The notes under the pieces were generated by a model. The model was not told where the DNA came from, searched no databases, and worked only from the letters and a program-made list of their open reading frames with translations. The position numbers and the translations under genes are program-made. From Octopus vulgaris (taxonomy: Eukaryota): a DNA stretch of 64,000 nucleotides. The stretch lies in NCBI GenBank assembly GCA_951406725.2, contig OX597815.1:162192001-162256000 (forward strand), in the 5' to 3' direction. Below, piece by piece: positions 1 to 64,000 of this stretch (its first letter is position 1; each line of letters starts with the position of its first letter).

Positions 1-592
1 CTGATGTGATTGTTTTATTCTTAAGATGATATTGTAGGAAAAATTTGAGAGGCCAGGTCTGGTTGGTCTGAACATAAAACAGGTGGAACAGGTGGGCCGG
101 ATATGACCAGTTTAAATGATAAAGGGTGAGAGTTTATTTGAAGGTGAAATTTAATGCTCATTGAAGTTGAAGCAGGGAAGTAAACAGCTATGAACAAGGA
201 GGGATGAGTGAATAGAGCATAAACGTGTACATGTGGGTGGAAAGGAGACTTTGGAATTTTTAGCCTAGCTATTTGATAATGTATGTAAGGGTATCTTTTA
301 TCTTTTATTTGTTTCAGTGATTTGACTATGGCCATGCTGGGGCACTACCTTGAAGAATGTTTAGTCGAATGTTTCAACGAAGTCGCGTCTTGTCCTTACC
401 TTCGGAACGCGGAGTAAATGAAACAGGGACAACTGACGAAGGTGAATATTCCTTGTGTTGTATGTCTTGTACTCTGTTTCTTTTTTTTTTTTCGTTGTTT
501 GAAAAAATGTTCGTCTCTATGTTTTTGTCTTTATGTTTTCGTTTCTCATTGTTTTCAACGTTTTTTTTAATGTCCTATGCACATATAGGCAT

Positions 593-666
<74 letters not shown>

Positions 667-1039
667 TACCGTCAGAAATTAATTAGCACCCTTGATTTGC
701 TCTTCACTCAAGGTATTTGCTGTCACCTAGTGGCCATATCTCGAACTATTGCTTTGTTGCGAGTTCACTGTTGCGCAGAACGATGACGTAACTTTGTTTG
801 CAGAGCGGTTTGAGAGTCTACAGCCTAATGATGTTGACATAGCAGTGCAACAACAACTTGGGGTGCGGATGCAGACAAATCTTCCTTTGTTTAATAGATA
901 TAGGTAGCGCCTCGCAAGGACCGAAATCACACCGTACTAAGTTTTCTCATCGCGTAAGACGTTTTGAACAGCTTGTAGGTTAATTGATTTGTGTATTTGC
1001 AAGATTTTTTTCCTCACAAATTCTCCTACACTCTGCTTG

Positions 1040-1055
1040 GTGACGTCACTTCCGG
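1040..1055 (-). promoter_or_regulatory. Overlapping ETS-CRE motif in the Tc1 5' region
   Basis: Minus strand reads CCGGAAGTGACGTCAC, about 160 bp upstream of the transposase ATG. Function not shown. Confidence 0.45.
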
Positions 1056-1214
1056 TTCACAAAACTTTCTGTTATACATCAAATAAGATGAGAAATTCTG
1101 CTTTCTTTCTTTTTTGTTTAATGAATAATAACTCATAGCAGTTTTGTTATAGCATAACATTATTCAAATGAATAGTTTTAATGAAAATAACTGGTTTTTA
1201 TCGTTCATTCCTAG

Positions 1215-2191
1215 ATGGGCCCAAGACCTCGCATGACCTTGGAGAGACGGCACAAGGCTCTCTCGTGGCGTGGGAAGCTGTCGGAGGTTGCAATAGCCAG
1301 AAAACTTGGTGTAGCCAGGCGCACAATTCAGTGCTTATTTAAGAAATACGAGGAAACCGGATCAGCAGCTGACAAAAAGGGTAGGGGACGGAAGAGGCTG
1401 ACGACCCAGCGGGAGGACTGGATGCTGATCCGAAAGTCACTGTACAACCGAAGGGTAACGAGCCGGCAACTGGCGGAGGAGATGCAAAAGATGACAGGGA
1501 AGCAGTTGTCTACAACCACCGTCAAGACCAGATTACTGGAAGCTGGTCTAAAATCCTGTAGGGCCACCCGTAAGCCGCTCCTTACAGCCCAAAACCAGAA
1601 GAGGCGGCTGCTCTGGGCCCGTGCCCACAAGACATGGACCGTGCAGCAGTGGCGGACAGTGATGTTCACTTACGAGTCGCGATTCAGTCTCATCAGTGAC
1701 AAGCCTGTCCATGTGCGACGCCGCAGGGGTGACCGCTTCAACAAAGACTGCATTGCTCCCACCATGAAGCAAGGTGGGGGTGGTCTGATGGTGTGAGGGG
1801 CGTTCAGCTACAGTGGTGTTGGGCGGCTCTATGCCTTCGAAGTACGTTGAGATAGTACGGGATACCTCTTTGGTGGCGAGGAGTACTGCTCCAGCAGGAC
1901 AACGCGCCTTCCCACACAGCCAAGCTCACAACCGGTTTCTTCAAGGACCATGGGGTGACGGTCATGGACTGGCCTGGCCAGTCACCTGACCTGAACCCTA
2001 TTGAGAACCTCTGGAGTCGATTGGGTAGGGATTTGAATGTGCAACAATACAGGAACCGACACGAACTGTTTGGGGCACTTCTTGCTGCATGGGGGGCCAT
2101 CCCTGCACAGTACCTGCAGGCGCTCATAGACAGCATGCCGACCCACATAGCAGCTCTCATTGCTGCCAAAGGAGGAGCAACAAGATATTGA
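1215..2191 (+). pseudogene. Tc1 transposase pseudogene
   Basis: Paired-like HTH N-terminus, GRGRKR AT-hook-like motif, KPLLT..RLLWARAH, VMFTYESRF (first catalytic D appears as Y). TGA at 1794-1796 where W of GGGLMVWG is expected, a second stop and a deletion/frameshift, then QQDNAPSH...WPGQSPDLNPIENLW with exactly 34 residues between D and E. Confidence 0.95.
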
Positions 2192-2399
2192 CTAAATTTC
2201 ACGATTAATAACAATTATGTGGTGTGCTGGGATATGTTTTAATAAATTTTTGATTAAAAACGAGTTCGTTTCTGATAATAAGTTAATTAAATTAAGAAAA
2301 TGTAAGAAAATGTAGAAATTTGAGAAGTGCTAATTAATTTCCGACGCAAGTGTATATATATATATATATATATATATAAGAATGAATGTTTTTATATAT

Positions 2400-2780
2400 A
2401 ATGAACGAGAAATACAGGAAGGGACGAACACGGAACACAGACAAATCATTCGAAGCCTTCAATCTTCAGTCAGACACCGAATCATCATAGCAAATTTCGG
2501 CTGTTCAATTCTGATATTTGCTCCAACTCGGCCAGCCCCAAGAAAAAAAACTAAGCTGTAAGCATTAGATTTCTTGGTAGAAGACAGGAATGTGAACGCA
2601 CAAGACGGATGTGAATACAAGAGACGAAAACGAAATTGAAAACAGTAATGAAAAAACAAAACATATATAACGGTGGTTGTCATACGACTTTAGACCAAAT
2701 GAGACAAAACAACAACAACATAGCAGCTGGCGTAGAAATAATTACCGTTTCGGTAGCGGGGACACATGTTGGTCGAGATA
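2400..2780 (-). mobile_element. Penelope-like terminal repeat fragment (family shared with 31143-31310, +)
   Basis: Both loci share CAGC(C/T)GAAATT..GATGAT.CGG...GACTGAAGAT.(G/A)AAGGCTTCGAATGA. A CCGAAACGGT motif lies at about 2746-2755 (-). The PLE assignment is inferred. Confidence 0.4.
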
Positions 2781-2793
2781 CATATATATATAT

Positions 2794-2876
<83 letters not shown>

Positions 2877-2877
<1 letters not shown>

Positions 2878-3100
2878 GAGGAGGTGCTGAAAAGTTCCTG
2901 GTTTTTAAGGATATGGTGAAAGGCCCTGGCTGGATGCCCAACCTTCCGATTTTTTTTTCTTTGCGGGTCATAGAAAAACTGATGGACTGTTGCAATAAGT
3001 GTGTGAATCTGAACAGGGAATATGTTGAAAGAAATCATAATTAACTGATCCTCCTGTATTTACTTTTACCCAAAGCCAGGAACTTTTCAGCATCCCTTCG
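2877..3100 (+). mobile_element. Internally deleted mariner element
   Basis: TIRs GAGGAGGTGCTGAAAAGTTCCTGG and CCAGGAACTTTTCAGCATCCCTTCG. The interior encodes a mariner transposase C-terminus (WLDAQPSDFF...IEKLMDCCNKCVNLNREYVE). Confidence 0.85.
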
Positions 3101-3774
3101 TTTATGTGTGAGTGTCTGTGTATGTACACACACACGCACTCATAAAGCTTGACATGTATATAAAAATATATATCGTTGCTATTATTTTAAACTGTCGTAT
3201 GTCCAAATTTGGTCAAATGCGTTTTTGTCAATATTTATTTGTGCTTGAAATAGCCATTTCTTTTGGTCAAACTATCGTATCTCCCGTTGCTTCAGATGCC
3301 AAAATATCGAAAATTGTCAAAGTGTAGTACAACAGTTTTGCTATGGAATGGTGAAACTATTTGATCGTTTTCTGAAAAAGCAACGTTTTGGACTTAAGAC
3401 ATTTTTGCATAATAGCAACGATATATTATATATTTATTCATATACACATACGTCAGGTTTCTTTCAGTTTCTGTCTACCAAAGCCACTGACATGGCTTTG
3501 CTCGGCCTCTTGGCGTGGAATTATAATAAAAGATACTTGACTTATTCCATAAGCAGCTTCCCAGAAATATTTAAACTCTCGTTATTTTATAAGTGAACTG
3601 TCAAACTCAATGCTTCTGGCATCTTCAGTATTTCCCGAAAAAAAAAAAGAAAGAAAAAAGAATACACACTTAAAAATCTGCATATTTTTGATTTCTTTAA
3701 GTCATATACATGATCCGGATTCCATTGTACAAAATTTCCGGAACTTTGGGAAGCAAGCTTTTTACCACACAAGA

Positions 3775-3928
3775 GTGTCTGTGCGATAAGAAGCTTGCTT
3801 CCCAACCACATGGTTTCAGGTTCAGTCCCACTGTGTGTCACTTTGGACAAGCGTCTTCTACAATAACTTCAGGCTGACCAAAACCTTCTGAGTGGATTTC
3901 GTAGGTGTAAACTGAAAGAAACCCGTTT
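3775..3928 (+). mobile_element. SINE family A, 5' part
   Basis: tRNA-like head (GGTTCAGTCCC B box) and core ...AAACTGAAAGAAACCCG matching the full copies. Confidence 0.8.
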
Positions 3929-3946
3929 ATATATATATATCTTTGT

Positions 3947-4317
3947 GGCACCACATCAGTTACAACGACGAGGGTTCCAGTTGACCCAATCAAAAGAATG
4001 GCCTGCTCGTGAAATTAACTTGGCTGAGCGCTCCACAGACACGTGTACTGTTAACGTAGTTTCAGGGAGATTCAGCATGATACAGTGTGTGACAAGGCTG
4101 GCCCTTTGAAATACAGGTACAACAGAAACAGGAAGAAAGAGAGAAAGTTGTGGTGAAAGAGTACAGCAAGGTTCGCCACCCCCACCGCCTGTCGGAGCCT
4201 CGTTTAGCTTTATGTGTTTGCGCTCACTAAACACCCACAACGCCCGGTCTGGTAACTGAAACCGCGATCGTACGATTGCGAGTCCACTGCCCTAACCACT
4301 GGACCATTGCACCTCCA
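3947..4317 (-). mobile_element. tRNA-derived SINE, family C
   Basis: Minus strand starts GTGGAGGTGCAATGGTCCAGTGGTTAGGGCAGTGGACTCG. The 5' half is shared with 20962-21106 and the 3' half with about 58660-58825. Confidence 0.75.
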
Positions 4318-4332
4318 CACACACACACTCAT

Positions 4333-4745
4333 TATCATCATCATCATCGTCATCGTCATCGTTTAACACCCGTTTTCCATGTCCGCATGGGTTGGACGGT
4401 TTAACTGAGGTCTGGAGAGCCAGCGGTTGCACCAGGCTCCAATCTGATCTGGCAATGTTTCTACAGCTTGATGCCCTTCCTAACGCCAACCACTCCGAGA
4501 GTGTAGTGGGTGCTATTTACGTTCCACCGGCACAGGAATCAGTCAGGTGGGCCTGGCATCGCTCACGTTCGGATAGGGCTTTTTACGTGCCACCGGCACG
4601 GGAACCAGTCAGGGGATAACTGGCATAGGCCACGTTCGGATGGTGCTTTTTACGTGCCACCAGCACGGTAGCCAGTCAGCGGGGCACTGGCCACTGCAAC
4701 GATATTGGTTTTACTTGATTCAGCAGGTCTTCTCAAGCATATCAT
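4333..4745 (-). mobile_element. RTE LINE 3' UTR and tail
   Basis: (GAT)n tail, GGTTGGCGTTAGGAAGGGCATC motif and internal tandem repeats as in the other RTE tails. Confidence 0.85.
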
Positions 4746-4760
4746 ATCGCCCAAATATAT

Positions 4761-4979
4761 CTATTTCTTTACTAAACATAGAGGGGACAAACAAGGACAG
4801 ACAAAAGGATTAAGTCGATTACCTCGACCCCAGTGCGAAACTGATACTTTATTTATCGACCCCGAAAGGATGAAAGGCAAAGTCGACCTCGGCGGAATTT
4901 GAACTCAGAACGTAACGGCAGACGAAATACGTCTACGCATTTCGCCCGGCGTGCTAACGTTTCTGCCAGCTCGCCGCCT
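4761..4979 (-). mobile_element. SINE family B (GCCTTTCATCCTTTCGGGGTCGATAAA core, Meta-domain-like)
   Basis: Head GGCGAGCTGGCAGAAACGTTAG...GAGTTCAAATTCC. TSD TATCGCCC(A/C)AATATAT at 4745-4760 and 4980-4995. Confidence 0.85.
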
Positions 4980-5316
4980 TATCGCCCCAATATATATACA
5001 GTTTCCGTCTACCAAATCTACTTTGGTTGGCCCTAGGCTATAGTAGAAGACACTTGCCCATAGTGCCATGCAGTGAAACTGAACCTGGAACCATGTAGTT
5101 AGGAAGCAAGCTTCTTACCACACATAGATAACACAGATAAGAATTTATTCTTAGATTTATCTTCATTGAGCACTATCAGTTGTATCTTCAGGTCTCTTGG
5201 GTGACATCATGAAGTTAAATATCTGAAATGAGTCAGACAGTATCACCATTGAATTTGGCTATAGTAAACAAATCTTGACTGTATCAATCACTCTGGCGGC
5301 AGTTCTACAAGCTGAT

Positions 5317-5543
5317 TACTCTTTTGCTCTTTTAATTGTTTCAGTTATTTGACTGCGGCCATGCTGGATCACCGCCTTTAGTCGAGCAAATCGACCCCAG
5401 GACTTATTCTTTGTAATCCTAGTACTTATTCTATCGGTCTCATTTGCCGAACCGCTAAGTAACGGGGACATAAACACATCAGCATCGGTTGTCAAGCGAT
5501 GTTGAGGAGACAAACACAGACACACAAACATACACACACACAA

Positions 5544-5586
<43 letters not shown>

Positions 5587-5815
5587 TACGACGGGTTCTT
5601 TCAATTTCCTATTTCTTTACTACCCACAAGGGGCTAAACACGGAGGGAACAAACAAGGACAGACAAACGGGTTCTTTCAGTCTCCGTCTACCAAATCCAC
5701 TCACAAGGCTTTGGTCGGCCCGAGGCTATTGTAGAAGACACTTGCCCAAGGTGTCAAGCAGTGGAACCATGTGGTTCGTAAGCAAGCTACTTACCACACA
5801 GCCACTCCTACGCCT
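5317..5815 (-). mobile_element. SINE family A, full copy with a nested family B fragment
   Basis: A-box TGGCTGTGTGG, CCTTGGGCAAGT CORE-like segment, internal (CA/TA)n, 3' ...CAGCATGGCCGCAGTCAAAT. Insert at 5604-5666. Confidence 0.9.
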
Positions 5816-6126
5816 GACTGTGACAGATTCAAAAATTGCTGAACCATAGAGCGCTAAGGTTTGAAGTTTTACGACCAACTTGTATTTCGTTTGTGGTAAA
5901 ACAGAAAACAACTGGATGAACATTGCTGGAAAATCATTAGTCACAGGTTTCCTTAATCAGAGTTGATTTGATGGTGGCAGAGGCAGTGGCGACGGTAGTA
6001 GTGGAAGTAGTAGTGGCAGAAGGGCTTGTGTGGTAGTGGTGGTGGTGGTGGTGATGATGGCAATGGGGGTTGTGGTGGTAGTGATGGCAACGGTGGTTGT
6101 TGTTGTGATGGTATGTTAGAGGTGAT

Positions 6127-6912
6127 AAGGTGGCGAGCTGGCAGAAACGTTAGCATGCCGGGCGAAATGCATTGCGGTATTTCGTCTGCAGTTACGCTCT
6201 GAGTTCAAATCCCGCCGAGGTCGACTTTGCCTTTCATCCTTTCGGGGTCGATAAATAAAGTACCAGTTACGCAATGGGGTCGATATAATCGACTTAATCC
6301 GTTTGTCTGTCCTTGTTTGTCCCCTCTATGTTTAGCCCCTTGTGGGTAATAAAGAAACAGGTATTTCGTCTGCGGTTACGCTCTGAGTTCAAATCCCGCC
6401 GAGGTCGACTTTGCCTTTCATCCTTTCGGGGCCGATAAATAAAGTGCCAGTAACGCAATGGGGTCGATATAATCGACTTAATCCGTTTGTCTGTCCTTGT
6501 TTGTCCCCTCTATGTTTAGTCCCTTGTGGGTAATAAAGAAACAAGTATTTCGTCTGCGGTTACGCTCTGAGTTCAAATCCCGCCGAGGTCGACTTTGCCT
6601 TTCATCCTTTCGGGGTCGTTAAATAAAATACCAGTTACGCACTGGGGTTGATATAATCGACTTAATCCGTTTGTCTGTCCTTGTTTGTCCCGTCTATGTT
6701 TAGCCCCTTGTGGGCAATAAAGAAACAGGTATTTCGTCTGCGGTTACGCACTGAGTTCAAATCCCGCCGAGGTCGACTTTGCCTTTCATCCTTTCGGGGT
6801 CGATAAATAAAATACCAGTTACGCACTGGGGTTGATATAATCGACTTAATCCGTTTGTCTGTCCTTGTTTGTCCCGTCTATGTTTAGCCCCTTGTGGGCA
6901 ATAAAGAAATAG
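6127..6912 (+). repeat. SINE family B with four tandem 184-bp body units
   Basis: One head, then units starting GTATTTCGTCTG at 6177, 6361, 6545 and 6729. TSD GGTATG(T/A)TAGAGGTGAT at 6110-6126 and 6912-6928. Confidence 0.92.
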
Positions 6913-7350
6913 GTATGATAGAGGTGATGGTAAGATGGGAATAATGGCAACGGTGGTGGTGGTGGTAGTGATGGTGATGGCGATGGAGGCCGCGGTTGGG
7001 ACGATGGGAGGGAGAAGCGGTGTGGGGGATCAGGGAGTGAACTGGGGGTGTTGAACGGACAACAACTAATGTAAATGCTAGATGACAAAAGAGTAAATAA
7101 TTGAGGGGAAAAAAATAAAATAAAGGGGTTTAAAAAGTAGGTCAAACGTAGGGGTACCAGAAGCAAATCTTCAAAGCAAAACTCACTATCCACAATATAC
7201 ATGAATGGAAAAATTTCTTAAGAAATAACGTTTGTTATTATTCGTGAGTGGCTGCTGATCTCTGTTTCGGTGAGGGAGGGAATAAGAGAAGGAGTACTTT
7301 GTGTATGTAGTGTGTGTGTAGACATATACATATGTAGACATATACATATG

Positions 7351-7406
<56 letters not shown>

Positions 7407-7410
7407 CATA

Positions 7411-7660
7411 GGTATTACTCAAGAAGAGTGGTCCCGGTGCGCGCACTCGCGCTAGCTAGTCGTGACTAGTCGATCCTACAACAACTACCTAGCAAAGTAA
7501 ATAAAATACAAAATAAATAAGTTTTTCACACAAAGTAAATAATTTTTTTTTTAAACAAGTAAATAAAACACAAAGTAAGGATCGACTAGTCACAACTAGC
7601 TAGCGCGAATGCGCGAGTACGCGTGTGCCCGCACCGGGACCACTCTTCTTAAACAGTACC
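7411..7660. mobile_element. Foldback MITE with long CpG-rich TIRs
   Basis: GGTATTACTCAAGAAGAGTGGTCCCGGTGC...GCTAGCTAGTCGTGACTAGTCGATCCT is mirrored at about 7578-7660. A-rich spacer; TA on both sides. Confidence 0.8.
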
Positions 7661-7855
7661 TAAATATAGATATATGTATATATATATATATATATCGGAA
7701 GGTTTGGAGATGATGTACAGGTATTATATATTAGAAAAATTGAGGTAATCAGATCAGATGGTTCATATTTGTAGATATTTATTTATATATTACATTTTTT
7801 ACATATATATCATATCATTCGGATTAGCGCTTGCTCCCATTCTAGTGGGTTTTCA

Positions 7856-7942
7856 AATATATATATATATACACACACATACATACATATATATATACAC
7901 ATACATACATATATATACACACACATATATATATATATATAT

Positions 7943-7975
<33 letters not shown>

Positions 7976-8064
7976 CACATACATACATATATATATATAT
8001 ATACACACATACATACATATATATATACACATACATACATATATACACACACATATATATATAT

Positions 8065-8100
<36 letters not shown>
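7856..8100. repeat. Compound (TA)n/(CA)n/(TACA)n microsatellite
   Basis: Directly visible. Many similar tracts occur across the window (e.g. 595-660, 2780-2876, 17610-17695, 28980-29075, 29270-29367, 33860-34075). Confidence 0.95.
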
Positions 8101-8583
8101 TCACACGTGCACCTATTTACACTTAACATACACGCACGCGCACATTTATGTACAAATACATCGTAAACGGTGGACGTGTAATTCAGTACAGTAGTTATGG
8201 CTTCGGTTCGTTGTCTGCCAGTCATCTTTTGTTGCTTGTATTTACATAATATGGATTTCTAGCATGAGAACAATGCAGCAGATTGTGTATGTTTAGGTGT
8301 GTGGAGTGAGGGGAAAGGAAGATATTATTGAAATTACAAAAGGCTGGTGGTACTTTATTTCGTCGACCCTAGAAAGATGGAAAACATATCCGACAATGGC
8401 AAAATTTTCTCCCTGTACTTTATTAGTTTTGCTACCCATCTTTCTATAATCTCTTCCACACTTCTTCAGCATTTCTACTGTAATGCCTTTACCATATTTT
8501 CTGGAATACAAATCGAATTTTTCAGACCAAAAATTCACCGCCAAAACCGATAGGTCAACTCATACATCGAGACAACTTTGGAG

Positions 8584-8998
8584 GGATCTTTTCGGTTTGA
8601 ACGGCAGTTTTTAACATAATTTCTAGGTAACTAAAAAATTTTAAACTTCGTATACTGGTAGAATGTGTTTATAAAACATCTTTTTCTCTTGGCTTTATTG
8701 AGAAAATTCTATGGTTTATAAGATATTTGTTGTTTTTTTCTTCAATTTCTGCAATTTCAACCAATCAGTAACTTCTATTGAGTTAAAAAGCATTCTGTGC
8801 CGTATGAATATGTCCCTCGTTTAAGAAACACATTGGGTTTATTTATATTTGTGAAGAAAAAAAGATACCCTTCCTCCACCCCTAACCCTAACCCTAAAAG
8901 AGATTGAAATGCAATAGATCGATTCTAGGGTCATAATTATGGGTGACAATTTCATATGAAACCGCTAGAAAAAACTGCCGTTCAAACCGAAAAGATCC
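8584..8998. mobile_element. Merlin-like MITE
   Basis: Perfect 29-bp TIR GGATCTTTTCGGTTTGAACGGCAGTTTTT and 8-bp TSD CTTTGGAG (8576-8583, 8999-9006). 5'-GG termini with an 8-bp TSD fit Merlin/IS1016. Confidence 0.8.
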
Positions 8999-9369
8999 CT
9001 TTGGAGGACCAAAAATCCATGTGATATGTAGTGGGACTGGGAAAGATAGAGACAATATTTGAATTTTTACACATGTTATCTGAATACTACATCAACGACT
9101 TCTGTGTTGGAAAATGCAGTACTTTCTGGTGATCAGAAGTTTTTTTGAAGTGATGCAGAAATATGTCTTATATCTGTTGAAAGTCTCAAGGAAGTTGAAG
9201 CTGTTGTTCCACTAAATAAAATTAGCAGACATGTGCGAGGTAATGATTTGACACAAAAACTTGCAGTATTTGTTTAGACTCTCTTCGTTCTAAGTTTAAC
9301 TAACCCATTGCATATCCTGTGTTTCATGTGAGACACAGGACATATTTCCATGGCGTCCATGCTTCATAT

Positions 9370-9597
9370 ACTCTTTTACTTACTTACTTGTTTCAGTCAT
9401 TTGACTGCGGCCATGCTGGAGCACCGCCTTTAGTCGAGCAAATCGACCCCGGGACTTATTCTTTGTAAGCCCAGTACTTATTCTATCGGGTTCTTTTGCC
9501 GAACCGCTAAGTGACTGCGATGTAAACACACCAGCATCGGTTGTCAAGCAATGCTAGGGGGACAAACACAGACACACAAACATACACGCACACACAT

Positions 9598-9640
<43 letters not shown>

Positions 9641-9814
9641 AACATATATACAACGGGCTTCTTTCAGTTTCCGTCTACCAAATCCACTCACAAGGTTTTG
9701 GTCGGCCTGAGGCTATAGTAGAAGACACTTGCCCAAGATGCCATGCAGTGGGACTGAACCCGGAACCATGTGGTTGGTAAGCAAGCTACTTACCACACAG
9801 CCACTCCTGTGCCT
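9370..9814 (-). mobile_element. SINE family A, full copy
   Basis: Same head, core and tail. Other copies: 12775-13155(-), 13792-14143(-), 15305-15715(+), 16717-17073(-), 17697-17832(+), 24560-24944(-), 44430-44770(+), 49610-49955(-), 61220-61572(-). Confidence 0.9.
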
Positions 9815-10807
9815 ATATAACACACATTTCAAATTTACTTGAAACCACCATGATAGGAAAGCTTTTTATTACCCAGAACGAATGAAATGGGCTAAAAGGC
9901 TGAAAACAGGCAGGAGTGTTTAAGACAAATTTATGAATATTCTTTGAGCAGGCAAAAGGTTAAATATCCTGGAGGTCAAATGTTCTTTTCATCCATTTTA
10001 GGGTTAATAAATAATATATCTGTCCAGTACTTGGGTCAGTTCTTTTCTTGGAAAGAAACTATGTTCAAAACTGGAGGGTGATAAACACTGCCAGATTTCA
10101 AATGCTCAAAACACACTATCTCTCAGATATATCCTTAAATCCTTAAAAATGTTTTAGCCCGAAGGCCGCAGTCATGCTGGGGCACCACCGCTGATACATC
10201 CAAATATATATATATACTTCATTTTTATATCTGGTTACAAGATTCTTTATGTGAATTCATGTGTTGAAACAAATTTTGGTGTGTCTAAGAAGAGTCACAC
10301 ACAAACAAACATAAATGTATACATACATAAACACACAAGCATGCACACACAGACACATGAATATGCAAAAGAATGCATACATACATGCATACATACAAAT
10401 GCATGCACACTGGCACGCACACACATGCATGCGAACAACAAGGTCTCAATCAGACAAACATGGCCTCTGTAATGGGCTAAGTCAAAGTCATTGAAAAGTT
10501 TACAAGTAGCAATGAGAGAGCTTTGACAAACAAAAAGAAAACAAATGACTTACTGTTTTAACCAAGTTAAACAAACAATAGATACCCTTAGTTGAATAAT
10601 CAACCAATTGACTAATAATAAAGGAGTAGAATTCAACCAGTGCATGTGTTAACAATACTAGCAAAACGACTCTCCCTAGACACAGGAATGTGTGTGTGTG
10701 TGTGTGAGTGTGTATTTTTCTTTTTATTCTTTTTCTTGTTTCAGTCATTTGACTATGGTCATGCTGGAGCACTGCCTTTAGTTAAGCAAATTAACCGCAG
10801 GACTTAT

Positions 10808-12563
10808 AACTGGATGCCCTTTCTAATGCCAGCCACTCTGCGAGTATACTGGGTGCTTTTTACGTGCCACCGGCATGGGAGCCAGGTCAGGTGGCACTGG
10901 CATCGGCCACATTCAGATGGTGCTTTTTTCGTGCCACCAGCATGGGGTGCCAGTCACACGTGAATTGTGCTTATTGTTACAATTTCCATTTTGATTTCGA
11001 TTTCATTGAGATTCTGATTGTGATTTTGATAGGTCTTCTCAAGTGCAGCGTGTTGCCCAACAATTCAAAAGTACTTTTTACATGGGCTGGTTATGCAACA
11101 CTGTGATCTCACTTTACTAGGCTACAGCTGTGATCTCACTTTACTTGCCGGGTTTTCTCAATCACTGCATATCTTCAAAGGTCTCGGTCTCTTGTCAAAT
11201 TACCCTGTGAGGCACAACGTTTGAAGGCCATGGTTCACTACCTCATCCCATGTCTTCCTGGGTCCCCCTCTTCCACAGGTTCCTTCTACTGTTAGAGAGT
11301 GACACTTCTTCACACAGCTCTTCTCATCTATACGCAGCACATGACCATACCAGTGCAGTCGTCTCTCTTGCAGACCACATCTGATGCTTCTTACATCCAA
11401 CATTTCTCTCAGGGCTCTTACACTCTGTTGTATGTACACACTGATATTATACATCCAGTGGATCATACTAGCTTATTTCTTTCAAGCCTATGTATGTTCT
11501 CAACAGTCATGGCCCATGTTTCACTGCCGCGTAGCATGGCTGTTCACACACAGACATCATACAGTCTACTTTTCAGCCTGAGTGAGTGGCCCATGTCACC
11601 AGCAGAGGTGGGGGCTTTCTGAACTTTGCCCAGGCTATTCTTATTCTAGTGGCAACACTCTCAGAGCATCCACCCCCACTACAAACTTGGTCACCTAGGT
11701 AGCAGAAGCTATCAACTACTTCTAGTTTCTTCCCCTGGCATGTGATGGAATCTGTTTTCTAAACATCTTCAGTGTTTATTGCCCCTGTGCATCTGCTGCA
11801 CACAAACTATCATCCCGGTTAACCTTCCTTTGATGTTGCTACACTTCTTATGCGTCCATAGCTTACACTGGGTACATCTAATGGAGTTTCTACCTGCACC
11901 TTTTCTACAGATTGAGCAGGACCATCTACCTGAAGGAGTTTGTGATTTGTTCACTTTCCTACTTACTAGGACTTTGGTTTTTTTTCTTCATTGACTCTAA
12001 GGCCCTTTGATTCTAGAGCTTACTTCTGCACCTGAACTTTCTTATCTGGTTCTGGTAGTGATTCAGGTATGAGAGCAAGGTTGTTAGCATAGAGGAGCTC
12101 CCAGGGGCATCCTGTTTTGAATTCCTCTGTTATTGCCTGGAGGACTATGATAAATAGGAAGGGGCTGAGGACTGAACCTTGGTGGACCCCTGCATCTAGC
12201 AGGAATTCTTCATTGTACTCTTTGCCAACTCTCACCTTACTGACAACGTCCCTGTACATAGCTTGCACAGCTCTCACTAACTATTCATTTATCCCTAGTT
12301 CCCTCATTGACCACCAGATAAGGGATTGAGGGACCCTGTCAAAGGCTTTCTCCATGTCAATGAAAGCCAGGTACAGAGGTTTATCATTGGCTAGGTATTT
12401 CTCCTGCAGCTGTCTTACCAGAAATATAGCATCAGTGGTGCTTTTCCCTGGCACGAACCCAAACTGCGTCTCATCTAAACTGACTCTTTCCCTAATTAGT
12501 TGGGCTATGATCCTCTCCGTGACCTTCATTACCTGATCCAACAACTTGATACCTCTGTAATTA
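10808..12563 (-). mobile_element. 5'-truncated RTE-clade LINE (decayed RT and 3' UTR)
   Basis: NYRGIKLL..QFGFVPGKST.DAIF..RQLQEK..AFIDMEKAFDRVP, GVHQGSVLSPFLF, ELLYANN (decayed YADD), then RRLHWYGHVLR..GRGGPRKTW. Frameshifts and stops throughout. Confidence 0.93.
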
Positions 12564-12584
12564 TGTACATATATATATATATAT

Positions 12585-12768
12585 ACGTAAAAAGCACCCA
12601 CTACACTCGCGGAGTGGTTGGCGTTAGGAAGGGCATCCAGCTGTAGAAACATTGCCAGATAAGACCAGAGCCTGGTGCAGCCTTCTGGCTTCCCAGATCC
12701 CTGGTCGAACCGTCCAACCCATGCTAGCATAGAGAATGGACGTTAAACGATGATGATGATGATGATGA
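12585..12768 (+). mobile_element. RTE LINE 3' tail
   Basis: CGTAAAAAGCACCCACTACAC...CCAACCCATGCTAGCAT...(GAT)n. Similar tails: 18127-18309(+), 24330-24430(-), 25030-25335(-), 54440-54612(+), 57345-57560(-), 58850-59231(+), 63520-63667(+). Confidence 0.88.
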
Positions 12769-14140
12769 TATATACTCTTTTTACTCTTTTACTTGTTTCA
12801 GTCATTTGACTGTGGCCATGCTGGAGCCCCGCCTTTAATTGAGCAACTCGACCCCGGGACTTATTCTTTTGTAAGCCCAGTACTTATTCTATCGGTCTCT
12901 TTTGCCGAACTGCTAAGTAACGGGGACATAAACACACCAGCATCGGTTGTCAAGCAATGCTAAGGGGACAAACACACACATGCATATATATACATATATA
13001 CGACGGGCTTCTTTCAGTTTCCGTCTACCAAATCTACTCACAAGGCTTTGGTCGGCCCGAGACTATAGTAGAAGACATTTGCCCAAGGTGCCACGCAGTG
13101 GGACTGAACCCGGAATCATGTGGTTGGTAAACAAGCTACTTACCACACAGCCTATATACATATATATATATACATACATACATATACATGCACACACTTA
13201 CTCATACACAAACACATATACACATACAAAGAAAGAGCTGATGTCTGCTTTGCTCTAACAATTGTAGAATTGTATAATTTCCAACTACACAGAAACAATG
13301 GAACATTAATACAAGCATCCCAAACATTAAGGTTATGGAAATGCACCCTTATGAAAACTTGGCTGAATTTTAATGATTTAAAAACTACACTTTCTTTTTA
13401 ACCAAATGTGTGATTCTTTTAAATTTTGCAATGTCTAGAGTGAGAACAATACATGACAATAGGAATAAAATTAAGTCAAGTGCTTGCTCGGGTCTTATAT
13501 TTTCATAGATTTTAATGTGCTTCTTAAATTGGAGTGGCCTCTAAGTGTGCAGATCGAGTATCAGACTTGATGTAAAGTCCTGATAAGTACGTTGATAATT
13601 TAAAAAAAAAAAAGTTAAATGTTTGTGTCACAATTTACCAAAGAAGGAAACTTTTAATGAAAAACTTTCTAGTTAGCAAATGCCAGTGAAAGAGAGGTTT
13701 AAGAAGTTTACATTTGCACAGTATGAAAATGATTGGTTAAAGGTAGTGCTGATACAGATATACACATACATATATTTATGCATATATATATTACTCTACT
13801 CTTTACTCTTTTACTTGTTTCAGTCATTTGACTGCGGCCATGCTGGAGCACCGCCTTTAGTCGAGCAAATCGACCCAGGGACTTATTCTTTGTAAGCTCA
13901 GTATTTATTCTATCGGTCTCTTTTGCCGAACCGCTAAGTGACGGGGACGTAAACACACCAGCATCGGTTGTCAAGCAATGCTAGGGGGACAAAAACACAC
14001 ACACACACATATATATACATATATACGACAGGCTTCTTTCAGTTTCCGTCTACCAAATCCACTCACAAGGCATTGGTCGGCCCGGGGCTATAGCAGAAGT
14101 CACTTGCCCAAGATGCCACGCAGTGGGACTGAACCCGGAA

Positions 14141-14178
<38 letters not shown>

Positions 14179-14179
<1 letters not shown>

Positions 14180-14516
14180 GATAAGATCGTTAATTTAATT
14201 ATCGATCTTATCAAGTGGCCAGCATGGAAATAAAAACCTTCAAAGGTAATAATTATTGTTAAAATTATAATTTAGTTGTATCTAAGAGATACCTCCACGC
14301 TGGAAATAGCAGCCAAAACTTGACTCTAAAACCATTTCTTATGCAAGTCCAGAAATCCAGGATCTGGAATTATCCAGGAATTTTTTGCTAGTTCATCTTG
14401 TCATTTGTCTTCTCTCCTGGTGCTGTATGAACATTTAATGTGGTTTTAGAGTCAAGTTTTGGCTGCTATTTCTAGCGTGGAGGTATCTCTTAGATACCCT
14501 AAATTATAATTTTAAT
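14179..14516. repeat. Inverted repeat (arms about 14260-14334 and 14441-14516) with a nearby hairpin
   Basis: AAAATTATAATTTAG..TATCTAAGAGATACCTCCACGCT(G/A)GAAATAGCAGCCAAAACTTGACTCTAAAACCA and its reverse complement. Hairpin GATAAGATCG..CGATCTTATC at about 14180-14212. Confidence 0.8.
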
Positions 14517-14683
14517 ATACGAATTGTACCGAAATATTGATCCATTCTTGTTGCTTTTTTCCTATTTATAATCACCCTGCATTGTCGTATGGTTAACACC
14601 ATATAGATTTCTGGTGCATCCAAGTTAAGTACCATATTCATGTGAATTCAACAGAACTCACTTGAATCTTAATTGCTTGTACC

Positions 14684-14724
<41 letters not shown>

Positions 14725-16228
14725 AATTAGTGGACAAGATATGTCAAAGGTAAGCAGAGTTAGTGGTTGTAGTAACCGTCTAAGGGATAATAGCATCGAT
14801 ATTTACTATCGGTATCAATTACCTACACTATTCCTGGGCATGGGTATGCAGGCACACTTTGCTCATAGGGTACAGGTAACAACAGAATAAACAAAAGTTT
14901 ATCAGAAATCAAATTTAAATAATTAGAAAATGGAGAAAATTTTTGATAAACAAACTAACAAATTGAACCACTTCAGTTGATTGTTTTTTAATACAAAACA
15001 TGACATAATATTTTTATGGCCGTTTCTGCTTCAAATGTTAGTTTATGGTTATGAGAGAAATTCCGAAAATAATATTCGTCATTTTCATATCCCATTTGAT
15101 CTAGTACATGGAGCATCATCAGAGTAAATACAAATTTACTGGTTTGTTTTCTTCTTTATTTACATATACCCCTGTAACGGTCTTAACTTTTGCCCTTGAT
15201 TCAAATATAATAGACCAATAGATAAATTTTGGTCAATTCCATTGTGGAAAACAGGTGGTGCTCTATATTTCAGATATTATATTATAAGTGTATTATATTA
15301 TACAGAGTGGCTGTTTGGTAAGTAGCTTGCTAACCAACCACATGGTTCCGGGTTCAGTCCCACTGCGTGGCATCTTGGGCACGTGTCTTCTGCTATAGCC
15401 CCGGGCCGACCAATGCCTTGTGAGTGGATTTGGTAGACGGAAACTGAAAGAAGCCTGTCGTATATATGTATATATATATAAGTGTGTGTGAATATGTTTG
15501 TGTGTCTGTGTTTGTTCCCCTAGCATTGCTTGACAACCGATGCTGGTGTGTTTACGTCCCCGTAACTTAGCGGTTCGGCAAAAGAGACCGATAGAATAAG
15601 TACTGAACTTACAAAGAATAAGTCCCGGGGTCGATTTGCTCGACTAAAGGCGGTGCTCCAGCATGGCCGCAGTCAAATGACTGAAACAAGTAAAAAGAGA
15701 AAAAGAAAAAGAGTATATTATATGTGTCTTGCATTAAGTTAGGCTGATGATATTATAAGAACTCTACAGTTTTGTTTTGGTATAAATATTAATTAGCCCT
15801 GTTTATGATATCATAAGTACTATTCTTTTTCTAGATATATTGATAATTCTTGTCTTATTTTAGCTTCATTTCGCTACTATTCAAACACCCTGGTTCCCCT
15901 TTATATAGAAATAACCCATAAAAATATTTCTCTAGATCACTGCTAGTTCACTCTATTGTCTATCAACTTCAAGCTCCACGCTGCAAGATGGAATGAGTTT
16001 AATATATTGAGCCTTCTGGCTTCTTCTCAAGGCCCTGTTCTTTCCAATTCCCTCTTCACTTTGCTTATTTTATTTTACACATTTTTATTCACTCTGTGCT
16101 ATGAAGATGATGAATAATATTTTCAGAATTTTGTAAGCACCAACTAACACTGGAAGCAGAAATGGCTGTAAGAAATGTTATGCCATGTTTTGTATTAAAA
16201 AAAATAATCAACCTATGTGGTTCAATTT

Positions 16229-16604
16229 ACATTATTTACATTCAACAGATATTTGTCCTCATCTTGTTTGTTGTTAATACAATATTTCGGCTGATATACC
16301 CTCCAGCCTTCTTCAGGTGTCTTGGGGAAATTTCGAAACTGGGTTCTCATTCCTAAGATATTTTTCCATGTTATTATTATTATTATTGTTCAGGTCACTG
16401 CTTGGAATTGAACTCAGAATCTTGGAGTTGGTAGCCTGCACTCTTAACCACTATGCCATATGCCCAGGTTCGAAATTTCCTCAAGACACCTGAAGAAGGC
16501 TGGAGGGTATATCAGCCGAAACGTGTAAACAACAAACAAGATGAGGACAAATATCCGTCGAATGTAAATAATGTGCATAATCCCTCATCTCTTAAATTTA
16601 GAAC
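16229..16604. mobile_element. Inverted pair of tRNA-headed hammerhead-containing element (locus 1)
   Basis: Minus copy 16229-16465 with tRNA-like head; plus copy 16463-16604 is 5'-truncated and tailed. TSD TGTGG(T/C)TCAATTT at 16216-16228 and 16605-16617. Confidence 0.85.
16485..16528 (+). ncRNA. Minimal type I hammerhead ribozyme motif (probably decayed copy)
   Basis: GACAC-CTGAAGA-A-GGCTG[GAGGGTATAT]CAGCC-GAAA-CGT. Mirror copy at 16278-16321(-). Copies at about 25682-25721(-) and 25995-26042(+) have GAAA changed to AAAA. Confidence 0.7.
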
Positions 16605-16684
16605 TGTGGCTCAATTTGTTTGTTTATCGATCAAAAGTTTTCTCCATTTTCTGATTATTTAAATTTTGTATATATATATATATA

Positions 16685-16717
<33 letters not shown>

Positions 16718-17073
16718 TCTTTTATTTGTTTTAATCATTTGACTGTGGCCATGCTGGATCATTGCCTTTAGTCAAGCAGATAAACCCCAGGACTTATTCT
16801 TTGTAAGCCTAGTACTTATTCTACCAGTTTCTTTTGCTGAACTGCTAGGTTACGGGGATGTAACAAACCAGCATCAATTGTCAAGAGATGTTGTAGGGGA
16901 ACAAACACACACATACATATATATGTCCAATAGGCTTCTTCCAGTTTCCGTCTACCAAATCCACTCACAAGGCTTTGGTTGGCCTGAAGCTATAGAAAAG
17001 GATACTTGCCCATGGTGCCATGCAGTGGGACTGAACCCAGAACCATATGGTTGGTAAGCAAGCTACTTACCAC

Positions 17074-17107
<34 letters not shown>

Positions 17108-17113
17108 CTTTTA

Positions 17114-17149
<36 letters not shown>

Positions 17150-17154
<5 letters not shown>

Positions 17155-17505
17155 AATCATATAATAGGCCATTCACCCACTAGAAATAACAGCCAAAAGT
17201 AACCGCAAAATAACATTATCCGTGAACCAGGAGAAAATTGAAAACTTTACCCTGTAATTTCTTAGACGATATTTCATCTACGTTTAATGGTAAACTAACC
17301 TGATTAAATTAAATCAAGGCTTGATTTAATTTAATCAGGTTAGTTTACCATTAAACAGATGAAACGGTGCATCGTCTAAGAAATTACAGGGTAAAGTTTT
17401 TCAATTTTCTCCTGGTTCACGGAATTAATGTTATTTTGCGGTTAAAGCTTTTGCTGTTATTTCTAGTGGGTGAATGGCCTATTATGGCCGTTCCTTGATT
17501 GTGAT
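17150..17505. repeat. Near-perfect palindrome of about 350 bp
   Basis: Centre ...TTAAATTAAATCAAG-G-CTTGATTTAATTTAA at 17319; arms match out to ATAATAGGCCATTCACCCACTAGAAATAAC and its reverse complement. Confidence 0.92.
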
Positions 17506-17629
17506 GTTGAACGTAAAAATAGTTTATGACTATTTAATTTTTTCCTACTAGGCCGCTGGTGGCAAAAGAATTCTACAAAAATTTTTTTTGCCACCCTATA
17601 TTGATTAATTATATATATATATATATACA

Positions 17630-17697
<68 letters not shown>

Positions 17698-18088
17698 GTG
17701 CAGGCATGGCTGTGTGGTAAGAAGCTTGCTTCCCAACTACATTGTTTCAGGTTCAGTCCCAATGCGTGGCACCTTAGGCAAGTACCTTCTACTATAGCCT
17801 TGGGTCAACCAATGCCCAAAAGAAGCCCATTGTGTGTGTGTGTGAATGATGAACTTTCCTGTTGAAGACAATGTGTAAGAGTTTAGCTTTTACTGAATGA
17901 CCTGCACAAATGATTTTTTAGGGACCAAATGTATGTGCTGTATATTAGCTTATTCCCACCATCAAATTAACGTTGCATGAACAGGTACATGGTGTACCAT
18001 ACCTCAGGTGTCAAAGTGATTACAGAGCAATGAGAGATGAAGTGTTTTGCTCAAGAACACAACATGCCAAACGCTCTAGAAATTGAAA

Positions 18089-18124
<36 letters not shown>

Positions 18125-20726
18125 CAGGTGGCACGTAAAAAGCACCCACTACACTCACAGAGTGGTTGGCGTTAGGAAGGGCATCCAGCTGTAGAAACAC
18201 TGCCAGATCTGACTGGGCCTGACGAAGCCTTCCAGCTTCACAGACCCCAGTTGAACCGTCCAACCCATGCTAGCATGGAAAGCGGACGCTAAATGATGAT
18301 GATGATGATAGGTAGATAGATAAATAAATAGGTAGATAGACAGACAAAAATATATACATATGGATACATACATACATATAAACTCAAATAAATGGACACA
18401 TACATATGTACAAACATACATGTTTATATATATATACATATATTTAATTGTACCCACATATACACACACAGACACATATGTGCACGCACACACACACACA
18501 TATACACATTCATGTATATAATTTATGGCCGAGCATATACACAAAAATACAGGTACATTACTGCATGTATACAAATGCACAAATATTTGAATACTGTATA
18601 ACCATGCCTATAGGAAAAAATACAGATCTATACAACCACACATGAACATGTAATTCAACATAAAAATACTCGACAGTAAATGAAATGCATTTCCATTGAT
18701 AACATACACAATCATGAAATGATGCATAGCATGGAATGAAATGCAAAACACAAAACAAATGTGTAAACAAATACACGAGAAAGCAATATATCTAAATAAA
18801 TAATAAGTAGATACAAGCATTTGTAGAAAACAATATATAAATTATAAATTACATAAAATGCATAGGAAAACTACAAGTATAAATACAAAGTCAATCTGCC
18901 ATGAAAGTTCATTTGTGCAAATTGTATGGCAAAAGTAGGCCAAAACCAAAACATTAAATTTGCATAAAGTGGGGTGAGTATAGGTCATTAATAAAATTAG
19001 GGAAAGTGAAAACTAATAATGTCTATCGTGCAGTAATGAGGTATTATTGACTAAGGACAGTACTAAGCTTTATAAAAGTTTTCCCTTGTACTACTCTCTC
19101 ATTAATATCTCATTACTGGTTGATATACATTATTAAATTTAATGTAGAAGCTTATAAAGTAAGAAAAGAAACATGGTGTGTATTTGTAGATGCTGCAACA
19201 CGTGGAGTGTGGCAGCATGATAAAAGTGAATGATGGCTACATGAATAGCATTAATATAGAAGGTGGAAAGATGAGAAAAGGAAAGACAACCAACCAAAAT
19301 ACACACACACACACACACACAAATACAAAAGGTTATAAAAGATTTGGTTGCAGAAATTGTAACAGAAGTAAACAAAATCTAAAAATTCATAGGTATGGTC
19401 AGACATGTGACAAGTTCCTGTAATTGTGAATAGCATGTAACAGGAAGAAAGGTCTGTAACACTGGATGGGTACAGCTCTCATCCTTTACATTAAAATATT
19501 AAGTGAAGGAAAGAGTCAAGACTTCCAATTAACTTCAACAGCATAAATATTTTATTTCTGGATTCACAATATATACATTCTTCTTCTGGGCGAATCGGCA
19601 GCCTAGGAGCTTGTTGCAGTAGTCAAGTGGAGTGAGCCAAATCCTGTCCGTTCAAGCATAGCGTAGCAATGCCACGAGGTGCGGCTTCAGAGAGCTGCTA
19701 AAACAGGTCCGTCCTGTTCAGCTGTTAGCATTCGAGGGGCCAATATGAGAGAAAAAATCGCTGCTGCTAGTTTTCTGTGCATGCGCATGAAGGAACTTCC
19801 GGTAGGCCTCCCGGAAGAATCCAACTCTGTGCATGCATGCAGATTTCCAAGGTGGTGTCACTACAAGCATGATCCACAAGGTAGCATGGACGTTTGTAAA
19901 ATAAATTTCCTTTGATAAGAAGATGAGGAAACCAATTCTAATTTTTAATTTAAAAAACTGAACAGGTTAACATGAACACATATTTCATTGATAAGCAGAG
20001 ATCACATTTGAAGTTTTTAATATAAGCAGGTGTGAATTCAGTTATTTGGCAGCTAATATTATAATTACAAATACCATTATTCTTTAAATCTCAGTTGTAC
20101 TTGGAAAGGCTTGTTGCACCAGTTTAGTTTTCTTTATACCAGAATGAAAAAGTATGCTGGTTATATCTGAATTCAAAAGCATTCTCCATGAGGCCTATAT
20201 AGCACTTTGTACAGTCATTGTTTCTAGTGGAAACTTTAGCACAGTATATGGCACTCAGCTAAAAATATTTAACATTTATAAGACTAATGTTATTAGTATG
20301 GCAACTACATTGTAATAATAAATCCTGTGTGATAATGGATGTTAATTTTCTCCTATTAATTATTGTTGAAAGAAAGAAGTAAAATTATTCATATGGATAT
20401 GACTTACCTTAACACTCACTATTTATATGAATTTTATGAAATCTATGGCTAGTAGGAAAGTGCCTACTGATTAAGTTTAGAAAGAAACAGGCAATATTAG
20501 AAGTAACATTCCAACTGAAAGGTGGAGACAGAGTTAATATCATTGGTTCCAGTTCATGACTTGTACTTTACTTTATCAATCCTAGTGTCTCTATTCATTT
20601 CGTATATATTTAAGTTTTATATGCGACTGAAGCAGAAGTAGGGCAATGTCTTGAGAATACCCATTGACACAAGAATGTGTTTACTGCTGTCCTCTTGTTT
20701 CCAAGAAAAAACAGACTGTCCTTTAA

Positions 20727-20940
20727 CCTTTTGGCATTTAGATTATTGTGTTAAATATAATACTTATTTAGTCAATTGTTTTGTCTTAACTATGCAACAC
20801 ATCATAGCTAAGAGATTTTGATGGTGTGATTATTTATTTTCAGGTTGACATCATAGGGTAGATGAGACCAAATCTGGTCAGTTTGAATGTAGAACAGGTA
20901 GAATATTTCAGCCAGATATGGCGATTTTAAATGCTAAAGG
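20727..20940. mobile_element. piggyBac-like MITE (TTAA-CCCTTTAGCATT termini)
   Basis: About 200-220-bp family. Copies near 47242-47460, 50808-51009, 54873-55091, 55677-55846, 58256-58456 (TTAA on both sides), 60190-60384, 62166-62388, and a partial copy at 1-127. Confidence 0.75.
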
Positions 20941-20961
20941 ATTAATTATTGTGTGAGTGGA

Positions 20962-21371
20962 GGCACATGGCCTAGTGGTTAGAGCAGCGGACTCGCGGTC
21001 GAATCTCAGACCGGGCGATGTGTGTGTTTATGAGCAAAAACACTTAAGCTCCATGCAGCTCCGGCAGAAGGTAATGGCGAACTTCTGCTGACTCTTTCGC
21101 CACAACTATTTGTTTGAATGAAACCATCCTTGAGCCATGCCTGGCTCATAAGGGCCGGTTTCTTGCCGTATAGGTTCTCCACCTGGACGGGATGCCGGTC
21201 CTTTGCAGGTGAGCTGCAAGATGCAGGAGGAAAGAGTGAGAGAATCACTCTTTCCTCCTGCATCTTGCAGCTCACCTGCAAAGGACCGGCATCCCGTCCA
21301 GGTGGAGAACCTATACGGCAAGAAACCGGCCCTTATGAGCCAGGCATGGCTCAAGAAGGAACAAACAAAAC
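20962..21371 (+). mobile_element. tRNA-derived SINE (family C head) with an internal inverted duplication
   Basis: Head GGCACATGGCCTAGTGGTTAGAGCAGCGGACTCG, (AAC)-like tail, TSD AATTATTGTG(T/C)GAGTGGA at 20944-20961 and 21372-21389. Perfect palindrome about 21129-21355. Confidence 0.85.
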
Positions 21372-22498
21372 AATTATTGTGCGAGTGGATCTCTTCTTAT
21401 TGAAGGTTGGTTGCAGTTAGCTTTATGCGCTTGTCTACCTGTCTATTGAAGCCAAGATGGTTTCATTCAAACAAATAATTATGATATATAGTATTTAGAT
21501 TTAGTATACTTTCCCTGGCCTTGTTTCTTTTTCTCAAATTCATTACACTGGCTACTCAGATATTTTTCAAAGGTCTCTTTTTATTATATGCATAATTATA
21601 CATGCATACATAAGTACGTGTATGTAATGTGTGTGTGTGTAACCTGTGCAGCTGATATACAAACAGGGCAATTTTTTTTACTATTTCTCAGTTGACTGAA
21701 AAGTGACAAACAGCCTAAATTGATTTTCAGACCTAATTGAGTTCTCATCTGAGGTGTCTACATCACTTAACCAATCCCAGAGGAACAAGTAGCCAATGTC
21801 TTCATGTGCAACAAATCCAGTGACTTCACAGAAGTGGATATGTATGTATTTATGTATTACTATCTAATCTCTGTGTGTGTAAGTGTGTGTGTGTGTGTGT
21901 GTATGCTATGATTTGATAAGTGGTGCTGATTTTACAATTCTGTAAATAATGATAATATTTTATAAGCTTAAAGCTTATAAGCAATCACTGTGTGTTAATT
22001 GAAAAAAAGGTAGTCTAATATTTGGGGTGTTTACCATAAGCATGGGACTTGAACCCACACTTCTCTGTTTTTGTGAAAACACTTGTGACGAAAGCAGAGA
22101 GGTATGAGTTGGAACCCCATACAGAAAACCCACTTTTTCTGTCGAGAGCTTATATGCCCCATAACACACATTGGTCAAAATGAATTGCAAGTATTATTTT
22201 TGCCTTAATATTCTGAGATCAAGTTCCACTAAGCTCAGCTTTGCCTGTCATCTTTTCAGAGTTGATAAATAAAGTTCCAGTTCTCTACTGGAATTGACTT
22301 TTATTTATTTATTTTCTTTTTCTTTGTCACACTTTCTTTCCGTTTCTCTCTTCCCCTCTTTTAGGAAGAAATTGGATGTGGTGAAAACTGAAGAGGGTCT
22401 CCACTATATCTAAAAGTGCCTAGGACACACAATATATTATGAGACAGTACCCCTATGACCATATCAAGTAGTTCTGGATCCAAGGCAAATTAAAAATA

Positions 22499-23494
22499 CA
22501 GTGGTACTTCACAGTACAAGGACAATTCAATCCATGACTGAGCTCATTTTATGATTTACTTGTTTTACAAATAAATATTCCCCATTGAAATTAATTAAGG
22601 TATTATTAATCCATTCTAGCCCCACAAAATCACCCCAAAACAATTTTTATGAGTTTTAAAATGGAAAAGGTGCAGTTACAAGGAAAATGGCAATTATAAA
22701 AACCAAATAAAAGGCCAATACAAAACAAATATGTAAACTGCTTTCATTAATTGAATTACCTTAATGATGGGGCTATTTGTGTGCGAGGAAGAGAATGGAG
22801 ATTCGAGGAGAAGGATTACTGTTTGGAATGAGAATTTCCTTCCATTAAGACTTCATGAAGAACAATTTCTGGCATTTTCTCTTTCCACCTAATTTTGGCT
22901 TTTTTCACACGTGCAGGTTGTTTCATTAGTAACATATCAAGAGAAATCTGGTTTTTCCTGCCTTTCAAAATGTTATGAAAATGCGTCAGAGCAGTGACAT
23001 TAAATAAAGCAGCTGCATGACCCATAGATACATTTTCAAGATGATTTTATTCTACAAATTCAGAAGCATACTTCCACTTTACCAACATTGCCTTTATGTT
23101 ACTCATAGAGATAGCCTTCTCCACTACACTGTCCTCCTCCAGGAACCAACCTCTTCCACTGCGTCCAAATGCTACTGTTACTGAGGCTGCAGGTGTTCAT
23201 CTATCGTCAGCTCCCCTGAGTGTTCCTCAATGAGATCGTTAATGTTCCCATCATCAACCTCAAGGCCATAACCTTGCCAAGAGACACTATCTCCTTGACT
23301 ATAGGTTCTCAGACTCAATCTCCTCAAAGTTTCTTTCAGATATGCAGTCAGGCCTCAGTTTTCTCAGTCGCTTGTATGAAATTCTCTTGTACTGCAGATT
23401 TCTGCTTGTACTTCAAGACAAAAATTGACAGGAGCCTCAGCTCATACAGCAAATTACTCAAACAACGGTGCCCTCATACTGTGAGGTTCTACTG
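22499..23494 (-). mobile_element. Internally deleted Tigger/pogo-like DNA transposon
   Basis: TA-flanked TIRs CAGTGGTACTTCACAGTACAAGG and CAGTAGAACCTCACAGTATGAGG (18/23). Minus strand gives IVKEIVSLGKVM.LEVDDGNINDLIEEHSGELT and ALFNVTALTHFHNILKGRKNQISLDML, like the TIGD1/Tigger C-terminus. Confidence 0.85.
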
Positions 23495-25599
23495 TAATTG
23501 CTTATTTATAATCTACACAATTTGAAGTAAAATTTAGGAAGTTATTTGCAATAAACCATAAATTATAAACTACCTTGACATAAAATCATTAAAGTCAGAC
23601 AGAAAGATAGGCTGGACACTCAATAATTAATTGAAGTTGACTGCTATAGTATCAGCCAAGTGCTAATATGCATTGAATTTTTCTGGTTGTGTGCCTATGT
23701 TACAGGTTATTATTACAAGGGTGAACGTGGGCAAGCTGGCAGAATTGTTAGCATGTTGGCCAAAATGCTTAAGGCATTTCTTCTGGCTTTACATTCTGAA
23801 TTCAAATTCTGGTGAGGTCAACTTTGCCTTTCATCCTTTAGGGTCAATAAAATAAGAACCAGTTGAGTACTAGACTGGGTAAGGAGATCAACGTAATTAA
23901 CTGATTCCTTCTCTTCCTACCTCTTTAATACTTCAGGACTTGAGCCTGTTGTGGAAAGAATTACTAGAAGGGTGAGTGATAGTTTGGGAATTAACTCATA
24001 GAACATGGAATAAAATAGTTTGTGACACTGAGATTTGTTCCTTTTAAGTTTCTCTCATCACATCAAATTTGTCTGTCATCCGTTCAGTGTCAATAAAATA
24101 AATCAAATTATTGGATACAAAATTACTCTACTCATAAAGTTTGTAGTTGTATGTCTGTTAGAAAACATTATTATTGTTTTTCATCCTTTCAGGGTCAATG
24201 AAATAAGAAACCGTGGAGCACTGGTGTTGCTGTAATTGACTAATTCACTACCCCACCTAAAATTTAAGCCTTGTGCCTGTACTGGAAAGGATTATTGCTA
24301 TTACCAGTAAAGGTATTTCAGCATTCAAATCATCATCATCGTTTAATGTCCACTTTCCATGCTAGCATGGGTTGGATGATTTGACTGAGGACTGGTGAAC
24401 CAGATGGCCGCACCAGGCTCCAATCTGATCAAATGTTTATTTTTTGTTGGACAAAATATGTATATGTGTATACATATTCTCTCTCTCTCTCACACACACA
24501 CCGCACAAACGCACATGCATAAATATATATACACACATATATATATTCTGTGTATGTATCTCTTTTAGTCATTTGACTCCGGCCATGACGAAGCACCACC
24601 TTTAGTCAAGCAAATCGATCCTGGGACTTATTCTTTGTAAGCCTAGTACTTATTCTATTGATCTCTTTTGCTGGACCACTAAGTTACGGGGATGTAAACA
24701 CACCAGTATCAGTTGCCAAGCGATGTTGGGGGGGACAAACACAGGCACACACACATATATATATACATATACATATATATGACAGGCTTCTTTCAGTTTC
24801 CGTCTACAAAATCCATTCACAATGCTTTGGTTGGCCTGAGGCTATATAGTAGGAGACACTTGCCCAAGATTCCATGCAGTGGGACTGAACCCGGAACCAT
24901 GTGGCTGGTAAGTAAGCTACTTACCACACAGCCACTCCTGCGCCTATTATATATTATGTTTATATATAAAGAGGATGTTCAGGTGAAGGAAAAGAAAGCA
25001 CAATATCCTGTCCCAAAATATAAGTATTATATCATCATCATCATCACTGTTTAACATCTGTCTTCCATGCTGGCATGGGTTGAACAGTTTGACAGTAGCC
25101 AGACAGGTAGAAGACTACATCAGGCTTCTGTGCCTGTTTTAGCATGGTTTTTATGGCTAGATGCCCTTCTTAACACCAATCACTCTGCAGACAGGACTGA
25201 GTAGTTTTTATGTTGCACCAGCACAAGTGAAACCAATTTTGGTATGGTTTTTATAGCTGTATGCCCTTCCAAATGCCAACCACTTCGCAGTGTGGACTGA
25301 ATGCTTTTTGCATGTCACCAGCACTGGCTGGGTTACTAAGTAACTCTACTATAGCCTCGGGCTGACCAAAGCCTTGTGAGGGGATTTGGTAGACAGAAAC
25401 TGAAGGAAGCCCGTCATGTATATATACGTGTGTGTCTTTGTGTCTGTGATTGTCCCCCACCATTGCTTGAAAATCGATGGTGTGTTTACAACCCCATAAC
25501 TTAACGGTTCAGTAAAAGAGATCAATAGAATAAGTGCTAGGTTTACAAAGAATAAGTCCTGGGGTCGATTTCTTGAACTAAAAAATCATTTAAGGTGGT

Positions 25600-26089
25600 A
25601 CAGTTCTATATTTAAGAGATGAGGAATTATGTACATTATTTACATTAGACGATATTTATCCTCATCTTGTTTGTTGTTAACACATTTTGGCTGATATACC
25701 CTCCAGCCTTCATCAGGTGTCTTGGGAAAATTTCGAACTTGTGTTTGCATTCCTAAGGTATTTTTTGATGTTATTATTATCATTATCATTGTTCAGGTCA
25801 CTGCTTGTAATCGAACTCAGAATCTTGGGGTTAGTAGCCTGCGCTCTTAACCACTATGCCATATGCCCGTGGTATAATGGCGTAGTGGTTAAGAGTGCGG
25901 GCTACTAACCCCAAGATTCAGAGCAGTGACCAGAACAATAATAATAACACCAAAAAAACCTTGGGAATGCAAACCCAAGTTCGAAATTTTCCCAAGACAC
26001 CTGAAGAAGGCTGGAGAGTATATCAGCCAAAAGGTTGTGTTAACAGCAAACAAGATGAGGACAAATATCCGTTGAATGTAAATAATATA
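25600..26089. mobile_element. Inverted pair of tRNA-headed hammerhead-containing element (locus 2), nested in a family A SINE
   Basis: Minus copy 25600-25868 is complete and tailed; plus copy about 25870-26089 is untailed. TSD CATTTAAGGTGGT at 25587-25599 and 26090-26102. The host SINE resumes after the TSD. Confidence 0.9.
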
Positions 26090-26299
26090 CATTTAAGGTG
26101 GTGTCGAGCATGGCCACAGTCAAATGACTGAAACAAGTAAAGGAGTAAAAGAATATGCAAAAATTATGGCTGTGTGGTAAGTAGCTTGCTTACTAACCAC
26201 ATAGTTTTGGGTTCAGTCCCACTGTGTGGCACCATGGGCAAGTGTAGTTGAGGAGAAGTTAGATGACACGGATGACATTAAAGTTGTAGTTGAGAGAAG

Positions 26300-26671
26300 T
26301 AAGATAACAAGTTAGATGTAATAAATGACATCTGAACAATGCAAAAGAGTTATCTGTATCATGATGATTCACATCAAGCATCAAAATGCTGACATCTCTG
26401 CTTGCAACACCAAGGCCAAGCTGGTAGTCATGATCAAGGAGATGTCCAAAGATCTTCTTAGGAACACGGTGAGGAATCCATATGCCAGTTTCTGGGGGTC
26501 AGCTTGGGGACATGGTGGAAGCTGAGGATAATTACATTGAGTAAACTGTTATCTCTTGACTGTAATCTAGTAGATATTTTTGGGATTTTCTAAAAAATAC
26601 TTCTATTTCTGGAAAGGATATTGTTTTCGTTTCCTCTTATGCAAATTGTCAAGTTTACCTAGAACATCCTG
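26300..26671 (+). mobile_element. Deleted Tc1/mariner-superfamily remnant
   Basis: CNTKAKLVVMIKEMSKDLLRNTVR...VEAEDNYIE* resembles a transposase C-terminus; ends GAACATCCTG-TA. Left TIR not found. Confidence 0.5.
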
Positions 26672-26713
26672 TACACCCACACACATATACATATATATAT
26701 ATATATATATACC

Positions 26714-27240
26714 TGTGACACTTGTGAAGACCTGTTGAGGCAAGTGAAAATCAAAACAAATCAAAATAGATGAACATGAACATCAATGGAATTTGTATCC
26801 TTGTGGCACGGTGGCACACAAAGAAAACCATCCGAACGTGGCCGTAGCCAGTACCGCATCGACTGGCCTCCGTGCTGTGGGCACGTAACAAGCACCATCC
26901 GATCGTGGCCGTTTTGCCAGCCTCATCTGGCACCTGTGTCGGTGGCACATAAAAACACCATCCGAGCGTGGCCGTCTGCCAGCCTCGTCTGGCACCTGTG
27001 TCGGTGGCACATGAAAACACCATCCGAGCGTGGCCGTTTGCCAGCCTCGTCTGGCACCTGTGTCGGTGGCACATAAAATCACCCACTACACTCTCGGAGT
27101 GGTTGGCGTTAGGAAGGGCATCCAGCTGTAGAAACACTGCCAGATCTGACTGGACTGGTGCAGCTTTCGGGCTCCCCAGACCCAGTTGAACCGTCCAACC
27201 CATGCTAGCATGGAAAGCGGACGTTAAATGATGATGATGA

Positions 27241-27243
<3 letters not shown>
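26714..27243 (+). mobile_element. Young RTE 3' UTR copy with about 62-bp internal tandem repeats
   Basis: Unit CACCATCCGAGCGTGGCCGTCTGCCAGCCTCGTCTGGCACCTGTGTCGGTGGCACATAAAAA, (GAT)n tail. Nearly identical to 62577-63112. Confidence 0.9.
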
Positions 27244-27300
<57 letters not shown>

Positions 27301-27899
27301 TATATATATCATCTCTTTGAGTTCTCTGCTAAACCAATAATATATTCAAGTTGTGTCTAGGAATTGTCTATGAATACCCATTAAAATTAATGCACCCTTC
27401 CTCTATTAGCTCTAACAGTTTCTGTTCCTTCGTGAGTAATTTAATACCCAAGGGGCACAATAATTGGTTAATCTGAAGTTTTCATTTTTATGTTTGCCTT
27501 TCTTGTGTCTGTTTTATATATTTGCTTTTCTTATGTCTGTTTATCCATGTTTGCATGGGTTAGAGGAACACTTTATTGAGGTATTGTTTTACATATTTTA
27601 TGCCCACCCTGGATGCTCTTCCTGTTGCTGACACTAGTTTATCTATAATTTTTTTTTTTTTTTTTAATAAGGGCTCTCTTGTGTCTTCCAAAGAATAAAT
27701 GCAATGGGTTCCTGACAGGGAAACGACCAACAGTGGTACTGCTTATAGCTCAGCCATTTTCAATCATTAGATTGCGACCATGCTGGGGCACTGCCTTGAA
27801 GAATTTTCATTTGAACTAATTGACTCTAGTACTTTTTTTTTTTTCACTAATGCCAAAACAAAATGTATTTTTTGACCAAAAACATCCACCAGAAAGAAT

Positions 27900-28400
27900 A
27901 AGATGCCATCAAAATTATAACCAATCAAAAATTAGATCCTTTCACGTAATAACATAGGTGTTTGCATATGGGTATTTTCCTGGTTATGGGATCCCGGATT
28001 TGTTGCTTGTGTACTGTTAGTCTGCCCCTCAAGGTTAAGCCAGTCATGGTGGTTGAAGAGTTTGTAACACTTGTAGCCTCTGGATAAGTGTTTCTTAATT
28101 AACAACAGGAAGTCCCTAGCTACATTGGTGGAAATTTCTAGGTTGAAAGTGGAGTTATACCATATAATTTTCCTTTTTCTAGGTCCTTTTGGGAAGTTTG
28201 TAATACTTGTAGCCTCTGGATAAGTGTTTCTTAATTAACAACAGGAAGTCCCTAGCTACATTGGTGGAAATTTCTAGGTTGAAAGTGGGGTTATACCATA
28301 TAATTTTCCTTTTTCTAGGTCCTTTTGGGAGTGAGGAGAGGGTGTTTGGGGATTGTCCTCGTATGTGAGCTTCTCAGTAAACCCACTCCTTGTCAAAGCA
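27900..28400 (-). mobile_element. Penelope-like element pol fragment with a 136-bp tandem duplication
   Basis: Minus strand reads RKRKIIWYNPTFNLEISTNVARDFLLLIKKHLSRGYKYYKL(FN), the PLE RT-to-GIY-YIG linker motif. Units 28059-28194 and 28195-28330. Confidence 0.75.
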
Positions 28401-28987
28401 TTGTATATATATATATATATATATCTTTGATAGTTTCAGAAATTTATTTACAAGGTTTTGGCTGGCCAAGGGATGTAATAGAAGACACATACCTTGCCTA
28501 AAGTGCTACACAGTGAGATTGAAACCAGACCCAATTGGTTGAGGAAGAAAGTTTCTTAACCACACAGCCAAGCTTGCTCTTATTGCGGTAGGGATTAATT
28601 TTCGCTTCAAAGTTTCCCATAATGGCAATGTGTGTAATAACCATTCAATTACTGAAATAAAAGCTGACTCATTAATTCTGTTGCTGAACACCGAAGATGG
28701 GTGCAATACAGACAAGATATAAGCATTTCTTGCCAGAAACAAAATGCTTTCTCCAAGACTAATAACTCTATGGAACACCAATGTTATTTTGGGGCAGATA
28801 TATTATAACCCTATTTGTTTTTCTTGTCTTACATACGATCAACTGATTTTACATTTATGTATCTAATATGCAGAAGAGATATGAAGGTGTCTGAGGATTT
28901 GGGTAGTTTCTGTTAAAGTTATTACATTAGGATAATATTCTTGTTATAGTTGCAAAAAGTCTAATTGTCTAATGTTTGTGTGTGTGC

Positions 28988-29020
<33 letters not shown>

Positions 29021-29038
29021 TGTATGTATGTATGTATG

Positions 29039-29077
<39 letters not shown>

Positions 29078-29265
29078 TTGTAGTATGTATTTGCATGTGG
29101 TGTGTATGTGTATGTATGCATGTGTATACACATACACTATTAAATTAGTATCTAATTCTCTCACCCTTATTAATTAATTAAATAAATGCATACATATTAA
29201 TCGATCTATCTTTCTCTCTACATATGTATGTGTGTGCATATAAATATATACATCTCTCTCTCTCT

Positions 29266-29340
<75 letters not shown>

Positions 29341-29367
29341 CACACACATATATATATATATATATAT

Positions 29368-30153
29368 AGTGCCAATCCCTAGCAGTTGAGGGAACCCGTG
29401 GAAGAGGTAGACCCAGGAAAACCTGGGACGAAGTGGTGAAGCACGACCTTCGGACGTTAGGTCTCACCATGGAAATGACTAGAGACCGAGACCTATGGAA
29501 GTATGCTGTGCGTGAGAAGACCCGGCAAGACTAGTGAAGCCATAATCCGTGGCCCCTACCTGGGACGTAGTCAGTCCACCTGTGCATACCTTCCTTCTTG
29601 TGACACTTGTGAAGACCTGTTGAGGCAAGTGAGAATCGAATCGAATCAAATCAAATCGAACCAAATCAAAATAGATGAACATCAATGGAATTTGTATCCT
29701 TGTGGTAAATTAGTGCCGGTGGCACATAAGAAAACCATCCAAACGTGATCGTAGCCAGTACCGCAACGACTGGCCTCCGTGCTGAGGGCACGTAACAAAC
29801 ACCATCCGAGCGTGGCCGTCCGCCAGCCCCGTCTGGCACCTGTGTCGGTGACACATAAGAAAACACCATCCGAGCGTGGCCGTCAGCCAGCCTCGTCTGG
29901 CACCTGTGTCGGTGGCACATAAAAAACACCATCCGAGCGTGGCCGTCTGCCAGCCTCGTCTGGCACCTGTGTCGGTGGCACATAAAATCACCCACTACAC
30001 TCTCGGAGTGGTTGGCGTTAGGAAGGGCATCCAGCTGTAGAAACACTGCCAGATCTGACTGGCCTGGTGCAGCCTTCGGGCTTGCCAGACCCCAGTTGAA
30101 CCGTCCAACCCATGCTAGCATGGAAAGCGGACGTTAAACGATGATGATGATGA

Positions 30154-30156
<3 letters not shown>
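29368..30156 (+). mobile_element. 5'-truncated RTE LINE (ORF C-terminus and 3' UTR)
   Basis: 29370-29534 encodes [32 protein letters not shown]...*; tandem 62-bp units and (GAT)n tail follow. Confidence 0.92.
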
Positions 30157-30202
<46 letters not shown>

Positions 30203-30203
<1 letters not shown>

Positions 30204-30586
30204 TAGCAGTATCGCCCGGCGTTGCTCAGGTTTGTAATGGAAATAACTATAAAGCATTTTTAGAGAGTTATAGCCAAAAAATAGCCAAAAAATGGAAAAA
30301 AATTATGGTAAATTTTTTTTTGAGATTTAAAAAAGGTGGAGTTGCGTCCCCTAGACAGTTTGTGGTTCGTGTTTCTGATTCTCGACCCCATGTCGAATTT
30401 ATCGATTTTTTTCAGAACTGGTGGAACTTTTCAAAATTTTCGCTGCGTTAGTTTTGAATTATGACATTGGGCTATGTGTGTGTCAAGTTTCATCAGAATC
30501 GGTTGAAAGCCGTGGTCAGGGTGAGGGTACAAGCAAACAGACACACAGAAACATGCACAGACAAACTGCCGTTTATATATAGAGAG

Positions 30587-30587
<1 letters not shown>
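30203..30587 (-). mobile_element. Non-autonomous Helitron-like element
   Basis: Minus strand starts TCTCTCTATATATAAA and ends with a GC hairpin (GAGCAACGCCGGGCG) then CTAG. Inserted between A and T, no TSD. Confidence 0.75.
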
Positions 30588-30618
<31 letters not shown>

Positions 30619-31337
30619 CTTTCTGGGATATGTAACACACTGTAAAAATCTGTAAAACTTTATGAAGTTTATCATTTAAGTATATATGAGCATGTCTAGA
30701 TATGTAACTATATGCATGAGAAGACATACATAAAACAAAACATACAAATCTGCACATATACACACATACCACACAAAAATAAATACCCTGTTGTTGATGT
30801 TGAAATTCCAATGAAGGAGCTTTGGATCTAGGTTAGAAACCAGCTCTTTCTCTATAGGCATTAAATCTTGAAATAAAACTGCATAATGATACTCACACAC
30901 ACACACATTATGTATGTGCATCTTTTTGCCAGTGTTTGTCCCCCACCACAGCTTGACAACTGGTGTTGGGTTGTTTGTGTCCTTGCACTTAGCAGTTTGG
31001 CTGGTAGAGTAAGCATCAGACTAAAAAATTAACTATTGGGGTCAATTTATTTGACTAAAACCCTTCAAGGTCGTGTATCAGCAACTCCACAGCCTAATGA
31101 CTGAAAAGAGTAAAAGATAAAAGAAATACACCCACACACATATAATCAGCTGAAATTGCGAGGATGATCCGGTTCTTGACTGAAGATAAAAGGCTTCGAA
31201 TGACCCTCCGTGTTTTTTTGTATCGTCTATCTGGATGTTTTGTTGTCCCCTTTTGTATCACATAGTTGTCCGGATGTTTTGCATTCTTGTCCTATTTTGT
31301 ATTTTATTATGTATATATATATAGCGGCATACTTTGT

Positions 31338-31370
<33 letters not shown>

Positions 31371-31407
31371 GGGTGCAAGCCTGTTTGTGTGGTTAAAAGC
31401 TTGCTTC

Positions 31408-33092
31408 TGGTATATCATTTGTTAGTTGAATTATTGTCTTTGTGTGTAACACACGTGTTTTTTTACTGTTTTAGCGGTGCGATGTTTACCCTCTTGTTTA
31501 ATGGAAGGGGCGTCATGCGATGAGTTGTGAAGATTTGAATTATTCTTCTTCAGACTTTGTGTCATCTGAGAAAGAAATGGTAAAATGTTTAAAGAAAACT
31601 AATGAAGTAATGGAAACAAGGAATTATGCTGCAGCAACAAAAGGGAAAATGGAAGACATATGTCTAAAAGAATTGAGCAAGTTCAAGGAAATACTCAAAA
31701 AGGAGGGGAATGATGTGAAAGTGTCCCCCCCTCCAAAGAAGTGTTAAAGGATAAGAATGAGAGGACAATTGTTTACAGGACATACGCAGTGGTAACAAGA
31801 AAAATAGAAGTAGTGTCAGACGCACATGTTGAAAAGGCACTGAGACCAGTCTGGCAAGAGATTTCATACCTTGCCAAGGGAAGAAAGTACAGAATGGTGG
31901 AGGTGCAGTTTCGAGATATAGCTACTGCCAAATTGCACTCAGCTACACCATTAAAAACTGAAGAAGTGGTGCTTCTACCCATATATCTTGGAAGACATGC
32001 TTCCAGGGTTAGGGTAGAAGAAATACTCCCAGAAGTGAATGTAGCCTGGTTGGTGGCTGCTATACTGCCAGGCATGGAAGAAAAGGCCACCAGAACACCC
32101 TGCAGAAACTGGCAAGGGCAGAATCTGGATATGGTGGTACAGGTTGCACCAGATGATATTGAAAGTATGGTGGAGACAATTACAGTTACAGACATGACAC
32201 TGAAAGTCAAAGTGGAAGGGAGGATTCTGTGGTGCTATAAATGTGGCCTGAAAGGCCACATTAGTGTGGATTGTCCTCCACCACCTGTGAAGGCTAAGGA
32301 AAGGCAAGAGAGTGAGAAAGTGGTTGGTGCTCCACTGCTCATGGAGGATGAAGAAAAGCACAAGAAGGAGAGTGAAGCAACATCACAGACAAAGACCAGT
32401 ACCTGAATCAAGTAAGAGGAGGTGAACACTAGCTGGGAAACGGAGGGAAAAGAGAGAAGGAAAGGACACTTGTGGTAAAGGACGATCCCCCAACTCACAC
32501 CCACCTGGCTCCCGCCCGCACCCATTCTACCTCAACCACTCCCTACAGACACCAACCCTCCCCATACCCTGCCAGACATAAACACAAGTGTAAACACACA
32601 GGAGCCCCAAATTTCCCCACCTTGGCCCTTGGATAAATTTGTTATATTGTATAATAGGAAAAAAGAACTTTACAATGAGATAAAGACATGGGACAAAGTA
32701 ATAGAAGTGGGTGTAATAAGGGTAGTGGGGTTGCCTGGGGACGTTTGGTGTGCAGTGGCGGACCCGGAATAATGATTAACGAATTACGAGGAAGATGTCA
32801 ACTTTGCCTGGTGGGTCAAGAAAATGGACATCATTGCAATGCCAAAAAAGGTTATTATAAATTTATATAGCCATTTTTCAAAAAAAAAAATGAGAATTTG
32901 CCGTTACAAATGGTACTGTTAATGTTATTTTAAAAAAAGTTGTATTAATAGGTTTAATGAAGTCGCTCGGAGGTGGGGTCAAATGGCTTCATTTCATCTT
33001 TCATTATATTTAAATTCATCCTTTCCATTCGTTTTTTTTTGTTTTTTGTCCCCTTTATGTATGGCCTTCATGGCCAACTTCATAAAATAAAG
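31408..33092 (+). mobile_element. ORF1-only non-LTR element (L1/Tx1-like, HAL1-type) inserted in a family A SINE head
   Basis: TSD AAGCTTGCTTC at 31397-31407 and 33093-33103. SINE head lies to the left and the rest of the SINE at 33104-33455. 3' end has a TGGCC..GGCCA hairpin and AATAAA. No RT visible. Confidence 0.75.
31520..32772 (+). pseudogene. Gag-like ORF1p with CCHC zinc knuckle, frameshifted
   Basis: 31520-31747 (..RNYAAATKG..) frameshifts into 31741-32406, which has CYKCGLKGHISVDC. A broken Pro-rich extension (PQLTPTWLPPAPILPQ...KFVILYNRKKELY) follows. Confidence 0.8.
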
Positions 33093-33967
33093 AAGCTTGC
33101 TTCCCAACCACATGGTTCTAGACTCAGTTTCACTGTGACACCTTAGGCAAATGTTTTCTACTATAGCCTTGGGCTGACCAAAGCCTCGAGTGGATTTGGT
33201 TGACGGAAACTGAAGGAAGCCCGTCGTATATATATGTGTGTGTGTCTGTTTGTCCCCCCCCCCCCCCACACACCACCGCTTAACAACCGGTGTTGGTGTG
33301 TTTACGTCCCCGTAACTTAGCAATTCGGCAAGAGCGACCGATAGAATATGTACTAGACTTTAAAAAAAAAGTCTTCGGGTCGATTCATTCACCTAAAATT
33401 TCTTCAAGGCGGTGCCCCAGCATGGCCGTAGTTTAATGACTGAAACATGTAAAAGATATGTCTATGTATGTGTGGGTGTACACACACACACACACACAAA
33501 TTCTTACTACGGATTGGTTGTTTGCGTGGGCTACGTCATTACCGGGAACGAAACAGGAACATATTCTAATTTCACTTGCACGATAGTTAAAAATGGTCAC
33601 GTTCAATTTAATCACGTTTCTTTACTAATACCAGGAATACAGTCATAAGTGACATAACAGTTTTTGTCGAGAATAAATTTATTCGTCTGTTAAAAACGAT
33701 AATAAGGAAATGTAATTTACATAAATATAATGATTTATTGTTATTTTTTTTTTATGTCCTTGAAAACGGTTATCAGTCAAGACGTATTTTCATTTTCACT
33801 CCGGTATAAACGTGAAGACTCGTGCTTTTTCTTGAAATCAATATTTCGGAGAATGTACACACACACATAAATATATATACATACATATAATGTATTATAT
33901 ATATGTAATGTATGTATGCATGTGGTGTGTGTGCGTATGTTATATGTATATATATATATATATATAC

Positions 33968-33998
<31 letters not shown>

Positions 33999-34016
33999 TG
34001 TATGTATGTATGTATG

Positions 34017-34055
<39 letters not shown>

Positions 34056-34904
34056 TATATACACATGTATGTATGTGTTTACTTTTGAAGTGTATCTCTA
34101 CAGATTTTCTATTGACTCATGTACCTTTATACTTGACAGTATATTAAGGTTGTTAAACGAAATACGAAGTCCCTACCAATATATATAAATATATATTGTA
34201 AAACAAAAGTAGGTATTGCTGTATAATATGATACATCCCAGTAATATTCCAAATTGATTTAATGGTCTTCAGATAAAATATCCCGCACTAAAATATGATA
34301 CATTAATTAAACAAAAAGCTGGTCTTATTGTGGAAGTTAGAAATCAACAATTACTTTCTAATACTTAGTAATTAGTCCATCTTAATTTTCAATATATCTT
34401 CGACAGGCAACTGAAAGTGAATTTTCGGTTGAAGTTATTTTACTTCCCATGTGTGGTTCTTAAAATTTTCTTGTAATTAAATCAACAATCACATCTCTTC
34501 CACCCCATATGTCATATATCCGATGTATTGTAGCTCAAAATTTATCTATAAATATATTTATATATATATATTTCAATAGCATAGAAGTTATTTTTAGTAT
34601 AAGTAGAAAACTACAAAACTATTTCTTTGTTAATTCTGCTATATTACTGTACTTATTTTATCGACCCCAGATGAATGAAATGCAATCGAACTTAACAGGA
34701 TATGATCAGGGAAATATCCAAAAATTTTCCAACTTGACTAAACACAACAAAGATTAATTGTTCGTTGCTCTATTGTATTTGACAAATTTAAGCTCCTCGT
34801 TCTCAGGCGTATAAAATTAAAATAAGAAAGTATTGAAGCCTAAACAAGACAGATAGGAGATAGAAAGAAGAAAACAATTTAGCAACGACGAATTTTTGTG
34901 TAAC

Positions 34905-35048
34905 GAAGTTGTTGATTGGTCAATCAGAATTATTCATCTGCTTTCATCATCAACGAGGTCAACGGTCATCTGATGCTAGCTGATTGGTCGCTTCAAGCGA
35001 GCTGCTGCTGCTGTTGCAAAGCGAGGTTAAAGGTAAAACATAGCAAAA
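34905..35048 (+). promoter_or_regulatory. Putative ELL promoter / 5' UTR
   Basis: Two inverted CCAAT boxes (ATTGG at 34915-34919 and 34983-34987). A YY1-like AAAATGGCCGC overlaps the start codon. Confidence 0.55.
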
Positions 35049-35174
35049 ATGGCCGCGTTGGAGGAAAGACAACAATATGGATTGTCTTCCCGCAATGAAG
35101 GCGACAAAACAATCATTCATTTGAAACTTACTGATTCTGCTTTAAAAACACTTGAGGAGTATGCAAGAAATAAG
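35049..35174 (+). CDS. ELL: RNA polymerase II elongation factor ELL/ELL2 homologue, first coding exon (42 codons)
   Basis: MAALEERQQYGLSSRNEGDKTIIHLKLTDSALKTLEEYARNK matches the ELL N-terminus as I recall it (human MAALKEDRSYGLSC...FHVKLTDSALRAFESY). Phase-0 donor AAG|GTAAGA at 35174/35175. Downstream exons not identified in the window. Confidence 0.88.
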
Positions 35175-35664
35175 GTAAGAAGAAGGGTCTTGACTCTGTT
35201 ATATCCCATATTTTATTCCGTTACATACATTTTAGTATCAAACGAGGTAGATGATGAAGTAACGGTGGTGGTAGGGGTATAACACTCCATCACATTTCAT
35301 TGAATTGACAGATTCTTGGTTCGAATTCATGGAATGTCTTTTTGTTTCCCCTTTTTTTTTAACAAAAAAAAAAAAAAACTACCTTAGTCTGTAGGTTTTA
35401 ACTTGTTTTTGAAAACATTAGTGAGAGAGGTTACTTGCTTTAACTTTTTTTCCTTTTCTTTAAGTTTTTTTTTGACGCAGCGCTATAAAATGAACTAAAT
35501 AACGAAAATATTCTCTTACTAGTTTCACGAAAAGTTCGAACATTTTCTTTTATAAATTATAAGTGGTATTGTACAAAGAAAGTTTTACTAATTTAAGTTT
35601 GAATATAAGTTGAGCGATATATATATACCATATAGTACCATATATATACATGTACAATATAGTA

Positions 35665-35701
<37 letters not shown>

Positions 35702-38700
35702 ATTTCTAATATCAGATACTGTTTCTAGGAAGTTCAATATAATCTTATTAACAGTATTAATAACTGATATATTGAACACAGTTTTGTTTTCTCGATTCTT
35801 CGAGACTCGTAAGAAAACAGCTGGTTAGTAGACGACGACTTAAAAAAGTTTTATCCTTTAGTTATCAGACTCATTGAATATATAAAACTTGTAATTTATT
35901 TTTGCTGTACACTTCCATGTATTTGAGTTTTTATATATTTATTTATTTTATTTAATGGATATTACACCATCATCGATCGAGGACTTCGATGGATAGATTA
36001 TACATCACAGACGTTATGCAGTAAAGCTTACGAGTCTCACACACTGTTGATTTAAATGTATCAATCCTCTTAGATAATTCACTAATCTTTTTAAAAAGTG
36101 GCTATATTAAATAAAGCTGGTGGGGGAAGAAAAAAAAAACTATGTGCGTAATCATTTAATTGTAAGTGCTGATGATAAACTTGAGGGAAATTCACTGTAA
36201 ATACTGAGTTGGAACGAGGTTGTATGTAGACTTCTTGTCTATTTGGTATCTAAATAAGGTTATCTTGTATTTCGAACTGCGGTAAATTGTAAATCATCAG
36301 TGAATGAAATATTCTTATTAATTGAACGAGCAAGTTAAAACCTTCATCTACAATCTGATCATTTCTGACGAACGACTGAACATATTTTGGGAGCAATTTT
36401 TCTTCTCTTTATTTTATCAGTTTAATCAATGGGAGTCTTAAAAAATGTGATCGAGTTACTTGTCCATTATTACTGTTTATGCTTATGGTTCGCTTCAATT
36501 CTCACTGAAGAGTTTGAAGTACAACAATGAAAAGAAAAAAAAAAAAAAAAAGCCAGCTAGTGTGTTCGTGTCAGCTTCTTGTCTTGCCTGCCCTGTTACC
36601 TTGTAATTTTCTAGGACTACTAGTAATTTCCCTTTCAAGATAACACTCATGAAAAGCCAGTGGTACACTGTGGGTAGCCATATTTAAGACTACCCAAGAT
36701 GCTCTTTTGTTCTCTCACTGTCTCTTACTCTGTCTTTCTTTCGCTACTATTTGTCATCAGATGGTGTTGCTCGCTACTTTGCTGAGCTACCCCCAATGGT
36801 TGTTTGTTATATTAGTATCCTGTGTAATGTGTCCCGCAGTCTTCCTTCCATATCCTTTTTATTCTTCTTGGAGGGCATTTTGACAAATCTTTGTCAAAGT
36901 TGGCCAGATTTTCTTCATGGCAGTGTATATTAAAACTACACAGCTGCTTGTTTTATTAAAAAAAAAGACCACTCAGAAGTTAAAATTCGTAAAATCTAAC
37001 CGAATATATATATTCTTTAGTAAAACTAATTGAGAGGGCACGGATTGGAGTTGGTATTCTGTAGTGCTTCGTCAACAATAGCTGTAGGCCATGTTAACTT
37101 TCTCAAACATATGGAGTGATTGTGTTGGAGACCTAAGTGTCGTGTAAGCCGGCAATTCTCTCTAACATTTTTACCGTTATGTAGCTATAGGTAAATCTGG
37201 ACGTGTATGTATATATACATGTGTCCTCTGACCGCGATAATTACAGCCTTTATATATATATATATATATATGTATAAAAAGTTTTTTTCTTCTTCTTGAT
37301 ATCCGATGTGGTGGGTGGTTGTGAGGAATGACAGATCTTAACGCTTTATCAGTTGACACGATTTAGGATTTTAGCCACTCGAAAGGAACATCGGAGAAAA
37401 AAATTTACAGAATGTATAAAGGACATTGTTATTCGGCTATATATATATATATGAATATATATATATATATATGGTGATTTTTTTTTTTTGTTTCGTCTTT
37501 TTCTCAATTCGACTACAGTGCAATGTTTTTTTGCCTGTTGGTATCGTATGAAAGTTGGCAGGAAGGAATGTGTTCAAATTAGGAGTTGTCTGCGTGCCAC
37601 ACTGCTGGTAGTTGTCTGTAATGTTGTAATAGCAGTAGTAGTAAGTACTTCGTTCCAGCAAGTCAGCTACTAAACACTAACAAAATAACTATATTTAGTG
37701 CCCCCCCCCCCACTTTTCCCAATCAAGGCCAGGTTTTTACCATTTTCATAGAACGAACAGATATTATTATTTGTGTGGTTGTTTTCTGTTCAATTTATAT
37801 TTCAACTAAGTTTTTCATTAGCTGTTAATTGATGATGAATCACAATAATAATAATAATAAAATTCTTCCACCGTCCTTATGGTTCTTTACCTGTCACATT
37901 TCCCTTTCGTTTTGTGTGTGTGGATTGTTTGACTGAAAGCAAAAGTGGAAGAAGGATCGGCTATTAGGATTCTTAGTTCTCCACCCCCCTCCTTGGTTTC
38001 AGTTGCTTTCTAAAATGTCTCTAGGTTGCTCTTGGTTGGTTCTCTCCTGCTTCTCCTGGTGGCGGCTATCCGTTGTTACACTGTCTTGGGTATTTCCATC
38101 CCAGTCATTTCCTATAACATCTGGTTAGGTTTTTTGTCTATCCGACATTACTGACATATAACCTGTTCTCGATGCTTCCTTAGCCTTAAAAAATTTTTTT
38201 GGTTTTATTCCAAACCTGCTGATTCGCTTGTTTAATCTTTTTCTCTATTTCTTGAAGTTTTTCTCGGACATATACGAGGAGTCTTCATTGGTTTTTATTT
38301 TTTTAATTTTTTTTCGTCATAGAGCTTTTATCCTCGATTGTGAATCAGTGTACACTCAGAGAAACTGCGACTATGCCTATGTTTAGGAACAATTATCATA
38401 CGCAGATGTTTTGGTAGATTTAAAACATGTTTCAATAACTGTCGTACCCAGTTTGTCTAAAAACCAGATACGGGAAATTCTTTTTCGAGAAGCGGTCCTC
38501 GTGAGACATGGCTCATCATCAATCAGGGTGGCCACACTACTAAACAATTTCAAAGTAGTTTTTTCGTTAGGCGTGCCATTTAGCAGATTGCCCACGGCTG
38601 GCCTTATACTGTGTGAGCTAATACTATTATTGATGTTTTCTGTTGCTGCTAACGGTCAGTTTGACCGGCCTCTCGAGTATTTATCAGCATTGCAATGTAC

Positions 38701-39349
38701 TTTCCAGCCCGTGATGTCGGTCAGCGACTCCCCTGTTCGATTTCCCTGTTAACTTTTTTTCCCAGGGAAATTCTGAGAGACTTAACTATTTCGGTTAGCA
38801 CCCTATTCCGCTCAGTTTGAACTCAGTTTAGCGAGTCTGTTATGCGTTGTTGGAACAGACGTTTCGACTTGTTGTTAGAAACAACAGTGTAAATTTCGCC
38901 CGCAACACACTCCTTCGTAAAAAAGGCCAAAAAGAAAAAAACCCACCCCACTTATTGGAAATTGTAACCTTAGAAATAAGTAATAAAAGATACGGGATAG
39001 TTTCCTAACAACGGCAAATAACTGATCATATCGCCGCTTGTTCGGAAGCTGATCAGAGGGTAAATAACAACTGTTGTTGGTCATTAAATCTATTCATTCC
39101 TCAGTTAAACAGCATGTTAACCTAATGTCACTCGATATATGCGATCAATATTCATAATCTCCTTTTATTGTCTTTTTTTTTCTCTCGAAAAGATAACTGG
39201 TTTCAGTTGAAATAAGTTATCTGTATGTAGTGTAATCATGTTTATTAATTGTAGTTCATATAATTATCACTTCAGTCTTTTAATTTTTTTTTTTTGCATT
39301 ATATGGAAACAAACGTTTCTCTCCTAATTGTTTAGTCTTAATCTAGAAG

Positions 39350-39444
39350 ACATACGTGTGTGTGTATACAGTGTGTACACACATATATATATAGTGTGTG
39401 TACATATGTATATGTGTATAATGTACATATGTATGTAATATGTG

Positions 39445-39485
<41 letters not shown>

Positions 39486-39875
39486 TACATATGTATATAA
39501 TGTATATGTATATATATATATAGTGTGTACATGTGTGTGTGTATATATAGTGTACGTGTGTGTGTATATATATATAGTGTACATATGTATGTATATATAT
39601 ATATATAGTGTACATATGTATGTATATATATATATATAGTGTACATATGTATGTATATATATAGTGTACATATGTATGTGTATATATATATAGTGTGTAC
39701 ATGTACATGTGTATGTATATATATAGTGTACACATGTGTATGTATATATATAGTGTGTACATGTGTATGTATATATATAGTGTACACATGTATATAATGT
39801 ATGTGTATATATATATAATGTATGTGTATATATATATATATATATATAGTGTGTACATATGTATATGTATATACT
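39350..39875. repeat. Purine-pyrimidine minisatellite, unit about TATAGTGTACATATGTATGTA(TA)n
   Basis: Repeated TAGTGTACA anchors separated by variable (TA)/(TG) runs. Confidence 0.9.
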
Positions 39876-42476
39876 TAACACATTGTATAAGAAACAATGC
39901 TGACGAGTTTCTGGCGAAATTAGAATACTGGTTAACATTTACGTTTAAGTTCAAATCCCAGAAGTACTTATGGAGTCAACGGGGTTTTCCTGTACGTGGT
40001 AAAAATAGCATCTCCCTCAAATCACACCCTTATCGTCTTAAAAGGAAGGACACATTGGATAATGTAGTAGGTATTCGGTGCATCGTCTTACCACAAAAAT
40101 ACGGTATTGTCTCGTCCCGAAGGTTTTTTTCTAAGTCAGTATCAATGAAGTGCCTTCTTGGGGTCGATTTCACCCCATCCCTCCTAATATGTGACCTTGT
40201 GTCAATGTAAGAAGTTATGTTTATTAATGTAAGGAATTCCAACAATCAATGTATCATATCCTTTCGCAATATGCAGGGTTATCTCCAAATATGGTACTTA
40301 TATCATCAGTATAACGTGCCAATGACTCTAGGAGTGGTTCTCTTGTTTATATATCTAGAATTTACAGCAGGTTTTACAACAGCTTTTAATTTTATTCTTT
40401 AATAATACTGACTTCAATTTTTTTTCATGCAGTTTACTCTTAATTTGCACTTTATATTTTAACACTTGTGATAACGCTGAGGTCTGTTCATTTCTGATCG
40501 AGTAGAGACTATGTTATTTAGTACTAAATATATTAAGTCTACACTATGTAATAATAGTAGGTCCTTCCTTTTTTTTTTTTAGGATATGACTTCTATTTCT
40601 AGTATATTAAAACGTCCACGTACATGTTTCCCCTCGTCTTTTATGCTGGTTCTTATAGTGAACAGAGAGTTTTGTTTTCCTCGTTTAAAATACCATATTG
40701 ACACAAACAGCATCAGCTGGATGTTCTTCAATCGTGAATACTCTTTCCAAATTAACTGGGATTTTTTTCTGCCTGAACTTTGTGTTTTTGATGTTTGGAA
40801 TACACACACATATATAAATAGATATACACAATTTGAAGGACTAAAATTCATGTAAATTGCAATTCTATTATATATATATATACACACATACACATCTAAG
40901 AAGAAAAGGGGGTAAAATAATACATTAAAAAATATGTGGATGTTCGAGGATAATTATAGTTTTATTTCAGCTGTATATTCGATATAGAATTAGTGGGTTT
41001 TGGACTTATTTCATTTGAATTTCGTATGAGAATTAAGGGAAAACACATCGACATCGTTGTTTACTGTTTTGTTACTACCCCACTTTTATATAATATTCAA
41101 CGATTTCCCGCCTTTTTAATCGTTTACCTTTTTTTTGTCTGGTAAAAAAAGGATTGCTAAGTGATTCTGCCCTTAGGGAGAGGGATCTGAATTTCTTGAG
41201 TTTTTTTGCATCATAACTTTTATTAGATATATTGTATTCATTTTGCCAGAAATGTGTATTTTATTCAGTGTTATTTGGCAGTTAACGCAACCCCCATTGT
41301 TAGTTGATTGAATAGTGTGACATAAAGATGGCAGGCAGTCTGTGTTTACTGTCATTTGTGAATTGGGTCATCTTTGAAAAAACAAAACAACTAATTACAT
41401 TTTTGGCACCCCACCGCATACACAACTCCTCTGTCCTCGGCATTAACATTTTTTCTGTATATTATATAAAAATTCAGTCTGACATTAGCTGTTGTTCGTC
41501 ATCATCTTAACGTTTTGAGTTCAAATTCCACCGAGGTCGACATTGGCTTTCAACCTTTCAGGGATCGATGAAATAAGTACCAGCTCAGAACTGGTGTCGA
41601 TGTAATCGTCTTATCCCTTTCCTAAAATTTCGGGCCTTGTGCCTGAATTATTTGCTATTGGCTTTTAGAGGTAAAGATGGATTAATGCTTCGTTTTTGTT
41701 TTCGCTATCAGGCGTTGCGTTCTTTTGTTTTGGATATTATCTTCCTAGTTTCAACCGTTATGAATCAGTTGGCCAAGGCCGTCATCGAAGGAGCTTACAT
41801 TATAAAGGAAAATACAGAACACTGAGTTTAGCTTTAAGGTCTCAATACAAATGCTTAAATGTTCGTAAACAGAAATTTCTGGTGTGTGTGTGTATTTATT
41901 TATACACGCATGCATTACAGACCATGAATGAACAAAGCGAGAAACTCGGAGTATCGACTTCGTGAATCGTTAACTTCGAAGATAGGATGAAAGAACTCTA
42001 TATGTATTGAGTGCTCTTATCTCCGTTTATATATATATATATATATATATTCATCTCCATTTGTATGTATGTGTGTGTGTATAGTTTTATTTAAGGTATA
42101 AATATTACTTTATTTGACTATCAGGAACGTCACGAAAACAATCTCCCTTACCGACTCTTATGGAAAATTTTATGACATTTCTTGTCAATGGTGAGACTAT
42201 AATTCCAAAAATGATTCTAATTAGTTTGGTCTTGGAATAACCGACCTGTAATTTGAGAGTGTGCTGAATTAAAACTAGTGTTTTGCATTGTTTCTTATAT
42301 TTACAAGTTTCTCTACTTGCGTCACACTGAATGAATGACATCGACCTGTCTCCCCCCCCCGACCTCCGATTCCGTGTTTGGAATTGTGTTTGCACCCTGA
42401 TGAAAAATCTTCTGCATTTTGGCAGCAAGGCATTAAAGTCACAAACTTCTTGTTGCTATGTATCTCTTCTGTCTTG

Positions 42477-42522
<46 letters not shown>

Positions 42523-45500
42523 TTGCTGCTGGCGTTAAATGTAAATGACTTTTAAGTACGAATAACTGTTGTAAACCACCGGATGAATATATTTCCTCCT
42601 CTCTGCAACTGTCAGCCATACATATATATATACACCACCACGCACACAAGGCTTTGTTTACATGAAGCTGCTGCTAAAAGCTAGAATTCTGTCTTGCAAG
42701 CTTAGCCAGCCAGCCAGCCAACCTGCCTGCCTGCCACCTTGTATGTACGTGTGTATGTTTTTGTAGGTGATTTCGGCACAGCCCCAATTTGGTGTGTGTA
42801 TGCTTTGCATGCATCCTTAGAATCTGTAGGTTGCGGAGAGATTAGGGTAGCATTGTTCATTCAGTGCCAGGTCGGCGCTGTTTACTCTATGGTCGAACAG
42901 GTTCCAATCGTTACCGTCCTCCTCCCCCCACCCTCTAATTTTCATACTTGTTAGTTGGTGTCTTGGACTAGATTATTTTCATGTATCCTTCCTTTTTCGA
43001 AGATGATAAGGATCAGATTTAAAGGGAATTTGCCTGCTACTTCTTATTGGTATGACAAAAACATACATACACGTCCATTCGTTATTGGTTTGTTTTCTGT
43101 AGGTGGCCATGACGCTAGAGAAAAGCGTTTTTTTCTGTATTATTTTGATAAACGGACGATTTTTTTTTTTTTATTTATCATTGATTTTGTAACATAGGAG
43201 TTATTAAACAAATCTATCAAATCCAACTTTTTCTTGTTGAGCCCTCGCTATCCTTTCTTCTTTTTGCACTTACATTCTCGTATTTTCTATATCTCAATAT
43301 AAACTTAGTCTAATTAGTTTTCCCTAAAGTCCAAAGCTTTCTTGGGGATTATCTGGAAACGGGTATTTTTTTCAAAATTCTTTTTAGAGACAATTGACAA
43401 CAATAAATCCACTTAAAATGGAAGGAACTGTGTATGTATATAATTGTTTTTATGTCAGGTTATAATAAAATTAATGTTATGTTAAAATGAAGGATTACTT
43501 AGTACTTCTTTTAGAGTACATAAAAATAAAGTTGACGGTGACTTCGGAGTTTCGGCCTGCGTTAGCCCGAGGCCTGTCCGATGAAAGAAGCTAAGCGTGC
43601 AGAAACTTCGAAGTCACTATCGATACAATTCTTGTTAAATATTTTTTTAAATCTTTTACTTGTTTTAGTAATTAGACTGTGGCCATGCTGGAAGACCGCC
43701 TTGAATTTTTGTCGAACGAATTATAATATGAAGGTGGTGCTCCAGCGTGGCCGCGGTCTAATGACTGACTCTTTTAATCAATTGATTCATTTAGTACTGC
43801 GCATAAACGTTTGTTTTTATTCTTCGGTCAGTGAGAGAAGCTCCGCGAGATTTATTTTGACTGGGAAATGGGATGGACTTGCGGAGTGAAGTTGTTCTGC
43901 CGTCAGAGTTTATTTGGTAAATTTTTAAACAACAAACAAACTGCCTCTCTTAGATGTTGAGACGGCAGAGATTTCAGCTCTAGTACATTCTTTTGGAACT
44001 TTTTAATATTGTTAGTAGTTAACTTCGAAGTTAGTATTAACAAGTTTTTTTTTTTTTTAGAGAATCTAGCTTTTCTTCCAGTTTTCATTGTTTTAAACTG
44101 TTTAATGTCGAAGCGTGGAAATTGGAAAGATAAACTGCTACAATATTTATTTTAGTGTTTATTTCTTTATATATATATATATATATCTTTTAATGCTTTC
44201 ACTGCGAAATTAAATTTCATGGTTATTCCAATAATGATGTTTTATGAAAAAAAGTAAATTAGAATTGCTTATTATTTGCAAGTCACGGTGCTTCTATAAT
44301 CTCGATATATCTCAACAGAAAAGTAGGTTGATATATAAAACTACTTTCCACAGTTAAAGTTAATGAAATTTTGTGTAGATATATATCTGCTTTCTGTAGT
44401 AAAAGGGTTATATTATTTTTAAAAAAAATTGTTCCCACCACCACATGATTCAGAGTTAATGCTCATTGTGTGGTACCCCTGAAGCAAATATCTGCTGTTA
44501 CCCCGGGCCGATCAAAGCCTTGTGAGTGGATTTGGTAGACGGAAACTGAAAGAAGCCCGTCGTGCCTGTGTGTGTGTGTGTATGTTCCTTCCTGTCAGCA
44601 CTCGACAACTAGTATTAGTTTATATTCCCGCAGTTCAGCAAAATGAGTACAACAGAACAAGAATCAAGCTTTTAAAAAAAAATAAGTACTGCGGTCTATT
44701 CGTTCGACTAAGCCTTCGAGGCAGTGCACCCGCAGTCCAATGACTGGAACATGTAAGAGATAGATAAAAAAGGTAGAGAGGAAAACTATTTAGCTGTTTA
44801 AAGAAATTCTCTCCCCTAGATTTGCTTTGTATTTATATTTCAAACAGAGAACAACATTTCTGACGTTTTGTGGTTGGGTCATATATGAATGAACGAAGTT
44901 GAGGAAAATGACATTTGTGCGTGTCGAGATGAACTTTCAGAAAGACCGAAAGATCTATTGTGCTCATAGATTATTTTTGCAACGAATTGATGTGTTGGGG
45001 GTCATCGAAGAACATGGTTGGTTCCTCAGATGTTTTGTGTTAGAAATAAAACTTCTGAAAGTTCTTTTCGTTCTAGGTTTGGATGTAAAAATCCAGCAAT
45101 TTATTAGGGAAATATACACATAGTTAGTTATATGATGCATGCCTTATTATTGTGTGTATATGGCGAATGCGTCGAATCCGCATATACTTTACTGTGTTTA
45201 TAACATATACATACGAATTTTTATCTGTCTTTTTACCTGTTTCAGTCACTGGACTGCGGTTATGCTGGAGCAGTACGTATCAATTATCGCTATGCCAAAA
45301 AAGGGCTGCAAAATTACTCTTATTATTAACGGAATACATTATTTCATCACACATAATGTACTCTTCTATACCATTCATTATTTTTTTTACTCATTTGCGT
45401 GAGTTGATAATGATGATTTCTGGTTTTCGAGACCATGCTTGCTGCACGTTTTATCAACGTTGTTCTATCATCAGTCCTAATTAATTTTATACCACTGCAT

Positions 45501-47589
45501 GCTTCATGGAGTTGAGGATTTTATGAGAAATTGTTGGCTTGCCAGTAAAATGTATTTAACTAGCAAGTGAGAAAGTCATGTCTGTTAGAGAGCCTGTAGT
45601 GTTAAATTGAACATTACAACTACACAACCTGACGTACTTGACGTTCTTACGTGAGTGTGCCTGTTGATCTTGCCAGCTTACTCCCAACTTTTCTCGCCTT
45701 TATTGGAGATTTAATAACACAGTTGTTGTAGTGGTTTTAACCCCAGGCCGGCCCTGATCGAGCAGGCATTCCGTTCGTGACCTTTATTCAGACTTATCTC
45801 TATCTGCTTCATCCTCTCTTATTTATATATTCATTTATTTTTTTTTTGTAAGAGGCCTGACTGATATTTGGCTGCTAGATTTTGTATCAGCAGGAGAAAG
45901 AAATGTTCTCTTTCAACCCTAATCCATTTCAACCACTTTTCAAAATGATGATGGCTTGCTGCAGTTTACATAGCTCGAGTAATTTTATTTTACAACAGTT
46001 GAATTCTATGAGACTAATTCGAGATACGGCGAATATTATTATTAAACCTGTTTCTTTGCTCTGATAGCTTTGCATTAAAAACTTGTTCAATTAAGTCATG
46101 CTGACACATATGTCTAGTGTTGATCAAAAGTTGCAAAGTTTACATTTGTTCATTTCACTAGTTTTGCCTGGTACCAGCTTAAAGGTTGGTTCGTTGGTTA
46201 ATGGTACTGTAAAAATATTAGTGAGGGCAAGTGAAACTTAAAAAAAAAAAAAAAATTTTAACCTTTTGTTTCAGTTTCTGTTGCATCTACTTTTGAAATA
46301 TCTTAATATTTCTGTAGCATAAGCTTTCACCTTTTAAGTATTTTCTTGTTGGTTGTGATTGTAGCTCATTGGTGAATATTGATCTCCGCAAGTGAAACTG
46401 AAGACTAACTTTCTAAGAAATTGTTCACACATTCTGCCTAAATTAATTTGCGTACGTGTTACTTCAGAAAAATGCTTATCTAAATGCTTGTTTTATTAGA
46501 ATGTCAAATTTATACGAGCAGGATTTTATTATATGTATGGTATTTTATATTGTAGGATTAGGAGTCTCTGCCCATTTATTTAGTAATTCATTTATAAAAA
46601 TTTTATACGCTGGACTTGTTTTCTCGCACTTGGAAACTTTTTTTCTGTCAGTCTTAAAGCTTATATAGTTACAGCTAGCTCCCTAAACATCGCATTTATA
46701 ATGGGGGCTGGTGGCAGAATCTCGTTCATGTTGAGGTGATGTGTAAGTAAATATTAATGAGAATTGGTGTAAGTATCTTACGGATGACTTTCTTCGCTTT
46801 GTAGACTGGGCTAATGTAACACTAGACCATGAATGCTCTCCCCTCTCTGTCCACCATATGGTGGTGATTCCTTGACAAGTTCACATACTGTTGGGTATAT
46901 CACGTACTTTCTTGACATCTTTCGCAATAACCCCGATATCATATGAACCAGATATTTTAAATTTCTAGTTGAAAAGCAGCTCTGTAAAGTAAGCATTATC
47001 GACGTCACATGTTTAATGTGTGTTAAATGCTTTCTTTGGCTGCAACATTCTGTCCAGGGAAAATTCTTTTAGCGATATAGTGTGTTCAAAGCCAGACGAA
47101 ATGAATTGCTCTGGAGGTGAACAAGAACGACAAATATCGATATTTCACTGTTATTTCAACTCATCTGAGTCATGTACTCGATTCGCCTCCAAGACGAATT
47201 TCGATTGTTAGCCCAAAACAATATTGATGTCAAATATTTAACTCTTTTTGCATTCAGATTACTCTATCAAATGTAATGCTTATTTATTCACATTGTATTG
47301 AATCAGTCACACACTATCTCGTGGCTTCAAAATTTTTATGTGATTGTATATTTTTAGAATGACATTGCCGAATAAGTGCGAGAGGCCAGATCTGGCCAGT
47401 TTTGACATAAAACAATTTGGAATATTAGGGCCAGGTATGGCTGGTTTAAATGCTGACGGACTAATGTGCGTTATTAACTGCTTTTTGGCTGTAATATTTT
47501 CACCCAGGGAAAAACAGTAATCCTTTTAAGCCAGGCAGGCAAAATAGTTGAATAATATCATGTACATAAATAAAAAGGCATTTCTGGCA

Positions 47590-49190
47590 ACGAAGGCATA
47601 ATGCAGTAAGGTAGATGCTGTATTGAAATTTTCTATATGTATTTGAACTTCAGAGTACAATTTTGAGCTCAATGGGAAATCAGTCTGCTATATTTACCTT
47701 GGAAAATTTGCTGTGAAGAAAGTGGAAAATATCAGGCAGTATTACAAGGTCCACCATAATGGAAATTTTTACAAGGATAGGTAAAGCTTAGTGATTGAAA
47801 ACTAACATAAGGCTTTTTTTTTTTTTGTTCAAGCAAAGCATTGACATGCAAAAAATATTTTATCATTTATGACTCTCAAAAAGTATTTCAGAAATGAAGA
47901 AGCCTTTCAACAGGTGTAGAGTTTGTCTAAAAATGTTTGCTAGTAATGGTGAATTTGTCCTGAAAAGAAATCTTTATTTTGCATCTTATCAGCCTATCTG
48001 CAGAAATGACCTGACAAGTTAAAATGTCAGATGTTTTAACTTGTTTAAGTGATGCTTACAACAAATTGCTGTTTTATCTTTAGCTTCTGCTTAATGAGAG
48101 CGTAGACTTTAGAGACCTTGCTCAACTTGGTGTTTTGGTGTGGGTATTGAATTCCTATCTCGAGTAGTTGATAGAGCATATTTTTGAAGTTTTCTTGAGA
48201 ATGGAGTTAGATGAAACTGCTGAAGCTAATTGACACTACAGCTGTTGGGCCAGAATAAAAATCATTACATTGCTGTAAGGTTAACTGGAAAGCTTCAAAA
48301 TCACAGAAACTGATTAAAATCCATTGCATTATGTGGCCAAGTGTTACAAATTGGAATATACTATGGGCATTGTGAATCTAGTCCTGTTTCATGAAGTAAG
48401 TCATTGTCATTTTCAGCAGTTATTGTTCAATACAGAAGCTGAATGTGGAGATCTGGATTATTTCAGCAATGTAGGCTGGCTTAGCTGAAGGTCAATACTG
48501 GATAGAGTATTTGTATTTCATGATAAGATAGCAATATTCCATCAAAGCAAAAATTTTATCGTGATTCTGATTGGCTTGCAACCTTGGCATTTTTTATGGC
48601 ATCTTATTTAAATACCTTGATACAAATTGAAGGGTGGGGGTAGGGGGGAGATCAGCTGAGACATAGAAAGTAAGGTCATAGTGTTTTGTTTGAAAGAGAA
48701 CTACAATTGTTGGAATACCAACTTCAAAAAGGAAATTGTACACATTCTACTATTTAACAAAAAGAAGAAAAAAAAAAGATCAAAAGCATTTTCTGAATTT
48801 GGTCCAAGAATGACGGAAAGTTTTCATCTTACTTTGGTTGGTTTTTCACTTGCATGCAAATGAGCTGCTGTTTGGTGCCATTATTTGAAGTGGATGTGGA
48901 CACTGCATTGGAAAAAATATCAAAAAGAATTGATTGAAATGCAGTATGATGACATACTAAAATAGAAATTTCATTCTGAATGTGTCTACTTGAATCGTGT
49001 AGAAAATATATTCATTCAAGTGAGAAGAATCATTTCTTATTTGAACATTTATCTTGTAAGGGCAATTATTTTTTTAAAAAATGAGGCACGCCAAGGTCTA
49101 TTTAAGATACCCATCTGGATAATGTCTTCATGTTGACATAAAGTTTGATACTCAATATTGAGCTTTTGTGCAACATACTGCATCAGTTTT
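47590..49190 (+). mobile_element. Highly decayed hAT (SPIN/Charlie, EPM2AIP1/GTF2IRD2-like) transposase remnant
   Basis: Fragments in the expected order: KVDA.., ELNGKSVC.., AVKKVENIRQYY..H, KKPF..EFV..CLL, ICPEK.., ISLSA, LNESVDFRDLAQL, IHCI, NVGWLS*, LAF. Many stops and frameshifts; TIRs not found. Confidence 0.7.
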
Positions 49191-50029
49191 CCTCAATACT
49201 TCATAAACTGTTTGCATTAATATTTTTTAAAAGTTTATTTTATACACAATTTACCACCTTTCTATGCATTTAAAAAAAAAATAGCTTATAATATATTCAA
49301 AATTTACTTAGATTAAAAAAAATAGCAGCTTAATTGAATTTTTTTTAATTATTAACTGGTATTAACTGTAGTTGTATTACAGTCCAATGACTGATACCAG
49401 TGAAAGTATATTTATCGTAAATGAACAATTTTATTTTAAAAATAGTTTGCAATTTTTGTATTTTCATTTTCCAAGAAGACTGATTCTTTTTTTCCCAATT
49501 AACATTTTATATCCTTTTCTAATGAACTCGTTAGTATTCCAATCACTGACATAAAATTCCTCCTCTCAGCATTGTCATACATTTTTAACCCATTTGAAAA
49601 AGTCCAACTTTTGTTTCAGTCCTCAGACTGTGGCCATGCTGGGGTAGAACCTAGAATTTTTTTTTTTTTGGTTGAATGAATCAATCCCAATATTTTAAGC
49701 CTGCTATTGATTCTATCAGTCTCTTTTACTGAACTGCTAAGTTACAGGGATTTAAACACATCAACACTGGTTGTCAGGTGGTGGTGGGACACACACACAC
49801 ACACAGTGGGCTTCTATCAGTTTCTGCCTACCAAATCCACTCACAAGGCTTTGGTCAGCTCAAAGCTATAGTAGACACTTGCCTAAGGTGCCACACAGAG
49901 GGACTGAATCCAGAACTGTGTGGTTAGGAACCAAACTTCTTACCACGCAGCTACGCTTGTATAGAATCTGGGGTATTAACTGGCTTTAGTGTCTTGAAAG
50001 GTTATGAAGTCAAATCCTGAAAGCATTCT

Positions 50030-50650
50030 TTTGCTTGAAGAATGACCTTTTTTTTAATGCTGTTCTGATTTGGATGAGTTACAATGCTGCATCTCCACTT
50101 GTTGCTGTTCGTTGTCTCCTTTATGAAGCTCAGCAATCTAACATCAAGTCAGACTACTTCTGGCCATGTTGTATTTGGTCTTCCTCTTCCCCAGTCTTGT
50201 ACTTGTTTTAGTCAATACTCTCATGTCTATCAATTTGTGTTGACATAATGCCATTTCAGCAGATACCTACCTCTGATGCCTAGCTTCTCTCAACAAGCTT
50301 GCGCTTAGTTGTTCATTCATGCTGAAATTGTACATCAAAGTGTGCTGACCCCATTATTTCCAAGTCTTTGTATATCCTCTTCTATCAGGCGTCCATATCT
50401 CACATTTTGTATTGCACTTTGTAAATATGATATGCCTGCCTTGCTATGTGTTTTGTTAGCAGAAATAGCTCTTTGTACTTTTCCTGCCATGGCCATACTC
50501 AGGTTGATGCTACCACTTGCATGTTTTACATAAATATATTCATTTGTAAAATGTGTTTTGATAAATATACCCATTTGTGAAATATACCTCAACAAATTAA
50601 TCAAATATTCAAATTTACCGAACTGAACTTTCTTGACCTTTTATCAAGGA
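50030..50650 (-). mobile_element. Decayed LINE RT C-terminal remnant
   Basis: GRGRP motif (GGAAGAGGAAGACCA on minus) and degraded upstream RT-like segments. Confidence 0.4.
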
Positions 50651-53600
50651 CAAAACAAATGAATGGATGTTTAGCCATTTAAGAATGCTTTCTAACATCC
50701 TGGATATAATTCCTTATATCACAGTAACTGAATATTTTTCTTGTTTCCTTATTTCGGCAAGATTCACGTTTAAATCCTAAATACAATCTAATTTCATTAT
50801 AATGCATAACTCTTTAAACCAGCCTTATCTGGCTCATATATTTTACCTGTTTAAAGTTCAAACCAGTTAGATTTGGCTTCTCATACATACTGTCATTCTA
50901 AAAATAAACTATCATCAAAATCTTGAAGCTATGAGATAATTCATGATTAACTGAAATTTATGTGAATAACTAAGTATTACATATGACAGAAAATCTGAAT
51001 GCTAAAGGGCGAACTAGAATGTGTTTAGGGCTTTTGTTGCCAGCCATGATCAAACAGTTCTATGGTATATATTCAGTCAACCTCTAATTTTAATATCATA
51101 CCTCTCTTTGGCTGAATACCATAATGTGCAATCCACCTTGTGGATCAATGGGTGCAATGTGTCAGCCTAGATGTGTTGCACTCTCTGCTGTATAGTATGG
51201 TGGTGGCTACAGTGAAGGTTGGCAAGATGGACTTGTTCAAAACATAACAGTTGCTGTTCTTCTACACTAATTGTTAATTGTGTGAATCTTATTATAGTTT
51301 TTTGACCTCATGAAGCTGTTCTTAACTACAGCTATTTCTGATTTTTTTTTTTTATGCTTGTTTGGATTGAGTGGGTGAGTGATTTTCAGATCCTGTTGTG
51401 TTTTGGTTTTGGTTTTGGTATATGTGACTGCGTGCTTGCTTGTTGTGGAAATAGGCTAAAAGTGGAAGACCACCATAACATGTGCCCTCCCATGTTCAGG
51501 CGATCTTTCACTGTGTAGTTGGTATGTGTACATTGCGAAGATATAAGATTGGCTAAGTCTAAGATTGATGCAATGTATTGTCTGTGAACCATTGTCGTTT
51601 CATTCATGTTTCCCAAACGTGGAACATGTGTTTTCAGAACATGGTTGTGAAATTTTGTTTTTCCATAATGTCTTTTTATGTATTTAACGAAGGTATTGTA
51701 ATGTTTGGATGAAACAGCAGTATTTGATCTAAAAAAAGAATTTTTTCTTGCTTGTTAAAAGGGATTAATTTGCTAATTACTACTTTTTGGTCTATTGTTC
51801 CGGAGCTAGGTTTTTAGGAAATTTGAGTTAAACTAGTGTAGATACCTGGAGAATGGGGAGATGTGACAATTTCTTCTGTATGGCAGCACACTTCTACCAC
51901 CCCATAGTGTGTAATGGTTAATGAAGTGAAGGATGAAAAGAAAGAGTGAGAATATATATGTGGTACACCATTCAAGAAATTGAAAATTCTGAAAGAATTG
52001 TGACTTGAATGGTAGTTTGCAAAGTTTTAACAGATTGTGAATCTAGATTTTAAAGGGAAATTTTGGAACCTATTCAATTGTTTACATACCTGTATTTGTA
52101 TTCCACTCTTGATTAATGATAATTTGTTAATGATTAACATGTGTTACAATCTTTTGTGTAATTTTAGTGTAAGCGTTGCCATCTCAAGACCGATGACTAA
52201 GAGAAAGTTAAACTACAAGACTTCGTTTATGGGGAATAGCAAGTAGCATTAGGTAGTTGTTAGTGTGAAAATATTTAGTAGTTTGAATGAGTAGGTAGGC
52301 TTGTGCAAATTTATGCTATACTATGTTGAAGAGGGGTCAGATTGTCTGTAAGTAATAATAATATACACACATGAGTAAGTTAAGACTGACAGCCATTGTA
52401 GAAAAGTCAAGTTTGCTTTTTCATTTTAAACATTGGCTGTGAATTGGCAGGTAGAGTTCCAAAGGAAAAGTTGCTTCAAGTGATGGCATATATAATTGTC
52501 AAACAACATAAAATAGGTCTTAGTTTGAAAACTGAGCAAGGTGTGGTATACAAGGGAAATTAACACACACACATGCATGTATATGTACTTGTTTGCTGAG
52601 TGATCAACAAACTGGGAAACCTGTTAGAGCGATCTCTTTTATCTGTGTGAAAAGAATACAAAGTTCTATTTACATCTGTTTAGTTTCACAGTGAAGGCTT
52701 TTTAAAAAGCTGTGGTTGAACTACTTTGTCATAGATCTTCGATACATGTGTATCTATGCATTTTGTGCATGTGTGTGTGTGTGCGCAAATGTGTATTTGT
52801 AATTGTGACGTAAGAAACCTATTATGTATAATGCTAAAGAATGCAACTCCTTTGTACTCAGTTCCTATATTGTTTGTGTTTGAAAGATCCATATTTAGGC
52901 ATGTTTAAGTATAAGAGTATAAAAATATTGTTTTGCTTTTCCAACATATTTTATGAAAATCCGTAAAAGGTATAAGTAGATTCCTTTTATTAGGTTGACA
53001 GTAGCTATTGAGTTTCTCTATTTGTAATATATAGTGCTTATAAATCTTGTGGGTAGTTTGGGTTTATAAGCTCACAGATGGAATAGTATTTTACTTTAAT
53101 TAAATGATGTTTTATTTATATTTTAAAGTAAATCTGGCTTGAGAAATAATGTGAACTAGATACATGGCCATAGTTTAGAATTTGTCATTTCTATTATAAC
53201 AATTGCTGTTGTTACCTAACTTTGCTCGTTTGCTCATTTGAAATAAAAAAAAAAAAAAAAGTTTTCTTGACTCTTCTAGTGTACACTACCAACTCCTGTT
53301 ATTTCACACAACTGTGCAGTTGTTATTTATATCAGATTTTAGCTTGTCTAGAGCTTTTTTAATCTTATTGATAACAAGTAGTTTTAATCCTTATAGCTAC
53401 CACATTCTTTATAAGAATATTTATTCAGTCATGTGCTTTTCTACACTCTAAATAGCTGGGTGTTTAATCAGTTCATCATAAATACTGAATTTAGCCATAG
53501 CTTAAAACTAGAAGCACCAACATTATCTGCTTTTTCTTACCTGTTGCAATCTCTACTACTGACAGATATCAGGTTCCACCTTAGTCTTAAAATAATTCCT

Positions 53601-54109
53601 TTTGTAATCATGTTGTTGACATTGAATTATTTTTTTTATTTGATTTTTGTTGTTAGAGCAAAGCATTATCTATTTCTAAATAGTAAAAGGCAAATGGAAT
53701 CTGAATATTAATATTTATAATCATTTTAGTCTCGACAGATGATTGTCTATAATCCTAATAGCATGATAAAATGTACTCACTCCATGCTGTCAAGTGGTTG
53801 GTTATGGGAAGAGTAGGTTAGTTATTTTATCAGTCTCTATTGGTGATCTGCTAAATTATGGGCATGTAAACACATCACTGGTTGTCAAGCAGTGGTGCAG
53901 GACACAAGGTAATTTGGTTTCAAAATAGTTAAACAATGTCAGACAGAATGAAAAAAATCCTGTTAGAAATAACAACCAAATCTTCTTCAAATCCATTCCG
54001 AAATTTAGTCACAAATACAATGGAAAGTCCAAATAGCATAAACAGAATTAACACAATGTTAGTGCTGTACTTGCTAATGGTATGGTGTGGAAACCTGACC
54101 ATCTAAGTC

Positions 54110-54215
54110 AACCACTCAACAGGTACAAATTCTTCTGGATAGCATTGGGTTTGGTGGAGTAGGTATGTTATTGGCAGAGAAATAGATGAAGTAATTGGCA
54201 TTCAATAAGTAACAA
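54110..54215 (+). mobile_element. RTE apurinic endonuclease fragment
   Basis: RYKFFW...GGVGMLLAEK motif. Confidence 0.55.
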
Positions 54216-55904
54216 GACTTGGACAAGATCTGAAAGATCCCAACTATTTGGAAGATAATATGGTTGTGGAATAGTACAGAAGATAGTGTAAAAGCTAAAG
54301 ACAAGTTTGGAAAGATTGGGGGAGTACTGAGTAAAAGTTAGTATTTTGTATTAATAGTTTTTCAAAATTGCATTATTTGAGGTTACATGAAAGTGAGAGA
54401 AACTTTCAATCATTTGGATTCTTGTTAACTTGTTTTAAAAGCATCCAGCACACTCTGTAAAATGGTTGGTGATAAGAAGGGCATCCAGCTGTAGAAACCA
54501 TGCCAAATCAGACTGGAGTCTGGTGCAGTATCCCCACCCCACAAGCTTGCAAGCTCTTCTCAAACCACCCAACCCATGCTAGCATGGACAATGGATGTTT
54601 AATGATGATGATATGGAAGTATAGGTAATGGTTGGTATTCACAGCTAATGACCGCAGTTAGCCCCATTCTTGGCAGTAGGAATGAAGTTGAAATCTTTCC
54701 AGTTACACACTTTATAGATCTTTCTTTCAAACAGTCATTGAAAGTGCACATTTTGGTGATAAAACAAAGACATAAGGCAAGTCCTGCTATACACAACTAA
54801 CATCTTCACTAGTACATGTGCAAGAAATAACATGTGAAGCAAATATAAAAGTGAAGGAAACTTGCTGTTTAACCCTTTAGCATTTAAATTGGTCATATCC
54901 AGCCTAAATAATCTACCTGTTTTATGTTCAAACCAGCCAGATATGCACCCCACCACACAGTTATCCTACTATAATTATTCTAAGCATACTCACAAAATTG
55001 AAATCTCAAAGCTACGAAGTATTTCATGATTAATCCAAAGCAATATGAATAAACAAGCATTACATTTGACAGAGAAATCTGAATGCTAAAGATAGTGTGG
55101 GATTGCATTGCCAAGCTGCTTCTTCCATATCAAATTTACTTTCCAACCCTTAATGCAAGCTAATTAATTCTTCCTAAAATGGGCACAAGAAGCACATCCT
55201 TGATGCTGTCAGGTCTGATACCAAGAGGTACTGGATTAGGTCAATGGAACTTAAGGCTCACTGCTATTGACTGGTTTTGCAGTGTTCAGAATATGGCAGC
55301 CTTGCAAATTTACCTGGTATAATTTTGTACACTTTAGCTGTTCTATATTAAGATCACTCAGCTTTTGGAATAATTATGAATGTTAAGAAGTTATTCTTGT
55401 GCAATGATGATTCCGGGATTAAAAAGGAAAGCAACAACATTGCTATCTCCACAAGAAATACAATGGAGTTAGCCAATTTCATTGGATTATTTATGTTAGA
55501 TATTCTTAGGAAGCATACATTTCCCCCACAACCCAGGCTTAGCAGAGGCATGACGTGTCAATAATTTGAAGTAACATAAATAGCCGCAGTGTGAATGAAT
55601 TTAAGAACTTTATAAGAATCTTAAGGGAATTTGACATCAGCACTGTAAATACAGTTTTTGGGACATTAGACTTTAACCCTTTAGTACTAAACCAGTCAGA
55701 TCAGGCTTCTCACACCTATCCTACAATGTCGTTCTAAAAATAAACAATCACACAATCAAAATTTGAAACTACAAGATAATGCATGATCAATTCGAAACAC
55801 TATGAATAAGTATTACATATGACAAAATAACCTGAATGCTAAAGGGTTGCATAGGCAAATGGCAAATACCATACAGAAAGTCTGAGATGACTCTATGTAT
55901 GTAA

Positions 55905-55943
<39 letters not shown>

Positions 55944-56067
55944 ATCCAAACATGAAAACACAAAGAGAAAGCACAACAACGCAAGGACATGGAACAAGTA
56001 TAGTGTTATTGGATGCTCAAGAAAGGAAAGAAAGAAGGATATTGGACACTCGGGAAAGGAAAGAAAG

Positions 56068-56105
56068 AGGATTTAATGTTTCGAGCGGAGCTCTTCATCA
56101 GAAAC
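56068..56105 (-). ncRNA. Minimal type I hammerhead ribozyme motif in a PLE-type repeat (55938-56180)
   Basis: Minus strand GTTT-CTGATGA-A-GAGC[TCC]GCTC-GAAA-CATT-AAAT. Confidence 0.7.
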
Positions 56106-56199
56106 ATAGCAAATGGAAAGATCCAAGGAAGGGAAGACGGAGGGGAAAAAATCGCCAACGATACACATGCTGTCACATAATGTATTTACACATGTACTC

Positions 56200-56560
56200 A
56201 CAGGAATTCTTACTATTCACTACTATAAAACATTGTAGAAAACTCTCTAACCTATATTCATATAGGAAAGAGATTTCTTCTGTAGACATGGACCCTGTTA
56301 TAAAGAACCATTAGAACAGTGATTTTTAACAAATTAATGTATATGGAGGATCCCTTACCCACAAAAGATAGTTCAGAAGAGAAAAATAACTTGGTTCAAT
56401 CTTCCATTCAAAGTAGATATTTCGAATATAACTCGAGATTAGTTCTCTAATTTGGCAACACTTCCCAAGTACGCAAGAATGTAACCGTTTTCAATGCTCA
56501 TAAGGTTATACTTGTCCTACATTATACTGCATGCTTCACAAGAAAAAAAACCTACATTTA
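56200..56560 (+). mobile_element. Decayed Penelope-like pol fragment
   Basis: RKLSNL...KITWFNLPFKVDISNITRD...QHFP...FNAHKVI..SY, the PLE linker motif. Confidence 0.6.
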
Positions 56561-56861
56561 TACAGCTTTGATACCATGCACTCATATGCAACTACCATAT
56601 CAAAACATATGCCATATGGCAAAGCATTGTAGGACAACACTCACCATATGTGTGTGCATAATGTGCCAAATTCACTACTTGTTCTTGTGTAACCTGGCAT
56701 TATAGTAATAGACACCCATGGTGCCATACAGGAAGATTGAACTCAAAACCATGTGGTTAGGAAGCACATTTCTTAATCACATGTATATATTCCTTATAAC
56801 TTTTATATGTGTACGTGTAATATGTATATAGAAATATACATACAGGTTTATGTATGTACAT

Positions 56862-56893
<32 letters not shown>

Positions 56894-59800
56894 GTGTGTG
56901 TGCATGCACACCATCATAAATAGCTTCCACTGCAGATCTGTGTACATATACACTGGAAGCCATTTATTGTGATAATGTTGACGAAGCCTTTTTGTTAATA
57001 ATTACTGGCTGATAGTTCATTTTAAAATTTGTAAAGCTAATTTTGATAGCAACAACTACTTGATAATATTACTAATGATTATGAGCAGCTTCCACTGTTT
57101 AACGTGTTTGTGTACATATGCAAATGATTAATTTGGTGTATAAATGTGTACATACTTGTGTGTACATGCATACACTTATTAAATAAACAGGTTTGTTGTG
57201 CAAACAAGGTAAAGAGTTTGCAAACATGAGCAGTTTTTTTTTTTTTTTTTGACAGAAGATACTGACTTAGAGATTGAACATTTCATTTGATAAGTGTGAT
57301 GTATGTAACTTCTGCTGAAAAAATGTGTATATATGTGTGATCAGTATCATCTTTTAACGTTCATTCTCCATGCAAATATGGGTTGGACAGTTTGGCAGTT
57401 GGCCGGCTTGACAGGGCTACCCAGACTCCATTTGTTTTGGTATGGTTGGATGGTTTGACAAGATCCAGGGACTCAAGGACTGCATACTCCAGGGTCTTCT
57501 TTAGCTTGGTTTCTATGGTTGGATGCCCTTCTTTAATGCCAACCAATTCACAGTGCTTATTGGATCCTTTTTTTTTTTTCTTCTTTGTACCATTTTCACT
57601 AGTGAGACCACCATGCAATTTGCAAGACTGCTAACCTTCAGTGGGGCAACGTTATGCTGGGAAATGACAAGATAAAAGAATGAGAAATATGAAAAGTATT
57701 TTGACTGGTTTGAAGTGCAGATGACCATGTAATAATTCGCCATAAGTTAAATGGATGTTCAATCAGTTGTTGAATGCCTCACTGTATGTGTCACATGTTG
57801 GCATTACAATCCTGATTAAGATATTAATTGTATCCTCTGACATTTTGTCAGTCGTCTGTCTTAGTGATCCCTTCACTGCCAGAGACCAAGGTAAAACACG
57901 GTGTTCGCCACATCAACAATGAACATACCGCATTGCCATCTTCATAATCACTTTCCTTTTAGGATGGCGATTGATGTATCCACTAAAGTTTGCGTCTCCT
58001 AATTGTGAAGCATGGCCAGTGAGAGCTGAAGATTTTACTGGAAATATTTTGACAGCAATTTTTATTTTTTGCACTTGAAAACTTGTATCCGCCTCCAAAG
58101 TTCATCCCTGTTATTGGATTGGTTCTCTTTTACAACTCTTGCTCAGAAGACATCTTTGTTCATTTAGTCATGCACTCTTGAGGTCAAAGGGATAAACTCA
58201 TCTGTGATGCAGTTGTTTTCCTGAGATTCTCTAAATAACTGAGGACAGATTTTAACCTTTTAGCATTTAAACTGGCTATATTTGGCCCAAATATTCTACC
58301 CATTTTATGTTCAAACTTGATCAGATCCTGCTTCGCACACATACGTAATGTTTTAAAAATAGTCATATTGAAATCTTGCCATTATATAATTCTTGATTAA
58401 TTCAAAGTAGTGAATAAATATTACATTTGATAGACTATAATTTGAAAGCTAAAGGGTTAAAGTCATATACTTACATATCTATCTCTCTCTCTATATATAT
58501 AATGTGTGGATATATATGTGAATGTGCATGGATTAATGGTTAGTGTATTTGGCTCCTGATCATGAGGTTGTGAATTTGATTTGTCTTTGAGCGAGACAAT
58601 TTATTCCATGTTACTTCAGTTTCCTCAGCTGGCAAAAATGAGTTGTATCTGTAGTTCAATAATGGGCCAGCCTTGTCACATTCAGTTTCTCATGCTGAAT
58701 CTCTGAGAACTATACTAGGGTACATGTCTGTTGAGTGCCTAGCCACTTGTACATTAATTTCACAAGCAGGTTGTTCTGTTGATCAAATCAACTGGAACAC
58801 TCAGCACCACAGCCGGAGTGCCCTACATAAATATGGTTCTAGATTCAGTTCAGTGCTGGTGACATGTAAAAGGCACCACCCGACCGTGTCCGTTGCCAGC
58901 GCTGCCCTGACTGGCCTCCGTGCCCGTGGCACGTAAAAAGCACCATCTGATCGTGGCCATTGCCAGCCTTGCCTGGCCCCCATGCTGGTGGCACGTAAAA
59001 AGCACCACCCATCCATGGCCGTTTGCCAGCCCCGTCTGGCACCAGTGTGGGTGGCACGTAAAAAGCACCCACTACACTCATGGAGTGGTTGGCGTTAGGA
59101 AGGGCATCCAGCCGTAGAAACATTGCCAGATCAGACTGGGCCTGGTGCAGCCTTCTGGCTTCCCAGACCCCAGTTGAACCGTCCAACCCATGCTAGCATG
59201 GAAAGCGGACACTAAATGATGATGATGATGATAACTGAATGGTTAGCTATTGAATCACTATTGTCTTGATTTAAGCTTTTGTTTTTTTCTTTCTCTGTGT
59301 TCCTAAATAAGTCATTTACACAAACATTTGCAATGCTTCGTAAAAATTTGTGAATATTTTAAGATTTTCAAATATGTTTAGTAACATTTTGTCTTATAGC
59401 TATTATAATAATTATTTGAATGACACTTTTAGTTATTTAATCAGTGAATCAGTGTAGTAAAATAAATCAATATTAAAATTCCATATATATGCTTATATTG
59501 ATGTGAATCCTGTTTTGTTCATCTACTTGTCTTGTTAAATCTTACTGCAATCTGTTGTACTTGAAGCTTTGTTGAAGTCATTTTCATGGTTACTACATTG
59601 GAAATATCCTTCATCAAGAAGATAGATTTTATTTGTATTCATTTGTTTACTAGGAATGCTTTGGATGTAGAATCCCTTCTTTGAAGAGGCAATTCAAATT
59701 AATTAGAGTCAAAGCGCACAATCGGGAGTTCAGTTTTTTTTTTCGTTTCTTCTATTGGATTTTTCTTGTTCCACTTGGTGATATTGCAAATCAGCTGAAA

Positions 59801-62576
59801 GATAGTAAGTTGTTACCAATCCACACTGTTGTTTTAGCATGTTCACCTCTAAAAATACTTAGCTTTCTCAAGTCATGAAAAATAATCAGCTTTAGAAAAC
59901 TACCCAACCCATGTTGTGAAATACTGAAATATGAATATTAATTAGTATATTGGTAATAGCACTATCTAAGCTGTCGAGAAAAGTAATAGCTTAAACGAAT
60001 TATGAGTTCTTGTTCTTTTTTGTGTAATGCAATAGAAGCAAAGCAGCAAGAGACACTTCTACATTTATGTGAAGCATGGGATAGCTTCTTGGCAGTCTGA
60101 CTCATAGGAAGCAGTAAAGCAATTCTGGCATACCATTAAATTCGGGAAGGCAATTAGGGCTTTTGTATTTTGGGGGTTTCATATATTAACCCTTTAGCAT
60201 CAGATTATTATGTCAAACGTAATATTTATTTATTCACATTGTTTTGAATTAATCATGCATTATCTTGTAGCTTGAAGATTTCAATGATGTAATTGTTTAT
60301 TTTTAGAAAGACTGGATCTGGTTGTTTTGAACATAAAACATGTAGAATATGTTGCCAGATATGGCCAGTTCAAATGCTAAAGGGTTAGAATATATAACTA
60401 ACGAATTGGCTTGTTAACATCTCTCGTGACTTTATTTGTTTTTCTTGGTATTAGCAAATATTAAACCAGGATCAGAGGCACTTTAATTTAAGTGATAAAG
60501 ATGGTTTTTAAAATTAGGAAAAAAGTTTGTAATGCGAAAAGCAACTACTTAAAGTGGAAAAGTAATTCATTTTGAGCTGTTAGATAATGTGACAGCCTTG
60601 TCTGCAAGGAACAGTTGACATTTGTATGATGAGCTAAGAAAATCATGACTGGTGTGACAACAAAACATTGGACTGGTAAATGTCCTTATCTTGCTTGTTG
60701 CTGACTAACAAAGGTGGTAGACCCTGAATGCTGAGTCAAAGCATACCTCCTGTAGCTTATGGCAAGTTAATTAGTGTATAGCATTCTAGATTTGATAATT
60801 ACATTGTCATTTTAAGTAAATGTGAAATAGCTATGTACCAGAGAAGTTTCCCAACTATTCAAGTTTCATAGTTGTATTTCCTGTCTGTGTGTGTGAGTGT
60901 TTGTGTGTTTGTACCTTGTACAAGTTTTTAGGTGTTCTAACACTTATGAATTTGGAATTTTCATATACTAGTTAAAATCAGCGAAACTAGTGTTCTTTAA
61001 CTCAGTTCAAACATATTACTTCAAAAATTGTTGCAAATTATGAATTTTATCTTGTTCAAAATTAATTTTGATGAAATTGAAATTTTAAAACTAGTTATTT
61101 TACTGACTAAAGCAGTGTTTTTTTCAGATTGTCATAAAGATTTGCTATTGAATTCCATTTAATAAATCCTAAATCATTAGAAATGACATTTTCTGTTTTT
61201 TTTTTTTTGTTTTTTTCCTTTTTACTTGTTTCAGTTTGTGCACTGTGACCATGCTAGAGTGCTACCTTGAAGGGTTTAGTCAAACAAATTGACCCTAGTA
61301 CTTGTTTTTTAAAAGCTTGGTACTTACCCTATCAGTCTCTTTTGCCAAACTGCTAAGTTACAGTTAGGTCACCAATGCTGGTTGTAAATCAGTGGTGGGT
61401 GACAAATGCATACATAAATTTAACAATAGGCTTCTTTCGGTTTCCGTCTGCCAAATCCACTATTAATGTTTTGGTCAGCCCTGAGCTATAGTAGAAGACA
61501 CTTACTCAACATACTGCACAGTCACTGAGCCCAAGACCATTGTGAAGTAAGCTTCTAAACCACTCTGCCTATGTCATGTTAATATAACGTGAAAGAAAAA
61601 CAGCTTCGGCTTAATGTGTTGTGGTTAAATTTCAGTTTAGGATTGAACTCTTGTGGTAAGTGTTTGGAAATGGATGAAACCATTTGGATACATGAGTAAT
61701 AATAATGTTCTTCAACCTTAATAACTTAGTCCACTGTTTTTGTTTTGAAATGATTAGGACTCTTTTGGGAACAGTTTGTATTGTATTTTCCTACATACAA
61801 GTTGACATAGTATATAATGTAAACATTCAAACATTGTCACTGTCTTTTTGAATCCTGCTGCAATCTATATGGATGTGTAAGTCAACCTACCATTTTTGAC
61901 TGTTAATTTTGGTTTGGAAAGTTCTACTCGAATGCTTGAAAATCAGTGATTTAAAAAAAAAAAAAAGAAGTCGTTGAAGATATCCAAGATACTTATGTTA
62001 ATGTTTTCAGGATGATATTTCAAATAAATAAAGTTTGGGGAAAATTAAGTATTTGGAATGATTTGAATAAAATAACTTTATTTGTACAACAATTTGTTGT
62101 TAGAACTAGAGATGGCTCCTCTAACATTAATTTATGATGAAATATTTGCTTGTAGTAAAAGTGAACCCTTTAGCACTCAGCTCATTCTGTTAAATGTATT
62201 GTTTATTTATTCACATTGTTTTGAATTAATCATGCATTGACTCATAAGCACCAGGATTTCAGTGATATGATTGTTTATTTTTAGAATGTCATTGTAGGGT
62301 AGGTGTGAGAGGCTAGATCTATCTGATTTAAACAAAGAACAGTAAAAATAGTTGGGCCCAGATATGGCTTGTTTAAATTGCTGAAAGGTTAATTACAATC
62401 ACTTTTTATCTAGAACAGCTTGATAGCATGGGTCTGGTAGTGCCCCCACCCTCTCTCTCACATTTTCATTTAAATGGTTAACCTTTTGAACAAAAATATC
62501 TGAAATCCATTTTGCAAGGTGTTCACATTTAATTGAAATCTTATTTTCTTATCTAACATGGGCTTTTAGATTAACA

Positions 62577-63112
62577 CTTGTGAAGACCTGTTGAGGCAAG
62601 TGAAAATCAAAACAAATCAAAATAGATGAACATCAATGGAATTTGTATCCTTGTGGTACCAGTGCCGGTGGCACGTGGCACACAAGAAAACCATCCGAAC
62701 GTGGCCGTAGCCAGTACCGCATCGACTGGCCTCCGTGCTGTGGGCACGTAACAAGCACCATCCGATCGTGGCCGTTTTGCCAGCCTCATCTGGCACCTGT
62801 GTCGGTGGCACATAAAAACACCATCCGAGCGTGGCCGTCTGCCAGCCTCGTCTGGCACCTGTGTCGGTGGCACATAAAAAAACACCATCCGAGCGTGGCC
62901 GTTTGCCAGCCTCGTCTGGCACCTGTGTCGGTGGCACATAAAATCACCCACTACACTCTCGGAGTGGTTGGCGTTAGGAAGGGCATCCAGCTGTAGAAAC
63001 ATTGCCAGATCTGACTGGACTGGTGCAGCTTTCGGGCTCCCCAGACCCCAGTTGAACCGTCCAACCCATGCTAGCATGGAAAGCGGACGTTAAATGATGA
63101 TGATGATGATGA
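62577..63112 (+). mobile_element. Young RTE 3' UTR copy with a 28-bp TSD
   Basis: TSD TTATCTAACATGGGCTTTTAGATTAACA at 62549-62576 and 63113-63140; (GAT)n tail. Confidence 0.93.
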
Positions 63113-64000
63113 TTATCTAACATGGGCTTTTAGATTAACATGAAAGTTATTCTAAAAATAAAAAGTTCACTATAGCAATGATGATGATAATCAATTTTGC
63201 TGTTATTATCCTAAAAAGTTTTCAGATTGTTGATTTTTTTCAAAATAGAAATATGCAGATCTTTTTGAAATTGAAAACCTTAGTGTGTGTGTAACAAGTG
63301 GCTATAGATTGTTTTCTCTAGTTTTGATTTGCCAGATACATATAAAATTTTAGTTTCACTTTTGGTAAAAGATTAACTTCAGAGTAGTTGGTTAATTTTT
63401 GAAATTGTCTTCAATTTTCAAAAAATGAGAATTTTAAATTCATTTTTACCCAAGATACCGTGAGCTATTTTTGCATGGTTAACAGATAATATAGATTTTA
63501 AAATATTTTAAACTTTTTAGTGGTTGGCATAAGGAAAGGCATTCAGCTGTAGAAACCATGCCAAAACAGACTGTAGAGTTTGACACAGTCCACCAGTTTG
63601 CCAGCTTCTGTCAAACCATCCAATCCACACCAGCATGAAAAGTGGGCATTAAATTATGTTGATGATGGTAACTTATTCACTATTTGCAATTATGTGTGTC
63701 TCTTTAAAATTATATAGTTAACTATAGCTTATGGAAGCCATCTCATACTGATAAGGCTGATGTAATTGATAATCAGCTTAAATTTCTGGACCAGGACGGT
63801 GTTCCATATGTCAAAGTTCTTGGTATAAAGGTTTGAGTGAATTGTTTAGTGTGGTGTGATACATAATAGAAATGCAAAAAGCAAGGGTGAATGAATTGAA
63901 TGGAAATAATCCAAAAGAACATGCATTGTTCTGGCATCAGCGGAAATGCACAGTTGCTAGTGTCTGAGTGCCCAGATAGCAATCTGTCATGTGACTTTTT

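Follow-up and report, generated by a model that had tools for sequence, protein, structure and literature searches.

A short tRNA-headed octopus element with a hammerhead-like motif, inserted as a one-tailed inverted pair and probably moved by a borrowed Penelope-like enzyme

The inverted pair at positions 16216-16617 (locus 1) of the window (by which we mean the whole stretch of Octopus vulgaris DNA that was analysed, 64 kb long) is an insertion of a high-copy, non-coding, tRNA-headed element, likely made with the borrowed RT-endonuclease of a Penelope-like element (PLE) and with cDNA started from each side of a staggered cut. The inverted plan, with one tailed and one untailed arm, is not the novelty, since it has already been published as a Penelope-like footprint; what may be new is the tRNA-headed cargo. 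In its workings the element is akin to a non-autonomous PLE, and in its appearance to a SINE. The PLE enzyme, transcription by Pol III and the order in which the arms were joined are parts of this reading that we infer.

Locus 1 is composed of the following features, given by position in the window:

16216-16228, plus strand: left copy of the target-site duplication (TSD), 13 bp, which recurs once in the empty paralogue
16229-16465, minus strand: full-length untailed arm of 237 nt, with tRNA-like head, AAT linker and hammerhead-like motif, stopping short of the tail
16276-16321, minus strand: minimal type I hammerhead motif of the untailed arm (core at 16310-16316), with a mismatch in stem I
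16371-16387, minus strand: (AAT)n linker at the head/body boundary of the untailed arm
16404-16415, minus strand: B-box-like motif in the head of the untailed arm (motif search)
16448-16458, minus strand: A-box-like motif in the head of the untailed arm (motif search)
16463-16465, no strand: CCC microhomology common to the 5' ends of both arms
16463-16606, plus strand: tailed arm, 5'-truncated, 144 nt
16485-16526, plus strand: minimal hammerhead motif of the tailed arm (core at 16490-16496), lacking 3 nt that include the cleavage triplet
16538-16593, plus strand: predicted stem-loop of the tailed arm, formed between the tail and upstream sequence (folding)
16575-16606, plus strand: tail of 32 nt (33-34 with the shared bases), in the tailed arm alone
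16605-16617, plus strand: right TSD copy, with one mismatch, its first 2-3 bases common to the tail end

A preliminary description of this DNA had proposed that an untailed minus copy is joined through CCC to a tailed plus copy, and this layout stands, except that the plus arm ends at 16606-16607 and not at 16604. The two arms are 91% identical over 115 nt and overlap in the CCC, which, by the majority letters of the family, belongs to both of them; 122 nt of head are present in one arm only. The untailed arm terminates at ..GTAAATAATGT, a point that maps onto the inner hairpin of the predicted stem-loop. The flanking 13-mers (16216-16228 and 16605-16617) do differ by one mismatch, as had been described, with the qualification that these 13 bp count bases shared with the element ends (2-3 at the tail, 1-4 at the untailed end) and come to about 10 or fewer without them. 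Since the two arms point their 3' ends outward, right up against the duplicated bases, each of the two target ends likely served as a primer and was extended.

A 13-mer repeated with at most one mismatch was found in 6 of 17,740 random pairs drawn from the window at the spacing of locus 1, and an exact repeat in none (the control being 20,000 draws less those in simple repeats, with a spacing slack of 2 bases). In addition, comparison of the window with itself revealed a continuous stretch that both flanks match, with 80% and 89% identity:

14911-15089, minus strand: empty paralogue of the repeat that hosts locus 1, with the target 12-mer in single copy at 14960-14971

The two flank matches overlap in precisely the duplicated bases, and this single copy in the empty paralogue identifies the 13-bp repeat of locus 1 as a true TSD. 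The expectation that empty sites should hold one copy of the TSD was thus borne out by proxy, in a stretch that spans the insertion point with one 13-mer and is paralogous, not orthologous, to the occupied site. A short TSD together with a single-copy empty site (here paralogous) is also what a PLE insertion unit displays. The host itself is an AT-rich low-copy repeat, present at 14911-15089 and 16095-16670 in opposite orientation about 1 kb apart, one copy of which carries locus 1.

The window contains a further inverted pair (locus 2), which lies within another SINE:

25587-26102, no strand: locus 2, mirror image of locus 1
25599-25868, minus strand: full tailed arm
25869-26092, plus strand: untailed arm
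25587 and 26090: copies of the exact 13-bp TSD

Both arms of locus 2 are headed and the host is the 3' part of another SINE; the host repeat and the central junction differ between the two loci, as the preliminary description had it for flanks and junction. Each of the 11 paralogues of this host SINE that were examined (11/11) contains one best match to the target, with 3-6 mismatches and at the corresponding place. Beyond the four arms of loci 1 and 2, a sensitive search of the 64-kb window returned no further copy of the element, with the exception of one weak 60-nt match at 60665-60726. At both loci (2/2) the tail is at one end and is 32-34 nt long, within the 30-40 bp of PLE tails.

Over the 110 nt that the four arms share, 3 of 5 informative columns sort the arms by locus and 2 of 5 by tail status. 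The arms of locus 2 have in common five letters that are in the minority in the family (the rarest at 3-5%), which indicates that they come from one source lineage. This kinship is compatible with one RNA copied twice, with two RNAs from one master and with later conversion between the arms. Internal T4 runs are absent from the arms of locus 1, and there is one in the arms of locus 2: a TTTT run occurs in both of these arms (25727-25730 and about 25987) and is missing in locus 1 and in the family majority. This run could stop Pol III ahead of the ribozyme, and the source was perhaps read through or made by Pol II.

At the predicted cut site of the ribozyme (16522-16523; 25684), the same 3 nt are missing from the two tailed arms and retained in the two untailed ones. 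The idea that this loss is a scar of the RT crossing a cleaved RNA was dropped, given that the codon is kept in 5 of 6 readable tailed peptides of octopus type (present in P0001, P0013, P0036, P0041 and P0061, absent in P0018); P0024 seemingly lacks it although untailed, and GT repeats such as the one at the cut site slip easily, which also counts against a scar. A second letter linked to tail status (25648) was likewise rejected as a tail signal, being accounted for by the decay of one CpG.

The complete element measures about 270 nt. It begins with a head that carries A and B boxes; an AAT linker leads on to a hammerhead-like motif, which is followed by a stem-loop and the 32-34-nt tail. A and B motifs were both found in two of the three heads, the third having its B box deleted; these calls use motif definitions that we take to be the accepted ones. 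The tRNA-like head and the hammerhead, both claimed in the preliminary description, are supported to this extent: the head by its A- and B-box motifs and the hammerhead by a motif scan and folding. Neither is called by the dedicated tools, ARAGORN finding 0 tRNA genes at the element and Rfam no tRNA or hammerhead match (sub-threshold hairpin and microsatellite matches being all that it returned). The fold of the stem-loop is modestly stable, with z = -1.75 at locus 1 and -2.18 at locus 2.

The description had also stated that both hammerhead cores keep CTGAAGA. This core turned out to be a family minority, the majority being CTGATGA (84% in run X1 and 96% in run X22); the damage to the ribozyme is real, and it is unlike between the arms of locus 1, since the plus arm is without the 3 nt holding the cleavage triplet and the minus arm keeps the palindromic cleavage triplet and has a mismatched stem I. 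The majority letters, in turn, spell a minimal hammerhead of type I that is intact: its core is the canonical CTGATGA, an unpaired A comes next, helix II measures 6 bp and helix I 5 bp, and the cleavage segment is palindromic. According to Cervera and de la Pena (PMC4209133), the minimal hammerheads of PLEs are marked by a short helix I and a longer helix II, by a base left unpaired after A9, by a G10.1-C11.1 pair and by a palindromic 15.2-16.2, all of which the majority sequence shows. Judged by its letters, the family thus carries, upstream of its tail and in the place known from PLEs, a putative minimal hammerhead of type I.

In order to view the family beyond the window, four public runs (X1, X3, X14 and X22, out of 24 listed, with the small-share X18-X20 left out) were placed on the monomer of locus 2. 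Three of them, with three organism codes, gave 35,900, 20,030 and 24,651 matching contigs, and X22, a single cDNA library from a related organism that constitutes our RNA data, gave 8,975 element reads among 12.9 million raw reads. The family is therefore, as SINEs are, very abundant, short, non-coding and interspersed, with hundreds of unrelated flanks. In X22, starts or ends of reads form no pile and reads are equally frequent on both strands. Two of the translated copies bear Octopus bimaculoides names, so that the family is present in that genus; in one peptide (P0011), a piece of the element begins the O. bimaculoides gene model of dystrobrevin beta, by exonisation or annotation error.

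The tail end is fixed at 25599/25601 in all four runs, next to unrelated flanks (agreement 0.40-0.48), with 402+140 contigs in X1, 465+179 in X3, 415 in X14 and 1125+405 reads in X22. The proposed fixation of the untailed end was upheld by proxy: three points (the two loci of the window and a pile of X22 reads at 25633) fall within about 5 nt of each other, and a sister family, described below, gives the same picture. The pile is made of 329 RNA reads that exit into a single flank, probably one well-expressed host locus. A further 782 reads of X22 are clipped at 25651, with long loose ends and, among the top loose ends listed, a consensus that fades near the untailed point. Across this point the depth in X22 falls from 3963 to 3027, from which we estimate that roughly a quarter of the 3' ends may be untailed in this library; with a tail loss of a quarter, many copies are probably tailed monomers.

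Head-to-head pairs recur with variable truncation. Among the best 15 of 145 joints, seven join the head to a copy on the opposite strand, and in these seven the partner copy is truncated at 25631, 25647, 25682, 25723, 25725, 25736 or 25761. A partial head-to-tail tandem was also observed in X1 (a joint from 25644 back to 25601); loci 1 and 2 contain no tandem.

Additional evidence on pair geometry comes from a profile search with the longest open frame of the arms, which returned 186 matches, the best 150 of which were examined. We regard 3 of these as long repetitive proteins and the others as genes called in error where copies of the element lie. Most of the matches listed represent a sister family on ENA contigs that can be aligned with ours between ribozyme and tail, at 41% identity over 44 residues, and whose counts, being derived from peptides, carry a gene-calling bias and perhaps describe one genome. 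We distinguished 117 sister units in 105 proteins: 62 tailed, 43 untailed, 4 ending too soon and 8 set aside (out of 51 apparently untailed ones) because A-run frameshifts may mimic untailed ends, the threshold for this being loose. Of the 43 untailed units, 38 depart from the consensus at the point homologous to the untailed end, within a span of three codons, and none exits in mid-tail (columns 14-16); the sequence downstream is unrelated from copy to copy. Given that the profile stops near this point, earlier ends are under-sampled and later ends are not.

Inverted pairs are spanned by 15 of the best 150 of the 186 proteins, and both outer ends are visible in 13. Judged by eye, ten of these 13 pairs are clearly one-tailed, one is probably so and two are ambiguous, with no pair clearly two-tailed or tailless; the excess of one-tailed pairs has P = 0.03 when the three unclear pairs are counted against it and 0.0006 for 10/10. 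In three sister pairs the same four residues stand on either side, which corresponds to a duplicated stretch at least about 12 nt long. A motif leading from the tail to a next unit was observed in 16 of the best 150 of the 186 proteins (P0066 probably being spurious). Among P0002-P0150, 126-nt head-to-tail units beginning at the ribozyme are frequent, and some peptides hint at a tRNA-like head.

This geometry closely follows that of known PLEs. In Craig 2021 (PMC8557442) the PLE footprint comprises an inverted, 5'-truncated neighbour and a 30-40-bp tail at one end, and the same plan is found in PMC8969392; in rotifers, PLE units have TSDs of 8-10 bp, and capture in trans by the pLTR alone has been described (Arkhipova 2013, PMC3846280). 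The octopus element resembles the EN+ PLE units (Penelope/Poseidon, Neptune, Nematis) in its head-to-head inverted 5'-truncated partner, one-end tail, short TSD (13 bp, versus 8-10 in the rotifer cases of PMC3846280), minimal hammerhead upstream of the tail and partial tandems. It differs from them in being about 270 nt long without an RT or GIY-YIG ORF, and in having a tRNA-like A/B-box head in place of the coding body.

A short non-coding body with a PLE-like 3' end, together with the presumed use of PLE enzymes in trans, is shared with the non-autonomous PLE derivatives of Chlamydomonas (MRC1 and kin, PMC8557442), the animal non-LTR retrozymes (PMC7229834; bioRxiv 10.64898/2026.07.22.740005) and the short non-autonomous Penelope elements of Heliconius. 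The tRNA head sets the octopus element apart from retrozymes and PLE derivatives, none being reported in the accessible text of PMC7229834 or of the 2026 preprint. Retrozymes, additionally, form tandem arrays, a non-LTR retrozyme being defined by at least two consecutive tandem hammerhead units (bioRxiv 10.64898/2026.07.22.740005), whereas loci 1 and 2 are dispersed inverted pairs; assignment to that class was consequently rejected. In schistosomes, hammerhead pairs on opposite strands occur 100-700 bp apart (PMC4209133), and Sm-alpha and Sj-alpha (PMC2770079, PMC6765202) offer a precedent for a short, high-copy element with a tRNA-derived Pol III module and a hammerhead. These differ in that their promoter is at the 3' end of the cleaved unit, and that they depend on tandem copies, and no PLE tail, inverted pair or PLE partner is described for them in the available portions of PMC2770079 and PMC6765202, the comparison being made by description.

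With the tRNA-derived SINEs of octopus the element shares its tRNA-derived head, its high copy number and the animal group. It is a variant of a SINE and not a classical one, because its 3' end is a hammerhead and a fixed tail, with no A-rich or repeat terminus. Such octopus SINEs were reportedly treated by Ohshima and Okada in 1994. Of the octopus SINEs OK, OR1 and OR2, OR1 appears as a CORE-SINE in the list of PMC4824008. The annotation supplement of O. vulgaris (PMC13282606) makes no mention of a hammerhead; in PMC13282606, 893 of 900 recently active SINE families are unclassified.

For the mechanism, we propose that Pol III would transcribe the element from its A and B boxes, and that a PLE protein would bind the 3' stem-loop in trans and nick both strands about 13 nt apart, creating two 3' ends. 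One of these would prime at the tail terminus; for the other, a second start would lie about 30 nt further upstream, and 1-4 bases of pairing would assist at either place. The two cDNAs, one of them often incomplete, would then anneal by their ends (CCC/GGG) and be repaired into a head-to-head pair with one tail. The preliminary description had attributed the dimer to two cDNAs primed from the two ends of a staggered cut: two-sided priming does fit both the geometry and the behaviour of PLEs in vitro, and the step with two cDNAs is one that we infer. The purified PLE protein of the anole cleaves and extends both strands (Frangieh 2024, PMC11167929), starting at two RNA sites that flank the tail, and is predicted to be a dimer. 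Both start sites are used alike on both strands in vitro (PMC11167929), a pattern that alone does not yield the single tail of each pair, and both PMC8557442 and PMC11167929 treat the origin of one-tailed inverted PLE units as unsolved.

The second arm of the same PLE-driven element could also be explained by self-priming or fold-back, with either the first cDNA or an antisense template as the substrate, an explanation that we regard as unlikely. Self-priming has been suggested for palindromic PLE junctions (PMC3846280), and copying of one arm from the other would give the five minority letters common to the arms of locus 2. Nevertheless, it fits locus 1 poorly because the head is on one arm only: the junction is not palindromic, and those 122 nt could not have come from the truncated tailed arm by fold-back copying. 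The fixed stop of the untailed arm, predicted by a second start site, and the in vitro extension of both strands (PMC11167929) argue in the same direction. Dependence on a LINE, with inversion by ordinary twin priming and with the ribozyme and the tail as passengers, is in our opinion quite improbable. Twin priming inverts the 5' part of one RNA and leaves the 3' end unduplicated, whereas both arms have the same 3' 110 nt; moreover, the 3' end lacks poly(A) or short repeats, and an optional 32-34-nt tail with a minimal hammerhead is a PLE trait. What speaks for a LINE is that tRNA-headed SINEs normally borrow LINE enzymes (PMC4824008), that the window contains LINE fragments and that our searches found no PLE partner.

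We give very little credence to the pair being itself mobile (as a fold-back or MITE-like DNA element) or to two monomers having become adjacent by chance: the arms are inverted and the TSD encloses the entire unit, as a mobile pair would have it, but arm lengths and junctions vary between the two loci and among the seven joints, the ends are unequal, with the tail on one side, and a single TSD around both arms is unexpected from two separate events. Finally, it is highly improbable that the head-body join is a chimera confined to one place, made of a SINE and part of a PLE, and not the mark of a family. The read depth of X22 does dip in the linker (about 1250-1400, when the head has about 2000 and the body 3400-3900), yet the same join is present in three arms at two loci, the depth is unbroken in all four runs, and among the contigs listed, four divergent ones from three runs (records 7, 8, 16 and 24) span the boundary between body and head, and two of these reach it from the ribozyme; at the level of the runs examined, the chimera is refuted.

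Returning to a PLE-driven insertion, an autonomous PLE with the same 3' end was not found by profile and homologue searches or among the ORFs of the window, and no RT or GIY-YIG ORF in the 64 kb is tied to the element. Among the further partner searches, one returned the query alone and another 2 matches from 107 candidates, in both of which we see the element inserted in other sequence; metagenome contigs, pattern-scanned twice, gave 0 loci. The sole RT-bearing match is P0155, which we take to be a LINE-type RT interrupted by the element. Among open-access papers, we found none that links a tRNA-headed SINE to a PLE partner. Tentatively, and with somewhat more doubt than belief, we suggest an undescribed class of SINEs, tRNA-headed and Pol III-driven, which would parasitise PLEs and not LINEs, would have multiplied to very high copy number in octopuses and, thanks to a length of only 270 nt, would keep their insertion products whole. 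By a strict rule, these products would pair one tailed with one untailed arm from one source, a dimeric PLE enzyme copying one RNA twice from its two start sites, one per nick. The family may, of course, be catalogued already under a plain SINE or Penelope label.

A PLE-driven tRNA-headed family would widen the rule that, in the literature consulted, the recorded partners of SINEs are LINEs, and SINEs of this kind may explain part of the large unclassified SINE share in octopus genomes. Additionally, with thousands of short, complete insertions, the asymmetry of the tail, the stagger of the cut, the microhomology at the junction and the kinship of the arms become directly countable, and the element is a 270-nt substrate for the existing PLE assay in vitro.

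The window holds several other features. A coding-like fragment at 27935-28330 (minus strand) includes a 136-bp tandem duplication (98.5%), and its peptide 27935-28234 (minus strand), which we presume to resemble Penelope-type ORFs, matched nothing in Pfam, homologue and atlas searches. Likely LINE remnants are an RVT_1 fragment at 12281-12742 (minus strand) and a zinc-knuckle ORF at 31714-32406 (plus strand), and a split transposase of the Tc1/mariner type (HTH_Tnp_Tc3_2, DDE_3) lies at 1215-2191 (plus strand). At 56068-56101 (minus strand), a different repeat, unrelated to the octopus SINE, has a hammerhead-like motif with a CTGATGA core, a short stem and GAAAC. A 184-bp SINE-like unit with a B-box-like motif forms a tandem array at 6132-6916, its copies being 95-96% identical, and a perfect 50-bp inverted repeat with a loop of 5 nt is found at 21190-21294.
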